DNA of 64,000 nucleotides from Naegleria gruberi (Eukaryota): the NCBI GenBank assembly GCA_000004985.1, contig GG738890.1. The stretch is one strand, 5' to 3'. The notes beneath the pieces were generated by a model. It was not told where the DNA came from. It worked only from the letters and a program-made list of their open reading frames with translations, and searched no databases. A program made the translations under genes and the position numbers. Positions 1 through 64,000 of this stretch are shown piece after piece (positions within the stretch are counted from its first letter, which is position 1; the number at the start of each line of letters is the position of its first letter).

Positions 1-2
1 GA

Positions 3-1993
3 ATGTTCAGTAACTCACCCAACTTCAATCACCACCCACATCCTCCTGAAAATGAGGTTGGTGACCACCAACAAGAAATTCCGAACAATGACTTTGATGA
101 TATTGATATAGAGGCTAAAAAAGAGCCAATTAAAGTTTGTATAAGGATACGACCCCTAAATGCAAAAGAAAAAAAGAGAGGAGATGAACTTGTTGTTGAT
201 TTTGATGATTTTTCAATTGGAGTAAGTAATTCATCACAATGATTGGAGGTTTGGAACTATGTTTAAAGTTTAATCCTAAAATTTATAAATCAAAAGGGAG
301 TGGTGTTCGAGAAAAAGCATTCACCTTTGATTGTTGTTTTGGACCAAACAGTACTCAGGATGATGTATTCTCGGAAAGTGGTTTGACAACCTTATTAAAA
401 TATGCAATTGATGGTTATTCATCAACAATTTTTGCATACGGTCAGGTAAGTAAAGGATTGACAACCAATCAACAATTATAATAGACTGGCTCTGGAAAAA
501 CATATACAATTATTGGAAATGAGGAAGATTCTCCTGGAATATTACAGAGAGCATCAATGTTTATTTTTGACTATATTGCTCATATTACAGCAAAGCAAGA
601 GGAAGCACAAATTAGTATTAAAACTAGAGCATCTTGTTTGGAAATATATCAGGAGACTGTAAATGATTTACTGAATACCAGCTCTAAAAATTTACCAGTA
701 CGATGGAGCAATAGAGATGGTTTTTTTGTTGAAAACTTGTGTGTTGTAGAAGTGGACAATTTGCAGGAATTAATGACAGTTCTTAATGAAGGAATTTCAA
801 ATAGAAAAGTAGCTTCACACGAATTGAATAAGGATTCTTCAAGAAGCCATTCAATTTTCACAATACAATTTGAAGTTACAACTTCAGATGTAAACGATGG
901 ATTTGAATCAAAAAAATATGGATCTATTAGATTTGTGGATTTGGCTGGTTCAGAAAAGTTGAAAGTGTCAAAATCAAAATCAGTCTATGAGACTTCGAGT
1001 ATCAACAAGTCTTTATTAACCCTCGGAAAAGTAATTAGTGCACTAAGTTCCCCAAAAAAAGAAACCCCTTACGTTCCTTTTAGAGATAGTAAACTCACGA
1101 AATTGTTGATGGATTCCCTAGGTGGGGAGGCAAAAACAATGATGATTGGTTGCATTACACCATCTTCTCACTATGCAGAAGAAACTCATAGAACATTGAC
1201 TTATGCTAGCCGAGTTAAAAAAATCAAAAACATTCCTGTCACAAAAATTGACCCAAAGGAGAAATACATAATGAAATTGAAAGAAGAAATTAAGAGTCTA
1301 AGAGATGAACTAGCAGTTTACAAGACCAAATCTGTTTCATCTACTCCTTCAACCAAAGTGAGAACAATAGTCTCTCGATCCGACTATAGAGCAGCAGTAA
1401 TAGAATTTCCAAGAGTTGAAAGAAGAAGGGTTTCAACAAAGCATCCAGAAGCAGATCAAGTTTTATTCGAACCAAAACTTCCATTTATTGAAAAGAAAAG
1501 AAAGGATGATAGAGCAGCTACGGGTTTTACTAAAATAATTGAAAGTAATGAATCTGGAAGAGATGAAGAAGAAGAGCATGAAAAAAGAAAGGAAATCAAT
1601 CAGTCGATTCAAAGTCTTAAAGGTCTTTTGGAAGAAGAAAGGCAAATCAATCTTGAAAAGATACCTCAATTAAAAGCCAAAATTCGTCTCTTGGCAGAAG
1701 ACAATAAGAGGTGGAAGAGAATTGTTAGGAGAAATATGGACTTTGACTCTGAGGAATACGATAAGATTAAATTGGAAAATAAGATTTTAAAAAAGTTTTT
1801 GGAAGAGAGTGGAATTCCAAACCCTTTACAAGATTTGAAAAATTATTTACCACCTTCATTGGAAGAAGATCATGAACTAGATAGTTTATCTGATAAGGAT
1901 GGAAAGGAAAGCAGAATTAGCGATATTTCTGATGTTTATTCAGATCCTTCTGAAATGAATTTGGTTTCCTGCAAGGATGAAGAAGACTATTAA
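3..1993 (+). CDS. kinesin-like motor protein (N-terminal motor domain, C-terminal coiled coil), 3 exons
   Basis: Kinesin motor motifs are present: IRIRPLN, FAYGQ|TGSGKTYT split by an intron, SSRSHS, VDLAGSE and HVPFRDSKLT-like PYVPFRDSKLTKLL. Exons are approximately join(3..221,269..445,485..1993). Introns 222..268 and 446..484 begin GTAAGT and end AG. Frames agree with track ORFs 3..242, 239..481 and 557..1993. Confidence 0.85.
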
Positions 1994-2685
1994 GCTGTTT
2001 TTTTAGTGTATCCACTTTTCACACATTTGGATTGATACTCTACAGTAGATTCTACTCCTTCATTTGAGTGGAAACACAAATGATTGGATACGAATGACAA
2101 ACTATCCAGTATTGGTATCACTTTTGGAACTAGAATCAAAGAGGTAACATAACTCCAAATTGTTCCTGTAATCAATCCTACAGATACACCCACGAGTACT
2201 TGAGGAATAGTATGATAATGCATTGCAATTCGTGAGTAGGCCACTAGACCTGCCACTGAAAAGAGTGAAATCCTTGCAATATTTCTCCAAAAACTAGTTC
2301 TTACTTTAAACCAGCATAAACAAGTGCATGCAAAGAAAAACATAAATTGACTATGAGATGATGGCATTCCAAAATGTTCCACTAACTCTGGTGTATCCAC
2401 AGAAACATTCCTAAATTTAGCAACATAGATATTGGCTGGTCTATCCTGTGCAAATGTATGTTTCAGAAAATCATTCATCAATTCATTGACAAGTAATCCG
2501 ATCATCAAGAACAATGACTGATATTCTCTATTCACAAAAACTACTACAACAATTGCTGCTACAATAAATATTGGTAACAAGGCACACAATGCATAAATTA
2601 AAGATAATAAATTTCCCTTCTCATACACAACAAAAGTGAAACTAAATGCCTTGATGATGGCTTCTGCTTCCGAAACTGACGACAT
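1990..2685 (-). CDS. dolichyldiphosphatase (DOLPP1/CWH8-like PAP2 family lipid phosphatase)
   Basis: The 231-aa multi-pass membrane protein carries the three PAP2 motifs KHTFAQDRP, GMPSSHSQFMFFF and SRIAMHYH. GMPSSHSQFM and SYSR..YH closely match DOLPP1. Its stop overlaps the kinesin stop region, so the two 3' ends converge. Confidence 0.8.
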   Translation of the reverse strand: MSSVSEAEAIIKAFSFTFVVYEKGNLLSLIYALCALLPIFIVAAIVVVVFVNREYQSLFLMIGLLVNELMNDFLKHTFAQDRPANIYVAKFRNVSVDTPELVEHFGMPSSHSQFMFFFACTCLCWFKVRTSFWRNIARISLFSVAGLVAYSRIAMHYHTIPQVLVGVSVGLITGTIWSYVTSLILVPKVIPILDSLSFVSNHLCFHSNEGVESTVEYQSKCVKSGYTKKTA

Positions 2686-2983
2686 TTTTTAATAATATTA
2701 AATTATAGATAATATCTATCTAATGTTCTCCTCTATCACAAGACATCATTCATCTGATTGTTTATTTCAATACAACTCATCATCCAATCGAAGTAGTTTT
2801 ATCTATAAATCAGCAACATCAAGTACGATAAGCATTCTGCTGTGCTTTTCAATCAACAAAAAATAAAGCCTCAATAGAAAGTGATACTACAACATCAAAC
2901 CTTTAATATTTCTGATCCGAATAATACAAGATTTTCAACCAAAGAAACAGATAATTAATAGATCATTATTGTAAATAATAATT

Positions 2984-4242
2984 ATGGATACAAAAGGAAC
3001 TCCATTAGTGATAGATAATGTAGGTTTTCAAAAAGAAAAATATAATAAGGAAAATTTAAATCAATTAATAGGGATCTGGTCTTATTAAAGCAGGATTAGC
3101 TGGTGATGAAATTCCAAATTATGTATTTAATAATTAGTAAGTTTATTTGAGGAAACAAACGGGGTATTTACAATGATAGTGTTGGATCGACGAAACATGT
3201 CCGAGTTATGCCAGTGGCTGGACCCAAATATGATTTTTGTGTTGGAAAAGTAGCAGAGGAGAAGAGAGGAATTTTAAAACTGAAATATCCAATGGAACAC
3301 GGAGTTGTTACTGATTGGAGTGCTATGGAACGAGTTTGGGATTATTTATATGCTTGTTTAATGGATAAAGATACAGGTCTAGGTGAAACATTTAAAAGAG
3401 AAGACAGTCCTGTTCTTTTAACAGAAGCACCTCTCAATCCTAGAAAGAATAGAGAAAAGGCAGCTGACATTTTCTTTGAATCTTATAATGTTCCTAAATT
3501 ATTTATTTCTCTTCAAGCAGTTTTATCATTGTATGCTTCGGGATCAATGACAGGTGTTGTATTGGATAGTGGTGATGGTGTGACTCATTGTGTTCCAATT
3601 TATGATGGTTTTGCTATTCCCAATGCAATCACCAGAATTGACGTTGCAGGAAGAGATATTACCAATTACTTGCAATTGTTGCTGAGGAAATCAGGATATA
3701 ATTTCCATACCTCTAGTGAAATTGAAGTTGTAAAAAGTATTAAGGAGAGTGATTTAATGTATGTAGCAGCAGTGTACGAAAAGGAAATGATCATGGATGA
3801 GGAGAAGGGAATGCTTGACCCTAAACCTTACAAGTTGCCTGATGGTTCAATAATTCAACTTGGATCTGAAAGATATATGGCTCCAGAAATATTATTCAAA
3901 CCATACTTGATTGGATTGGAATATATGGGTGTTCATGAATGCGTACTTCGTTCTATTCAAACATCTGATTTGGATATTAGAAAAGATTTGTACTCTAACA
4001 TATTCTTTGCTGGTGGATCAACACTGTTTGATGGATTTTGTTCAAGAATGCTTAGTGAATTGAAGAAATCAGCTCCAAAAGACGTTCCCTCTCTCAGAAT
4101 CTCAGCTCCTAACGAAAGGGCCTATACAACATGGCTTGGTGGTTCCATTTTAGCTTCACTTCCTTCCTTTAGCGATATGTGGATTACCAAAAATGATTAT
4201 GAAGAACATGGCTCTTCAATAGTTCACAAAAAAACATTTTAA
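2984..4242 (+). CDS. actin-related protein Arp1 (centractin, dynactin subunit)-like, 3 exons
   Basis: The N-terminus [12 protein letters not shown]|[21 protein letters not shown]|YVGSTKH is split by introns at about 3020..3071 and 3137..3179. The actin-fold motifs [15 protein letters not shown] and LGGSILASL are present. The C-terminus [30 protein letters not shown]...[21 protein letters not shown] matches centractin much better than conventional actin. Exons are about join(2984..3019,3072..3136,3180..4242). Confidence 0.8.
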
Positions 4243-4335
4243 AATTGTACAAATGTAAAAATACAATATTGTTTATTATTCAAATTTAATAATAACAATT
4301 AATTGAAATAATTTTCAATTTATCGTTACAGTAAT

Positions 4336-5105
4336 TTACAAAATTAAGCAACCCTTCTTCTTCTTTTCTGAAGGAGCCTTCTTTGTTTTGTTTGTGGCTT
4401 CAGCAGTCTTGCTACCCTTTTCCTTTCTAATTTCTCTGACCAATTCAAAGAAGGAGTTTTCAACATTAGTTCTAGTCTTGGCAGAACCTTCAAAGAAAGG
4501 AATGCCCCATTCATCAGCCTTATTCTTTCCTTCAGCAGTTGATACTTGTCTTTCGCTTTCCAAATCGCACTTGTTACCTATCATACACATTGGAACTCTA
4601 TCCTTATCCTTAACTCTCAAAATTTGATCTCTGAAAGTGTTCAATTCTTCTAAGGATCTCTTTTCTACAATGCTGAAAACGAGCAAAAATCCTTGCCCAG
4701 ATCTCATGTATTGGTCTCTGAGAGCAGCATATTCTATTATAATAATAATTAAAATTATTTGCTATTATTTTTGAAAATATTTACCTTCCTATGAAACGGG
4801 TTAGAATTTCAATTTTTAAAACACTTACTTGACCAGCAGTATCGAGAATATCCAAGAAACAAGTTTCAGTATCAACAGTAACTTGCTTACGATAGCTGTC
4901 TTCAATAGTTGGGTCGTATTCTTCAAGGAAATGGCCTTGAATTAATTGGATTGTAAGAGCAGATTTACCGACACCACCTGTTTTAATAATGTATTATAAT
5001 TCGTTATTTGTTATTTATAAATAATATATTGGTATTAAGGTTAATGTTTTTTCAATGTCTTAACTACGTACCACCACCAACAACAACAAGCTTGTATTCA
5101 GTCAT
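4336..5105 (-). CDS. Ras-family small GTPase (Dictyostelium RasG/RasD-like), 4 exons including a 4-nt microexon
   Basis: Spliced product [84 protein letters not shown]...[26 protein letters not shown]...[21 protein letters not shown]...KKKKGCLIL carries a CaaX box. Exons are about complement(join(4336..4733,4785..4788,4829..4977,5072..5105)). All introns have GT..AG ends. Total CDS is 585 nt and in frame with track ORF 4336..4707. Confidence 0.85.
4785..4788 (-). other. 4-nt microexon (GAAG) of the Ras gene
   Basis: The only way to obtain the conserved ...[17 protein letters not shown] junction in frame is CAA|GTAAGTG...CATAG|GAAG|GTAAAT...TAATAG|AATATGCT. Both flanking introns (about 40 and 51 nt) have canonical GT..AG ends. 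Confidence 0.6.
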
Positions 5106-5365
5106 TTTATTCTGTTATGTATTAATGTTATTTTTTTTATGTTTTCCAACAGCCTTAATTACTTCTGCTTTTAAGGGTGCCGGTTGTAAACGTTTGTAAG
5201 TCTCCAAAGACGCGGGCGTTTGTTGTGAAAGACAAGCACACAACGTTGCTCGTTAGTATGTCTTAGAAGTTCTGTGGAATTTCCTAGTAACATTGTGTGT
5301 TGTTCTCTCTGTAGCAGTAATAAAATTTGAGGCTATGAGTGTACCTCATGTTCGTTCATCTCCTC

Positions 5366-8300
5366 TTATATTTGTTCGGTGGTAAATGTATGCCTTTTTA
5401 GAATGGTGTTCAAGGCATGTGATTCGGTATCCAATTCTAATAAATCAAATGCTGCAATAATCTTTTTGATGGTATCTTGATAGCATTCCTCCCACTCACA
5501 TTCTGAGAATGCAGTAACAACTACTTCACCAGTTTCAATGAAATATTCTTGGACATTGACTCCACTTCTAAGAAATGCTTCAAGATTAATATTTTCTACA
5601 AAGATAGATAGTGTGCTTAATATTTGCTTCTTGAGTGTCTTGATATACTTGTACTCTGAGAATTGAGCAGGTGGATTGTCTGACGAAAGTTCGTTGATGG
5701 AATCAATCAAGCAACGCCATACTCTAAAATTGTTCATTGAACTACCGTAATCTTTTGTTAAAAGAGAAAGTGCTAGAACTGCTTGAATCCTCACTTTGAA
5801 GTTTTCATCTGAAGAAATCCTTTCACACAACATGTTTACAATTTCATCGATTGTTTGAATGGCTATGTTTGTGTTGCCAATCAAATTGCCCAAAGCATAG
5901 CAAGTATTCCACCTTGACTTAACAGAAGATCCGCTGGAAATAAGAGCGCTTGAGAGTGTTTGAAGTAACACTTGTTCTACAGTAGTTAGGTTTGTTGAAG
6001 TCTCTCCTTTTCCTTCCTTGGAAGTACGAACAAAATAAGATACCCCTTCTTGTTGTACGTGGTTGTTCAAAAGCTCTCGGTCAGCAAAGCTGGCAATATT
6101 ACCTAACGCTCTTACAGCATTACAAAGAACCTTATCATTGTCGTGACATGAGCTTAAACTAGAAATTAGAACAGGAATGACAAGCTCTAAATTGCTTCTC
6201 AAATCAGAGGATCTCAATGCATCACATAGGTTTGCAAAGGACCACGAAGCTCTAATTCTTACATTAAGAGATGAATCGCTTAACATATCCTGGAAATATT
6301 TGAGAGACTTGCTCATGAATTGTAAATTGTTTTGAAGTTTTCCAAACAATACAAACACTCCAACGGTACGACATGCAGATGATTTAACATTTGCATTTTC
6401 GTCATTCATACTTGAAAATACTAAGGAAATAATTTTTTCTGACAATTGTTCTCCGAAAGAGTCAAAGGTAGATGGAACAATATTAGAAAATATTGAAACA
6501 GCAGCAGACCTGATGGACTGATTAGAATCTTGAAGTGCATGAGCAAGAACCATATCAGTTATGCTCTCCCATACACTTTCATCAATTTTGAGTGTGTTAA
6601 ATCCTTCTACTGGTTTCTTGAAAGAAACAGCAGGTATCTTTGATTCACTGAACGGTGAGGTAAAATTGTTGACAATTTGAATAACTGTAAGACGAAGAGC
6701 TGTTGAAAGAAATTGTAAATAAAAATAAATCTTTCAACTTACTTTGGTCATTGTGATTCAAACCAATCCTAATCTTTCTCAAAATAATCCTCCAATTATC
6801 CCACAGTAGATCTGGATAGTTTTTGGCAATATTGGCCAAAACTTGTGCAGCTTCTGTTCTTATGACATAGACATACTCTTCGGATAAATATTCTATCAAG
6901 AGTGGAATAATACTCAACTTGGAGTTCCTTAGAATTGCACCAACCTCACTTAGAGGTTCCTTGGTTCCAAATAATGTAGCCAAACATAAAAATGATTGAT
7001 TTTGAACTGTCTTGTCTACTTGTGAAGAATTGATAAGACCAACCAGAATTTCTGAAATGTTTGTAAGGATAATATCACAATTCATCTTATTGTAAGGAGT
7101 ATTTTCGATTAGTAAAGAAAGTGTCTATAATTTTTGCAATGAGAATTGATATGAATGTAATGTCATACTTACTCTGATAGAAACTGGAAGAATAGGAAGA
7201 GACTCTTTTTTGATTGATAATATTAATGTGTAGTGTAATTCTTTGATTATCGATGCAAGAGTTTGAGAAAATGATGTAAATGCAGACTTTGTCTTCATTT
7301 CACTTGCTTGAGCAAGGTAAAGTTCACTATTCTCCAGCATTGAAGCTAACGCTTGAGCTGCTGCTAATCTAACCTTTGAGGATGGATCAAAGAGTAAAAC
7401 TGTAGATAAAGTCTGCTTAGATTTTGGATTTTGATTTGTACTATCATTGTCTGAGAATAAAATCTTCCACTGAGCGAATAACGACTTGAAATCCTTCTTA
7501 GCCAATGTGTTGATAAGTTGGAGTGCTGCTATTCTAATCTTTACAGCATCTCTATTTATATGTGGAGAATCTGAATCTGAATAATCTGAATCTGATGCAA
7601 ATCCTGAGTCTATTGATACTAAATTCAATAACATGATCAAAATAAAAACATACCCTTCTTTGGATTTGTAGAAGATTGAGCAGGGAAAAATATTGTTCCA
7701 AAAAGCATTAGTTTCGAAATGTGAGAAACTATCTTTTCAATATCTGGCAAATGAATCTTGTCACCAGTTTGAATAACACCAGAAAGCAATTTAAGAGAAG
7801 AGTAAAGGACTTTTTGGGCATTTTCTACTGCTATTCCTTTTGTAAGCATTTCCAAATTTTGCAATGTAGAAGAGTAAATTGTCTTGCAATATGGTGATAA
7901 CACTTCTGGGTTTGGTTTTGAGAATAAATTCACAAGGCAATTGATAGATTGTTTCCTTACTTCCAAGTCCGATACAGAAACCTTCATTTGTGGTATTACA
8001 ACTGTTAAAATCGACTTGTAGGTTTCAGAAGAGCATTTGGAGGCCATATCATAAAGAATAAAACTCAATGTCCTCAAACAATCAGCTAATAACCATGTAG
8101 ATGATGATGAAATAAATTGTGTAAACACAGATATTAAATCCTCTCCCCTCTTTTCTGAAAATTGAAACTATCCAAAGGTCAACCATTATAATATGATTAA
8201 TTCAACATACTTCTTGTTTGATTGTCAATGTAGAAATCAATTGGCATAATTTCGAAATTAGCAAATCTTGTGATTCAGCCGATTGTAAATATTGAGCAAT

Positions 8301-8614
8301 TCTCACAACGACATCCAAACAAAACTAATTATTGATTTTTCTAATTTTCAATTAAAACTAAAACATACTTCAGTGTCAATTCCTCTAACAGGATAAGAAA
8401 TTGAGTTTAAAGACTCCAAAATATCCTCAACAGATTTTGTTGTATTAACATTTGTTGTATCAAGTGATTGCAATAATTCTTTTGCTTCCGACCACTGTTT
8501 TGGAATAATTGTTTTATCCGATTGTATTGATGATGAAAATTTAGCACTATTATAACTTCTTCTAGTTGATGAAGAAGAATTTGGCTTATTATTCTTCTTT
8601 GGTGAATGTAGCAT
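5366..8614 (-). CDS. large HEAT/ARM-repeat protein, multi-exon (tentatively HEATR6-like)
   Basis: Collinear minus-strand ORFs 5366..6553, 6645..7085, 7125..7640, 7637..8128 and 8348..8614 are separated by short gaps consistent with introns. They contain repetitive amphipathic helical repeats (..VRIRASWSFANLCDAL.., ..SRWNTCYALGNLIGN.., ..NFKVRIQAVLALSLL..) reminiscent of HEATR6. Exact splice sites were not resolved. Confidence 0.55.
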
Positions 8615-8870
8615 ATTGTTTTGTAGGAATAGAACACACCAACAGAAGACAAAGATAATAAATTATTTTACTGGTAATGATGTACTAGTATTTTTTCGCG
8701 CCTTCTGTTGTAAGACAAAGCCACTGTTAGCCATTAAAGAGCATCTAAAAAAAGACCAAGGCAAACTCGCAAAAAAAATATCTGGTCATCGGTTGTTTTT
8801 CTTCTCTTCTCTTTTAAACTTGGACGCGGATAGTTTTTTTTCATCATCACAATAATCAATTGATACAAAG

Positions 8871-9958
8871 ATGACCTCACCCTCTGATTTGGATAGACAA
8901 ATTGAAAAATTAAAACGTTGCGAGCTTATAAAAGAATCTGAAGTCAAGGCTCTCTGTCAAAAGGCTAAAGAAATTCTTATTGAAGAAGCTAACGTACAAC
9001 GTGTTTTTGCCCCAGTTACCGTAAGTATTATAGTCATCATGATTATTAAAAGTCATCATAGGTATGCGGTGATATTCATGGTCAATTCTATGATCTGAAA
9101 GAACTTTTTAAAGTAGGAGGTGATATTCCTGATACAAATTATTTATTTATGGGTGATTTTGTAGATAGAGGATTTTATAGTGTAGAGACCTTCTTGCTTT
9201 TGCTTGCATTGAAGGTAAGATATCCTGACCGTATAACACTCATCAGAGGTTTGTATTATTCTTGTAAATTGAAAAATTCCTAACCAACAATATTATTTTA
9301 GGTAATCACGAAAGTAGACAAATTACACAAGTTTATGGTTTCTATGATGAATGTCTTAGAAAATATGGTAGTGTTAACGTTTGGAGATATTGTACTGAAA
9401 TATTTGACTACTTGAGTTTGTCAGCTTTAATTGAAGATAAAGTATTCTGTGTCCATGGAGGTCTTTCGCCTTCTGTTACTTCATTAGATCAAATTCGTAA
9501 AATTGATAGAAAACAAGAAGTCCCACATGATGGTCCAATGTGCGACTTGCTTTGGTCTGATCCAGATGGTACGTTTTATTGATATTATTTCAAAATTTCT
9601 TAATCATTTATTGTTGTTGTGATTTTAATACTATTTAGATATTGATGGGTGGGGATTGAGTCCAAGAGGTGCTGGTTATTTATTCGGTGGAGACGTCGTT
9701 ACTCAATTTAACCAAACTAACGGTATTGAACTCATTTGTCGTGCTCACCAATTGGTCATGGAAGGATACAAACACATGTTTAATGAAAGCTTAGTTACTG
9801 TTTGGTCAGCTCCAAACTATTGCTATAGATGCGGTAACGTTGCTGCCATTCTTGAATTGGATGAAAACCTGAAGAGGAATTTCAAAGTTTTCGAATCTGC
9901 TCCTCAAGAATCTAGAGGTATCCCAGGAAAGAAGCCAGCTCCTGATTACTTTTTGTAA
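8871..9958 (+). CDS. ppp4c: serine/threonine protein phosphatase 4 catalytic subunit (PP4c), 4 exons
   Basis: Exons are about join(8871..9020,9062..9248,9302..9568,9639..9958). Total is 924 nt, giving 307 aa, the canonical PP4c length. Motifs are [98 protein letters not shown] and the C-terminal PDYFL. The sequence matches PP4 better than PP2A. Introns begin GTAAGT/GTTTGT/GTACGT and end AG. Confidence 0.9.
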
Positions 9959-10204
9959 ACAATATAACCTAGTATTAATATATAATTTTATGATGTATTT
10001 TAAAATTTGAATGTTTAACATTAAATAATATCTTTTCATTTAATACATTCTGTAACGAATCTTATGCCTTAAACGAACGGCTTAAGGAGGAGTAAACTAA
10101 ATGTTAAAAGCTGTAAGTGATTTGGCGCCTTCAAAAACCGTTAAATAATTGTTAACTTTGCATTTAAAACATAAAAAAAATACCCAAACGACCTTCTCCA
10201 AATC

Positions 10205-11530
10205 ATGATGTACCAAAGATCCCACTCTTTGGTGCTTGATGAAAATACCAATCCTATCACCATTGCCGACAAGGACCCTATCAAACCAATTTCCATCCAT
10301 CCAACTAAAGCCCCTATTAAAAAATCCATTAAAGATGACAATTCATCAGTTAGGACTGCTCTTTCTACCATCATGGCTCGTGTTAAGAATTTGAGAAAAC
10401 GACCTGGTGATGAGAAGAGAGTTGAACTCAAGAGACAAACTAGTGACTATATTACCACTTCCACTCATTATAATACTGTAAATAATCAAGAGAATAGAGA
10501 TCCACAACAACAAGAACAATCACTCAATACATCCACCACCTCCTCAACAGCAATAATTGAACAGGAACAACAACCACCATCCATTTCCAAATCATTGTCC
10601 ACATCATCCCTTCCAACAAGTACTTTATCTACTACTAGTAGTGTGAGTGAGGAATCCAAACCTACCACACCTCAAAAGAAGACTACAGACGAATTGACTT
10701 CTCCTGGTATTGATAAAGCAGATTCTGAAGATCCTCAGTCTTGTATCGAATATGTTAAAGATATTCATTCACATTATAAGAAGATTGAAAACAAATATAG
10801 AGCAGATCCAGCTTACTTGTCGAGACAACCTTTCATGAGACACAAGCATAGATTCACCATTGTGAATTGGATGATTGAAGTTCATCAAAAGTTTAGACTC
10901 AGTACTCCAACAATGTATTTGGCTGTAGATCTTTTAGATCGTTTCCTTTCGAAGAATGACATTAATTTGAATCATCTTCAATTATTGGGAGCTACCTGTA
11001 TATTTGTTGCTTCAAAGTATGAAGATCTTCAATATCCACTTTCTTCAGAATTGGTTAAGATTTCAATGAATTTATTTACTAAGGAAGATGTTCTGAAAAT
11101 GGAAAGACTCTTGCTGAGAGATTTGGATTTCAATATCACAGTTGCTACAGTATATCCATTCCTTAAGAGATATCTCAAATGTGCTAGATGTGACTTTAAT
11201 CAATTAGCTCTTGCCTATTACTTATCAGAATTGTCATTGTTAGAAGAGGCCTCTCTTTACTATCCTCCATCTCAAATTGCTAGTGCATGCATTTACGTTG
11301 CAGGAAGACTTTGTAATAAGAAGGATAGTTGGGATAGTGTTTTACAATACTATACTGGTTATTCTGAACAAGATATTGAGGCATGTGCTAGTGTAATTGT
11401 TAAAATTGCCAAAAAGTACAATACTAATGAGATTAAGACTTGTACAAGATCAAAATACTCTCAAGAAGAAAAGGCCAAGGTTGCTTGGATAGTAATGTCA
11501 TACTTTAACAATAGATCCAAAAAGGATTAG
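10205..11530 (+). CDS. B-type mitotic cyclin
   Basis: A single 441-aa ORF has a destruction box RTALSTIMA near the N-terminus and a cyclin box MRHKHRFTIVNWMIEVHQKFRLSTPTMYLAVDLLDRFLS...LQLLGATCIFVASKYEDLQYP followed by a second cyclin fold. The ATG at 10205 was verified in the sequence. Confidence 0.8.
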   Translation: MMYQRSHSLVLDENTNPITIADKDPIKPISIHPTKAPIKKSIKDDNSSVRTALSTIMARVKNLRKRPGDEKRVELKRQTSDYITTSTHYNTVNNQENRDPQQQEQSLNTSTTSSTAIIEQEQQPPSISKSLSTSSLPTSTLSTTSSVSEESKPTTPQKKTTDELTSPGIDKADSEDPQSCIEYVKDIHSHYKKIENKYRADPAYLSRQPFMRHKHRFTIVNWMIEVHQKFRLSTPTMYLAVDLLDRFLSKNDINLNHLQLLGATCIFVASKYEDLQYPLSSELVKISMNLFTKEDVLKMERLLLRDLDFNITVATVYPFLKRYLKCARCDFNQLALAYYLSELSLLEEASLYYPPSQIASACIYVAGRLCNKKDSWDSVLQYYTGYSEQDIEACASVIVKIAKKYNTNEIKTCTRSKYSQEEKAKVAWIVMSYFNNRSKKD

Positions 11531-11730
11531 TCAAACATTCTAACTAGATCGTCACTAAAGGAATACTTTGTGACATAAATCGTAAATAAACAAATTACCT
11601 TGATAAACTTTGCATTGATTGAAATTAGTATTTTCTGAATTTAATGTTCTTAATATCTTCATCAACATGAAAGCTTTTCAACACTGTTCAACCAGGATGA
11701 GAGTAATGTTTCATGATAAAACAGAGAAGT

Positions 11731-13161
11731 TTAATCAACTATAATTCTATCTGTGTCCATAGGAATTTCAAACTCTTCAAGACAACTTGGATTGACGAAT
11801 TGCCTTGCCTTCATAAAATCATCAAACATTAATTCTCTTGGCATAATATTAGCCATAGATGTTTTGGATTTGATTTCTCTGTCAATTAATTCCTTAATAG
11901 GGAAGGATAAAGCTTTCTTACACAATTCTGTCAAGTCACTTCCACTGAAGAATTGAGTAGCATCAGCAAGCTTTTCAAAGCTGACAGTTGGAGAAACTCT
12001 TTCATTCTTGAGGAGCAATTTCAAGATTTGAATTCTGCTATTACGATCAGGGGCATCTATCTTGAATTGTAAAGGCATTCTTCTCAAAGCAGCTGTATCC
12101 AATTGAGATCTCAAATTGGTTGCGCCAATTACCATAACTTGATCACCATCAGATGTAGTTTCAAAACCATCCCATGCTGAAAGAATAATACTAATTCTTG
12201 CCTTTGATACTTCATGCATTTGATAACTGGCTTGTCTTGAAGGTAATAAACTTTCAATTTCATCAATGAAAATAATACATGGCTTGACTTTGGTGGCAAA
12301 ACTGAAGAGAGCTCCAACTAATTTCTCAGTTTCTCCATAAAGGAAATCAGATAAGAATTCTCTTTTAACATTTAAGAAGGCACAATTACATTCCTTTGCA
12401 ATAGCTTTAGCCAAACTTGTTTTACCAGTTCCAGGAGGGCCATAAAACAGAACTGTATAAATTTTGAATTATTAAATAATCAATTGTTAATAAGGATACT
12501 TACCTCCTTTTGGAAGCATTCTGAGTTTAATACTTGTTGAATCAGAGCTATTTCCTTCATAAATGTGTGGATATTTAAGTGGGAAACAAACAGATTCATA
12601 AATCTCCTTCTTTAATTTATCCATTCCTCCAATATCATCAAAATTATTATCCAAATCTTCAGGTAAAACTAAAAAGTCAGCTACAATTTTTTCATACTTA
12701 TTCAAATATCTTTCATATAAAGAAATGTAATAGCTGTCATCATCCTTTCTCGGATTTTCTAAATGTAAACACTTATGAATTAATTCTCCAATTTTTCTCT
12801 TTTTTCTCGGCAGTAAATTTGTACCTGTTTGTTTGTTGTTAGTATTCAGCAAATTTGATAAGAGTGGCATGAACAAATACTTTATCGATAAGAAGGTTAA
12901 TAGTAAAGTCAATCCAGTTTCAGAAAGAGAAAATATCAGCCTCGACAAACCAGAAGAGCCTCCACCACCAGATGAAGAGCTTCCTGTTGCCAATATTAAT
13001 TCCGTATTTCCATTATTATTAAATAAAACTCCAGCTGGTGAACCGCTACTACCAGTCGAATTATTATTTAAAGATGTATCACTTGATGATGACGATGAAG
13101 GTGTTGTTGTCGTTGAAGTCTGCTCACTCAGAGAGGACCATAAATCCCGTAAATAATTCAT
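11731..13161 (-). CDS. ATAD1/Msp1(Thorase)-like membrane-anchored AAA-ATPase, 2 exons
   Basis: Exons are about complement(join(11731..12452,12504..13161)) with a 51-nt intron GTAAGTATCC...TTATACAG. Walker A GVLFYGPPGTGKT is split across the intron, followed by Walker B IIFIDEIESLL and SRH ...GATNLRSQLDTAALRRMP. Strong similarity to ATAD1: ..MSLWDGLDT../SAWDGFETT, ILKLILKNE/ILKLLLKNE and GFSGSDL. A hydrophobic segment LTLLLTFLSIKYLFMPLL sits upstream of the ATPase, preceded by an S/N/G-rich extension. Confidence 0.8.
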
Positions 13162-13436
13162 TATTATTATAATTATTAAAATTAAACGCTATTAGCAAAG
13201 AAGGGGAGCCAAAACAATCAGCAAAATGTGAACGACGAAATATATGAGACCGGAAATTAGAGCTGTCTTTAATGCACAATTCTTGGTGCTTTAATTTTTT
13301 TGTAGTTGAAGTTTTTAAAAATCACGTTAATAATTTTCAATCAATTTTAATTATTATTAAATCGATATGAATTAAATTGAATTTTTATTTAAATTGATAG
13401 GGGGTCAATGAGAAATAAGAACATTGTCTAATAAAA

Positions 13437-14465
13437 ATGCCACCATTCAAATGTTCGATTAATACTGATGACAATGATGATGATCGAATGCTGAAGAAAT
13501 TACAGGCCCTGAATAAGCCAAATCCACCTCCGAAGACTAAATCATCTCATAAGAAAAGAATGGAAGATAAAAATCAATTAAAAATTTCTCCAATTGGAAT
13601 TCCATTTGAGGTAATTTTTGATCATGTGGTGAAATATTTGGATATTGGAACGGCTCATAAGAAATTGAGATTAGTTTCAAGGCAGTGGAATGATATTATT
13701 TTGGGAAATGATGAGGATTATTCAGTGGAGTTTGAGATTGATATTGATTTTTCTAGGCAGCAATTTTTGAGTAAGAAATTTTACTCAACTGCTGAACGTG
13801 GATTTTTCAAAAATGTTACAAAACTTACAATGAAAGCATTGCCTCAAGGGATGAAGAAGACAGAAAATCGTACATTAATTCCAGGTAAAACGATTGTTAC
13901 GAGAGGTTACAAGGAAAATGTTGGTGGAAGTGTTCTCAAATTCTTTCCAAATTTGAAAGTTTTGAATTTGAATGAAAATGAAATTCCAGAAGAAAAATTC
14001 AATTGGCTTTTAGACTTGAAATCCAATCAATTGGAAGAGCTTTATTTGGAGGGTAATGATTTTAAATTGAAAACTTGTGAACACATCAGTTCATGTGAAA
14101 ATCTACAGAGCTTGACAGTTTTAAATTTATCCCACAACCAACTCACTGATGCAGGATGTAAATTACTATCTCAGAGTGTTTGTCTTCAAAATCTCAAAAA
14201 CTTGAACATTTCCTCAACTGATTCCTCTCTTGACGGCTTGATGTATATTTCCAATGCAACATTTTCATGCAATTTAACAATTTTGAGAGCAAACAATAAT
14301 AATCTTTCAGATGCATTTCATCAAAGAATCACAAATGGAGAATTTAAATTCAAATCTCTTCAAACTTTCTCAATTAGAAATTGTGAAATATCACAAGAAA
14401 CTCAAACCCAAATTGCAAAGGACAAGAAATTGATTTCTACTACATTGGATCGAATCCTCCTGTAA
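13437..14465 (+). CDS. F-box-like / leucine-rich-repeat protein
   Basis: This 342-aa ORF has an N-terminal F-box-like segment IPFEVIFDHVVKYLDIGTAHKKLRLVSRQWNDII. It is followed by LRR units such as LKVLNLNENEI, LEELYLEGNDF, LTVLNLSHNQLTDAGCKLL and LKNLNIS. Confidence 0.6.
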   Translation: MPPFKCSINTDDNDDDRMLKKLQALNKPNPPPKTKSSHKKRMEDKNQLKISPIGIPFEVIFDHVVKYLDIGTAHKKLRLVSRQWNDIILGNDEDYSVEFEIDIDFSRQQFLSKKFYSTAERGFFKNVTKLTMKALPQGMKKTENRTLIPGKTIVTRGYKENVGGSVLKFFPNLKVLNLNENEIPEEKFNWLLDLKSNQLEELYLEGNDFKLKTCEHISSCENLQSLTVLNLSHNQLTDAGCKLLSQSVCLQNLKNLNISSTDSSLDGLMYISNATFSCNLTILRANNNNLSDAFHQRITNGEFKFKSLQTFSIRNCEISQETQTQIAKDKKLISTTLDRILL

Positions 14466-14702
14466 TAACATTAAATAATATTCAACATTTTCATCATCAT
14501 CGCCGTGATCTGAAGCTTCCTTTTCATTGTTGCTGATTTTTCGTTAATGTTATCCAAATCGGCCCATCCACCCTTCACTTGTCAACAATAATTTTCTCCT
14601 TTCAATTTGATCTCTCCAATAGAAAAACAGACAATTCATTGTTAATCATTCTATTGTGTGTGGGTGTGTAAACGAAGATCCTCATCTTTAAAAAAAAACG
14701 CC

Positions 14703-15811
14703 ATGTCATCCTCCAGATCATTGTTGTTGACTCAACTCGTCGCAACATGTTGTTTCTTGTTATTCTGTTATTCAACAACAATTACTTTCGCCAATGCCCA
14801 AGATTTAACTGGTTTAACAAAGTGTGCTAGTTATGGAAACCATTTTATTCAATGGACTATTTCTAATAGAGCTGATGGTACTCCATACTTACGTGCTCGT
14901 TATATTAAAAAAGGAGGTTACAAGTAAGTTTTATTTCAATGATTGGTACTGAGTCAGTTATTATGATTATTGTGTTTCGAATACTACTATTTTATAACTT
15001 TCGAATAATAGTGGTTGGGCTGCTTTCGGATTTAGATATGGTTACGCTTGGTCTCAACCTGTTGCTGATCCAGACAATCAACAACAACCAGACAAGATGG
15101 GTGAAGACACTAATCCATCTACTCTCTACATGGTTTACAGAAATCCACAAACCGATGCTCACAATTTTTATGAATTGATGGCTACTGCGTAAGTTTTATT
15201 ATCATGTGATGATTTTCTCATCATTCTATTATTTCATCATTCTATTATATATTTTCACACATGATCACACCATGAATATATCCATACACATGATAATTTG
15301 TAAACATTATTCGAATAATATTATTCATGAGTTTAGAAGTGACACTCCATCAAATGTTGCTATTGCTGATTATGCTACTTCTAACGTTACAGTTCGTTCC
15401 TCCACCACCACTGGTCATATTCACTTGTATTTTGAACGTGATTTGGTTGTTAAGAAGGGTTCCAAGAATTACTTTAATTTCAATGCTACTAGAACTGATT
15501 GTAATCTCATGTTTGCTACTGCTGATAATGCTGCAATTACTAGTATTAATGATTTTGCCAATTCTCAACACAATTCTGCCAAGATTTTAAAGTATAATTT
15601 CATTTCTGAAACTGGAATTGATGCTGGCTCTGTTTCTCGTAGTTGTGCTGATTCTGTTTATGCAAGTGCTATGCCTGCTTATCGTACTCCAAAGGTTATT
15701 GTTGAACCAAGTTATGGAAATACCAAGAATGAGGCTCCACTTTCTCAATCTATTTTCCTCGTTGCTTATATTTTGGGAGCTATGGTTTTGGGCTTGTTTG
15801 CTTACTTTTAA
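14703..15811 (+). CDS. predicted secreted, C-terminally anchored (GPI-like) protein of unknown fold, 3 exons
   Basis: Exons are about join(14703..14923,15012..15188,15337..15811), 873 nt in frame; introns begin GTAAGT and end TAG. An N-terminal signal peptide MSSSRSLLLTQLVATCCFLLFCYSTTITFANAQ is followed by an N-glycosylation-rich ectodomain. A C-terminal hydrophobic tail FLVAYILGAMVLGLFAYF follows a small-residue omega-like region. The alternative upstream start at 14658 cannot be excluded. Confidence 0.5.
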
Positions 15812-15898
15812 TACTCTCCTTGCTATAATGTAAATGATTTATTACATAGACAAATCATCAGTAGTATTTATATATTGAAAATAAAGTATTTTCACAAA

Positions 15899-17254
15899 TT
15901 AAAAGTTGAACTCTTCTAATGTTTGATATTGGAATTGTTCCAACTCTTCTCTTGTCTTTTTCTTTGGTTTGAGAGGTTTGGCAAAGTAAGGAAGTTTCAA
16001 TTCTAGATTTTTCACTAATTTCAAACTTTCTTTCAAGGTTTCTACTTTCGTTTCAGAGAGATTAGTTCTTTCAATATTTAAATATTGCAAATTTTTCATC
16101 AAACACAAATGTTCTATACTGAAATCATCAATTTTTGTGCCATCCAAATCTAAACCTTTCAGCTGTTTCATTTTAGATAGGTAGAGAGCTCCAATATTTC
16201 GAATAGGATTTTCTCCAAGATTAAGCTTTGTCAGATTCTTCATTTTGGAAATAAATTGTACACCTCGTTCATCTATTCTATTGCGGATTAGTTCTAATTG
16301 AGATAGATTCTCTAGTTTTGAAATAAATTGCACTCCATCATTTCCTATATTATTATAACTCAAAGAAAGATATTCGAGTGATTGTAGCAATGATAAATAT
16401 TCAACTCCTTCATCATCTATTTTGTTATATGCAAGACTTAGATATTTCAAATTTGAAAGTTTGACTAAATGACGTAAAGATTCACTTCCAAAATTATTTC
16501 CAAACAATTTCAATTTTGAAAGAGTGGTAATTTGTGAAATGTTTCCCAGACCAATCTCATCAATATTTGATGCTTCCAATTCAAGTGTAATAAGGGGGAG
16601 TTTAGAAATATATTCCATGCACTTTCCTCCAAGATCAACTCCATTCAAATTCAAATGATTGAGATTGGAAATTTCACTCAATTGTTCAATATCATCCATG
16701 GATAGAACATTTTTCGATAAATCCAACTTTTTCAGACCTTTCAATTTCTTTAAATGATATAATCCTCCACTGACCTTATTATATGGGAGGGTGAGCTCCT
16801 CTAATGAGTTCAAATTTGAGAAATATTGTAAACTCTTTGGCCCCAAATTACATGAGCAAGCATTCAACCTCTTTAAACATTTAAACTTTGAAAGATAAAT
16901 TGCATTTTCATCTCCAATATAACTGCCATCAATTATTAACTCTTTCAAATTCTCAAGATATGGAAAATTCTCCAAAATTGCAACTCCCACACTTCGACAA
17001 CTAAATTTAACCATTGAAGATAACATTCCACTATCACAACATTCCCTAAATGATTCCTCCTTCTCAAATTCCATACCAATAGAGAAGCTTCTGGTCATTG
17101 AGAAGGGTGTTCCTTGTATTAGACTCTGCCACTGCTTGCACACATGCTGAAAATAACACAACAATTCAGAGCCATCAATGAATGAAAATATTTGATCTCT
17201 AATGATCTCTGCTGGGAGAATTTGAGAAAAATCTGTGAGTTGTTTTTCTTGCAT
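15899..17254 (-). CDS. F-box / RNI-type leucine-rich-repeat protein
   Basis: The 451-aa protein has an N-terminal F-box ILPAEIIRDQIFSFIDGSELLCYFQHVCKQWQSLI. It is followed by about 14 LRR_RI-like units (LSLAYNKIDDEGVEYLS.., LSLSYNNIGNDGVQFIS.., LELIRNRIDERGVQFIS..). The ATG at 17254 was verified. Confidence 0.65.
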   Translation of the reverse strand: MQEKQLTDFSQILPAEIIRDQIFSFIDGSELLCYFQHVCKQWQSLIQGTPFSMTRSFSIGMEFEKEESFRECCDSGMLSSMVKFSCRSVGVAILENFPYLENLKELIIDGSYIGDENAIYLSKFKCLKRLNACSCNLGPKSLQYFSNLNSLEELTLPYNKVSGGLYHLKKLKGLKKLDLSKNVLSMDDIEQLSEISNLNHLNLNGVDLGGKCMEYISKLPLITLELEASNIDEIGLGNISQITTLSKLKLFGNNFGSESLRHLVKLSNLKYLSLAYNKIDDEGVEYLSLLQSLEYLSLSYNNIGNDGVQFISKLENLSQLELIRNRIDERGVQFISKMKNLTKLNLGENPIRNIGALYLSKMKQLKGLDLDGTKIDDFSIEHLCLMKNLQYLNIERTNLSETKVETLKESLKLVKNLELKLPYFAKPLKPKKKTREELEQFQYQTLEEFNF

Positions 17255-17414
17255 TTTTTTAAACGAGTTTACAAAATAAATGTCATATTTGACGTCATTG
17301 TTGATATTAATAGGAAGCTAGTTCATTAATTTAATGAATTGAATCTTTTAGTGAATAGGTAGTTCATTACCTGCATTACAAAGTTGAACTTGGATTAAAA
17401 CAAACTTTAAAAAA

Positions 17415-18227
17415 ATGTCTCAACAACCTCCTGTACTAATTTCCACTCCCCAACAGTTTCATGATATGGTCTTGAACCCTGAAACAATTCCGAAACAATT
17501 CCGAGTTGAAAATTTAATAGGAAGAATAGTGAAGGGAAGAAGGGATAAACCAGAGGAATTTTTACAATTGACTGATGATGCTACTGATAGAACTGCTTTC
17601 ATGTTTGGAGAGGATGGTGTAGAGAAATTGTTAGAAATTGCAGCAAAATTTGAACATACAGATGGGAAATTATCAAATGGAGCTGCTTTGGAAATGTTTC
17701 ACTTGATTGGATTTGAGGAATCGTATGTGAAGGAAAAAATCAGTCAGAATGTTAGATTTGAGTTGTTAATAATTAGTAAGAGCTCTTTTATGAATGACTC
17801 GGGATCATTTGTAGAGGTTGCTAGTTGGGATGGTATTTGCTCTTTGGTGGAACATGTATTTCCAAGAATTCACCCAATTTGTTGTAAATATTTGGATCAA
17901 CTCAAGACTACTACATTCGAAGAGATTAAGAAAATGGCAGATTTTGATTTTGGAGAAATTAGAAGATTCGGTTCAAGCCATCCTCTTTATTTTAATGAAG
18001 AAAAATTCTTTGAATATTGTAAAGAAAAGAAATTAACTAAGAATGAGGAACCATCTCTATTGGATATTAGAACTTTTTTCTATTATGCATGTGGAATGAG
18101 AGAATTATATTCAGGTGATGGATGGACTTACACTGAAAAAGGCGTAAAAGGTCTGAAGGAATATTTAGGACAAAATATTAAGAGATCACAACTTGTGGAT
18201 CATACCTGTATGCATCTTGATGTTTAG
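17415..18227 (+). CDS. hypothetical protein (270 aa), no confident family assignment
   Basis: A clean single ORF with a verified ATG has non-repetitive, globular-looking composition. I recognise no motif. Confidence 0.4.
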   Translation: MSQQPPVLISTPQQFHDMVLNPETIPKQFRVENLIGRIVKGRRDKPEEFLQLTDDATDRTAFMFGEDGVEKLLEIAAKFEHTDGKLSNGAALEMFHLIGFEESYVKEKISQNVRFELLIISKSSFMNDSGSFVEVASWDGICSLVEHVFPRIHPICCKYLDQLKTTTFEEIKKMADFDFGEIRRFGSSHPLYFNEEKFFEYCKEKKLTKNEEPSLLDIRTFFYYACGMRELYSGDGWTYTEKGVKGLKEYLGQNIKRSQLVDHTCMHLDV

Positions 18228-18329
18228 AATAACTGTGAATGATGTCTAAATATTATCAGGCATTGAATTTCAAAGAAGGAACAAGATCTTGGTTTGAAAT
18301 AAAGTTAGACGATTCCCTTTGGATTTTAC

Positions 18330-20303
18330 TTATTGCTTTGCAAATCGGCTTGGTAGCTTGTCTGGTATGGATAATAGGGATGGACATGAGAGAGCTTGTT
18401 TAATTTGTGTATCTTTCCTCAAGTGTTTAGGAGCATACAAGTATACAACTGATGAGTACCTTTCCATGCATTCCAATAGGAGATCCTTGTCAGATCTAAC
18501 TCTTTCTGAAGCATAATTGAAAATCTCGCCACCTGAATTTTCAATCACTGTCTTATCATCCCTCATCTTGTAGGTCAATAAACGAGGATCTATATTGCTC
18601 AAATCTGAAGGATATTTTTCTCTCAAGATGTCAATTGGTACCACTCCATACTTCAACAAATCTTGATTCGATTCAAAGGCCATACTCCAGAAAGTTTTAT
18701 CCTTACGAAGCTTACTACTCATGAGAACGTTTGTAAATGCTGAAATTTCAAGCAAATGCAACATAAACTCATCATCTTTCAAGTATTCTGCTGGAATGAA
18801 ATTTTTAACTGCATTGTAATTCATAGCATAGTCGATATCATCATTTTCCATATTTCTCAGTATTTCCAAGATTTGATTCATTGTCAATTGTAGTCCACTG
18901 ACATATGTCAAAGCTGTAGGATTTGCTAATATTTTGACATCATTCTTGAGAGAATCACCAATGAAAAGAGCACTTTTTTCATTGATTTCAATACATTCTA
19001 ACATGAATTCCCTATTATTTCTCAATTCAGGAGAAGCAATACTTAAGAAAATTACATTTCTATTTGAGATTTCCTCAAGGATTACATCTCTATCTTCCAA
19101 ATATTCATTAGTCTTGTAATTTCTATGGAAATGTTGATTGATAACTTCAACCATGAGTGTTAAATTGTTCAACAATTCTGGCTCTACTGATTCAACATCC
19201 AATGTTACCTGCAAGAACCTTAAAATGTCCTCCTTTGTCTTGATTTTGAATGCACTTTCTTTCAAATCAATAGTATAGACCCAGTGTTTAGCCACTTCTG
19301 GATCATTGACAAATTCTGTTTGAACACGATTTGGATCTACTGAATAAGGGTACTGTTTCATTAATCTGATTGTAAAATCCTTATCCTTTCTTAAGCTATG
19401 ATGCAAGAAAATGTGAGAACTATTGATATTGAACAAGTCAAAGTAAGCATCCTTATCCTTTCTAATCTCAGAAGGAAAAAACGCTGGAATATTTTGAAAA
19501 TAACAATCTGGATCAGTTTCAAACATTTTCTTGACTGCTCCCAATATTTCTGGATCTCTTCTCAATTCAATACTGAGATATGGATAGAAATTAGCATTGG
19601 CTTTCAAAAACTCGACCAGATCCTTCTTATCTCCTTCTTGCATAATTTTCACATACTTTGTCATATTTCCTATCATTTCCTCATCTGGATAAAGTTCATT
19701 ACCAAACAATGAAATTGGTTTGATTACATGAATTGGAATACTTTCAATCCAATCTTTGATATGCCCAATGCATTTCAATGATGGGAACATTGAAGTACCT
19801 GTAAATATGAAAAATAAGCCATTTCTCTTATCTAAAAGTGTCAATACTGAAGTGAAATGTCCTTTGTGTACCATAATCAAATTCTCTTGCCATTGATTTT
19901 CACCAAATTCACTATTCAATATCAAGGGAAAGGTTGAGTGTTCAGAGATTGGTGTTTCTGCAATAAATTCCCAATCATCAACTGGGGCAATAGAAATTAA
20001 ATTAGAGAAGTGATATCTGCCACTTGCACAATTAGTCAACCAAACCTTCAAGTGAAATTGCATATTGGTAAAACCAAATTGATTAATTAAATTGGTTAAT
20101 TGTTCATTGCTGAGTACAGGAGAATCATAATCATGGGCAAGTTCTTGGCAATATTTATGCCACTTGTCAATCAAGTCATTCTTCTCTTCTGTTTGATAAA
20201 TTGCATCAAAGGTTGAATTTATCAATCTGTTGTGTGCTCTGTCTTCTGTTGAAAGGAATGGGAAAATCCTAACCACAACCTCTGGGATGTTGAAGATATT
20301 CAT
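18330..20303 (-). CDS. F-box-like N-terminus + DUF4116-type repeat protein
   Basis: This 657-aa ORF has a verified ATG. The N-terminus IPEVVVRIFPFLSTEDRAHNRLINSTFDAI is F-box-like. The C-terminal half contains repeated ~35-aa units of the form ..EL/LR(K/R)DKxF(M/T)L..I.....AL.. (LSIELRRDPEILGAVKK, SLRKDKDFTIRLMKQ, SPELRNNREFMLECIEIN, SKLRKDKTFWSMAF, SERVRSDKDLLLECMER, PKHLRKDTQIKQAL). These are typical of DUF4116 repeats. Confidence 0.5.
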   Translation of the reverse strand: MNIFNIPEVVVRIFPFLSTEDRAHNRLINSTFDAIYQTEEKNDLIDKWHKYCQELAHDYDSPVLSNEQLTNLINQFGFTNMQFHLKVWLTNCASGRYHFSNLISIAPVDDWEFIAETPISEHSTFPLILNSEFGENQWQENLIMVHKGHFTSVLTLLDKRNGLFFIFTGTSMFPSLKCIGHIKDWIESIPIHVIKPISLFGNELYPDEEMIGNMTKYVKIMQEGDKKDLVEFLKANANFYPYLSIELRRDPEILGAVKKMFETDPDCYFQNIPAFFPSEIRKDKDAYFDLFNINSSHIFLHHSLRKDKDFTIRLMKQYPYSVDPNRVQTEFVNDPEVAKHWVYTIDLKESAFKIKTKEDILRFLQVTLDVESVEPELLNNLTLMVEVINQHFHRNYKTNEYLEDRDVILEEISNRNVIFLSIASPELRNNREFMLECIEINEKSALFIGDSLKNDVKILANPTALTYVSGLQLTMNQILEILRNMENDDIDYAMNYNAVKNFIPAEYLKDDEFMLHLLEISAFTNVLMSSKLRKDKTFWSMAFESNQDLLKYGVVPIDILREKYPSDLSNIDPRLLTYKMRDDKTVIENSGGEIFNYASERVRSDKDLLLECMERYSSVVYLYAPKHLRKDTQIKQALSCPSLLSIPDKLPSRFAKQ

Positions 20304-20707
20304 TTTTTTTAATGCTTATCTCACAGGGAGTTATGTGTCCATTATTTAAAGGTTACACCAGTCTATTCAAGGTTTCATATCTGTTTATAATTTCTTCCAA
20401 ATTTACTGCCATGGATGGTAACATCTTATCAAATGCAAGTGTAAAAAAGCAGTCTTCAATCATAATAAATGTGAATAGAATAAAAATCTCAATTTCCAAA
20501 AATAAATTCATCTTCACAACCATCCAAACAGAATTGGATTGCCAAGTCAAACCCCCAAGGAATATTATTGATGATAAAGCAGATGAAGGAGCTAAATATT
20601 AACTATTCTTTATATTGGTGACAACTCAATAAATCTTTTTTCCCTTTTTCCATTACATTAATTTACTAAACTTTTAAAAATAAAAATCACAGTTTACTAA
20701 GGCTTTC

Positions 20708-21685
20708 ATGATGAAAAAATCAACTAATCAATACAACAAGAATAATTATCATCAAAATATGAATAATTCAAGAAGGCAAATACCTCAATCACAACAACAT
20801 CAATCGGTAGTTTCTTCTAATAATAATAATCAAACAATGAATAGGATAAACAATATAAATAATATGAACACCAATAGTGCAACAATTGGATCAAATTCTC
20901 AAAAGCCTTCAATTATTGTTCATCAAAGACTAAGATATCCTCCTGCTAGAAATGAGTTGAGTAAATATTATTCAATCCGAAACGCTGTTGATGATGAGCA
21001 GATGGCTGATGTTATATTTCCAACAATGAGATTAGCCTTCATTATTGTTAGCATTGATCATATTCACTTCCCTAATGAAAATAACAAGGAACACGGAGTT
21101 GCATCAAATACTGTAAATAATCAGAGAAAGGCTACAATAGAAGAGCTTGTCTCCATTGGATCATTCTTTGAAAGACCATTTGTAATATGTATGATTTCAA
21201 ATCCAACAATGCTTGGAAGATTTACCGAATTGCAAAATATATTCACTTCAAAAGTAGTGGAGAGACAAACTGTGAGAGAAATCTATGTTGAAAACTCAAA
21301 GAAAGAGAATAAGAAAGTGGTTGTTAAGGATGATACTTTTCCACCAACTCTATTCAGACCTCCTCAACTTCTTCTTTGTAGCTCTGTGAGTGGTATGATG
21401 AATTGTATTCAAGAGTTGACCAAAATAGAAAGCAGAAAGAGCAGGGTAAAGCAAACTGAACAAGAAATGTTAGAAGCTCCTCAATTTGCTCAACAAGTTG
21501 CAGAGCAGATCTTTACCAATTCTGAGATTGGACATGGGTTGTCCTCTTACGAAACTAGCATCCTCTTGCAGGGAATGGGATCTGTCTCCAATGTCATTCT
21601 TTCACAAAACTACCAAGAGATTATCAACAAAACTCCACTTGAAACAAGGAAGGCCAAACTTGTTTTTGAGTATTTCAACCAATAA
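20708..21685 (+). CDS. N/Q-rich hypothetical protein (325 aa)
   Basis: The ORF has a verified ATG. Its N-terminal third is poly-N/Q low complexity, typical of dictyostelid proteins. The C-terminal two-thirds are non-repetitive. No family recognised. Confidence 0.35.
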   Translation: MMKKSTNQYNKNNYHQNMNNSRRQIPQSQQHQSVVSSNNNNQTMNRINNINNMNTNSATIGSNSQKPSIIVHQRLRYPPARNELSKYYSIRNAVDDEQMADVIFPTMRLAFIIVSIDHIHFPNENNKEHGVASNTVNNQRKATIEELVSIGSFFERPFVICMISNPTMLGRFTELQNIFTSKVVERQTVREIYVENSKKENKKVVVKDDTFPPTLFRPPQLLLCSSVSGMMNCIQELTKIESRKSRVKQTEQEMLEAPQFAQQVAEQIFTNSEIGHGLSSYETSILLQGMGSVSNVILSQNYQEIINKTPLETRKAKLVFEYFNQ

Positions 21686-21689
21686 AGCG

Positions 21690-23405
21690 TTACAGTTTAT
21701 TCATTCTTCTTCCTTTAGCAGCTTGGCCGCTCTCTTTCATCCAAGCAATTGCCTTAGAGTTGAGAAGCACACTATTTCCCTTTATCCAAAGGCCATTATT
21801 AGGTCCAATGATAACTCCCTGCAATTGTTCATATCCTCTTGGTTTGTAGGTTGGAATGGAATCTTGCGAAATGGATTGAATAATTTGTGGAAGAGCTTGA
21901 TAAACGGTTTTTGCATGTTTGTGAGCACAAGTAGCAAGTTTAGTTTCCTTAACATTGGTGGCATCTCCAATTGCAAAGATATGATTGTAAGGTTTACCAT
22001 TTTCATCGAGTACTTGCATGCTTGGATTGACTTTCACGAATCCCTTCTCATCCAAACATTTGGAAAAGGTTGACTCCATAAAATCTGTTTGAGGTTTCAT
22101 ACCTGTACAGATAAAGCACACTGAGAAGCTTAAATTTGATTCCGTCTCCTCACCACTCTCACTCTTTGTGCGTACAGTGAAGGTGTATGGATCTTTCTGA
22201 GCTACAACTTGGCTCTTGAGTAGCACCTTAACATTACCCATTGTTTTGTAAATTTCAGAGACTGATTTGTGAGCTTCAGTGGATGGACGCATCAAAATGT
22301 CAGATCTCTGTATCAGAGTGACATTTTTCTTTTGATATTTTTCAGCTAGGAATCCAGCAACTTCTACACCAACATAACCTCCACCAATTACACATATTTC
22401 ATCTGCATGTTCTTTAGCATTTGAAATGAATTCATGAGATTCTACCAAGCTATCAGCACAATATGTATTTACAAATTTGATTTGGGAATCATTACTAATT
22501 GGTAACTCATTCCAACAAGTACATCCAGGTCCAACTACCAGATAATCATATCTGATAAAGTAGGTATTCTCTCGCTTACTTATTTTTCTAACATCCTCAT
22601 TCTCATTGATTATTTCCTTAGTTTCAAAAAAAACTCCAAACTTTGTGACATTGGTTGCAATTCCCTTAATACAAGTCACTGTTTCTGGGAGAGTTTTTTT
22701 GTGATCTACTGAAATATGATTAACATTATTCTTATCAGAAATAATTGTTGGATAAATTGGAACCAAATCAAGAGTTCCCTCCTTATCAATAACTGTTAAA
22801 TCGAATATTTCATTCAGAATACTCTTACAAATCTTATAACCGCTCATTCCTCCTCCAATTAAAACCAATTTGGGTTTTTGTAAAATCTTGAAAATATCAC
22901 TCTTTGATATCGTTGTACTATTTGATGATTGTGCATGTCCAATCCATCCCAAAACATTCATAATATTTACAAAAATCATTGAATCCTTCTCATTGAGATG
23001 CAACTGTGTACCAATCCAATCAATTAAATCACTCACTAAAAAGCAATGATAGGTCGTACTTCCAAACCATTGAAATCTCTTCTCTGACATTTTAACTCCA
23101 CTGTATGGCTTTTGAAATTCCTTAAAAACAATCATTTTGAGAGCTTTTACAAATTTTCCATCGAATAATTGTTCAAAAAATTCCTTTTTCATTTCTATTG
23201 ATGATGATTTTTCAATAATCATCTTTTCTATAATTTCCTTATCAATTAATTGTTTATATTCCGAAATTATTTGATCATTTAAAAATTCATCATCTTTTTG
23301 CATTCCGTGACTCTGATTTTCACTCATTTTCAATTCATTTTCATCAACATCTTGTAATTGTTCGGAAAAATCCAACACTTCTGTGGCAGCAGATTCAGTG
23401 GCCAT
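21690..23405 (-). CDS. DEP domain + AIF/AIFM2(FSP1)-like FAD/NAD(P)H pyridine-nucleotide-disulfide oxidoreductase
   Basis: The track ORF starts at a GTG; the first ATG (MATESAATE...) is at about 23405. The N-terminal DEP-like segment is KMSEKRFQWFGSTTYHCFLVSDLIDWIGTQLHLNEKDSMIFVNIMNVLGWIGH. Two Rossmann GxGxxG sites follow: KLVLIGGGMSGYK and ICVIGGGYVGVEVAGFLAEKYQKKNVTLIQRS, then FICTGMKP and IFAIGDATNV. These align well with AIFM2/AMID. Confidence 0.65.
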   Translation of the reverse strand: MATESAATEVLDFSEQLQDVDENELKMSENQSHGMQKDDEFLNDQIISEYKQLIDKEIIEKMIIEKSSSIEMKKEFFEQLFDGKFVKALKMIVFKEFQKPYSGVKMSEKRFQWFGSTTYHCFLVSDLIDWIGTQLHLNEKDSMIFVNIMNVLGWIGHAQSSNSTTISKSDIFKILQKPKLVLIGGGMSGYKICKSILNEIFDLTVIDKEGTLDLVPIYPTIISDKNNVNHISVDHKKTLPETVTCIKGIATNVTKFGVFFETKEIINENEDVRKISKRENTYFIRYDYLVVGPGCTCWNELPISNDSQIKFVNTYCADSLVESHEFISNAKEHADEICVIGGGYVGVEVAGFLAEKYQKKNVTLIQRSDILMRPSTEAHKSVSEIYKTMGNVKVLLKSQVVAQKDPYTFTVRTKSESGEETESNLSFSVCFICTGMKPQTDFMESTFSKCLDEKGFVKVNPSMQVLDENGKPYNHIFAIGDATNVKETKLATCAHKHAKTVYQALPQIIQSISQDSIPTYKPRGYEQLQGVIIGPNNGLWIKGNSVLLNSKAIAWMKESGQAAKGRRMNKL

Positions 23406-24022
23406 GGTTGTTGTATTTTTTTGTGTTGTTGTAATGTTCTGTTGCAATGCATCCCAATATTTCAAGAGAATTAAATTTGTGCGCACGAAGAGGAGTTTTT
23501 AACGAATATTTTGCCATCCGATTTAATAAGTGGACATTTGGCATGGATTGAGATTGGTTTTGGAAGAGGAATTGGAATTGCTGATGACATCCGCTTTCCA
23601 ATAGCCATGGGATTCATCTATTGAGTCTGTGCAAACACTTCTCAACACATTTCCCGCGCTTATTTACTGTTAGCTTTTCAATCATGAAGCTGTGGTAAAG
23701 TATCACCAAACATATGTGTCACAGTAGAAATCTTAATAATAACGATTCAGCAGCATAAATGAACATCTTATTCCCAGAATGTCAATCTTGGTCTATCTTT
23801 GGATCTCTCCAAATTTCTTAATAAATAACAAAATATCTAAGGGAACCATCTCCCTTTTTAGTAATTGTACAATGTGAACTATTTACTGTGAATGAACTTG
23901 TTGAGAGATACAGATGTGATGAACCTGCACAACACACAGTTTTGTAAACTCATACAATGTAGTGAGATGTAGTGAGTGTTGTGGTTCTGATTCAAAATAT
24001 CATTATCTGATTATATTCTTCT

Positions 24023-24943
24023 TTAACATTGACAGTAAGAACTCCAACTCTGATCTGCTCCTGCTTCCTCACTTGCTGAATTTTCTGGCGTTTTTGTCAC
24101 TCCTGGTATTATTATTGATTCCTTAGCTTTTGGCTTTAAATCATTATTCTCTACTTTGGTCAAAATTAGTTTTGTCAATTTGTTAAAAACATCAGAAACT
24201 CCATCTGAATTTTTTTACAATATTTTTTCAATATTTCAATATCCAAGATTACAACATTTCAAATAATTGAATTAATATTGAATTAATTGAACTTGGAAAC
24301 ATACCTCCTGTCACTGCAGAAGCTTCAAAAAATGCAGCATCCATATCATGTGCCAATTGAGATCCTCTCATGAAATTAACCTTTCTTTCATCTTCTTTAT
24401 CTTTTTTATTTCCAACTATAATGCAAGTAACATTATCATCACTCAATTCACGTGCATCCTCAATCCATCGTTTCACATTTTTAAATGATTCTTCATTGGT
24501 TATATCATAAACAACAATGGCACCAATTGCATCTCTATAATAACTTCTCACAACACTTCTATATCTTTCTTGACCTGCACTGTTTAATGTTTCAATGTAT
24601 AATTTGTAAAAATTGTGATTTTTTTGTAAATTTTCAAATAATTTCATTTACGTACGTATCCCAAATTTGAAGTTTAATTCGTTTTCCTCCGCAAATCACA
24701 TTTTTTGATCCAAATTCAACTCCGATGGTGTGTGTTTGGTCTTCATAGACTAGAAAATTGTCATGTTAGTTAAATAATAATGGAAAACTTACAATTTGCT
24801 TCTAAATATCTTCGCATGACACATGACTTTCCTATAGTTTGATAATGTTAATAAAATTGATGATGGAAAATAAATTTACCTGCACCAGAGTCTCCGATAA
24901 CAATTAATTTAAAGCAATAATCCAAAGCGTTGGCTGTTGTCAT
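24023..24943 (-). CDS. Rab-family small GTPase, 5 exons, C-terminal CQC prenylation motif
   Basis: Exons are about complement(join(24023..24204,24305..24579,24656..24749,24793..24831,24880..24943)). Total is 654 nt, giving 217 aa. The product is [74 protein letters not shown]....VGNKKDKE...[15 protein letters not shown]...SYCQC. P-loop, DTAGQ, NKxD, SAx and CXC motifs are all present. All introns have GT..AG ends. Confidence 0.8.
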
Positions 24944-25592
24944 TTTTTTGAATTTTGGTTATTAAAATCAAACTGGCACCTGACAGTTAAAAATAGGAGG
25001 GATGACGTAAGAGCAGATTTTTGTTGACCTGCCACAATAACCATTATTTTTGCTATTTCACATCAAACATTCTCGATTCATCCAATATTCAACAATCCCA
25101 AAAAGTTTTCTAACATGTTAATTAACATTAAAAGCTAATCATGCCTTAATAAATGCAACATAAGCGATTCTCCGAAACGGTAAAGATTCAAATACCCTTT
25201 TTTACCTTTAACAAACTCAGTAAATAAAACCAAAGAGAGAAACCATATCAAAATCCCATTAGGGCATTCACACATTCCTCCATAGTGGAATGGACTCTCT
25301 TCTAAATCACTTGAGGTTTTTGTCTCTGCGCGCAAGGTTGATATCCTGGAAGGATTCAATTGACAATGAATTGTTGTTGTTGAGGCCGATAACAACAGAG
25401 TAAGGACCTCATCAGTAATGATAACCTTGATTCAGAGTCAAAATCTAAAGGCTTCCTCTAGCGGATAGAGTTGCGCTGATGATGGTTGCGTGATGGTCCA
25501 CTTTATATTGAGGTTCAAATGGCCGGATTATCAGCAACGCTCTTGGATGCTTAAAAAAAACATCAGCAATACATTGCTTTTCTCACTTGAAA

Positions 25593-25904
25593 ATGGGTGT
25601 TTCATGTTCAACAAACCTGCAACCATCAGTATCATCAGGATCAGATTTATCTAGCTATAAAAATCATAATAGACACACTTCTCCTGTTAAACTTAAAAAA
25701 TCAAATTCTACAGGAAATTATAATTCTAGTTCTTCTTCAAGGAGAAGTTCTTCGAGTAAACACAGATCCTCATCAAGAGGGGGAACAGCCTCTATGTCTG
25801 ATAAGGAGAGAAGAAGAAGAAGGAAAGAAGAGGAAAACAGTGCACCAGATAACTTCTCTCTTCGGGAAACAATGAGAAGAAGCTCGTCAGCTTACCTTGA
25901 ATAG
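25593..25904 (+). CDS. small S/R-rich protein, possible N-myristoylated/palmitoylated (MGVSCS...)
   Basis: A 103-aa ORF starts at the second ATG with MGVSCST (Gly2, Cys5, Ser6 acylation context). The remainder is Ser/Arg-rich low complexity ending ..RRRRKEEENS... Evidence of coding is weak. Confidence 0.3.
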   Translation: MGVSCSTNLQPSVSSGSDLSSYKNHNRHTSPVKLKKSNSTGNYNSSSSSRRSSSSKHRSSSRGGTASMSDKERRRRRKEEENSAPDNFSLRETMRRSSSAYLE

Positions 25905-26012
25905 TTTTTCATTCAAACCGTTTTTTCTTACCCTTACTTCCTTAATTTATTCCTTCTGTAAATATATCTTCACTAGTATTATTATCAATATGATACATTT
26001 ATAAATCGTTTA

Positions 26013-28643
26013 TTATAATAGTAGAGCTTCCCTTTTATCCTGATCAGACAGTTCTATAGAGTTGTACATGAAAGAGACATAGTTTTCACCAAATAAACCA
26101 TTATCTTCAGAGAATACAAGATGGTCGTATTCTTCAGAGTTTTGCCTCTTCATTTTGGCAACCATATCCACTGATCTCCATCCAAAGCTCTTCCACCAAT
26201 TGAAATAGTTATCAGCATGGAAATTTTGAATGTTATCACGAATCTTTTTCATTTCTGTAAGGTATTCTGATTGAGAGATTTGAATTGTTGCATTCAATGA
26301 TTGAATCCAACTTGTATCTGTTAGGGTTGGTCTCACATGGAAATAAATATTGTTAACAACCAACATATTTGTTGTCTTCCATTTAAGTGGTAGTTGAGGA
26401 AGACAGTTTTTCAATATTTTACAAGAGTATTTACAAAGTGCTTCTATATCTTCAACTTGAAGTACCTTTTTGAGAGTTCTCTGTTGTAAAATGTGAAATT
26501 AGAAATTAAATTTTGAAAGAATGATACTTACATGCATTTTGTGTTTTCTGATTAACTTTGACATTAAATATTGATCATCTTTTGTCATTTGATGAATAAT
26601 TCTTAAGGCTACTGTTAAAACATAAACATTTCTCCAATTTGGTTTAGGGAAATTACTACTATTACTACTACTGGTGCTAGATTGGGTGCTCCTTTGATCG
26701 CCTCTCATAAAACTTTGAATAATTTGATTCAAAATTTCAAATAAATTCAAGACTTACCTTACGTCAGCATTACATTCATCTTGTACAATGTAGGACTTAA
26801 CCTCCAAATCCAAAAGTCTAAATAAGAGCACTTGAGTATCTGCCTCTTCCAATAGGTGAATAAAGTATTTGGCTTGCATTTGGCAACTCTTTCTCCAATT
26901 CTTAATCATCAATAAAACCACTGATAGAATAGATTTCAATAAAATATTGCAATATCTTCTCTTTTGTTCAGTTCCAACAAATCCTGTTCCTAATTCACCT
27001 TTTGTGGTCTTGTCAAGCAATGTAAGAATTGTTAGAACAAAATCTGGTAAATCCTCAATCATTAATCTCTATATTCAAGTTAGATGTCAAAGGTTAAAAT
27101 CAATTAATGCCAACTTACGTATAACGTCTCAGTTGTACTTGGAGATTCTATCAAAGCTCTTGGAAGAGTTACGTTGGTCTTATTATTTTCCTTCTTTTCA
27201 GGAGCTCTGTTATAGATATCGATGGCTTCTTCAACCAGTTTTGAAGAAATATTATCTTGATTTTGCTTAATATAGGCAGCTTTGGTTTCTGTGCTCACCT
27301 TCAATTTGAGAGACTTGGCTCTTTCTTTTTCTAAAACCTTGGTTAGTTTTGTGTATCCCTTCTTCTTTTGAATATTGTCAACGTCACAAAGGAAGAGAAT
27401 ATGAAGAGTTTTGTGCATTAGCATACACAATTTTTTCAAACTATGAATATTGTAAATATCACTAACTTCATGGAAAAGAGTTTTCTTAACAAGTTTCACA
27501 AGAACCAAAAAGAAGTGTTCAGAATCTTGTTTCTGTCCATACTTGGTTCTGTTAACAACTCCTCTCTCAAATAAATCATACTTCAATTCTTCTAGAACAT
27601 CTTGAGATGGATTCCAAGATTGCATAGTAAGGAAAATATAAAGAATGTTAGAGTAAAGGTTGAACCATTTTTCCTTTTCCTTACACTCCTTTTCAAATTT
27701 CTCAGTATCTATGAGTCTTTTGATTTGAATGTCAGCCAATACAAATGCGTGATGTTTAAATGCCATAAGAATTGTTGGCAATGCATTTGATTCGAGTATA
27801 ATATTACAATTTGCTTTTGCAACAGATGTACTTCCTCCAGAACCTTGAGTTCCAACATAACCCATAACAATTGCCAATAAATGATATCCATATTCCCAGT
27901 GAGATCCCTCAATTTTAGAAATAATTTTATCCAATTCCTTGTCAATAGCTGTTGCACCTATACTTTTTAAAAGGTCAGAACCTTTACAAGTGTGAAAAGT
28001 GAGCGCCTCACTCTTATCAAAAAATTCATCACAAGCTTCCAATAATAGAGCATGACCTCTCTCAATATCACTTGTATAATCCTCAATAACTCCCTTTTTC
28101 ATTACTGTAATATTTTTCAACTATTATAAAATGTAAACACCTCAAAATCATCATACATACATTTCCTGAAAACTTGGAAAATGAAAGATTCTTTTTTCTG
28201 GTTTTCAATCTTTTAAAAGCGCTTCCAAGAGCTTCTCCAGTTGATGGTTTTCCTTCTTCTTGTTGTTGGTTACTATTATTTTTAGGACTCGATACATCTT
28301 CCATTATTGGTTTGTTGTTGGTGGGTTTTGTATTCTTTTGTTGATGTTCTATTGGAGGTGAAGATGATCTAGTTGGAGCAAAACTCTCAACATCTCCATC
28401 CACAATTGATGATAAATATTTATCTTGTAATTTTCTGCCATTACTACTTGTTCCGATATTATTTTCAGAGGTAATGACCATATCATCATCATCCATCATT
28501 GATGAGGAATTTTGATCGACACTATTTGGACCAAGGGAAGGTGATTCATCACCTGTATTCATATCGGAAGGATAAGCCAAATAATGTTGATCTGCTTGCT
28601 GTTTGGCTAGCTGTTTAGAGAACGCAGCAGCAAATCTTTTCAT
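26013..28643 (-). CDS. conserved-looking multi-exon hypothetical protein (family unassigned)
   Basis: Collinear minus-strand ORFs 26013..26414, 26499..26750, 26754..27062, 27104..28120 and 28083..28643 are separated by short intron-sized gaps. They are non-repetitive apart from an N-terminal low-complexity exon. Splice sites were not resolved and no motif was recognised with confidence. Confidence 0.4.
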
Positions 28644-28753
28644 TTTTTAATAATTGAAATCTTTCATGTTTGTTCCTTATTCAGAAATCCATTTACTATT
28701 TAGAGTTCTTTAGAGAGTTTCTTAATGAAAATTATTACAACATTGCAAATTAT

Positions 28754-30010
28754 TTATTGTTCTGCTTTATAGGGTCCTGAGTAAGCTATGCCACTAACTA
28801 TCAATACAAAGAATATCGGAACACTCACACATAACAAGAGTACCAAGTTAAGAACACACAACATGTTGAATATTACAACACTGACATGACCTAGAGACCT
28901 AATTCTTGCAACACTTGAATGTCTGTATGGGAATAATAGAAGGAAAGGAAAACAGGAAAGAAATGGTAAACCTATAAAGAATAAGGCTACACTAATAATT
29001 ACTGCATTGGAAAATCTCTTCTCCACTGCTGAAACATAATCTCCATTTTCTTCAGTAATATGTATAGTGATTGTTGGTTGATTTACAGTTCGAAACATTG
29101 AGTTTTCATTGTTTGATGGGGAACCTTGAAGAGTTGGAATGTCTGGTAATGGTTGGTCAAGGGAAGGTCTGTATCTGTTAGCTGATGGAGATGCATGTGG
29201 GTCTGGTTTCGAATATGGGCTGCTTGTTTGCTGAAACGACATTGTGTCTGAAGCAGTGGATCCTCTTGGAAACAATGGATTGGAAAAGAATGGCTGAGTA
29301 GAAATAGAAGGACTTGGTGTTGGGCCTCCCAAATCAATATCATGAAAGTCATCATTATGTGAGACTGGAGAGAAGTGTTTCTGAGGTGTGGTTACGACTC
29401 GACTTGAAATATTGTTTGCATCGTTGAGTGTAACCTGATGATGAGATCCATACTGAACACCAGGTACATCATCTATGATAAGAGGAGGATGTTGATTATT
29501 TGAGCTTATTTCAATTACTGTTGCAGGAGCTTGTGTTGATTGTGAATTAAATTCGTCATCTGGGATATCAATATTATCAGTGCCAAATGGATCTTCTTCA
29601 TCCTGAACAATTTGTTCGGTTTCTCTGTTTCTTGGAGTAGCGTATGGGTTCTCGCAACCTACATATATTCCATTTTGATTACTGAGTACTAGATGATTAA
29701 TAGGCACTCCAACGGGTGGTGGAATGAAGTTTTGTTGATGTGGTTCTCCCACTGATGATGATTGATTTAATGTATCGGATGAGGTTGAAAAGGTAACTCC
29801 CAAAGGATTAAGGATACTCGTTGTTGTAGTCACCGTTGTCAATCCATCAACAGAAGTCGATGAATAAACAATAGGAATATTATTAGCTTGTTGATTAATT
29901 TCCCTACTAAGTGATTCATCATCATCGTTCTCCACTACGAGATTATTTGCTGAAGTCAAAGATGAAGATGACGATGACGAGTGAGAATTATTAAGAGGGT
30001 CAAGTCCCAT
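28754..30010 (-). CDS. S/T/P-rich protein with C-terminal double transmembrane segment
   Basis: This 418-aa ORF has a verified ATG. A long proline/serine/threonine-rich region (PPPVGVP, PSPS, PYSKP...) is followed by two hydrophobic helices (VIISVALFFIGLPFLSCFPFLLLF and VVIFNMLCVLNLVLLLCVSVPIFFVLIVSGIAY). Confidence 0.4.
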   Translation of the reverse strand: MGLDPLNNSHSSSSSSSLTSANNLVVENDDDESLSREINQQANNIPIVYSSTSVDGLTTVTTTTSILNPLGVTFSTSSDTLNQSSSVGEPHQQNFIPPPVGVPINHLVLSNQNGIYVGCENPYATPRNRETEQIVQDEEDPFGTDNIDIPDDEFNSQSTQAPATVIEISSNNQHPPLIIDDVPGVQYGSHHQVTLNDANNISSRVVTTPQKHFSPVSHNDDFHDIDLGGPTPSPSISTQPFFSNPLFPRGSTASDTMSFQQTSSPYSKPDPHASPSANRYRPSLDQPLPDIPTLQGSPSNNENSMFRTVNQPTITIHITEENGDYVSAVEKRFSNAVIISVALFFIGLPFLSCFPFLLLFPYRHSSVARIRSLGHVSVVIFNMLCVLNLVLLLCVSVPIFFVLIVSGIAYSGPYKAEQ

Positions 30011-30855
30011 TGTTTTGTGTATTATTAAAATAAATATGCGTGCGTGAACATGGGTTCTATTGAGCGGCTTAAAAGAAATCTACTTGGTTTGAAAACCCAT
30101 TTAGAAGCTATATCCTTAAAGATCAGAATACATGAAAGATAAAATGGAAAGATTGATTCCCTAAATCACCATTCAAGATTATTAACCAATTCATTTTCTT
30201 TAGAATACTTATAAGCTACATAAGGTTTAACACTGAGAAAATGCATATAAAGAAGCACTATGGATTATTGGTTATTAAACATATTCGTTGTTAACAAGTA
30301 GTAATTTATTGCTATAAATGTTGTCAGTCTAGTATTTGAATAGAAAGTTATCATAGAAATATGTTATGTCATATCTTTTAAATAATTCAAAGAAATATTT
30401 GCGCCAGAATTTTGAAAAAATGTCTATTGATGCATCCCAAGAAATATCACCAAATGATGATGGAATAATCCAACTAACCATTGAACCTCCTCCAACTTTA
30501 ACTTTGGAAGACAGCATCCCATCAAATAATCATCAATCTTCATCACTACTAGGAGAGGAATCTCATGTGAGAAATGAGGAAGGCTTACAAGTTGCAGTGC
30601 AAAATTCCAGTACCTCGGATTTAGGAAGCATTGAAAGGTATCACTTCAAATGATGTACTGCTGGATACCAGTAGCTCCATTCCTGGAAACAATGATGAAG
30701 ACTATTCGAACGTGAAGCAGGAACAAACAATAACGAAAGAAGAAATTTTGGAACCAAAAATAGGAGTTACCTTTGCTGAGCCACTCGAAAAAGGAGATGA
30801 TAAGGTAGAATTAGAGGAATTGAAAAGAAAACTCAGAAAATTACAACTCAAGCAC

Positions 30856-32660
30856 ATGTTTTCACGATTGGTGTTAACTGTTGCTTATTTCATAATCATG
30901 TTTGCATTTGGAGCATCACAATCAATAGTTGGGCCTTGTTTGGCATTCCTTACAGTGAACGTGGGAGCAACCCCAGCAACAATAGGTTTTATTTTCACAC
31001 TTAAAGGTCTTGGTTCAATAACTGGTACTCTTTTTGGTGGAAAAGTTTTGGATATAATTGCTGAACAATTGTCAAACTTTAGAGGATTTCTGTATGAATG
31101 GAAAAAGAAAAGGCTGTTAAAGAATAATCCCTATTCAACAGATGCTCTCGATAGCGAAAAGGAGATTGGGAAAATAAGAGGCCTTACTCCATTCAAACAA
31201 TATATTGCAAGAAATTATGCAATTAATTCTTACTTTGCAACTTGTGTGCTTGTGTTGGTGGGCTCATTGGTGGCAACTCCTTTTGTTAGAAATTATGGGC
31301 TGTTGTTGTTTGTTTATTTCATGTTTGGGTTAGGCTCTGGCCTCACTGTTATGCAAGGAAATGTCTTGTGTGTAAGTACACTGTAAATTGCAGGTTAATA
31401 ATCTCTGTTAAGGCATGGCTTTGGGGACAATACGCTGGTACAGCTCTCTTACTGAACTCAGCCATTATTGGTTTAGGGGCCTTCCTCTGTCCAATTATTT
31501 TGAATGGATTGATCGCATCTGATTCGCCATCGTCCACAATCACTACGAATAGTACTAGTTCATCATTCAGTTTTGCATTTGAACAAACAATTTTAGCAAC
31601 CTTTGAAAATTCCACCTCAAACTCTACCTCAATTAATGTGGATGCAATAGTGAATGGTAATTGGAGATTTACCTATGTAATTATTGGAGGTGTTTTATTT
31701 GCATCTGTAGCTATTCTATTACCTTTATTCCAAGTTATTCTAACCAAATTTGAATTATACAGACTCCATGGAATTATTTCAATTGATGGAATGGAAGAGG
31801 AAAATCTTAAAAAAACAATCGAAGCATACACAAAGAAACCAAAAGAGGAAGAATATGAAATGAAACAATCTCCAAGTATGGTTACGAATGAAATGATTCC
31901 TTCCCAGAGTACAGTAGACTTTTTAGAAAAAGAAGAGGAAATCGAGAAACAAGAAAAAGAAGAGGAAATGAAAGAGGGATTCTCTTTTGGTAAGATTATA
32001 TCCACTCCAATCCACTGGTATAACAAGCTTAGAACCTACAGAGCCTTTGTGTTTTTTGCCTTGGGATTTTTCTTTGCATTTGGCATAGAGACCTCAGTTG
32101 GTGGATTGATTTCAACATACTTGGTTAAATATGTTGGTACTACTGACATTTCACAAGCCTCTCTCATGGTCAGTATCTATTACTTGAGCATGACAATTGC
32201 CAGAATTATATCTGGTATTTTCTCTTACTTCCTTCAAAAGGTTTTCAGATTTACTCAAGTTGTAATCCTGAGTATCTCATTAATTGGACTTTTTTCAGGT
32301 ATAATTGTCATGTTAGCCATCCCTCAAAACAGTATTGTTGGTAGTTGGATTGGTGTAATTTTAATTGGTGCAAGCATAAGTACATTTATTCCAAGTTACA
32401 TTTCCTTCCCTGCAGCAACAGAAATGAAAGATGTTCACTTGTCTGGATTTTTGACATCTTTTCTCTTTGTTTTATCCTCAATTGGTGAAATGACAATTCC
32501 ACTTTTAATTACAAATTCTTGGATTTGGTTTGGCTACAATTCATTCTTCTGGGTCATTTTGATTGTAGCTCTCTTAATGTGTGTCACTACAATATGCTTA
32601 TTCTTCATGTCACTCGAGTTGAGAGCAAGAGTATACTCCCTATTCAATAAGAAGAAATAA
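30856..32660 (+). CDS. major facilitator superfamily (MFS) transporter, at least 2 exons
   Basis: Exons are about join(30856..31371,31413..32660), with a 41-nt intron GTAAGTACACTG...TGTTAAG. The product has about 12 predicted TM helices, a glycine-rich TM1-2 region FAFGASQSIVGPCLAFL.. and a central charged loop. An upstream coding exon (30422..30643, MSIDASQEI...) joined by a very short, 34-nt intron is possible. The 5' end is therefore uncertain. Confidence 0.65.
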
Positions 32661-33106
32661 ATAGTAATGTTATCGTCATAAGGACGAAACCATTCATGAT
32701 TTTCCTTACTATCTCACTTGAGAAATTCTCCACTGCTTATTTTATGAATCGGACAAATTTCAAAAATTGCAAGAAAAAACCAATATTATGTTCGATAATA
32801 ATTTATTTAACTAGCACGATCAGCAGCAGGAAATATTATGAAAAGAAAGACAACACTTTATCCTCTAGAGTCTCCTTCTTCACAGTACTCATAGAGAACG
32901 GAATATCTAGGCCAAGCCTTTTAAACAACTCGAAAACATCTCGAAAATTCCAAGCTTTTGAACCCTCATCAAAAGTATCGCATCGACACCCACACAGTCA
33001 AAGGAATCCTTCCTCAAGAGGACTCTGTGGAAGAATCACCAAAACCTTTTAAAAAAGTTCGAACATCATCTCATCATCAAGGGTGATAAGAGAAAATCAA
33101 AAAAAA

Positions 33107-34207
33107 ATGGAAGAAATATTGAAACAAATTAATGAAGATTGGTCGGAATGTTCAACTGACCAAGAAAAGATTGAAAGTAGTTTTGATAAATTGATAAAGG
33201 AGAAGAGAGCAGATCTTTTCTATTCGGAAAGTGATGTAAAGAAGAAGGCTGAAAAACAAAAAAAAAGACTTCGATCATGTGTAGCCATGATTGAATCTGT
33301 AGAAAAGGCTGGATCATCAAATGAAGAATTAATCAAGGATTTACAAGAAAAGAAACTAAAGATTAAACATTATATCAAGAAACTTGACGTGATCAACAAG
33401 CAAACTTTGAATACAGGAGGTAAATTTGTGGAACTATTTCTTGGTAAAGAGAGTAGTGCAGTTCTTGTCGGAGATGATTCTAAAAAGTTTAATTTCAAGA
33501 AGGAATATGAAAGTTTCAAGTACAAGTGCACTGTTTGGAACATTCCATTCACATTATTGTTATACTTTTTCATTCAATCTCGTGCAATTGATACCCTCTA
33601 TCAATTGTATTTGACCTATTTTTATTTAACACTTGCTCTTAGAGAAAATATTTTGGCAGTGAATGGAAGTAATATCAAGGCCTGGTGGATTAGACATCAC
33701 TACCTCTCTATCTTTTTAGTTATTACAATGTTAACATGGCCAGAAACAGCATTCTATCAAGCATATCGTCCTTACTTTTTACTTTACGCTCTATATGCCT
33801 CAATTGTCCAAGTTCTGCAATACAAATATCAAAAGGAAAGATTGTATGTTAGAACAGCTATTGGAAAGTCCAACATGATGGATGTTGCCAACTCTGATAG
33901 TTCTCAAGTTGTCGTCGAATCATCTCTTGCTCTTGTTTTCCTCTTACCATTCATCTTTATTGGACAAATCTTCCAAGTTTATAATGCTTACAAATTATTT
34001 GATTGGGGATTATTACATCCAGAATCATTTGGTGGTATTACTGTTGAATGGCAAGTTTATGCTAATGGTTTACTTTTCCTTATTTTGGCACTTGGTAATT
34101 TTGTCACCACTACTGAAGTTTTGGTAAAGAAGGTTAAGAGAGTCAAAAAGAGAAAGCAAGAAAAAGCTGCTCTAGCCAAGGCCTCAGAAGAAAAGAAGAT
34201 TGAATAA
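33107..34207 (+). CDS. TMEM120 (TACAN) family membrane protein
   Basis: The track ORF starts at a GTG; the first ATG is at 33107 (MEEILKQ...). An N-terminal coiled coil precedes a 6-TM domain. Signature matches to TMEM120A are WWIRHHYLSIFLVITMLTWP, QVLQYKYQKERLYVRTAIG and LLPFIFIGQIFQVYNAYKLF. Confidence 0.8.
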   Translation: MEEILKQINEDWSECSTDQEKIESSFDKLIKEKRADLFYSESDVKKKAEKQKKRLRSCVAMIESVEKAGSSNEELIKDLQEKKLKIKHYIKKLDVINKQTLNTGGKFVELFLGKESSAVLVGDDSKKFNFKKEYESFKYKCTVWNIPFTLLLYFFIQSRAIDTLYQLYLTYFYLTLALRENILAVNGSNIKAWWIRHHYLSIFLVITMLTWPETAFYQAYRPYFLLYALYASIVQVLQYKYQKERLYVRTAIGKSNMMDVANSDSSQVVVESSLALVFLLPFIFIGQIFQVYNAYKLFDWGLLHPESFGGITVEWQVYANGLLFLILALGNFVTTTEVLVKKVKRVKKRKQEKAALAKASEEKKIE

Positions 34208-34287
34208 ATTGTAACTTTTCATGGACTCACAAATTTATTTCTCTAAGCATAACAAAATTGATGCAAAATTATTGGAGAATTGGCAAT

Positions 34288-34689
34288 CTATTTACGCTTA
34301 TAGATGTCAACCTTCTTATTTCTCTTTCCACCTCTTCTTCTAATCTTTCTATTCTTCTTTCTGTAAGTATCAATTCTTCTCTTCTTATTCAATCTTCTCT
34401 TCTTTCCATATACATCAATCTTCTTTCTGATAATTCTCTTCTTACCATATCTCTTCCATCCTCTTCTCTTTCTTCCATAGGTGTCAATGTACTTGTGGAG
34501 CTTTCTATTGTTCTTTCTCTTCTTGAGTCTGAATCTCTTGAGATTTCTCTTCTTGTTATTGCTCTTTCTAATGTACAAGGAGAGAGTTGAAGCTTGTTCT
34601 TCATTGGTAGCACTAACTCCAGTAGTGAACGAAAGAGCAAGAACTGCCAAAGTCAAGGCAATCAATAGAATTGAAACGATTCTTTTCAT
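34288..34689 (-). CDS. secreted polycationic tandem-repeat protein (signal peptide + K/R-rich repeats)
   Basis: The ATG was verified (RC of cat 34687..34689). The product is MKRIVSILLIALTLAVLALSFTTGVSA|TNEEQASTLSLYIRKSNNKKRNLKRFRLKKRKNNRKLHKYIDTYGRKRRGWKRYGKKRIIRKKIDVYGKKRRLNKKRRIDTYRKKNRKIRRRGGKRNKKVDIYKRK. It has a classic signal peptide. The mature part is about 45% Lys/Arg with a repeated (I/V)D(T/V/I)Y(G)(K/R)KRR unit. Confidence 0.5.
   Translation of the reverse strand: MKRIVSILLIALTLAVLALSFTTGVSATNEEQASTLSLYIRKSNNKKRNLKRFRLKKRKNNRKLHKYIDTYGRKRRGWKRYGKKRIIRKKIDVYGKKRRLNKKRRIDTYRKKNRKIRRRGGKRNKKVDIYKRK
34320..34600. repeat. imperfect tandem repeat / low-complexity tract (TCTTCT-rich on +, AAGAAG-rich on -) encoding the basic repeats
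   Basis: A periodic tcttctcttc...ccata motif recurs every roughly 40 nt. Three overlapping ORFs (34258..34590 +, 34288..34689 -, 34389..34640 -) arise from it. Only the signal-peptide-bearing minus-strand frame looks protein-like. Confidence 0.5.
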
Positions 34690-35052
34690 TTTTGTTTGTT
34701 GAATTCAAATCAATGGAATAAATGTTCCTCAATTTAAAGATTTTAGAACCTGGTATATTGATCGATATATTGATCATTTTGGTAAGAAAGTTGATGATTC
34801 CTTTGCCAAAAAAAGAGTTGTTTTGGATTTTAGACATTGTTCATTTGGTCTTTCTTAAAACTCACAATTGTTAAAGAACAGAATCAAAGAACTTCAAGGT
34901 TTGGATTGACCATAAAGAAAAAAGTTTCCAATATCTATTTAACGATGATTGTATTATAATTATCAAGAAACTTACTGTAGTGTTTCCTTGATGGTTGTAA
35001 CTTTTCTTCCAAAACAGTAGCCTTATAATTCACCTTAACCTTAGTATTGTTA

Positions 35053-36686
35053 TTAGTAATCTTTTATAATAATATCTGCCAATGATTTTCTTCCTTCTTC
35101 CACATATTCATATAAATGTTTCCTCAAGTTATTCTGTAAAACAGATTCAGTATGGCAAGACTGAATATAGCACAAAAGAGCTGCACCTTTGACACTAACT
35201 TCTGAACCAACCAATACTACTCTCTCACTTGAATTCAAGAGACTTCCACCATTCTCGATTAGAAGGGATTGTGCTGTTTTGGATTCAGCAACTTCTTCAT
35301 CACTAAAAGCGTAATCGTATTGAGATTCAAATATTTGAATTAATAAATCATTCCCCTGTCCAACACAACATAAGAAGGATGAATTATTTGCTCCAATATT
35401 CAACACCCTACCAAATGTTCGTTCTTGTAAATCAAGAGTGTCTATTTTGAGAGGTCCATTACCAGTTGTGTAAACCTTACCACTCTTTGTAAGTACAATT
35501 ACACCGTAGTAACGACATGAAATATCAATGGCAGGATCTGACACCAAGTACTTGTTAAGCTCTGTAGATGGTTGGAAAGCATCTATAGAATCACAAATCT
35601 TTCCAATAGCCAACTCTCCATAGTAATTATAACCAGTACAATGAATTAGACCACTCCTATCGAGTGCAACAATAGTGTGGTCTCCACAAGCAACCTTACA
35701 AATAAACAAATCAGGATTACTTTCAAAATATGGACATAATGAAATGCTTGAAACATCTTGATATCGTGGAAATCCACATTCACCAAAACCATTCGAACCT
35801 GTGTTATTGTAATATCCATAATTTGAATTTCAGAAATATTCCAATAAAACTATTTCAGAAAATATTTAAACAAACCTAGTACAAATATTCTTCCATAATT
35901 GGTTAGAAAAACAGATGAAGAAGAAGCACATGTCATGTATGTTATAAACTCATTTTCTTTAAATGAACTATTAAATGGCAACAGATACGCATGTAGCACC
36001 TCTTCAGTTTTGTTGATTTTCAATTGAATTGCATCATTTCCCAATAGAACACTACTCCAAAATTCAATCCGAATGCAATAAGTGATGATCGCTTTGGCAC
36101 TTGAATTGTCTGACCATTTGGCAACTTATTAATATACATTTCATTCTATAATTCCAGTAATATTATAATATTAAAACATCATCATTAAATTATCTAAAAA
36201 ACCTACGCATTCCTTGACTTGGTATTTTAATTCCGAAATATCTTGATCATCATCATTACGATCAATAATTTCATCCACCAATATCATACAATGAGTATAC
36301 GACGCAGCCACATAATAAACCCTCTTCACTCCAATACTCTGATCCAATCCAGAACTTGTTAATAAATCAAATCCTTCATTCTGATCACTCGACAACTTGC
36401 TAATATGCAAACGATAATCATTGGTGATGGCAAATATACAATCCCTTCGCAATAGGCACTGTACAAGTGAATTGTACCCTCTTTGATTGCAATATTGTTG
36501 TATGTGAGTGAGAAAATTGTTAATTTTTGATGGTTGTGCACTGCAGGCAATGAACGGAGGTGATTTCAGTGCTTGCATTTTTTTTTGTAATGTTTTAATA
36601 GATTTTTGTAATAGTAATCCAACTTGGAAAGTTTGTAAAGGAGGTTCAGTTAGAATCTCAACATTGAATTGAAATTCCAAAAACAA
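35053..36686 (-). CDS. RCC1-repeat (regulator of chromosome condensation-like beta-propeller) protein, multi-exon, 5' end uncertain
   Basis: Collinear ORFs 35053..35709, 35850..36044 and 36171..36686 are present. The C-terminal exon carries RCC1-type blades (CGDHTIVALDRSGLIHCTGYNYYGELAIG, RYYGVIVLTKSGKVYTTGNG, SFLCCVGQGNDLL). The track ORF 36171..36686 starts at a TTG. The first in-frame ATG lies 36 codons in, so the true start may be an upstream exon. Confidence 0.55.
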
Positions 36687-36756
36687 ACAACCTTAAGGCT
36701 CACTTTACAAAAAGTCAACTTGAACCTGAAGTAAATTTAAAAAAAAATACGCAAAC

Positions 36757-37962
36757 ATGTCGTCAGCAGCATCATTGGATGAGGAATTTATTTCAATTGT
36801 GAAGGGAACTGTGATATGCTTGAACGTTCCCGAATTATTTGAATTCGGAATTAATAATTATTCATATAAATTAGGAAGGGAATTTAGAGGAATTAATCAA
36901 ATACCACTCCATACACCACACTTTATTTATTACAATAGAATTGATCATGAAAAGTTTGGTAATGGACAAGGTCCGAGAATTAGTTTTTTCCACATCTTTA
37001 CCGAGGAAATTCCCTTGTTGATTTTAGAATTTGATGAAGAGGAAGATGATTTTAAATTTACTTCATTGAATGATGAAAAATTTGCACAGATAGCTTATCA
37101 GTATAGGAATGGTGTGTTTTTGAAACAGATTGCTCCCTATAATGAGGATATGAGTAAGAATTGGAACGAATTGGTTTCATATGTTGATTATTCTTTCTTG
37201 GAGAGGATTGAACCGATTAATAAGAAGATTAATTCAACATTGTTGCAGGAGGAACAAGAAGGTGATGAGAAGAAACCGAATATATTGCACTATACCAATG
37301 TACCACAAAAATTAACATCTAAGGGACTCACTCCTGAACAAATTACGAGATTGAATTTTGACAAGTCACAATTACTGGATAGGATTATCAAATCGAAAAA
37401 GATGAGTGAGGAGAAAGCGTTTAGGGATTTATTTGCAGAGATTCAATTTTCATTTATTTGCCTTTTACATGGACAATGCTTGCACGGATTGAATCAGTGG
37501 AAGAAACTAGTTCACTTATTTTGCAATTGTGAGGATGCTCTGTTGGACTATAATGAGCAATTCATACTTTTTGTACAACTGTTGAGAAACCAATTTGAAA
37601 TGTTACCACGTGATTTCATTCAGGATATGGTAGAGCACGATTTTGATTTGGATGAAGAACAATTGCTCGATGTAACAAAGAATAGAACCAATCTGGGAGA
37701 TGAAAATCCACAAGAAACACAACCAAGAAGAAAACCACAAGCCCCTTCAAAACGGGATCACTTTCTTCAAAAGACCCTTCTTCAACTCTTCCTTACCACT
37801 CAATCTATTGAGGAAGACGGTGATTATTATGAGTGTGCAACTTGGAAGAATTTCAGCAAAACCTTAAAACAATTCAGATTATTTATGGAGAAGGAATTTG
37901 AAGGGTGTAAGGATATGTTTTGTGAAGACGATGAAGATATTCCAACCTACGTTTACAAATAG
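36757..37962 (+). CDS. AAR2 splicing factor homolog (U5 snRNP assembly)
   Basis: This 401-aa ORF has a verified ATG. The N-terminal block GTVICLNVPELFEFGINNYSYKLGREFRGINQIPLHTPHFIYY..GPRISFFHI aligns with human AAR2 [53 protein letters not shown]. The C-terminal block LFAEIQFSFICLLHGQCLHGLNQWKKLVHLFCNCEDALL...LPRDFIQDMV aligns with [38 protein letters not shown]...IPADFFVDIV. Confidence 0.8.
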   Translation: MSSAASLDEEFISIVKGTVICLNVPELFEFGINNYSYKLGREFRGINQIPLHTPHFIYYNRIDHEKFGNGQGPRISFFHIFTEEIPLLILEFDEEEDDFKFTSLNDEKFAQIAYQYRNGVFLKQIAPYNEDMSKNWNELVSYVDYSFLERIEPINKKINSTLLQEEQEGDEKKPNILHYTNVPQKLTSKGLTPEQITRLNFDKSQLLDRIIKSKKMSEEKAFRDLFAEIQFSFICLLHGQCLHGLNQWKKLVHLFCNCEDALLDYNEQFILFVQLLRNQFEMLPRDFIQDMVEHDFDLDEEQLLDVTKNRTNLGDENPQETQPRRKPQAPSKRDHFLQKTLLQLFLTTQSIEEDGDYYECATWKNFSKTLKQFRLFMEKEFEGCKDMFCEDDEDIPTYVYK

Positions 37963-38031
37963 AAGAAATGAACATTGGTTTACATTAAAATATGTTAACT
38001 TTTACAAGAAATATTTACAAAAAGCATCCAC

Positions 38032-41000
38032 TTATTCAAACAATAGAGCAAGGTGAGAGTATTGACATGGGTGAATTTGGTGTGGATGTTGATGCTTGGT
38101 CAATTCTAGAATAAATTTAGCTTCAATGTCATTTGGTAGAGCTTTGCTTAGTTCTTCAATCAGCTCTGTCTTGGCTTTCTTAAGAGACTCTTCTTTATAC
38201 TTTGGTTCTGAAATATGAAGAGCATCTTTCAACTTGGAAAGTTGTTTGATCATCATCTTTACAAGACTATAACCCTTGATGAATGGATTGTGGTCACGAT
38301 CTTGTTGTGCAGCATCTGAACTGCCCATTTGAGGATCATCCATAAAGTATGATTCTTCGTTCAATGATTCACATCTTTCATTACCAACTTCATTGAACAA
38401 CATGGACAATAAATTGCCATTGTTTGGATTGAAAGGATCCATGAGTGGAGAGAATGAAATTGAATCATCAAATTGTTGCATTGCATCGTGTTCATGATCA
38501 TTAACCATAACTTGTTGTTGTGGTGGCTGTGGCTGGGTTGGCATTTGTTGTTGTACATTTTGGAAAGCATCTGGTAAATTGGCACCAAATAATCTTGATG
38601 AATTTGTTTCGTTCATACTTTGCAAAAGTGTTGCATTCTCAATTTGATTTATCAAATCTCCATAAAGCTTTTGAACAACACCATAACGTGTTGACAAAAC
38701 TTTAAGAGCTCTCAAGTCATCCTTAAAGTCCACAGATGTGTCACCTGTTTGTCTCCAATATTCTAAACGAACAGCAACGGCTTTGGCAATACCATTTGCA
38801 ATGACAAATGGAGCAAAAATGTACTTTTCTGTTTTGGTATATGAAATTATTTCATTTGCATAAGAAACCAAAACTGCTGCAGGAATATTCTCCACCTTAC
38901 TGTATAAATCTAAATAAAATTCTCTAATAAAAACATTTGAGAATAAACAGAACAAATCACCTTGTGCTTGATACATGGTTTCGAATAATAAACTATAATA
39001 TGTGTGTGCAATTCTAACCACATTTTCAATAAGAGGCAAATATTGACTACTGATTTGACCCTTTTCAGCCTTATCAAAGAAACTGGTATCGAGCTTGATT
39101 CTGGAGGCAAAAATACCGAATAATTTAGTAGCACTACTTGGTTTACCAGTAACTTTTGACATGTAATCAGATAAAAATGTTTCCTTATACCTAACTAAAA
39201 TACGTAACAAAAATTTAGGAAGTGAAGGACTGTCTTGTGCTGAATAGCTTGCTTGAGTTGCTCCAACTTGTTGATCTGTTGGTCCTCCATAGCCATGAAG
39301 TCCAATCATTTGTTTAACCATGGCCAAGTAGAGAGAAGTCTTTCTCATGTCTCCTTCACCACAAACATAGTCAGTCAAATAGTGCAAAGCTACAGCAATA
39401 TAAATATTATCCATATTATCAAAATATTTAGAAATCTTTTCCTTAGCAAGATTGTGCATGTACTCCATAAGTTTTTGTCTATAGTCACCCTTAAGAACAT
39501 AGTCACCACTTTGTTGAAGTGCTAATGCTTGAATCGAATATAAAATTGAAATCAAACCATCTTGTGTTGTTGAATCCAATTGCATATGGTTAAGTATCAT
39601 TGATGCATTAGAATTACCATCATTTCCCATTAATTGTTCTATTAATCCTTCCATCAAGCTCTTGTCAACCAAGGCGAAACCTGCGCACAATTCTTTATAA
39701 TACAAATCTAGGAGTTTGTGCGCAGTATATCTGAAATTGATTGAGTGTACAAAAGATGACAACATAACTGAAATTGAGTTTGGATCTTTAAAATCTCTTT
39801 CAGAATATGCCATTGGATTAAATTGATGTGTTAAAAGTGGGGAAGAGCCATGAAGGGATGATGGCAGAGGTGACATTTCATTGTGATTCGAAGATCCAGA
39901 AGATGAGGATTGTACAACACTATGAGGAGTATGAGTAACTGGATTCGAAAAGTTTGACGACGTGTTCATAGAAATTGAAGGAACTGCTGGAGAAGCTGTT
40001 GGTATTGTAGTTGGAGGAATAGCAACATTTACATTAGTAGTAGAGGGTGGTGGACAAATTGTTTGTGGTACCTCAGTGGTAATTGGATTTGTTGGTGGTA
40101 CACTTTCCTTATCCTTTTTCTTCTTCTTTTTCTTTCTATTTTGTTGGTCTTGTCCTTTTCTACTTTTCAAATAAACACAATCCTTTCCCATCTTTTTACA
40201 ATAATTACAAACTGGTAATTCTCTACTACATTTCTTGTGTCTTGATCTACAATTGGTACAAGCAATTTGAGCAAGTTGGAAATTACCTCCTTGCTCATCA
40301 ATAGCAGTCTCTGTGAAAGTAGTATTCGTTGGTGAATAAGGAGCAGTAGTTGAAGCAGCATCATATGATTCAGCTATCTTTTTCTTGGACTTTTGCTTCT
40401 TCTTGCTTGGAGGTGGTTGAATACTTTCATCACTTGAGGATTCACTAGATGTTGAGGAACCACTCGATTTGTTTCCATTACCTCCATCAGTATTACTAAC
40501 ATCTTGTTGTTGTTGAGTTGCTGCTAACATTGCCTGAGTAGCATCGGTAGAATGTTGTGGTTGATAGGAATGACTCATATATTGATGAGAAAGATCTGCC
40601 CGAGGAGGTGGAGGTTGAAAGTATCCTTGATGATGAGGAGGTTGATAAAAACCTCCATTTGTAGTCTGGTTTGGATGATGATAATAGAGAGGATAGTGAG
40701 GTGGCAAAACTGGTTGTTGTTGTTGTTGTGGATGCATCATTGAATGTTGTTGCTGATGATGCTGGTGATTTGGAGGTGGTGGATAGGAATGAGCAGTTTG
40801 TTGAGTGTACATGGATGGTGGCAATGTAGATTTACTTCCATCATGAAGTTTAGCCCAGTCTGCCATGCTATGTAATCCTCCTGCTCCTCCCAGTGTTGTA
40901 CTATTATTGGTAGGAATGTTTGGAAAATGATGTTGTGGATAATGATTATTACTTGTTGGGGGTAGTGAATGAGAAGTTTCATTCATTTTCGGATCTAAAT

Positions 41001-41358
41001 TACTACTACTAGTATTGCTATTATTTGAAAAAAGGTGATTGGAAGGGGAGGTAAAGGATGAAATACTATTACAATCCAATAAATTTAGGGAGGATGTTGT
41101 GGACAAGGGAGATTGAACAATAGATGACGACAAGGGTGTGGTTGTAGACGGAAGTAATGTACAAGAACTCTCACAATCTAACTGTGTTGGAGTTAGCACT
41201 GTTGGTTGCTGTTGATAATATTGTTGTACATGTTGATGATGATGCGGAGAAGTTATTGTTGTTGGAAAATTATCATGATAATTGTTAGTGGTCAACATTG
41301 TGAATTCAATTTCGCTACCAACCTTTGAATCAACTACAGAGGAGGAGTTTTTGCTCAT
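38032..41358 (-). CDS. Zn(II)2Cys6 (Gal4-type) binuclear-cluster transcription factor, Q-rich, 1108 aa
   Basis: The ATG was verified. A canonical CX2CX6CX6CX2CX6C cluster CTNCRSRHKKCSRELPVCNYCKKMGKDCVY is preceded by long poly-Q/H/P tracts and a lysine-rich NLS-like stretch. A large C-terminal helical region is arranged like a fungal-type transcription factor middle homology domain. Confidence 0.75.
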   Translation of the reverse strand: MSKNSSSVVDSKVGSEIEFTMLTTNNYHDNFPTTITSPHHHQHVQQYYQQQPTVLTPTQLDCESSCTLLPSTTTPLSSSIVQSPLSTTSSLNLLDCNSISSFTSPSNHLFSNNSNTSSSNLDPKMNETSHSLPPTSNNHYPQHHFPNIPTNNSTTLGGAGGLHSMADWAKLHDGSKSTLPPSMYTQQTAHSYPPPPNHQHHQQQHSMMHPQQQQQPVLPPHYPLYYHHPNQTTNGGFYQPPHHQGYFQPPPPRADLSHQYMSHSYQPQHSTDATQAMLAATQQQQDVSNTDGGNGNKSSGSSTSSESSSDESIQPPPSKKKQKSKKKIAESYDAASTTAPYSPTNTTFTETAIDEQGGNFQLAQIACTNCRSRHKKCSRELPVCNYCKKMGKDCVYLKSRKGQDQQNRKKKKKKKDKESVPPTNPITTEVPQTICPPPSTTNVNVAIPPTTIPTASPAVPSISMNTSSNFSNPVTHTPHSVVQSSSSGSSNHNEMSPLPSSLHGSSPLLTHQFNPMAYSERDFKDPNSISVMLSSFVHSINFRYTAHKLLDLYYKELCAGFALVDKSLMEGLIEQLMGNDGNSNASMILNHMQLDSTTQDGLISILYSIQALALQQSGDYVLKGDYRQKLMEYMHNLAKEKISKYFDNMDNIYIAVALHYLTDYVCGEGDMRKTSLYLAMVKQMIGLHGYGGPTDQQVGATQASYSAQDSPSLPKFLLRILVRYKETFLSDYMSKVTGKPSSATKLFGIFASRIKLDTSFFDKAEKGQISSQYLPLIENVVRIAHTYYSLLFETMYQAQGDLFCLFSNVFIREFYLDLYSKVENIPAAVLVSYANEIISYTKTEKYIFAPFVIANGIAKAVAVRLEYWRQTGDTSVDFKDDLRALKVLSTRYGVVQKLYGDLINQIENATLLQSMNETNSSRLFGANLPDAFQNVQQQMPTQPQPPQQQVMVNDHEHDAMQQFDDSISFSPLMDPFNPNNGNLLSMLFNEVGNERCESLNEESYFMDDPQMGSSDAAQQDRDHNPFIKGYSLVKMMIKQLSKLKDALHISEPKYKEESLKKAKTELIEELSKALPNDIEAKFILELTKHQHPHQIHPCQYSHLALLFE

Positions 41359-42241
41359 TTTTAAAAAGGTAGTTAAATATGAAGAAAGGGCAGCAAACGT
41401 TATTTGGGCAAGTGACGGCTTGTGAACAGTTAAATGTTAATAAACTGTAGGATTTTGTCGTTGTTGTTGATGACAATCTAGCACTACCAACATGCAAGGT
41501 GCTGTAGGGTTTATCGTAGTATGAATATTCTGTTGGACAATAACTTCAAGCTTGAAGAGGATTGGCACTAGTTACTGTATTGATGAGGGACTTTCCAAAC
41601 GGAAGTTTTAAATATTATAAAGACCTTCTTGATGTTCAAAAAAGGAATTAAATCTTGGCTGTAGTGGTTGTAAGAATAATTGACTAGAACAATGAATGTG
41701 TATCAAGTATTGCATGCAAAATCAAATGATGATAATTCTTTTGACAACTGTCCTTAAAATGGGAATATTCTGTTTTGTAAAACGCGAATCTTTCTTAGGT
41801 GTCCAATATTGATTTTATGTGCGAGATTTTAATAGTGAAGATTGTCAAAGGTTCTTTGATATCTTGACAATTAAACAACACAATGATACAACAACAAAAC
41901 AATCAAACGAATAGCAGGGGTGATAGGGTTTCCTCCTTTTTTTCTTGCTGAATAAATTGTTCGTCCTTGATGATTCTTCGGAGACCGATCCTAAACGCAA
42001 TTCTCATCACTTTGGTGGACTTTAGCACTTTGATTCATGCTCCACAGGCTGTGTTGATTGTTTGTGAATTGTAATTGCATATTAAATAGAAGATGTTTGG
42101 AAATGAAAAGTCCTTTGATGATTTCCTCAAATCACCTTAAAGGTTTTAAATCAATTGATTTTCTCTGAATTCTTATTGAAACCATTTTTGAAAGAGCTTG
42201 AGTTGGTTTCTAAAATTGGAAAACCAAGTCAGCCTTTTAAT

Positions 42242-43504
42242 TTATTGTAACCTATTTTTCAAATCAGAAATGACAATGGATAAAAGTTCAGTTCTCAATG
42301 AAGTAATTCTTTCTGTTGGAATCAATTTGAATCGATTGGAAATAAAAATTTTACAATAACTAAATAAACTTTCAATATTTGCAGTTTCTGCCAAATCGAA
42401 TAGTTCACAAACATTATCAGTTGTAATGTTTGGAATAATAAAACGAGTGGCAAGATCTTCCATTTCTGTGAGCATTAATTGATTTCCCACTTGAGTTAAT
42501 TTCAATAGAGTTTCCATTGGAATACATTCACCATCCTTAGTCTTGATTGTTCCAGTATAGATATATTCGAGAATGTACTTCATAATTAGATATTCAAACT
42601 CAACTTTCATAACAAATGGATTTTGTGAAGTGTATTCCTTTGAATTATTCCATTGAGTTGACAATAAAGTCTTGAAATATAGAGATCTAGCAACTAGTAT
42701 TGCATGATTAGCATACAGAATTTGATCACTATCTGAGCAAGCAATATGTACATTGGCAAATTCTTTCATTTCTAATAATTGTACCAAATCTCTTCTCAGA
42801 AAACTATCTGATTTTGATTCTAATGCTTTTTCAAGTCTTGTGCTCATTGAGATTGGAAAATCACTCTTCATATCTTCCAAAATATCAACATCACACAGAG
42901 CCATATTATACATTCTGAAATTTTTGATCTGTGCATTGGCTCTATCATAACCATAACCACTTTCGAATAGATGAAAATTTTGATTATCATTTCTCTTCAA
43001 ATATTGCCCAAACTTTTCATATTTATCCAACTTTCCATCGATAAACAAGAATTGATAAGGTCCATAATACACTAAACCAACATGAGTCCACCTATTCAAA
43101 TCAATCTCTTGCCTACTATCAAATCCTGCATTATCTGCAACAGACGAATCACATCTACAATGCAACAAATTACTTCCCGGACACAACCAACAAGCAGGTT
43201 GTCTAACAGTGTTGGCATTTCCATGATGAAATAAAACTCTCCATTGTCCATGTCCATTTCCTAGTAAATTAATTTGAAAAGTAATGGAATATTCACGTAG
43301 GAGGCTCTGTTCAGAATGAATATCCTCACCTGTGATGGTTGTATTCTCAGGTGTGGTGAGAAATTGTGAAATGATTGGATTTTCATGTTTGATGGATGGA
43401 ATAAATGATGGTTTTACATTGAGCTGCTTTGGGGAAATAACTTGGGAGTGAGTTTGTGTGTTGATCGGAGTGGTGTCTACGAATTCTTGGCTATGAATTT
43501 GCAT
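42242..43504 (-). CDS. BTB/POZ + BACK domain protein with N-terminal beta-sandwich (ConA/LamG-like?) domain
   Basis: This 420-aa ORF has a verified ATG. The C-terminal half NVHIACSDSDQILYANHAILVARSLYFKTLLST....FVMKVEFEYLIMKYILEYIYTG matches a BTB domain, followed by a BACK-like helical region. The N-terminal ~200 aa, WRVLFHHGN...CWLCPGSN.LHCRCD...LNRWTHVGLVYYGPYQFLFIDG, has lectin/LamG-like spacing. That assignment is tentative. Confidence 0.6.
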   Translation of the reverse strand: MQIHSQEFVDTTPINTQTHSQVISPKQLNVKPSFIPSIKHENPIISQFLTTPENTTITGEDIHSEQSLLREYSITFQINLLGNGHGQWRVLFHHGNANTVRQPACWLCPGSNLLHCRCDSSVADNAGFDSRQEIDLNRWTHVGLVYYGPYQFLFIDGKLDKYEKFGQYLKRNDNQNFHLFESGYGYDRANAQIKNFRMYNMALCDVDILEDMKSDFPISMSTRLEKALESKSDSFLRRDLVQLLEMKEFANVHIACSDSDQILYANHAILVARSLYFKTLLSTQWNNSKEYTSQNPFVMKVEFEYLIMKYILEYIYTGTIKTKDGECIPMETLLKLTQVGNQLMLTEMEDLATRFIIPNITTDNVCELFDLAETANIESLFSYCKIFISNRFKLIPTERITSLRTELLSIVISDLKNRLQ

Positions 43505-43662
43505 TTTTTTTGACTAGTTTATTTATAAATTTGTGAACTTGATATTTTGTAATGGATGAACTAGTTCATACTGGTTTTCATAGTTCATTATTGAAAATTT
43601 GTTTGGGTCATATCATGTAATGAGTTAATTATTGAATTATTGCTTGAAAACAACTGAGCAAT

Positions 43663-45384
43663 TTATTTGTGTATTCTTGTTTGAATCATTTCACTGAAAA
43701 GATCACTCACACTGAATCTTATGAACATGTCTTGAAGTACGGAAGCAGTCATTTCATTCAGTACTTCATCAAATAGTAATGGTGCTTGTGAAAGGAAGAA
43801 ATCTTCCTCAACTTTATCAGAGAATATTTCAGATATTTTGAATTTCACATCTTGCCTTAATTTGTCTCTTGTGTTTACGTACATTATCGAAGATTCATCA
43901 AAAAGGAAGTACTTTCCAATTGACTCTGCAACAATTTTTGCCTTACTGAAATTATTAAACTTGGAAGTAAGGGGTTTGTACTTTAAATTAATATCCTCCC
44001 AAAATATGATATTTTCAGAGTTATATTCCTTTGAGCTCATTATCTTAAAGTATTTTCTAAAGTGATCTGTTTGGAGAATCATATTTACATCAATAGTTTT
44101 TGGATCAATATTTTGATAGAATTCAATATCTGCTGCAAAACATGATCTAGATTTGGGTATATTTCTTTCTTTTGATTTACAAATATTGAGTGAATCTTGT
44201 TCCAAAGATTGTTTCATTTCTGTGCTTAGTGATTGTAAATCTGATGTTCCTGGAATCATCTTATATCTTGGTACAGTTGAGAAGAATGATTCAATGCTCT
44301 TCATTATTCCTCCCATATTTGCAAAAGTCGTATTAACCGTAGTGACCTGATCAGTGGTAATTGGCTGTGCTGACTGCTGACTGGCCCCTTCAATTTCAAT
44401 CATTACTTCTCTTTCTGAACTTGAATGGTTATTTGAATGACTATTTTCCTTATCAGTTGCATTTGCAAGAAGACTATCAATGATCAAATCTGAAATTGGG
44501 GATGCAATTGTTTTATCCATGTGAAGAACCAAATCTTTGATTATATTTGGACATGCATCTGCATAGTTGTGTCTCCATGACTTGGCAACCTTTCCATTTC
44601 TAATGAGAAACATACATGGTTTGATTCTAAATGAATTGTTAAAATACTTGCTGTCCATTCTTACACTTTGTTCGAACCCCTCCATATGAACCTTAGCCAG
44701 TTGAGGCATCAGATGGGATATATATGTACTAATAGGTGGTAAATTATAGAAAATATTGAATTTTGATGCAAATTGCTGTTCTGGATCATTTATCCTCACC
44801 AAGTTTTGAATTTCTGGTACTTTCCACTAATTTAGTTTTGATTCGCCACAATTTTTTGAATAAACTATTCATGTGATTCAGTAATTGCTTACCTTTGCAA
44901 AGAAACTCTCTCCCTCCTCAACATCTTCAGGATAAACAACAACAGGAATAATATTGTATTGCTTGAGAGTTCTATAAAATTCCATCAATTGATTCATTCT
45001 TCTATTGCAGAATCCACATCCTTGAAATTTAACATATCTTCTGAAAATTAACAAGATATTCGATCTACAAGACATGTCATGAATATTCTCACCATAATTT
45101 GTTATCATTTGTTGTGTTACTTGTGCAATGTCGAGTGAAAGATCTTCTGCTTCCATCTCTTTACATCGTTTTGCGTTAGGGAAGGGCGTTTTGTTCGGCA
45201 CTGGATTGTAACTCTTCATGATGGTGATGCAATTACTTTGATATGTGGAATAGTATTTTTTTTTGATGCAACAAATTGAAACTGTTGGCCAACACTTGTC
45301 ATGTTGGGAAAATAGTTCATTGTTGTATGATGTTTGAAAGCATGAACTGCATGTTGGTTCATCAGCATGTTGTTGGGATAACAA
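43663..45384 (-). CDS. thioredoxin-fold CxxC domain (DCC/DUF393- or PRXL2-like) fused to an RGS domain, 2 exons
   Basis: Exons are about complement(join(43663..44826,44893..45384)) with a 66-nt intron GTAAGCAATTACTG...CTAAATTAG. The junction reads ...ESFFAK|WKVPEIQNLVRINDPEQQF. The upstream exon carries ILLIFRRYVKFQGCGFCNRRMNQLMEFYR, a CxxC redox-type motif. The downstream exon carries an RGS domain FRKYFKIMSSKEYNSENIIFWEDINLKYK....AKIVAESIGKYFLFDESSIMYVNT. The track ORF start at 44802 is a TTG inside the exon. Confidence 0.6.
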
Positions 45385-45530
45385 TTTAAAGCATTCACAC
45401 AGATGACTTTTGTAAATAAATTGAAAAATGGGAACTGTCTTTGTAAAAACAGTCTCAGTATACTCTTTATCTGTTTAAAATTCGAAAATCAAATGAAATT
45501 CTTTCAAATAATTCCAAATTTCAGTAAAAT

Positions 45531-45962
45531 CTATTTAAAAAGTTTAAATTTCTTTACAAATTTAGCCACCAGAGAACGAGGATAAGGTTTCAAAGCAATT
45601 GAAGTTGGAATATTTTCTGGTTGTTCCACCCACAATTTATATTTCATTTGATTCTTATCCAAATCATCACGAAGGGAAAGTAATTGTTTCTCCGAAGGAC
45701 ATTCCAAAACAATTGTATGCATTTGATGGATAGCATTAGCATCTACATAATTCAAAGTAATTGGATCCTTGTCAATAAGTAAACTTTCGGAAATGATGGA
45801 AACACTGGCATGACTTCCCTGAGAGACAATTGAACCAATAGCATAGGAATAAGGTGGTTGCATTAAATCTCTTCTAATGACAATGTATTGAACAATGGTA
45901 TCGATGGTGGCATTGGCTTGTGGTGGAAGTTGAGGTTCCGATGTTGATTGATTTTCGCTCAT
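45531..45962 (-). CDS. peptidyl-tRNA hydrolase domain-containing protein 1 (PTRHD1) homolog
   Basis: This 143-aa ORF has a verified ATG. [31 protein letters not shown] aligns with human [95 protein letters not shown] aligns with [61 protein letters not shown]. Confidence 0.8.
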   Translation of the reverse strand: [143 protein letters not shown]

Positions 45963-46055
45963 TTTTTTATTATTAATTTTAATATTTAATATTCTATATT
46001 ATTAAATAATATTTAAATATTTAATGTTCTTTAAAAAATTTGAAATTATTAAAAA

Positions 46056-47876
46056 ATGAAAAGAAGTAGAGAGGGAGGAAATTCATCATCCTCTGCTAAA
46101 AAAACAAATGATTTTTCATCTCCGAAGTCACTTGTTGATGTTTCAGCCTCATCCTCATCAACAAACACAAATTCATCAAATAGAGAAAAATTCTCTCAAC
46201 AATTAACTCAAGGAAAGGACCAAAAACGAAGAGGAACATCATCAAGTTACAGTTCTAAACAAACAAGTGGAAATTCATATGGTGATTCTAAATCTATGGT
46301 TGATAAAAAGAAGAGAAGTGAATTAATTAAACATTTCCAAGCAAATTATAATAAGAGATATGCACTTATTCAATATAGACATATTGATATTAAAGTGGAT
46401 AAGAGTTTGACTAAGAAATCAAAGGATGAATCTGAAAAGGAGTCTGCTGATGAAAGAAAAGCTACTTGTGATAATTTATATTCCCTTTGGAAGAGGAATT
46501 CTTTTATTTGGGAAATGATTGAGGATTTTACAAAGTATTCAAAATCTGGAGGAGGTGGTTTTGATTTGTTTAATTTCCCTAATTTATCTATTGAATTGAC
46601 CCATTATTTGCTTTGTTTAATTGACAGCAAAAAGAAGCCACAAGATTTGAAATCTTTGGATTATAAGGACGTTGTTACAAACAATGTTCAATTACCATCA
46701 ATTTATCACAGAGGTGCTGAAGATCAAGCAACTCATAGATTCCAATTGAGTTTTGTCAATTCGATGAGATCTGGTAAAGAGATGGTTCTCTTGAGAATGA
46801 GAGCTTACAATAGTACAGATGAGGAAATTAGTGAAGATTTGAGAAAGTTGGCAACTCATTCATCATTTGCCATTGCTAGAGCAGTATCTGTTTATCAGCT
46901 CTTTAATGATGCCAAAGTTTTACCTCACTCCTTTGAAGAGTATGGTAATTATACATGTCTATTCTCCTCTCCTTCCTTTAAAAAGACCAGTCCAGCAACT
47001 TCCTATGTTAAACATAAGGCAGAAGCTTTCAGCTTACTGAACTCTATTGCTCAATCTAACAAGGTCATTTCAAAGAATGAAGATTCCAACAAGAAGAAGA
47101 ATAAGAAACCATCCACAATCTCCAAGGATTCATCCACTACTGCTACTGACCCACAAGAAAACTCCCAACAACGTCCACTGCTCAAAATCAAAGAACGACT
47201 TCGAAGAAAGAATGCAAACCATTTCTCTCACCAACATTCAAACAAAAATAACAAGAAGAATACTTCTTCAACAATTGCAACTCCAACCAAAAAGAAGAGA
47301 AAGATGGATACCAGTGATGATACAACGATAGTAGTAGAAGCAACAGCAACAACAAGTGATGTAAATAATACAGCAACAACAACAACAATAGAAAATCAAC
47401 AATCATCATCATCGGAAGAAAAGAAGAAACAAGAAAAGACCAAACGAAAATATGAAGAATATTTACCACTGAATGAAATGTGGAAGGAATATATGAAAAC
47501 AACACTGGGACCTTCCTCTCTAGTGAATAATGAAACTTTACTCAAAGTTGATTATCATGGCTGTATATTTAAAGTTGTAAAGAGTAAATGTGGTTCCTAT
47601 GTTGGAAAGGAAGGAATCATGATTAAAGAAAGCGAGAATACATTCCAAATATTATCTAGAGAGAATAAGACTTTTACCATCCCTAAGAATGGATCAATCT
47701 TTCAATTTACATTTGAGAAGGAAGTCATTAACAAATCACCCAAAGTGAAAGACACTCCAAAACAACAACCACAATACAAGCACTTCCAAGTAGAAATAAT
47801 CGGAACACAATTTTGCTTTAGAACCTATGATAGAGCTTCAAAGAGATTCAAACGAAGAGACATTATTGATTTATAA
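46056..47876 (+). CDS. RNase P/MRP protein subunit Rpp29 (POP4) domain protein with long N-terminal extension
   Basis: This 606-aa single ORF has a verified ATG. The C-terminal ~110 aa VDYHGCIFKVVKSKCGSYVGKEGIMIKESENTFQILSRENKTFTIPKNGSIFQFTF....GTQFCFRTYDRASKRFKRRD fits the Rpp29 Sm-like fold pattern (hG..v.Vv.S.....vGi.Givv.ET.ntF.i......k.ipK....F.f........G..l..Rp.eR..KKfK). The N-terminal ~450 aa is S/K-rich with no recognised domain. Confidence 0.6.
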   Translation: MKRSREGGNSSSSAKKTNDFSSPKSLVDVSASSSSTNTNSSNREKFSQQLTQGKDQKRRGTSSSYSSKQTSGNSYGDSKSMVDKKKRSELIKHFQANYNKRYALIQYRHIDIKVDKSLTKKSKDESEKESADERKATCDNLYSLWKRNSFIWEMIEDFTKYSKSGGGGFDLFNFPNLSIELTHYLLCLIDSKKKPQDLKSLDYKDVVTNNVQLPSIYHRGAEDQATHRFQLSFVNSMRSGKEMVLLRMRAYNSTDEEISEDLRKLATHSSFAIARAVSVYQLFNDAKVLPHSFEEYGNYTCLFSSPSFKKTSPATSYVKHKAEAFSLLNSIAQSNKVISKNEDSNKKKNKKPSTISKDSSTTATDPQENSQQRPLLKIKERLRRKNANHFSHQHSNKNNKKNTSSTIATPTKKKRKMDTSDDTTIVVEATATTSDVNNTATTTTIENQQSSSSEEKKKQEKTKRKYEEYLPLNEMWKEYMKTTLGPSSLVNNETLLKVDYHGCIFKVVKSKCGSYVGKEGIMIKESENTFQILSRENKTFTIPKNGSIFQFTFEKEVINKSPKVKDTPKQQPQYKHFQVEIIGTQFCFRTYDRASKRFKRRDIIDL

Positions 47877-48013
47877 ATTTATTCAAGTCATTTAATTTAT
47901 ATAATCTCTCCTTCATCATTTCATTCACATATATTAATAGAGTCAACAATTTGGATCATTATTATGAAATTCATCATTAATATTCACATATTATTATCAA
48001 ATTAATTAATTTA

Positions 48014-51000
48014 ATGAAAATTCGTCGTTCAAAAAAAATGATGCAACAACAAGGTTTGCCAACTCTTGAACAAATCAAGACGGTGCTTTTGAATACCTTT
48101 AGTAACAATCGGGCTCAACAATTAGAAGCTGAAAATTTTCTTTCTCAATTGAGACATGTTAATGGGTTCTGTAGTTCAATTTTACAATTAGTTTTGCAAT
48201 CACAACAAGAAAATAGTCAACAAGCACTTTATATTCAACAGGCAGGTGTAATTTTCTTGAAGAATTTTATTACTAAAAACTATGACGAAAGAGGAAATTT
48301 CTTTGGAGAGGAAGATAGCGAACCAACTGAAAAGTTAATTCCTATCAGTGCTGAAGATAGACAATTTTTGAGAGAAAATATCTTGAAGGCTTTGGTAATG
48401 TCCTCAACTGTTATTCAAAGTCAATTGTGTGTTGTTTTACACACAATGATTTGTACTGATTATCCAGTTAATTGGGTTAATTTGGTTGATGAAATTGTTA
48501 ATTTGTTAAAATCTAATGATGTTAGATGTGTTTATGCTGCATTGTTGGCTTTGGATTCTTTGTTAAAGAGATACAAGACTGCCCTTGAAGATCATTATAG
48601 AATTGTTGTCAATGATATTGTTTCTAGAACCTTTGATATTGTCACTGGTTTGTTCCAATACTTGTTGAGTCAAAATACTGATGAATTTGCTGTTATGAGA
48701 AAGTTGATCGTTAAGGTTATTTGGTCTGCTTTCCAAAATGGTGTTCCTCAATATTATACTTTGGAAGTTAAAGAAGGAAAATTAGATAGATTTACCAAAC
48801 TTATGGAAATGTTATTGGAATCATACAAGATTCAAGTTCCACCTCTTAATATTGATAGTGTTGAAAATCCACATTGGAAAGTTAAAAAGTGGATTGGTCA
48901 CTTTGGTTATAGATTACTTTTAACATTCTCTGCTTTGGAAGTTAGACCAAATACTTCTGCTGAAGAAGCTAAAATTGCTGAATATTTCATTTCACAACAT
49001 GCTCAAAAATTCTTACAAATCTTCCTTCAATTAGTTCAATATAATATTAAGGGATCATATGTACCATATCGTATCATTACACTCGTATTTAGATACTTGG
49101 ATGGTTGTATCTCAAATCCTGATTTATACAAGTCAACTATTATTTCTAATTTGAAGGCTCTCATTGTAGAAACAATTTTCCCATATCTCTATTTCTCATC
49201 TGGTGATAAGGAACTCTGGGAATTTGATCCTCAAGAATGGATTAGAATTGGTTATGATCTTTCTGAAGATTTGTGGAACACTAGAATTAATGCCATGGGT
49301 ACCCTCACTACTCTCTTGACAACCAGAAGAAAGGATTCATTCGGTATCTATCTTCAATATATTACTGAAGTTTTGACCAATTATGCAAATGGTACTCACG
49401 TTAATCCATCTCTCAAGGACGCTGTTCTCTATACTATTGGTAACATGTCAAAACTCTTCTCAAAGAGTGCTATGACTAAGGATAAGATTGAAGATTTATT
49501 GTTAATGTTTGTTTTCCCAGAATTCACAAACACTCAACAACCATACCTTAGAGCTAGAGCTTGTTGGGCTCTTGGTAGATTTTCCGAAATTTCATACAAG
49601 AATCCATCTACTATGAATGACGGTATGAAGCACGTCTTGAACTGTCTCCAAGATAAGCAAATTCCAGTTAGAATTCAAGCTGGTTTGACTTTGAGTTGTT
49701 TGTTGAATTTAGAGAATTCTATCCAACAAATTAGACCAATTCTTCCACAACTTTTGGATGTCTACATGAGCATTATGAACGAAATGGAACATTCAACAGT
49801 CGTTAGAAGTATTGAACTTTTGGTTGGAGCATTTGCTGAAGAAATGGAACCATTCGCTGTTTCTATCTGTTCTAGAATGAGTGCTACCTACATTAGACTT
49901 TTGGATGAAGATGATAACGATTTGGACAATGCTGAATCTGATATTCTTATGGAAAACTGTATCCAAACTATTCTCACACTCATGCAATCCTTCACCTCCA
50001 AGCCAGGTGTTTATAGACAATTGGAACCTGTCATTTTACCACTCATTTTGAAGATTTTGGAAAATCAAGAATATGGTTACGATTTTGTTGAAAATGCCAT
50101 GGATATGCTCACATATTTGACTTATTATTGTGAAAATGGAATGGTTTCTGAAAATTGTTGGTCAATCTTACCTGCTATTTATGAAGCATTCAATGGATGG
50201 GCTTATGATTTTATTGGATATTTGGTTGCTTCATTAGATAACTTTATTTCCAAGAATCCTCAAAGATTCTTACAAAACCCAGATCATGTCACTATGGTTT
50301 ATCACTTGTGTGCTAAACACTTGGGTAAGGATGCTGAAACTGTTGAAAAGGAAGCTCAAGGCGCTTGTAAGATTTTGTCGAGCATGATGCAAAATTGTAA
50401 AGGTGCTATTGATAGTGAAATTCCAAAGTATCTTGAAATGGTTATGTGTCAAATTGATTTGGCTGAATCACCTGCTTTCACTGTTTTACTTTTGGAAGTT
50501 GTTGCTGATGCCATCATTTACAATATGGAGCTTGCTCTCAGTTTTATCGAATCCAAACAATTCACTGTTAAATTATTCTCCAAATGGTTCCAAACTTTAC
50601 CTAAATTCATGAGAGTTTATGATAAGAAGATTGCAGTTATTGCATTCTCTAACATTATTGGATATCCAAACTTTTCATCTCTTCCACAAGCTCTTCAAGC
50701 TAATGTTGAATATTTGGTTAATGCCTCTATTAGACTTTTGAAAGAAATTTCTGAACTCAAGAAGAAGCTTGCCGAAGAAAAGGATAAGGAAGAAGACGAT
50801 GGCGATTTTGAGGATGATTATGATAGTGAAGAAGAAGAATATAACAATGGTGGATCAACAACTGATAAGCAAATGACATTGACTGTTGACTCTTTGAAGC
50901 ATAATCCTCATCTTCAAAAGCTTGTTGAAACTCTTACCAGCTCATCATATGATGTTCAAGCTGATGAAGAAATTGATGAAATGGAAATCTTTGATTCCTT

Positions 51001-51148
51001 ACTCGACAAGTTTGACGAAAATGTTTACTTTGGTAAAGCAATGGTTTCCTTCTCCTCCTCTCCTTCATTCCAAGCTATTGTTGCTAAATTGAGCAATGAA
51101 GATAGCAACTCATTACAACAACTCATGCAAGCTTCGATGCAACAATAA
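48014..51148 (+). CDS. importin-7/8 (RanBP7/8) family nuclear transport receptor
   Basis: This 1044-aa single ORF has a verified ATG. The N-terminal importin-beta N-terminal motif is AENFLSQLRHVNGFCSSILQLVL. HEAT-repeat composition continues throughout, with an acidic insert near the C-terminus EEDDGDFEDDYDSEEEEY typical of importin 7. Length matches IPO7 at about 1040 aa. Confidence 0.8.
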   Translation: MKIRRSKKMMQQQGLPTLEQIKTVLLNTFSNNRAQQLEAENFLSQLRHVNGFCSSILQLVLQSQQENSQQALYIQQAGVIFLKNFITKNYDERGNFFGEEDSEPTEKLIPISAEDRQFLRENILKALVMSSTVIQSQLCVVLHTMICTDYPVNWVNLVDEIVNLLKSNDVRCVYAALLALDSLLKRYKTALEDHYRIVVNDIVSRTFDIVTGLFQYLLSQNTDEFAVMRKLIVKVIWSAFQNGVPQYYTLEVKEGKLDRFTKLMEMLLESYKIQVPPLNIDSVENPHWKVKKWIGHFGYRLLLTFSALEVRPNTSAEEAKIAEYFISQHAQKFLQIFLQLVQYNIKGSYVPYRIITLVFRYLDGCISNPDLYKSTIISNLKALIVETIFPYLYFSSGDKELWEFDPQEWIRIGYDLSEDLWNTRINAMGTLTTLLTTRRKDSFGIYLQYITEVLTNYANGTHVNPSLKDAVLYTIGNMSKLFSKSAMTKDKIEDLLLMFVFPEFTNTQQPYLRARACWALGRFSEISYKNPSTMNDGMKHVLNCLQDKQIPVRIQAGLTLSCLLNLENSIQQIRPILPQLLDVYMSIMNEMEHSTVVRSIELLVGAFAEEMEPFAVSICSRMSATYIRLLDEDDNDLDNAESDILMENCIQTILTLMQSFTSKPGVYRQLEPVILPLILKILENQEYGYDFVENAMDMLTYLTYYCENGMVSENCWSILPAIYEAFNGWAYDFIGYLVASLDNFISKNPQRFLQNPDHVTMVYHLCAKHLGKDAETVEKEAQGACKILSSMMQNCKGAIDSEIPKYLEMVMCQIDLAESPAFTVLLLEVVADAIIYNMELALSFIESKQFTVKLFSKWFQTLPKFMRVYDKKIAVIAFSNIIGYPNFSSLPQALQANVEYLVNASIRLLKEISELKKKLAEEKDKEEDDGDFEDDYDSEEEEYNNGGSTTDKQMTLTVDSLKHNPHLQKLVETLTSSSYDVQADEEIDEMEIFDSLLDKFDENVYFGKAMVSFSSSPSFQAIVAKLSNEDSNSLQQLMQASMQQ

Positions 51149-51259
51149 ATGTAAATATTAATTTATGTAACACAAATTGTGAATTTTCTAAAAATTTAAT
51201 TCCCTAGTTCAATTAAAAAATGATTTTTTGTTAAATAAATTGTTTAGATTGAATTTTAT

Positions 51260-52216
51260 TTAGGCCATGTTGACAGTGACACCGAATTTGAATTCAGATT
51301 TAGCTGGATTAGCTTCAATTGTAGTGTTAATATTTGTTGCCATGGATGGAGCAACATCGAAACTGGCAGCAATGACGAATTGTTGATTGGCAGTAACACG
51401 GAGCTTAGCAGTTTGGAAATTTTGTTGGAAACCATAAACAAAGTTAAGAGCACGTTCGGAAATATCATAAGTAGCTTCTGTGCACAAGTAAGTATCAATA
51501 GCAACTTGTTGGAAGTAAGAAGCCTTCAAGTTATAGGTGTTAATTTGAGAGAGAGCACCAGTCACCTTAGCTTCACCAGTAATAACAGTTTGCTTTGAAG
51601 GTTGATAACGACAACAATAACCCAATCCACTAACTCTATCAGTGGTTCTAAAGAAACCAGAACAACCAAGTTGAAGGAATGGTAAAACACTTTGCATGTA
51701 GGAAACTTGTATTTTACCCTTTTCAAGATCATATTGAGCATCAATAATATAATCCTTGTCGGTAAAATCACCCTTGATGTAGAGAGCATTATTAGCACTC
51801 ACATAAGTAATTTCACTGTAAAGCATTTCCTTGAAGAATTTATGTCTCAACGACACATAGTGAAGAAAGTGTGGGAAACCAATTTGGGAGAAAAATTGTG
51901 TCTTCTTATTGGAAAATGAAAGTGTTGTGTTATAATCAGGAGCTCTCATTCCGTTACCTCCAACGAAAATACTGTGTCCCATGGAAAACTCATGTTGAGC
52001 TGAATGATTAATATTCTTGTTTAATTGAACAGTGAATCCTTCTCCAACATCCGATACAAATAATTCTTTGGCTTCCTTGTTATAATCTTCATATTTACGA
52101 GGTTCCTTCAAACCCTTTGCTTTACGAACATTCTTGAGGTAATTATTTAAATTATCGACCAAGCTTGATGATGTATTGGATGATGTTGTTGATGCTGCTT
52201 GCTGTCTATTGTTCAT
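51260..52216 (-). CDS. mitochondrial outer-membrane translocase channel TOM40-like beta-barrel protein
   Basis: The 318-aa protein has a verified ATG. The N-terminal conserved block YEDYNKEAKELFVSDVGEGFTVQLNKNINHSAQHEFSMGHS resembles Tom40 FEECHRKCKELFP..EGVKLTVNKGLSNHFQVNHTV. The remainder shows alternating hydrophobic beta-strand periodicity of a 19-strand porin-type barrel. A VDAC-type porin is the alternative reading. Confidence 0.65.
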   Translation of the reverse strand: MNNRQQAASTTSSNTSSSLVDNLNNYLKNVRKAKGLKEPRKYEDYNKEAKELFVSDVGEGFTVQLNKNINHSAQHEFSMGHSIFVGGNGMRAPDYNTTLSFSNKKTQFFSQIGFPHFLHYVSLRHKFFKEMLYSEITYVSANNALYIKGDFTDKDYIIDAQYDLEKGKIQVSYMQSVLPFLQLGCSGFFRTTDRVSGLGYCCRYQPSKQTVITGEAKVTGALSQINTYNLKASYFQQVAIDTYLCTEATYDISERALNFVYGFQQNFQTAKLRVTANQQFVIAASFDVAPSMATNINTTIEANPAKSEFKFGVTVNMA

Positions 52217-52632
52217 TCTCTTTTTAATATGATGATGAAAAGGTTAAAAGGCAACAAATACGACGACGATGAAAAATTCTTGTTGTGTATTTGCAATATT
52301 TTTTTGTCGGCACTTGTTTTGAGTCAAAGCAAGAATTAACGCTGAACCCAATCAACTTTTTCAAATATTACAAACCAAAAGCACAGTAAAAAGCTTGCCA
52401 AGAAAATTCTAAAGAAAAACAATCAATAATAATTTAAATTGAGACAAAATGATCATGAAGCACCCCAAAGTGAAGAGATGGTAAAAATCGATTGATTACA
52501 TTTTGATAGAATTAAAAAACAATGAATTCCGAACATGATGAATTTGATTGATAAGTGGTGTGGAAAATTCTCATGTATTTATTTGAATACGAATCAAAAG
52601 TTTACAGTAATAGTACAGGCAAAATTGTTAAC

Positions 52633-54917
52633 TTAATAACCTTGTTGCTGTTCAAAAGATGAGTTTTCTCCATCTTGGCGTTCTTCAGAGGATTGAGACA
52701 GTGAAAGGGCATTAGCTGTTTGTTTCATTAATTGAGTTACGGTAGCAACTTGTTTCTTAACTTGCTTGGCTTGCTCTTCCATATCTTGTGTTTCAAACAC
52801 TCCAAGACTCTTATAGATCGAATTCATGTAAGGAATCATTTTAACTTCAATAATCTTACGAAGGGCTTGTTTTTCCTTCTCCTTAGTTCCTAGCCCCGCA
52901 TCAGAAACTCTTTGTAAATGAATGAGAGCAGCTGTCTTTCTGTCAAGAGCATCTTCCAACATTTTTTGATGGTGATCATAGGCATCCAATTCCTCTTGAA
53001 GGGAAAGGATTGTTTCATCTCTTTCGTTTAATCTAGCTGTTAATGCAATCATGATATCTCGTTGTTTTAACAATAGTTGCTTATATCTGTCAACTTGTGC
53101 CTTATCTTCCTCTATGGATTGCCTTTCTCTCTCCAATTCTTGTAATTTTTTCTCATATTGTTTGTGAACTCGTTCATATTCTTGTTTAATCAACTTTCTA
53201 AAAGCTGGGGTTTCTTCAATTTTCTCACCACCAACTAGTAATTGGGATTGTAAGTGAGCAATCTTTTCTTCCAATTTTCTCTTCAAAGTCTTTTCGTGAA
53301 GGAACTCTCTTGATCTGGATTCCAATGCTTCAATGGCTGCCAATTTATCTTCTTCTGCTCTTCTTCTTTGTTCTTCTAATTCTAAAATTCTTTGTTTTCC
53401 AACAACAGTTTTACTCTTCTTTGAGAGCTCTATTCTGAGCTTCTTCAATTCTTTTTCGTATTTTCTAAGCAAAGCCCTTTGATCTAAATCCTCATTGACA
53501 GTTACAATATTCTTGATACATTTAGCTCTCTTGGCAAAGTGGAGAGTGGAGAGAGATTCACCGTGGAATTCCATAGCCGGAGAAACCATGGCCAACATGG
53601 TAGTCCTGCAATTACCTCCCAAACTGTCAGCCAATAAACTTGTAAGCTTTGAGTTTCTGTATGGAACATAGTTGTCTTTCTTTGTGAGAGCGGAAATAAC
53701 CATACCCAAACAAGTCAGAGACAAGTTGATCTTTTTAGTTTCTTCTAAAAGTTCTCCAGAGGCACCACTTACTGACACTCTTTCACTTCCAGCCAAGTCA
53801 ACAAGATTAAGCTTACCAATACGATAAGATTCTTTAACTTCCTGCACAACCTCTTTTCCAGTGATGGCGTCTGCATTGGCACAATCGATATCTTCCTCAT
53901 TTGAAATTGTTCTTTCCAAATGTTCTGCAACAATGATAAACACTGCGTGAGATCTACTACTTCCTTCGTTGAGTTTTGTAGGGGCTTTAGCTCTTCCCTT
54001 TCTTCCTTTGTCAATCAATTGATAAATTTCTTTAGGTGTTCTTACAACTTCTTCAGTCAACCCTTCAACGCAGGTTCCTTTCTTTTTATATTCTCTTATT
54101 GTTAAATTTGTTTTTGTTGGATCCAACAGATCATAAATTACTTCCTTATAAATTTGTAAGTAAGATGCTCTGATTAAAAAATTAACATTTGAAGATCCTT
54201 TTGTTTCAATATCTGATTCTATTTAAGAATATCGGAATCAATAAAACTTACATTCAAAAATGTCCTCTGTTGCTCTTGGAATAACACCTCTTAATTCCCT
54301 CTTATTTTCGAACCCTTCCATAGTATAGGTCTTGCCTGTACCAGTTTGACCGTATGCAAATAAGGTTGCCTGATTGAAAGTAAGATAAAATCAATCCCTT
54401 AACAACTTACATTGTATCCTTTAAGTACTGATAATACAGCTCCTCTGGCATGATTTTCATAAATTTCGTCTTGTCTACTATCCTCGCCATAGATATGATC
54501 AAATGTAAATGAATGTCCTACAGAGTAGTTTGCATCAGGTGAATCCGAAATCACCATGCTCTTCCTTGAATCACTAATCCTAATTGTACTGATAAGAGGT
54601 TCACCTCTATCTTGACATCCCTTTAATTCTCTTGGAAGGAATGGTCTAACACGAATAACAACGGTAATGTTTTCCTTTGGTGAATCATCATATTCAGCCT
54701 CGGCAACTGTGAGTTCTTCATGGTATTCTTCGTTTTCATCCTGAGCCAGATTATTTGTACTTTGACTTCTGTTGCCACTTGGCACAGCTCCTGAAGGCAA
54801 AGCAGTAATACTTCTTCTCAAACTTCCACTCGACTGACTTCTATTCATATTTTTTTTTAAAAAATGTTTTTTGTTTGAGATTGGCGGGAAAGTTTTTACA
54901 GTTGGTGTATGATTCAT
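52633..54917 (-). CDS. kinesin motor protein (N-terminal motor, kinesin-2/KIF3-like neck and stalk), 3 exons
   Basis: Exons are about complement(join(52633..54212,54252..54369,54411..54917)), 2205 nt giving 734 aa. Introns are 41 and 39 nt, starting GTAAGT. Motor motifs are [28 protein letters not shown] (exon 2), [19 protein letters not shown] and [12 protein letters not shown]. The neck [12 protein letters not shown] resembles KIF3 LRQFQKEIEELKK. A long coiled coil follows. An alternative start at the second ATG (about 54848) is possible. Confidence 0.85.
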
Positions 54918-55047
54918 TATTGGATCTAGATTTTGGCGGCCTATTTTTAAAATGGCATAATTGTTGTTGAATTATTCCTTTGATTTTACATAATTTTTTT
55001 TGGTTTTTTATTTTAAAATACATACAGAAATAATTGTCGATTATAAA

Positions 55048-55923
55048 TTATTTGGTCTTGATCTTCTTGGCACCAACCTTTGGGAAACTGGATTCATCAG
55101 CTGACTTTCCTTCTTCCTTTTGATTCCAAGTTGCAGAACTGCTTGAAGATGTTGTTGTACTAACGAAAACCTTGGCAGTTGAGGCTGACTTTTCAGTACC
55201 CTTCTTTGGTTTAGTTTCAACAACTTCAACAGGTACTTCCTTAGTGTTTGAATTCCAGAAATCATCTTCATTAGCATATGGATCTCTGACAACAGTACGT
55301 CTCTTTTCCTTATTAACTGTTGGTTGAGCAGTTGCTACTTCTTGTTCGGAATCAGATCCTTCACTGTTACTGTCGGCTTGTTTAGCTTCAACCTTCTTCT
55401 TGGTTTCTTGTTCTTCATCGGATTCATCCTTCTTGGTATCAACAAACTTTTTAAAGATGGACTTGTTTTCATCCTTCTTTTGTTTCTTTTGTTCAACCTT
55501 TGGTTCAGCCTTCTTTTCATCCTTCTTACGACCAGTTGATTCAGGTCTCTTGACAACTTGGAAGGTTGGATCTTCTTCCTTTTGCTTCTTGGATGACTTT
55601 TGTTCAGTAGTGGCCTTCTTGGAAGTAGTAGCCTTCTTCTTTGATTCAGTTTGTTCAACAACAACTTCCTTCTTCTTGTTCAATCCATAGAGTTCAGCAA
55701 CATCAATGGAATCAAGTTCAGAAGCATCTTCATTTTCTGAGGCAGAGGAAGCAGCAGTAACAGTAGCCTTCTTTTCTGACTTATTCTTCTTCTTCTTACC
55801 AGCAGTGGTTGGCTTCAACAATTCACTCTTGTTGACACTAGCAGTTCCGGAACCACTTTTAGTATTAAAGAAGAGGAAAGCAGCAGCAACCAAAACCAAA
55901 GGAATGATCAAATAGAGCAGCAT
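55048..55923 (-). CDS. N-terminal signal-anchor + K/E-rich low-complexity protein
   Basis: The true ATG is at about 55923; the track ORF starts at an upstream TTG. The product starts MLLYLIIPLVLVAAAFLFF and continues about 270 aa that is roughly 35% K/E with S/T runs. The antisense strand is covered by spurious ORFs (55324..55915) that arise from the low-complexity coding. Confidence 0.4.
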   Translation of the reverse strand: MLLYLIIPLVLVAAAFLFFNTKSGSGTASVNKSELLKPTTAGKKKKNKSEKKATVTAASSASENEDASELDSIDVAELYGLNKKKEVVVEQTESKKKATTSKKATTEQKSSKKQKEEDPTFQVVKRPESTGRKKDEKKAEPKVEQKKQKKDENKSIFKKFVDTKKDESDEEQETKKKVEAKQADSNSEGSDSEQEVATAQPTVNKEKRRTVVRDPYANEDDFWNSNTKEVPVEVVETKPKKGTEKSASTAKVFVSTTTSSSSSATWNQKEEGKSADESSFPKVGAKKIKTK

Positions 55924-56560
55924 TTTCAATAAATTAAGAATATTACTATAGAGTATAATGATGTGAGGGAGAACAAATTAATCCACAATATATTATTGTT
56001 AATATCTTGTTGATGATGCTGTTAATGGTAATCAAAAAAATCCAAAAGAAGCTTGCTCCACGTGAGGTTTTCTCTCTTTTTTTTATTCTCTGCTGGCTTG
56101 AAAAGATTTTGTTTTCCTTGTGCTGAATAAATGTTAGCTGGCATTTTTGCGATTACGTGGGCAGAGTTTGTTGCTGGCAAGAACAATTTCAAGATTATTG
56201 TAATCCATCATTGTTACCCTATGATGATGAAGAAGAGGAGAATTTGGTGTTAGGGATGATGAGAAGGTTTTTAAAAGAGTCTTCCGATGATGAAAAAAGA
56301 AAGAAAGGCTATTGTTGGATGATGATCTACAAGTACAATTAGGGAAATGTAGTTGATGAGTAGACTTGGAATAGATTGAACAATATTCAATTAATTATTA
56401 TTTATCTAAATAATATTTCCTTCAAATTAATATTAAATTTATCAAGTGATTAATATATTATTTACCCTATGTAACACACATTAGAAATGTATATTCATTA
56501 AGGTTGATTTCTTCCTTGAGTTTTATCAAACAACAAACGAAAAAAAAATACAGCAAACGA

Positions 56561-57736
56561 ATGTCTCTGCAACCATTCCACAATTTCACAACTGTAGCCA
56601 ACACGCTCACACAAGATTCATCATTCGCATTCAATTTGAATGTAACCATCGTGAGACATGTTAAATGGATTTCAGATTCATTGTTGACTTTCTTTGTAGA
56701 GAATACCTATGCTTCGGATTGTGTTAAAATCTATAGAACTTGTCCATTGCAATCTGGTGGTATGAAAAATTGTGAATTGATCGAGAGTGTGAAATTGGTA
56801 ACTGATGAAGATTGTGCTGCAAATGTCAAGACATCAATTGGCTGGTTGGAAGTTGCATCATTTCCAACAACTGGATCAATTTATTTGATGACAGTCATTA
56901 AGAAAGTTAACGGAGAGGAAGTGAAATATGTGGAAAGAATATTTAAATTGCAAAATATTGGCAGTGGCAGCTCGTTGGAACAATTATGTCATTCTAATGA
57001 GTTGACTGTGAGAATGGCCTGTTCAATAATTGCAGATGAGGAAAGAGAATGTGTCTATATGATTGGAGGACTGAATATTAGAAAAGATGCAGAATTATAT
57101 AGAGATGACATTTCACAATTCAATGTGAAAACAATTGAATGGTCACTTTTAACAAATGTTGAAACAGTAGCTCTCTATTCTCATTCATCTCTAATGTGGA
57201 AAAACAAGTTCATTGTAATATTTGGAGGTTATATCTCATCATGTTCAGTATCTAGTAATATCACTCTTTACAATCTTGAAACAAAACAATGGCTCACTGC
57301 TTTCCATCTTTTGGAAGATAGTCCATCAAAATCTAAAGCAAATGGTAGAACCAATTCAGGAATTGCACTACTTCCCAATGAATGGGCGTGTAAATTCAAT
57401 CGCTCCATTCCGAATAATTCAGAATGTGATACTTTAATTATTTATGGAGGCAGAATTTCAAAACTGGTTTCAAAGAGACTTGTGTATGTAGAATCGAGTG
57501 ATATATTGCTCTTCCATTTGAACGAATCAGAATTGAAAGTGAGACAGAGAAGAGAGGAATATAGTGTGGAGTTTCCATTCGAGTTGAAACATTTCATTTT
57601 GGCAATGCCAAAGAATGAATTTAGTTCATTGTTTGTTTTTGGAGAGGAAACCAGCAAAATGTCATTGATTTTTTGTGGTTGTAATAATATTAGCAAGGCT
57701 GACTTGTTTTCTTCTCCAAATGTTAAGAAGAATTAA
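56561..57736 (+). CDS. Kelch-type beta-propeller repeat protein (tentative)
   Basis: The track ORF starts at a TTG (56504); the first ATG is at 56561. Repeated ~50-aa units with a GG doublet and hydrophobic beta strands occur: YMIGGLNIRKD..LYRDDISQFNVKTIEW, FIVIFGGYISS...ITLYNLETKQW and LIIYGGRISK... Confidence 0.45.
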   Translation: MSLQPFHNFTTVANTLTQDSSFAFNLNVTIVRHVKWISDSLLTFFVENTYASDCVKIYRTCPLQSGGMKNCELIESVKLVTDEDCAANVKTSIGWLEVASFPTTGSIYLMTVIKKVNGEEVKYVERIFKLQNIGSGSSLEQLCHSNELTVRMACSIIADEERECVYMIGGLNIRKDAELYRDDISQFNVKTIEWSLLTNVETVALYSHSSLMWKNKFIVIFGGYISSCSVSSNITLYNLETKQWLTAFHLLEDSPSKSKANGRTNSGIALLPNEWACKFNRSIPNNSECDTLIIYGGRISKLVSKRLVYVESSDILLFHLNESELKVRQRREEYSVEFPFELKHFILAMPKNEFSSLFVFGEETSKMSLIFCGCNNISKADLFSSPNVKKN

Positions 57737-57796
57737 GATTGTAAATTAGTTTACAATACTATTATTGGAATATTTTAGAAAAAAACTTTAAAAAAA

Positions 57797-58866
57797 ATGA
57801 AAGAACATTCTCTGTTAAATTTACCCACGGAAATCCTACAATTAATTATTTCCTTCCTAATCTATGAATCTACATCAGAAAATTGGAAAGAATTACTTTC
57901 GAATGATTCGTGTTTCTATCGGCCAATTTCTATTCCACTTGAGAGAATGAAACAAATTGTCTTGAGTTTGCAATCTGTTTGTTCATATTTTCTAAAAGAT
58001 TATTTACCTATTGGAAAGAAATTAAACGAATTTTGGTTGCTTGTGATGCAAAGAGAATTTTACTATACGAAACAAGTGATCGAAAGTGAAAGGGAAAAGA
58101 TGAGATGGAAATCTAAACGATGTTATGGATTATTGAAAAGAATGGTGGAAATTAAATTTAATGATGCTTGTTATCCTATTGGAAACATTCAAAAGAATAA
58201 TCAAGATTCGTATAGATTCAAAGCATGTGTTATTGGAGAAAATGCTGGAGAAGAAAAGTTAACTAAAAGATACACGAACGATGACAATAATCAAAATTTT
58301 GACATTGAATTTATGTATCTCAATGATCGTGGTAAGTTTATTTGAGAATTATTGAGATTAATTTAAAGTTAGATAAAATAATTCGAAACTGTGAAGTTTC
58401 CATAATTGTCTTCCCATCGATTCATGAGTCGGATGATGCACTTGAGGATAGTTTAGCTCATTTAAGTTCTATAATACGTCAAGTGTTGAGAATTAGAGAT
58501 TTTGATGATGCTCCATGTGTGATTGCATTCTCAAAAAGTGATTCATTAGACGAATCTTCTTATTCTCAATTCGAAACAAGAACGAAAGAACAGTTTATTA
58601 GGAGAATAATGGCACAACAAGACATGCTTAATTGTGGAATTGTTCATAGGAGTGCTGAAAATGGAGATGGAATTGATGAGATTGTTAAAGAAGTTATCAA
58701 TAGATATTTAACTTTGGTTTCGTCCAAAAGTAGAACAACTACTAACAAAATTTACCAAAATTGGCATACAGGAACAATTTTGCAAAAAATTATTTCTTCA
58801 GAAAAAGAAATTTACTCAATTGTATCCAACGAAACAGGTGGAAGTTCAAGATGTGAATTGATGTAA
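57797..58866 (+). CDS. F-box-like N-terminus + degenerate Ras/Rab-like pseudoGTPase domain, 2 exons
   Basis: Exons are about join(57797..58331,58397..58866) with a 64-nt intron GTAAGTTTATT...CTGTGAAG, 1005 nt giving 334 aa. The N-terminus LLNLPTEILQLIISFL is F-box-like. The GTPase-like part is KACVIGENAGEEKLTKRY (degenerate P-loop, GKS/T lost), YLNDR in place of DTAGQ, DAPCVIAFSKSDSLDE (NKxD replaced by SKSD) and NCGIVHRSAENGDGIDEIVKEVI (SAK-like). Confidence 0.55.
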
Positions 58867-59199
58867 TATTTGGTCAACCAAAATACTTCTTAATTTAAAT
58901 ATTTATTTGGAAAGTTTCAAATCTGCAAAGTAAGGATCATTGAGGAGATCGATTGTTTGTGGTCTAACATCTGGATCCTTTTCTATCATTCTAATAACTA
59001 ATTGAAAAACCAAAACCAGCCAAAACAGTTGAAATATTCTCTTCACCTAAATCTCTAATAAAGATATTCGAAGGTTTAACATATTGGGAAAATAAACGAA
59101 TGTTGTTGAACATGATAAAAAAGACTTTACAATTAGTTAATACTGAAGAGAATTATAGACAACCGATTCAATATTGAATAATTAAACTTTACAAAAAAA

Positions 59200-60162
59200 A
59201 TGCATCAAGATTGTTGGGCTGAAATTATTCCATTTTTGCAACCGATTGATGTTTTAGCTTCCCTCCTCACAATCAATCATAGCCTTCACAATTTAATTAA
59301 AAAATTGTGTATTGTTACTTTTGATAGAATTTCCCAATTTACAGCTGGTTGTTGTTCTGAGTTGAAAATTTCATTTAATTGTCATGATGATTTTGAAAAT
59401 ATTGAAAAGATTAATCATGATGTTCCAATATATGGGAATGTAAAATATTTCATCCGATTATACTTGTTAAAATTATCCTTAAAATTAGGAAATCAGGATC
59501 CTGAGAACGGAGATCTCAATGTAATTTCAGACATTTTGAATAGTTCAGAATTGAAATTGTTGAATTTCTATCGATCTGTCTTTACTGAATTTAAATTTCC
59601 ACAACAGAAAAATCCATCAACAATTGCTTATTGTGTGGTGGGAGAGGCTGGAGTTGGAACGTGCTACTTTTGTGAATTTGTTCGGTTTGGAAAAAAGTCA
59701 TATAGTTTGCGATATGGATTTGAATCCTTTTACAAAAAATTTACAATTCCAAACGAGATAGAATGGCAACAGCAAATTTGGATACCAGATGGATCTGAAA
59801 GGTTCTATTCGAAACAAGATGTTATCCAAAGATACAAAAAATATGATAAGAGCATGTATATTCTTCCATGTTTTTCAATGAATTATGAAACGTCATTTCA
59901 AACAGTAGGAGATTGGGTTTCAATTATTAGAGATACTCTTGGAATAATTGTTGGACTCAGTACTACAGATTTCTCACTAGATCCTCTTGAAGAAAAGAAA
60001 GTTAGTTTGAACGATGCTGTGAGGAAGGCATTCGAACTTGGATTTTCAGTATTTGTGGAATCTGATGACAATCACATATTTACTCCATTTTGGTTCATTC
60101 AATTGCAATCCACCTATTTCACTTTTAATAAGAATGATAATTGGGATTGTTCTCTAATGTAA
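59200..60162 (+). CDS. F-box-like N-terminus + degenerate Ras/Rab-like pseudoGTPase domain (paralog of 57797..58866)
   Basis: This 320-aa single ORF has an F-box-like N-terminus WAEIIPFLQPIDVLASLLTINHSLHNLI. The GTPase-like part is AYCVVGEAGVGTCYFCEFVRF (P-loop lysine lost), IWIPDGSERFYS (DTAGQE-like), IIVGLSTTDFSLD (NKxD lost) and GFSVFVESDDNHIFTPF (SAK-like). Confidence 0.5.
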   Translation: MHQDCWAEIIPFLQPIDVLASLLTINHSLHNLIKKLCIVTFDRISQFTAGCCSELKISFNCHDDFENIEKINHDVPIYGNVKYFIRLYLLKLSLKLGNQDPENGDLNVISDILNSSELKLLNFYRSVFTEFKFPQQKNPSTIAYCVVGEAGVGTCYFCEFVRFGKKSYSLRYGFESFYKKFTIPNEIEWQQQIWIPDGSERFYSKQDVIQRYKKYDKSMYILPCFSMNYETSFQTVGDWVSIIRDTLGIIVGLSTTDFSLDPLEEKKVSLNDAVRKAFELGFSVFVESDDNHIFTPFWFIQLQSTYFTFNKNDNWDCSLM

Positions 60163-60854
60163 AAGTAATAAATAGTAGATTAAATACGCAGTTTAGGAAC
60201 TTGTTTGATATTCCAAACCTAATTAGAGCAAAAGACTACAGCACCACAGGTTCCCAAGTTGTCTCCAACCTCAGTACTGATGTGGCTCGACGATGCTTAA
60301 CTTCTCAAATCGGACGGGATGAGGTGCATTCATCGTGATATGGCCGTAGCCATTCAATTCATTATCGCTATGAATATAAAGAATATGGAACTTCTTTTGC
60401 ATAACTTAATGCAACTTAGTAATACTTAAGGTGGTTAACCTATTAAGCTCTGTAAAAAGTTATCCTTGATCAATCGATTCTCACGACCAACTCAATACAA
60501 ACTTTTAGTAATTAAGTTATAACAATTTAGTAACATTATTTTTGGATATTCTTTTTAGTTTCATTGGACGGGAAGCCTGCCAGGAATATGACTGTGCATA
60601 CAGTTGTATGAACAGTGAAGGCAACGAAGACAGAATCTTGTTGGTTCAGGTTTTGTTTGAAGAAATTGATTAGGTTGATCACCCTTCTATAAATTGAATA
60701 TTTGACTGGTAAATTGATGGATGCAAGTTTTGGTTTCTCATTTTCTGATCAAATCGAAATTGAAACTTCAAACAGTAGCTGCCTTAATTTAACCATTCTT
60801 AGCTTAAAATAAAATTTACAAACCAAGAAAGATGAAATTCTAAATTGATATGCT

Positions 60855-60894
60855 CGATTTTTAAAAAAACAACCACTAGTTTTTTTAAAAATCG
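60855..60894. repeat. perfect 15-bp inverted repeat (hairpin) cgatttttaaaaaaa-[caaccactag]-tttttttaaaaatcg
   Basis: It was read directly: a 15/15 complementary stem with a 10-nt loop in the noncoding tract between the last host gene and the retroelement gag ORF. The stem is A/T-only apart from the terminal CG, so the chance of random occurrence is non-negligible. Confidence 0.4.
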
Positions 60895-61200
60895 CATGTA
60901 CTAAATAATTGTTCTGTACCATTACATTTTGTAGTTGAACATTTGCATTAATCACTTGATTATCATGGTTTTTGTTGTCTATTAAATTATGATATTTAAA
61001 AAATTCATAAACATAAATATTTTCAATATTAATGGCTAGTTGCGAGGAACGATGCAACGTTAGTATTTCGACAAATTGTAAACAATAAAATTGAGTTGAT
61101 AAATAATTTTTATGCTCAAAAAAATTAAGAAACATGGTAAACACACCAAGCAAAATCATTGCTGACACCCCTGGCAAAACAGTGACTGCTATCAGAAAAA

Positions 61201-62202
61201 TTATTTCTGCTAGTAAGTCAGCTGACAGCGTTTCAACTTACAAGTCTGGATATCCCAGCAATTGATGAAGGTAGTTCAGTGTCATCACAGACTAAACCTT
61301 TAGATAATAATCAAAGTGGTTCTGGAAATAACCCAGTTTCATCGCAAACTAAACCCTTGGATAACAACCAAGGTGGTTCTGAAAAGAACCTAGATGCTAT
61401 TCTTCACGCCATCACTTTATTGGGTGAGAGAATTAAACATCTTGAAGCAGTTCCACCCATCCTTCAAGAAGCTGATCAACTTGATGACAACTCTGATGAG
61501 GATTCTGCTGAAGATTCCACTGGTAAACATTGGGGTATGTCAACAATCAAGGAGATTAGAAGACACTACGAAGTTGGCGACAGATTAGCCGATGGAGATG
61601 TCTTAAGTTTTGTTTCAGCCAAAACTCTTCGTCGTTATCAAACCAATGATGCTCTTTTGAATAGAGTTCAATCATTAATGGCTAGATTTGAATCCGTTAT
61701 TCATAATCATCGTACTTATCCCCGTTTGCAAGAAATCCAATCAAAGGGCTTGCAAAAGATGATGGAAATGTTGCATTTGAAATCTAGACTACTCCATTTC
61801 GCTTTAAGTCACCCAATGAACGTTGCTAACATCATTGAAATCACAGAATTAGTTTATCTTCTCTGTGAGGTCGAGAAAATTTTCTTGGAAGAAGGTTTGT
61901 TTGATAGTAATTTTGAGGTTGCCACCAATTTCATTCAACCATTCGTACAGAGCAATACGTTCGCTGACATAACCGAAAAAGCACGTAGTAAGAAGAGAGA
62001 GAAAGCTGTTATCAAGACTGCTTTTGTTGGAAAGATTCAAAAACCCAACAAAATGAAAGAGAAGTTGAACAAACCCTACACTTCTCAACACAACAGCTAC
62101 TCTAAGTCTTACAAGAGTAACTCCAATTTTCAAAAATCAGGAGACTCAAAACCAAAGTACAACAACAACAACAGTGGAGGATCCTTCAGCAAGGACCTCT
62201 GA
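61201..62202 (+). CDS. retroelement ORF1 (gag-like), start codon unclear
   Basis: The frame is open from 61186 to the TGA at 62200..62202. The track ORF starts at a GTG (61279) and the first in-frame ATG lies about 110 codons in. An N-terminal 18-aa direct repeat VSSQTKPLDNNQ(S/G)GS occurs twice. The body is helical and K-rich with no zinc knuckle; the C-terminus is K/S/N-rich. Confidence 0.55.
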   Translation, partial: LFLLVSQLTAFQLTSLDIPAIDEGSSVSSQTKPLDNNQSGSGNNPVSSQTKPLDNNQGGSEKNLDAILHAITLLGERIKHLEAVPPILQEADQLDDNSDEDSAEDSTGKHWGMSTIKEIRRHYEVGDRLADGDVLSFVSAKTLRRYQTNDALLNRVQSLMARFESVIHNHRTYPRLQEIQSKGLQKMMEMLHLKSRLLHFALSHPMNVANIIEITELVYLLCEVEKIFLEEGLFDSNFEVATNFIQPFVQSNTFADITEKARSKKREKAVIKTAFVGKIQKPNKMKEKLNKPYTSQHNSYSKSYKSNSNFQKSGDSKPKYNNNNSGGSFSKDL

Positions 62203-64000
62203 CTTGGTGGGTTGTCGTCTTGGCAAGTTTGTAACTCAGTGGGAGAGTTACAACTTCAACCCATTCATAGTGGATTGGATTCGGAATGGAGTTCCAATCT
62301 ACTCAAATCCCACCCTTTGGAAAGAATTCAAGCAAAGGAAGAATTTCTCTCCAAAGGAGACCTCTTGGATGGATCAAGAAATCCAAGAGATGTTGAGTTC
62401 CAATGTCATCGAACTTGGAAACAAATCTACGGTACTCAATCCAATAAACATTGTCCCCAAGAAGGGCTCAGATCAGTTTCGTTTTATTCTGGATCTCAGG
62501 AAAGTAAACTTGGGGATCAAGGATACTTCGTTCAAGATGGACAACATTCAAAAATGTTTGAAGTTTGTTCAGAAAGGAATGTGGGCAACAAAGATAGACC
62601 TGAAGAAAGGCTATTTTCATGTTCCCATCAGAGAGAGTCATCGACACCTTCTGGGATTCAAGTACAAGAGCCTTGTATACCAATTCAAATGCCTTCCATT
62701 TGGTCTAAGTCAAGCTCCCAGAAACTTCACCAAGATAATGAAGGAACTAATGACCAAGTGGAGAAAGCAGGGCATCTTGGTATTCATTTACATCGACGAT
62801 ATATTGATTCTAAGCAACCACAAGGAAACTACCCAACAACACACAGACATAATCTTGAAAGACCTAGAAACATTAGGATGGATTATACAGAAGGAGAAAA
62901 GTGTGTTGACACCTTGTCAATGCATAGAATTTCTGGGTCTGGAATTGGATTTAATATCAGGTTTGGTAAAAATTCCACTCAACAAACAAGCCACTGCGAT
63001 AAAACTGATCCAAGACTTCTTGTCAGCGAACCAACTGAACAGATATGTAGCTTGCAAGAAAGTGGCTCAGTTTCTTGGGAAGATGGAATTTCTAACCCTA
63101 TCAAACCATTATTTTGCACCATTTCTGGCTCGTCTTCGAAAGGATATGGTGAAAGTAGTAAACGACAAATCCTGGCACGCATCGATGAGAATATTCAGAG
63201 GTGCAACCAAAGACCTCAAGATATTGAAAACTCTGATTCAGGAAAACAGTGGAGTTCCATTCGAACTGAACTCAATGAACCCGATTCGAGTGAATTCAGA
63301 TGCTTGCCCAACAGGTTATGGAATTCACGCAGAATCAACCATTACAATTGGAAGATTCAATTCCTCAGAGCACATCAATGTCAAAGAGTTAAAAACACTC
63401 CTCATTTTCTTCACACAAGCAGATCAATTAAACCTTTATGGTCCTGGTCAGGCATTCGAGATAAGAGGCGACAATGTAACAGCAATATCTTATATAAGGA
63501 GAGGTTACGGAGTCATCGAAGAACTCTCACAAATAGCCAGAGATCTCTACAAAATTCTAATGAGAAGAAAATGGTGGATTTCCAAAGTGATTTATATTCC
63601 CTCAAAGGAAAACATTTTGGCGGACAGACTGAGTCGTCTAACAGAATGGAAATCCTCTCAAGAACTATTGAATCTAGTTCAGACAGAATTTGGAGAACAC
63701 CACGTGGACAGATTCGCAACATTGGAATCAACCACAACAATTCAATTCAATTCATGGATAGAGAACGACACATTTCTGAACCCATGGGAACAAAATCTGA
63801 TGAGCTATTGTGCTCCTCCTCTGGGTCTGATATCTCAAGCTCTAGTTCACTGCATCAAGTCAGGAGCCAAAGCGACATTTGTGGTTCCAGATTGGCCCTC
63901 TTCGATATGGTTTCCAGTCTTGCTAAAGATATCAGAAAGAATGATAACTGTTTCGAGAAAGATGCTTATAATAACGCCCTTATCAGAGTTGCAAGACAAG
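62069..64000 (+). CDS. retroelement pol ORF (RT / RNase H / MT-like domain), +1 frame relative to gag, 3' partial
   Basis: The frame opens after the TGA at 62066..62068. It overlaps the gag frame by about 134 nt and runs without a stop to the end of the window. It is not listed in the ORF track because it has no stop inside the window. The first in-frame ATG is near 62360 (SWMDQEIQEM). The RT box C YIDD is at about 62789..62800. Confidence 0.8.

What the first reader, a model, noticed from the sequence alone, without database searches (positions are those of the whole stretch)
61201..64000. DIRS-type YR retrotransposon with gag and pol in overlapping +1 frames, at a sharp GC-content boundary
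The gene order is gag-like ORF directly followed by RT, then RNase H, then the DIRS/Ngaro-specific domain downstream of RNase H (FAT...F.SW...D...NPW......APP..LI...L.K.......VVP.WP...WF). There is no aspartic protease and no integrase before the window ends. This order is diagnostic of tyrosine-recombinase retroelements rather than LTR elements. Gag and pol overlap by about 134 nt with pol in the +1 frame. That implies programmed +1 frameshifting or internal initiation at the ATG near 62360. Base composition switches to visibly higher GC from about 60.2 kb onward. In D. discoideum, DIRS-1 copies cluster at centromeres. Whether this copy marks the edge of such a cluster cannot be seen in the window.
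Basis: partly seen in the sequence, partly recalled or inferred. Interest (0 to 1): 0.55.

Follow-up and report, generated by a model that had tools for sequence, protein, structure and literature searches.

The report
Naegleria DIRS1-like retrotransposon, 5' part
The last 3 kb of the window is the front part of a slightly damaged DIRS1-like "jumping gene" in the amoeba Naegleria gruberi, a known kind of element; its reverse-transcriptase gene is completely overlapped by a second open reading frame that continues from the coat-protein gene towards the recombinase gene.

Summary
Window 61038-64000 is the 5' 2.96 kb of a tyrosine-recombinase (DIRS-order) retrotransposon. The host is Naegleria gruberi NEG-M, not Dictyostelium.

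- **Gene content:** gag runs 61134-62202. Pol opens at 62069 in the +1 frame, overlaps gag by 134 nt and runs off the window. It carries RT, RNase H and the Dam-like MT domain. That domain places the element in the DIRS1/PAT group and excludes Ngaro.
- **No protease or integrase.** Close relatives have a tyrosine-recombinase ORF directly after pol (L086, 84% nt identity; L001; L002), and other N. gruberi copies have annotated YR genes.
- **GC step:** 33% to 39%, at about 61.1 kb. The bump at 60.2 kb is a 5S rRNA gene.
- **This copy is damaged:** a 2-nt deletion breaks gag after 43 codons.
after the gag UGA, the gag frame stays stop-free through all 599 visible pol codons (about 36 stops expected). 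In relatives it ends in the recombinase. This is the known DIRS1 "long ORF overlap".
- **Comparative pattern:** the gag stop is nearly always UGA, the recombinase frame is almost always open at the gag end, and the overlapped peptide is Ser-rich and hydrophobic-poor. This suggests Gag-Pol by +1 frameshift and Gag-linker-recombinase by readthrough. Both are inferred, not shown.

It is an ordinary element class with one moderately interesting expression puzzle.

The parts
61038..61133 (+). Left terminal region of the element (5' end, presumably left terminal repeat plus 5' leader). It starts AGTTGCGAGGAACG, that is GTT at 61039.
   Evidence: Similarity to the independent copy L086 begins abruptly at window 61038 = L086 642, and the sequences are unrelated upstream. 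The region is 97% identical over 91 nt, against 84% in the coding part. Whether it is an inverted repeat cannot be tested, because the right end lies outside the window.
61134..62202 (+). gag-like ORF1. ATG at 61134 (MVNTPSK...), then a 2-nt deletion near 61249 shifts the frame. Frame 0 stops at 61263-61265, and the rest of gag is open in frame 1 from 61186 to the TGA at 62200-62202.
   Evidence: Frames. Intact homologues P0128 and P0129 read MV(H/Q)TPS...SASKS...STYKSGYIPVTDNGSS straight through. The DNA alignment shows window GG--ATATCCC against L086 GGCTATATCCC. It is 31% identical to the ORF1 of L001 and 75-77% identical to N. gruberi and L086 gag proteins. There is no Pfam or PDB match, and the AF2 model is unusable at pLDDT 37.6. 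'gag' is therefore assigned by position and family only.
61277..61390 (+). In-frame 57-nt tandem duplication in the N-terminal low-complexity part of gag (VSSQTKPLDNNQ(S/G)GS x2).
   Evidence: the repeat finder family D1: two copies, 82% identical.
62069..62202 (+). gag/pol overlap (134 nt). Pol is open in the +1 frame, with no ATG in the pol frame here.
62197..62203 (+). CUC-UGA-C: the gag stop and candidate recoding site. A +1 shift would read ...D L then (U)GAC = D L V G C R L. Readthrough would continue into the gag-frame ORF.
   Evidence: The same context, CTC TGA CTT, occurs in L086. L001 has CAA TGA CTA; L002, L003 and L004 have AAA TGA C; N. fowleri has AAA TGA A. Conserved pol sequence begins right after the stop. 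Among 16 elements of this layout the stop is TGA in 15, followed by C in 10 and G in 6. In the same elements, pol stops are TGA 8, TAG 5, TAA 2, and YR stops are TAG 4, TAA 4, TGA 3. The recoding itself is inferred, not shown.
62201..64000 (+). pol ORF, cut by the window end. By comparison with L086 about 54 nt are missing. Domains: RT about 62453-62947 (YIDD at 62789-62800), RNase H about 63290-63630 (D63299, E63386, D63470, D63623), Dam-like MT about 63644-63949 (DRFA at 63707, APP at 63812-63820).
   Evidence: Pfam RVT_1 E 7e-26 and Dam E 1.9e-4. The profile matches Ty3 and CaMV RT-RNase H structures. Invariant residues. It is 91.5% aa identical to L086 pol.
62203..63999 (+). 'X': 599 stop-free codons in the gag frame that overlap all of pol. 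This is the 5' part of the recombinase (YR) ORF, whose catalytic domain would lie beyond the window.
   Evidence: 0 stops against 36 +/- 4 expected. The same holds in L086 (893+ codons), L001 (926), L002 (920) and L004 (785+). These ORFs end in Phage_integrase: L001 E 2.6e-10, L002 1.5e-5, L086 3e-4. X itself has no Pfam hit. Its aa sequence evolves fast: 69% identity to L086, against 91.5% for pol.

Best explanation
**What it is.** Window 61038-64000 is the 5' two-thirds of a DIRS-order retrotransposon of Naegleria gruberi. It belongs to the MT-bearing DIRS1-like group.

**Shown:**
- The left end lies at 61038/61039.
- gag runs 61134-62202 and is broken in this copy by a 2-nt deletion.
- pol (RT, RNase H, Dam-like MT) is in the +1 frame, and its conserved sequence starts at the gag stop.
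- A third ORF in the gag frame begins right after the gag UGA and stays open across all of pol. In close relatives it ends in a tyrosine recombinase.

**From knowledge of the family** (Cappello 1985 as cited in PMC7192593 and PMC3266345):
- The element is transcribed from its left terminal repeat.
- It is reverse-transcribed by its own RT/RNase H.
- Its ends are restored with the help of an internal complementary region.
- The recombinase inserts it without a target-site duplication.

**Inferred expression model:**
- Most ribosomes stop at CUC-UGA-C and make Gag.
- A fraction shift +1 at or just before the UGA and make Gag-Pol. No pol-frame AUG precedes the conserved pol N-terminus.
- Another fraction read through the UGA and translate the overlapped frame as a Ser-rich, poorly conserved linker, giving Gag-X-recombinase. 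This would deliver both enzymes as Gag fusions in an element that has no protease.

**Status of this copy.** With gag truncated after 43 codons, it is probably not autonomous.
For: **Identity**
- Pfam RVT_1 and Dam; RT-RNase H profile match to Ty3 and CaMV.
- Relatives carry YR directly after pol and have no protease or integrase.
- N. gruberi YR and gag paralogues lie on other scaffolds.
- Host identity comes from exact protein matches.

**Boundary and damage**
-.

**Frameshift**
- Invariant W14 and G30 lie upstream of the first pol-frame ATG, and there is no ATG in 62069-62368.
- 5 of 16 same-layout elements lack any pol-frame Met before the conserved motif.
- The gag stop is TGA in 15 of 16. 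In the same elements pol stops are TGA 8, TAG 5, TAA 2, and YR stops are TAG 4, TAA 4, TGA 3.

**Translated overlap**
- 0 stops against 29-37 expected in each of five family members, with 58-68 stops in the third frame.
- The decayed N. fowleri copy loses the open frame after 308 codons.
- In 4 distant elements, gag, X and YR form one uninterrupted ORF of 1335-1367 codons with the YR domain at its end.
- In 26 of 27 long-overlap loci with a visible gag end, the YR frame is already open at the gag stop.
- X is enriched in Ser (z +3.8 to +5.7) and depleted in hydrophobic residues (z -3.0 to -5.4) and aromatic residues (z -3.1 to -5.9), measured against a stop-free constrained synonymous shuffle.
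- The same frame of gag, YR and eight host genes shows Ser z <= +1.9.
- Synonymous-codon divergence between the window and L086 is somewhat lower in overlapped pol than in gag. Codon differences at identical residues are 0.277 against 0.370. At 4-fold sites the difference is 0.349 (n=209) against 0.459 (n=61).
Against: **Not visible here**
- The recombinase ORF, internal complementary region and right terminal repeat of this copy lie beyond 64000 and could not be fetched.
- No YR protein is annotated on this scaffold.
- DIRS1-like versus PAT-like therefore rests on relatives only.

**Weak points of the expression model**
- No slippery motif is shared. The codon before the stop is CUC, CAA, AAA, UCC, UUC, AAC and others.
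- No conserved RNA structure follows the stop.
- The base after the stop is G, a strong-termination context, in 6 of 16.
- L001, L002 and L004 have ATGA at the pol-stop/YR-Met junction, which would allow recombinase synthesis by termination-reinitiation without translating X. L086 does not have it.
- X shows no sequence-level constraint at high divergence. The identical-codon fraction is 0.43-0.48, the same as in gag and YR.
- There is no expression or proteomic evidence. 'gag' has no recognisable fold or domain.
Confidence: 0.85

Rival explanations
1. The overlapped gag-frame ORF is not translated as a Gag-linked linker. The recombinase is made on its own, for example by termination-reinitiation at the pol stop, by internal initiation, or by a -1 shift from pol. 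The long open frame is kept for some other reason or is only partly used.
For: ATGA (pol stop overlapping a YR-frame ATG) is present in L001, L002 and L004. The X amino-acid sequence is barely constrained. Half of the distant DIRS1-like loci manage with only a 230-440 nt pol/YR overlap. There is no shared readthrough or shift motif and no conserved RNA structure.
Against: This does not explain why the frame is stop-free from the very first codon after the gag stop in all six family members and in 16 further elements. It also does not explain why gag and YR are one uninterrupted ORF in four elements. The first ATG in the window's X frame is about 117 codons in. ATGA is absent from the closest relative, L086 (TAA stop). 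The compositional shift of X is specific to the overlapped region.
Confidence: 0.35
2. Pol is made by independent initiation (AUG or non-AUG, leaky scanning or reinitiation) rather than by +1 frameshifting from gag.
For: L001 and L004 have a pol-frame ATG 10-14 codons before the gag stop, and 11 of 16 same-layout elements have some pol-frame Met upstream of the conserved motif. No common slippery sequence exists.
Against: The window, L086, L023, L036, L039 and L083 have no pol-frame Met before the invariant N-terminal residues. The positions of Met are not conserved. The gag stop is almost always UGA and lies 16-175 nt before the conserved pol motif.
Confidence: 0.25
3. The element is PAT-like (split direct repeats) rather than DIRS1-like (inverted terminal repeats plus internal complementary region).
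For: Both groups share gag, RT-RH-MT and YR (PMC3266345). The termini of this family were not seen. Only the 96-nt left end is visible, and it has no partner in the window.
Against: Distant elements with the same ORF layout have clear inverted terminal repeats: L060 95 nt at 100%, L030 132 nt at 94%, L067 92 nt at 99%, L035 123 nt at 100%, and L025 with an extra internal inverted match. The element begins with GTT, as many DIRS1-like elements do (NTT rule, PMC3266345). Long ORF overlap is described as a DIRS1-like trait (PMC3266345).
Confidence: 0.1
4. It is an LTR (Ty3/gypsy-type) retrotransposon whose protease and integrase lie outside the window.
For: The RT-RNase H is most similar to Ty3 and caulimovirus enzymes among solved structures.
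Against: There is no protease between gag and RT. A Dam-like MT domain follows RNase H. Relatives go straight from pol to a Phage_integrase-type ORF, and their contigs of 3.4-4.4 kb have no room for protease or integrase.
Confidence: 0.01

Closest known systems
DIRS-1 of Dictyostelium discoideum and the DIRS1-like superfamily (Cappello 1985; Piednoel et al. 2011, PMC3266345)
   Same: Three ORFs: gag, pol = RT-RNase H-MT, and a tyrosine recombinase. There is no protease or DDE integrase. [quoted passage not shown] The first trinucleotide is of the NTT type (GTT).
   Different: The host is a heterolobosean, where DIRS1-like presence was called uncertain in 2011 because the copies had frameshifts. 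Pol is only 26-31% identical to the distant DIRS1-like loci sampled here. Inverted repeats and the internal complementary region are unverified for this family. The left non-coding end is only 96 nt. The gag and recombinase frames coincide and are separated by one UGA. I did not find that layout described in the papers I could read.
PAT-like elements (PAT, kangaroo, TOC)
   Same: MT-bearing YR retrotransposons with a similar gene set.
   Different: They have split direct repeats, and sometimes an inverted recombinase gene (PMC3266345). Here the recombinase frame is co-oriented, and same-layout relatives carry inverted terminal repeats.
Ngaro and VIPER elements
   Same: Tyrosine-recombinase retrotransposons with gag and RT-RNase H.
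   Different: They lack the MT domain and usually lack ORF overlaps (PMC3266345). Here MT is present and the overlap is complete.
Recoding at stop codons (from my own knowledge, not tested here): +1 frameshifting at antizyme UCC-UGA-U, E. coli prfB CUU-UGA-C and Euplotes AAA-UAA/UAG; +1 shifting in Ty1 and Ty3; UGA/UAG readthrough for Gag-Pol in gammaretroviruses
   Same: A UGA followed by C at the gag/pol junction, with the downstream frame at +1. AAA-UGA occurs in four family members (L002, L003, L004 and the N. fowleri copy L005). A second product would arise by reading through the same stop.
   Different: No shared shift heptamer and no conserved downstream pseudoknot or hairpin. One stop codon would serve both a frameshift and a readthrough product, and the readthrough product would carry a roughly 600-residue overprinted linker.
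Ty3/gypsy LTR retrotransposons
   Same: RT-RNase H homology (4ol8 E 1e-40).
   Different: No protease, no DDE integrase and no chromodomain. MT and YR are present instead.

Membership tests
DIRS order (tyrosine-recombinase retrotransposons) | Reverse transcriptase plus RNase H of the Ty3/gypsy-related type | tested here: met
   Pfam RVT_1 E 7e-26. The family profile matches Ty3 and CaMV RT-RNase H over profile positions 45-489. YIDD and the D-E-D-D residues were located.
DIRS order (tyrosine-recombinase retrotransposons) | Tyrosine recombinase ORF instead of a DDE integrase | tested here: inconclusive
   The window ends about 54 nt before the pol stop, so the catalytic domain of this copy is not visible. 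The ORF that leads to it is open to the last codon of the window. Relatives have Phage_integrase directly after pol: L086 (84% nt identity) E 3e-4 on a truncated domain, L001 2.6e-10, L002 1.5e-5. N. gruberi YR paralogues are 80-86% identical to L086's, but none is annotated on this scaffold.
DIRS order (tyrosine-recombinase retrotransposons) | No aspartic protease between gag and RT | tested here: met
   There are no RVP-type hits. Conserved pol starts 16 nt after the gag stop.
DIRS1-like superfamily | Dam-like methyltransferase (MT) domain after RNase H | tested here: met
   PF05869: E 1.9e-4 in the window (21.6 bits, below the 28.1-bit cut-off), 1.2e-4 in L086 and 5e-5 in L001. It is also precomputed on many homologues. 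The conserved DRFA...NPW...APP...VVPxWP motifs are present.
DIRS1-like superfamily | Inverted terminal repeats | not testable with these tools
   Only the left end (61038-61133) is in the window, and the scaffold could not be fetched. Distant same-layout loci do have ITRs.
DIRS1-like superfamily | Internal complementary region near the 3' end, complementary to the element termini | not testable with these tools
   It would lie beyond 64000. No complement of the left end was found in L086 or L001-L004, whose contigs stop before or at that region.
DIRS1-like superfamily | Long overlap of the recombinase ORF with pol (present in about half of described members) | tested here: met
   599 stop-free codons overlap all visible pol, against 36 +/- 4 stops expected. 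The same holds in five relatives.
Ngaro | No MT domain, ORFs usually not overlapping, split direct repeats | tested here: not met
   The MT domain is present and the overlap is complete. Repeats were not testable.
PAT-like | Split direct repeats instead of inverted terminal repeats | not testable with these tools
   The right end was not available. No direct repeat of the left end occurs within the window.
LTR retrotransposon (Ty3/gypsy) | Protease, DDE integrase and direct long terminal repeats | tested here: not met
   None of these is found in the window or in the near-complete relatives.

The most novel reading that the evidence does not exclude
In this and many other DIRS1-like elements, the end of gag would be a three-way translational switch. 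Termination would give Gag. A +1 frameshift at or near the UGA would give Gag-Pol. Readthrough of the same UGA (or no stop at all in some elements) would give Gag-X-recombinase, where X is a roughly 600-residue Ser-rich linker overprinted on the whole of pol and selected only to be open and non-hydrophobic. The long-known but unexplained 'long ORF overlap' of DIRS1-like elements would then be the way a protease-less retroelement delivers two enzymes as separate Gag fusions.
Probability: 0.3. Interest if true: 0.65.

Novelty: new member of a known kind. Interest (0 to 1): 0.38.

Why it matters
**As a genome feature it is ordinary:** one slightly decayed copy of a low-copy DIRS1-like family in N. 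gruberi.

It does settle a small point. Piednoel et al. [quoted passage not shown] Here the pol and overlapping frames are intact, a 5' boundary is defined, and sister copies have intact gag and recombinase genes.

**The wider interest lies in the expression puzzle.** How DIRS elements translate three overlapping ORFs from one mRNA is not established in the literature I could read. The comparative regularities found here make a concrete recoding model directly testable with reporters, ribosome profiling or the Dictyostelium DIRS-1 retrotransposition assay (PMC7192593):
- the recombinase frame is open at the gag stop in 26 of 27 long-overlap loci;
- the gag stop is UGA in 15 of 16 same-layout elements;
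- gag and the recombinase are fused into one ORF in some elements;
- the overlapped peptide has a biased composition.

Tried and rejected
1. **Extending the sequence past 64000.** Exact-protein look-ups of the neighbouring Ras-like gene and of the annotated gag (P0126, P0127) are not in the positional index. A viral-contig scan found nothing. The right end, the internal complementary region and the recombinase of this copy therefore remain unseen.

2. **Self-alignment for terminal repeats.** Neither 60000-64000 nor the rest of the window holds a partner repeat or a second copy.

3. **Intron hypothesis for gag.** GTAAGT at 61213 with CAG acceptors at 61258 or 61279 would join ATG 61134 to the gag frame. 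I rejected this. Intact homologues encode the supposed intron as conserved protein, and the DNA alignment shows a plain 2-nt deletion. The N. gruberi gene model P0127, with a different 5' exon, is likewise an artefact of that deletion.

4. **Stimulatory RNA structure 3' of the gag stop.** RNAalifold finds only a weak hairpin formed by conserved DWI and PI codons, about 90 nt downstream of the stop and without real covariation. Single-sequence folds have z-scores from +0.3 to -3.2, and L086 breaks a pair of the window's hairpin without compensation. Inconclusive.

5. **Sequence-level constraint on the overlapped frame at high divergence.** The identical-codon fraction is no higher than in gag or YR. 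Only the closer pair, window against L086, shows a modest drop in synonymous change.

6. **Targeting of Pol III genes.** The 5S gene lies 686 nt from the element end. There is no 5S or tRNA gene beside L086, L001-L004 or the N. fowleri copy.

7. **Fold of gag.** The AF2 model on six close homologues has pLDDT 37.6 and is unusable, so no fold search was run. A PDB profile search found nothing below E 0.4.

8. **N. fowleri terminal repeats.** There is only a 28-nt, 75% inverted match, which is not convincing.

9. **Alternative genetic code (UGA as sense).** I rejected this. There is no in-frame TGA inside any of the long ORFs, and host ORFs are delimited normally.


Full report
**1. What is in the sequence**

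Translating 60001-64000 in three frames shows three things. A gag-frame ORF is open 61186-62199, with stop TGA at 62200-62202. A second ORF in the +1 frame is open from 62069 to the last base of the window (644 codons). The minus strand holds only short ORFs.

Pfam finds RVT_1 (E 7e-26, aa 129-293 of the +1 ORF) and the Dam DNA-methyltransferase family (E 1.9e-4, aa 526-627). It finds nothing for the gag ORF or for the third frame, and no protease or integrase. The Dam score of 21.6 bits is below the 28.1-bit cut-off.

A profile of 12 pol proteins (A3) matches the RT-RNase H structures of CaMV (8r0s, 2e-47) and Ty3 (4ol8, 1e-40) through the RNase H domain. The invariant D367, E396, D424 and D475 map to 63299, 63386, 63470 and 63623, and YIDD maps to 62789-62800.

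**2. Host and neighbourhood**

Five window ORFs are exact matches to Naegleria gruberi NEG-M proteins on one 350,200-bp scaffold. The host is thus a heterolobosean, not Dictyostelium. The rest of the window is gene-dense and contains no second copy or fragment of the element.

Rfam finds a full-length 5S rRNA gene at 60233-60351 on the minus strand (105 bits). It is 51% GC and explains the 'GC rise at 60.2 kb'. The 686 nt between it and the element are only 28% GC. The true step is at the start of gag. The element is 39.2% GC, against 33.5 +/- 1.2% for host stretches of the same size, whose maximum is 36.2%. Relatives of the element are 36-40% GC as well, so the composition belongs to the element.

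**3. Relatives, boundary and state of this copy**

A protein search with pol found four metagenomic relatives at 52-57% identity, fetched as loci L001-L004, and a decayed N. fowleri copy, L005.

A search with gag found several further sequences:
- the annotated gag of this very copy (P0127);
- gag paralogues on two other N. gruberi scaffolds (P0129, P0130, P0131, P0133; 76-77% identity);
- P0128, on contig L086.

L086 is 84% identical in DNA to window 61355-64000 and 97% identical over the 91 nt from window 61038. Upstream of 61038 (L086 642) the two sequences are unrelated. That breakpoint defines the left end of the element at 61038/61039, which begins GTT, as many DIRS1-like elements do according to PMC3266345. 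It leaves a 96-nt non-coding left end before the gag ATG at 61134.

The intact homologues start MV(H/Q)TPS... and read ...STYKSGYIPVTDNGSS... without interruption. The window has GG--ATATCCC where L086 has GGCTATATCCC. This 2-nt deletion near 61249 ends the ATG-started frame at 61263-61265. The copy therefore has a broken gag, which fits the remark of Piednoel et al. 2011 that N. gruberi copies carry frameshifts. I had first considered a short intron, and this evidence refutes it. The database gene model P0127 papers over the deletion with an invented 5' exon.

**4. Class**

L001 and L002 have a 302-306-residue gene with a Phage_integrase hit directly after pol. L086 has the same, truncated by the contig end. 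Their 3.4-4.4-kb contigs leave no room for a protease or integrase.

Searching with the L086 recombinase finds N. gruberi proteins 86% and 80% identical, on scaffolds of 371,401 and 613,270 bp. Intact recombinase genes therefore exist in the family, although none is annotated on the window's scaffold.

The MT domain excludes Ngaro and VIPER (PMC3266345). DIRS1-like and PAT-like cannot be separated without the right end. However, distant elements with the same ORF layout carry inverted terminal repeats of 92-132 nt. DIRS elements have been reported by repeat annotation in N. lovaniensis (PMC6125883) and tentatively in N. gruberi (PMC3266345).

**5. The third frame**

Synonymous shuffling of pol predicts 29-37 stops in the gag frame (minimum 16 in 2000 shuffles). 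In contrast, 0 stops are observed in the window and in each of L001-L004, and the remaining frame has 58-68 stops. L086 is also open, for 893+ codons. In the relatives this ORF runs for 920-926 codons and ends in the recombinase. The decayed N. fowleri copy keeps it open for only 308 codons. This is the 'long ORF overlap' that PMC3266345 reports in half of the DIRS1-like elements, with the catalytic domain in the non-overlapping 3' end.

The peptide it encodes (X) has no Pfam hit and evolves fast. It is 69% identical between the window and L086, against 91.5% for pol and 81% for gag. It is 31% identical between the window and L001, against 58% for pol. At high divergence the codon identity at identical pol residues is no higher than in gag or in the recombinase. 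In the closer pair, synonymous change is moderately lower in overlapped pol. Codon differences at identical residues are 0.277 against 0.370. At 4-fold sites the difference is 0.349 against 0.459.

Against a synonymous shuffle constrained to stay stop-free, X is enriched in Ser (z +3.8 to +5.7) and depleted in hydrophobic residues (z -3.0 to -5.4) and aromatic residues (z -3.1 to -5.9). This holds in the four family members tested, with similar trends in distant elements. The same frame of gag, of the recombinase and of eight host genes shows no such Ser excess (z <= +1.9). The K+R and D+E shifts are general codon-context effects. The frame thus behaves like a translated spacer that is selected for openness and composition, not for sequence.

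**6. Frame relations across DIRS1-like elements**

One metagenome scan returned 80 distant loci at 26-31% pol identity. Of 71 evaluable loci, 31 have a long overlap (1.7-3.3 kb) and 32 a short one, typically 230-440 nt. The long-overlap loci fall into these groups:
- 12 have the window's layout: gag and the recombinase ORF in one frame, separated by a single stop, with pol at +1.
- 4 have no stop at all. A single ORF of 1335-1367 codons carries the recombinase domains at its end, with pol embedded at +1.
- 11 have gag in the third frame. In 10 of these the recombinase frame opens 151-283 nt before the gag stop.
- 4 are incomplete at the 5' end.

So in 26 of the 27 cases with a visible gag end, the recombinase frame is already open where gag ends.

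In the 16 elements of the window's layout, family members included, the gag stop is TGA in 15 and TAG in 1. It is followed by C in 10 and by G in 6, and it lies 16-175 nt before the conserved GGRL...W motif of pol. The pol and recombinase ORFs of the same elements end in a mixture of all three stops. These counts are not corrected for relatedness.

**7. How it probably works**

Established for the class (PMC7192593, PMC3266345):
- transcription from the left terminal repeat;
- reverse transcription by RT/RNase H;
- restoration of the ends through the internal complementary region;
- insertion by the tyrosine recombinase without target duplication.

For expression, two things are shown: the ORF geometry, and the absence of any pol-frame ATG before invariant pol residues. 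In the window that means no ATG in 62069-62368, with W14 at 62240 and G30 at 62288.

I infer three outcomes at the gag stop. Gag terminates at CUC-UGA-C. A minority of ribosomes shift +1 at or near the stop, which would read ...K D L then D L V G C R L and give Gag-Pol. Another minority read through the UGA and give Gag-X-recombinase.

This would resemble +1 shifting at stop codons in antizyme, prfB and Euplotes, and UGA readthrough in retroviruses. Those parallels come from my own knowledge and were not tested here.

Several observations count against the model:
- There is no shared slippery codon.
- There is no conserved downstream RNA structure.
- G follows the stop in 6 of 16 elements.
- An ATGA stop-start overlap at the pol/recombinase junction in L001, L002 and L004 could support reinitiation instead, although L086 lacks it.

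I give the readthrough-linker part about 0.3-0.45 and the +1 frameshift about 0.6-0.7.

**8. Verdict**

This copy is truncated by the window and disabled in gag. The GC remark needs correcting because of the 5S gene and the true boundary at 61.1 kb.

The added value lies in three things: the defined left end, the missed overlapping ORF, and a testable model for how such elements express two enzymes without a protease.

Noticed in passing
window 60233-60351 (minus strand): A full-length 5S rRNA gene (Rfam RF00001, 105.4 bits, E 4e-23, 51% GC). It is the only gathering-level Rfam hit in the 64 kb. It lies between a Ras-like gene and the retrotransposon, 686 nt from the element's left end, on the gene's 5' side.
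   Followed up: partly
window 61033-61080 and 61186-62202 (database protein P0127): The N. gruberi gene model for this gag (344 aa, 'predicted protein') starts MASCEERCNVSISTN. That peptide is read from the element's non-coding left end and spliced into the gag frame. It looks like a prediction artefact that bypasses the 2-nt deletion near 61249.
   Followed up: yes
window 61277-61390: A 57-nt in-frame tandem duplication (82% identical) in the low-complexity N-terminal part of gag. L086 does not have it in this form.
   Followed up: no
window 60855-60894: A perfect 16-nt palindrome arm pair (CGATTTTTAAAAAAAC / GTTTTTTTAAAAATCG, 8-nt spacer) in the AT-rich spacer between the 5S gene and the element. 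Its function is unknown.
   Followed up: no
window 59200-60162 (+): An intronless 320-aa ORF, identical to N. gruberi EFC40711.1, with a weak Ras-family hit only in its C-terminal half (Pfam E 1.8e-6). It is the last host gene before the 5S gene.
   Followed up: no
L001 3061-3064, L002 2813-2816, L004 2913-2916: In three relatives the pol stop TGA overlaps an ATG of the recombinase frame (ATGA), a layout typical of termination-reinitiation. The closest relative, L086, ends pol with TAA and lacks it.
   Followed up: partly
L018 183-4253, L025 788-4879, L030 1639-5643, L067 576-4676: Distant DIRS1-like elements in which gag, the pol-overlapping stretch and the recombinase form one uninterrupted ORF of 1335-1367 codons, with pol embedded in the +1 frame. 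L025, L030 and L067 also show inverted terminal repeats.
   Followed up: partly
L050 442-3504 and L074 653-3394: Two loci where gag is in the same frame as pol, separated by a single stop (a readthrough-type gag-pol), while the recombinase frame opens inside gag. So all three frame permutations occur among DIRS1-like elements.
   Followed up: no
N. gruberi scaffold of 196,593 bp (proteins P0129, P0130, P0133): Three gag-derived gene models of this family lie on one scaffold, which may indicate several copies close together. The DNA could not be fetched.
   Followed up: no
L086 71-682: A 204-codon ORF in the DNA flanking the L086 copy runs 40 nt into the element's left end. It has no Pfam hit and is probably a host ORF interrupted or extended by the insertion.
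   Followed up: no
window 61351-61395 (minus strand): A sub-threshold Rfam match to the histone 3' UTR stem-loop (24.7 bits against 34 gathering, E 0.0013) inside the gag tandem repeat. Most likely chance.
   Followed up: no

Follow-up and report, generated by a model that had tools for sequence, protein, structure and literature searches.

The window analysed here, the whole stretch of 64,000 nucleotides from contig GG738890.1 of Naegleria gruberi, ends inside a DIRS1-like retroelement in which a second reading frame runs without a stop over the same 1.8 kb as pol. The openness of this second frame is kept by selection and is not a codon-usage artefact, while selection on the amino-acid sequence that it specifies is undetectable. 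We consider it very probable that this frame represents the 5’ two-thirds of a DIRS1-type ORF2, the tyrosine-recombinase (YR) ORF, which would be held open with its sequence left free. The dual coding is real and under strong selection, but it does not amount to a new kind of system, the long pol/YR overlap being a hallmark of the known DIRS1 family that is already published. The features of the element in the window are as follows, the part of the second frame that overlaps pol being referred to as X.

61134..61265, plus strand: gag start segment, with its ATG at 61134, in frame 0 and reaching a TGA at 61263; not in the frame of the gag body.
61259..62199, plus strand: gag body (ORF1), whose C-terminal tail is rich in N and S; its frame (= 1 mod 3) opens at 61186.
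62200..62203, plus strand: gag stop and next base (CTC TGA C), a putative recoding site.
62203..63999, plus strand: X, the probable 5’ part of a DIRS1 ORF2; 599 codons overprinted on pol in pol’s -1 frame, truncated by the window end.
62069..64000, plus strand: pol ORF (ORF3), frame = 2 mod 3, overlapping the end of gag by 134 nt.
62453..62947, plus strand: reverse transcriptase (RT) domain of pol (PF00078 RVT_1, E=7.1e-26, residues 129-293 of the translation from 62069).
63644..63949, plus strand: Dam-like (methyltransferase-like) region of pol (PF05869, residues 526-627, E=1.9e-4, 21.6 bits against a cutoff of 28.1 bits).

In the gag frame (positions = 1 mod 3), the last stops fall at 61183 and at 62200, the latter a TGA, and from 62203 to 63999 there is none, whereas the third frame contains 61 stops over the same stretch. 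A first-pass annotation made from the letters of this DNA had described exactly such a layout, with a single TGA (62200..62202), 600 open codons to the window end and pol in the +1 frame relative to gag. The frame scan reproduces the TGA, the uninterrupted run and the phase of pol, the length alone being amended to 599 complete codons. The product of X is rich in S, R and Q (30% S+R+Q), as had also been described. It is basic (pI 9.0) and very hydrophilic (GRAVY -0.96), and the first ATG of X is codon 118. An HMM search of this product against Pfam, proposed at the same time, returned no match, in keeping with the remark that no motif could be recognised in it.

The RT of pol is of the Ty3/gypsy-related type and includes a YIDD motif at 62789-62800. 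The Dam-like match lies below its cutoff; PF05869 is on record for many more distant relatives of this pol, and a Dam-like methyltransferase at the C-terminus of pol, typical of DIRS1-type elements, distinguishes DIRS1/PAT elements from Ngaro/VIPER. Pfam shows only the RVT_1 and Dam-like matches in pol and none in gag or X, and thus neither an aspartic protease nor a DDE integrase. There is no ATG ahead of the conserved N-terminus of pol and, according to the alignment of pol with its relatives, the window end falls about 18 codons short of its stop. Five ORFs of the window are identical to proteins of N. gruberi NEG-M and two more match, which places the window in that genome. No other copies of the element were found within the 64 kb by blastn and tblastn.

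The gag body, in which Pfam finds no domain, is 74% identical to gag of the closest element obtained (L011) and can be aligned to gag of four other relatives (L001-L004). At its start, L011 reads MVQTSSK...STYKSDYIPVTDNGSS in a single frame, while the window reads ...STYKSGYPSN* in frame 0 and ...IPAIDEGSS in frame 1. Compared with L011, the window has lost one nucleotide near 61253, which puts its gag ATG out of frame. We conclude that the window copy is probably inactive, or that the assembly contains an error at this position; pol and ORF2 are nonetheless intact across the 1.8 kb inside the window. We also weighed an intron from GTAAGT at 61213 to AG at 61258, by which the ATG at 61134 would be brought into the gag frame, but rejected it, as L011 reads through this segment without it.

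We then compared the number of stops in the X frame with that expected by chance. The null model permuted the synonymous codons of pol among identical amino acids, so that protein and codon usage stayed the same, and 20,000 shuffles were made. Against 0 stops observed, the shuffled sequences contained 36.5 +/- 4.3 and never fewer than 21. Equally long open frames, the outcome that the first-pass annotation had named as counter-evidence, were therefore never obtained by shuffling. A stop in the X frame requires a pol codon ending in T in front of a codon starting with AA, AG or GA, and among the 170 pol codons with such a start the preceding third base is T in none (A in 60, G in 58 and C in 52), while a T-ending codon precedes 137 of the 428 other pol codons. 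As T is missing only ahead of AA/AG/GA codons, the avoidance targets stops and not a dinucleotide.

Host genes served as a second control. In seven genes of the window that are confirmed as annotated proteins, the equivalent frame contains 10.9 stops per 100 codons, a rate that predicts about 65 stops per 599 codons, and its longest open runs are of 25 to 111 codons. A by-product of pol’s amino-acid or codon composition or of dinucleotide bias, with the frame itself unselected, is against this background vanishingly improbable. Third positions of pol are rather T-poor (23%), but nothing else was found in its favour: besides the shuffles, the free use of T-ending codons elsewhere and the host genes, the same avoidance of stops recurs in four elements whose synonymous sites are saturated, and two DIRS1-like elements of similar GC content (L007 and L009) have no long open frame. 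The suggestion that pol’s codon usage suppresses stops in this phase is ruled out by the shuffles and the host genes, and the chance of about 1e-13 that had been given for the open run, correct in pointing to improbability, is conservative. An antisense ORF was also rejected as the cause of the open frame, the longest open run on the minus strand being 78 codons.

Next, the nearest pol proteins were sought in a collection of 5.8 billion proteins and the contigs of the relatives were inspected. The closest are four proteins from metagenomic or SRA assemblies, at 52-57% identity, and one from N. fowleri; a metagenome scan provided one further, partial locus on a JGI contig (L010). L011 is much closer to the window (91% amino-acid identity in pol, 82% nucleotide identity) and was compared with it on a codon alignment accommodating a 6-codon indel. 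In every element of this clade, the gag frame closes once and pol lies in the +1 frame. In the five diverged relatives, with 52-59% identity in pol, the second frame is open across all of the pol that they carry. The frame that follows the gag stop reads as follows in the individual elements.

L001: 926 codons open, to the YR stop.
L002: 920 codons open, to the YR stop.
L003: 650 codons open.
L004: at least 786 codons open, to the contig end.
L010: at least 251 codons open, to the contig end.
L005 (N. fowleri; a decayed copy, with a frameshift and a nonsense codon in pol): 2 stops in the ORF2 frame.
L011 (gag frameshifted): one TAA in 893 codons of the ORF2 frame.

Thus, scattered stops in the second frame beside an intact pol, which the first-pass annotation had proposed to look for in other copies, do not occur in these elements, where the frame is open or nearly so. 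Applied to L001-L004, the pol shuffles predict 29-37 stops for each, and 0 are observed; in a distant marine element (L006), 19.4 are expected and 0 observed. Over the window, L001-L004 and L006 together, about 190 stops are expected and there is none.

Two of these loci deserve a separate remark. In L003 (positions 1158 and 3059), pol has a nonsense codon at its conserved Trp and ORF2 ends about 100 nt past pol, without a recombinase domain, yet the ORF2 frame is open over all of pol. The N. fowleri protein FDP41_013244 (L005, VFQX01000017.1, 5800-8460) is a two-frame chimera, consisting of pol in its first half and then, after a frameshift near 6991, of the ORF2 frame, and for this reason it matches both window pol and window X.

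The relatives also indicate what the open frame belongs to. The nearest are RVT_1 proteins with a flanking ORF that carries Phage_integrase. In L001 and L002, which are complete and carry only gag, pol and YR, the long ORF contains Phage_integrase at residues ~760-905, the stop of pol falling at about codon 620, and L011 and L006 have the same layout with a C-terminal Phage_integrase in the long ORF. A whole-database HMMER search with the window’s 599-residue product retrieved mainly the RT-overlapping frames of other elements, among them proteins of 870-1030 aa that end in Phage_integrase. Continuity of the window frame into YR is inferred from L011 and the other relatives, with the caveat that a TAA interrupts the frame once in L011 and that gag is damaged in both L011 and the window copy, neither of which may be active. 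ORF2 would begin at the gag stop, cross all of pol in pol’s -1 frame over ~620 codons (X) and then encode the recombinase, whose core-binding and catalytic domains would occupy ~300 non-overlapping codons just beyond the window end. The absence of an R..H..R..Y pattern from the window had been noted correctly, and would be explained by a catalytic domain that begins just past the window end.

DIRS-1 of Dictyostelium discoideum, reportedly described by Cappello in 1985, and the long-overlap DIRS1-like elements share with the window clade a gag, a pol of the RT/RH/MT type and a tyrosine-recombinase ORF, and like the window clade they have neither protease nor DDE integrase. In these elements the YR ORF lies extensively over pol with its catalytic part in the non-overlapping 3’ end, and the window frame corresponds to the overlapping part. 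DIRS-1 of D. discoideum has three overlapping ORFs (Wiegand et al. [quoted passage not shown] The window clade differs from the known elements in its heterolobosean host, in an overlap that spans all of pol, and in the arrangement of its frames, ORF2 being in the gag frame after one TGA and pol at +1 relative to gag, a phase that is -1 in L006, L007 and L009. L006 has a long pol/ORF2 overlap; L007 and L009 have short ones only. DIRS1-like elements further carry inverted terminal repeats and, towards the 3’ end, an internal complementary region (ICR); here the 3’ part of the element falls past the window end and the contigs of the relatives have no termini. The same 2011 survey confirmed DIRS1-like elements in N. 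gruberi by similarity only, the copies found being too degenerate (PMC3266345). The DIRS1-like copy at the window locus is well preserved, and it comes from a heterolobosean, a host in which the occurrence of the family had been described as uncertain.

We asked what in X is selected beyond the absence of stops. To obtain the identity forced by pol, the pol protein, the codon usage and the no-stop rule were kept for each element and synonymous codons were otherwise drawn at random. Window X is 26-30% identical to X of its relatives, against 25-28% under this null (z 0.4-2.1). Between the window and L011, pol is 92% identical on the codon alignment with a dN/dS of 0.066, while X is 69% identical, about equal to the null. 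At conserved degenerate residues of pol, the excess third-position identity is about +0.06, compared with +0.06 in the non-overlapped YR control and +0.03 in gag. None of the three tests (third positions, identity against the null, divergence from L011) therefore shows amino-acid constraint on X in excess of the controls, and the synonymous-constraint analysis that the first-pass annotation had called for reveals no excess conservation of overlapped pol relative to gag and YR.

These comparisons bear directly on the possibility that X is a genuine overprinted product that arose de novo on pol and has a sequence-dependent function, for example in nucleic-acid binding or targeting. X is basic (pI 9-11.6) and S/R/Q-rich in all four elements measured, every pair of X products is slightly more alike than the null predicts, z reaching 3-5 among pairs of L001-L004, and dS against L011 is lower in pol than in gag (0.68 versus 1.06). 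However, the composition of X follows from pol’s codon positions, its database matches are other pol-overlapping frames, Pfam recognises nothing in it, and it has diverged to 69% identity where pol remains at 92%. As for the lower dS, divergence between window 62201-64000 and L011 1138-2973 is a mosaic, with pS of 0.2-0.3 at both ends of pol and of 0.6-0.73 in codons 60-300; the dips in dS co-vary with dN, which points to recombination between copies of different element lineages and not to constraint on X. We regard such an overprinted product as improbable. X is not an independent gene with a conserved product, because it is conserved no more than pol forces it to be. Of the first reading offered for this frame, a DIRS-1-type overlapping ORF forming a second gene, the kind of ORF holds, as the 5’ part of the YR ORF, but the independent gene does not. 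In the reading that we prefer, a stop-free but sequence-free part of ORF2, X would be kept open because ribosomes would have to cross it to make the recombinase. It would act as a basic, hydrophilic translated spacer or tether and not as a folded domain, and, from its composition, it is probably disordered.

How ribosomes enter ORF2 and pol is a separate question, on which the single stop between gag and ORF2 bears. Gag and ORF2 share one frame with one TGA between them in 8/8 elements (L001-L005, L010, L011 and the window), the gag stop is TGA in 8/8 and the base after it is C in 7/8. Host genes in the window use other stops: 26 long host ORFs (at least 250 aa), some of whose ends may be exon ends, finish with TAA in 23, TAG in 3 and TGA in 0 cases, and the seven confirmed host genes with TAA in 6 and TAG in 1. 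Conserved pol sequence starts only 4-13 codons past the gag stop and there is no conserved pol ATG. In the window, 8.6 stops are expected in X upstream of the ATG at codon 118 and 0 are seen. We tentatively propose, at a little under an even chance, that ORF2 is entered by read-through of the gag UGA and pol by a +1 shift at the same UGA. Read-through would give a Gag-X-YR fusion, while a +1 shift (NNN U GAC, reading GAC as Asp) would give Gag-Pol, and, in an element without a protease of its own, the Gag moiety would carry both enzymes into the particle.

The rival concerns entry only. ORF2 would be a separate cistron, whose YR protein (X-YR or shorter) starts inside the frame, either at a semi-conserved ATG/TTG some 40 codons past the gag stop, at a different AUG or near-cognate codon, or by a -1 slip from the pol frame; the in-frame arrangement of gag and ORF2 would then be a historical accident of the window clade. 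The codon of ORF2 that overlaps the conserved Trp of pol’s “LWK”, about 40 codons in, is ATG in 5/8 elements and TTG in 3/8, including the window (62317-62319), where it is a possible internal start of ORF2. Many distant long ORF2 proteins in databases start with their own ATG near the 5’ end of pol, and ORF II of D. discoideum can be expressed alone as a GFP fusion (PMC3950715). Folding of 90 nt after the gag stop in 7 elements showed no RNA structure of consistent stability or shape (z -1.7 to +1.9; N. fowleri -3.9), and thus no structure that would stimulate read-through; the codon before the stop varies (CTC, CAA, GGC, AAA), with no conserved slippery codon. Finally, ORF2 of L006 is +1 to gag and not in frame with it, which means that read-through cannot be a general DIRS1 mechanism, and, as the eight elements form one clade, their shared frame is close to a single evolutionary observation. 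On the other hand, neither the window nor L011 has an ATG before codon 118 of ORF2, and L010, despite an ATG at codon 16, reads TTG at the semi-conserved column. Between the TGA and this column, about 17 stops are expected over the 8 elements and 0 are observed, although a start at the column would not require their absence, and scanning ribosomes would need to pass all the AUGs of gag. We consider a separate cistron unlikely, but with an appreciable chance of being correct. The preferred entry, read-through of the gag UGA, is the gag-readthrough extension that had been listed as a second, competing option for the open frame; it is in fact compatible with the first and gains indirect support from the common frame, the single TGA in 8/8 elements and the lack of stops before the first ATG, with read-through itself staying a proposal.

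A bolder form of this proposal, which is a long shot, makes the single gag UGA a three-way switch, at which termination would yield Gag, a +1 shift Gag-Pol, and read-through a Gag-X-YR protein of ~1,250 residues with the 600-residue unconstrained X as a tether. If this is true, the sole reason for the existence of X is that ribosomes can get to the recombinase only by traversing pol in a second frame, and a dual-coding region would have been selected purely for the absence of stops.

Both recoding events have known counterparts. In the gammaretrovirus MuLV, Gag-Pol is made by read-through of a UAG that is followed by a pseudoknot. The window clade resembles MuLV in having gag, one stop and a long ORF for a replication enzyme in the same frame, so that read-through by a minority of ribosomes would give a Gag fusion. 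It differs in the stop codon, in the downstream ORF, which is not overprinted in MuLV, and in that no conserved structure was found after the window clade’s stop. For the +1 shift, the counterparts are the shifty stops of antizyme (UCC UGA U) and of bacterial prfB (CUU UGA C), where UGA occupies the A site in the zero frame and a +1 shift brings in GAY (Asp). The window reads CUC UGA C, NNN UGA C is present in 7/8 elements, and conserved pol begins a few codons later with no conserved ATG. In contrast to antizyme and prfB, the window clade showed no stimulator, be it a polyamine-sensing element, a pseudoknot or a Shine-Dalgarno-like sequence, and the P-site codon is not conserved. The likeness of the window site to a shifty stop is purely one of arrangement, and a +1 shift at this site is putative.

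Since 1985, long pol/YR overlaps have reportedly been noted as an oddity in the structure of DIRS1-like elements, and in the literature that we searched, selection in the overlap was not tested nor the translation of ORF2 and ORF3 explained. The window locus and its relatives quantify this selection, the overlap being stop-free yet under no sequence constraint beyond that of pol, and recoding at the gag UGA provides a concrete hypothesis for how ORF2 and ORF3 may be translated. Two points are added to the published overlap: that only openness is selected, and that the open run begins directly at the gag stop. Both the stop-free, sequence-free result and the in-frame gag-TGA-ORF2 layout are relevant to researchers on DIRS elements and on recoding. 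For annotators, they are a warning that such overlapping frames are real coding sequence even where no domain matches.

The surroundings of the element were also searched with Rfam. A Histone3 stem-loop match at 61351-61395 was below threshold and was taken as chance, and no 5S gene is present near the N. fowleri copy. The only match at gathering score in the 64 kb is a 5S rRNA gene (RF00001, 105 bits) at 60233-60351 on the minus strand, 0.7-0.9 kb upstream of the gag ATG.
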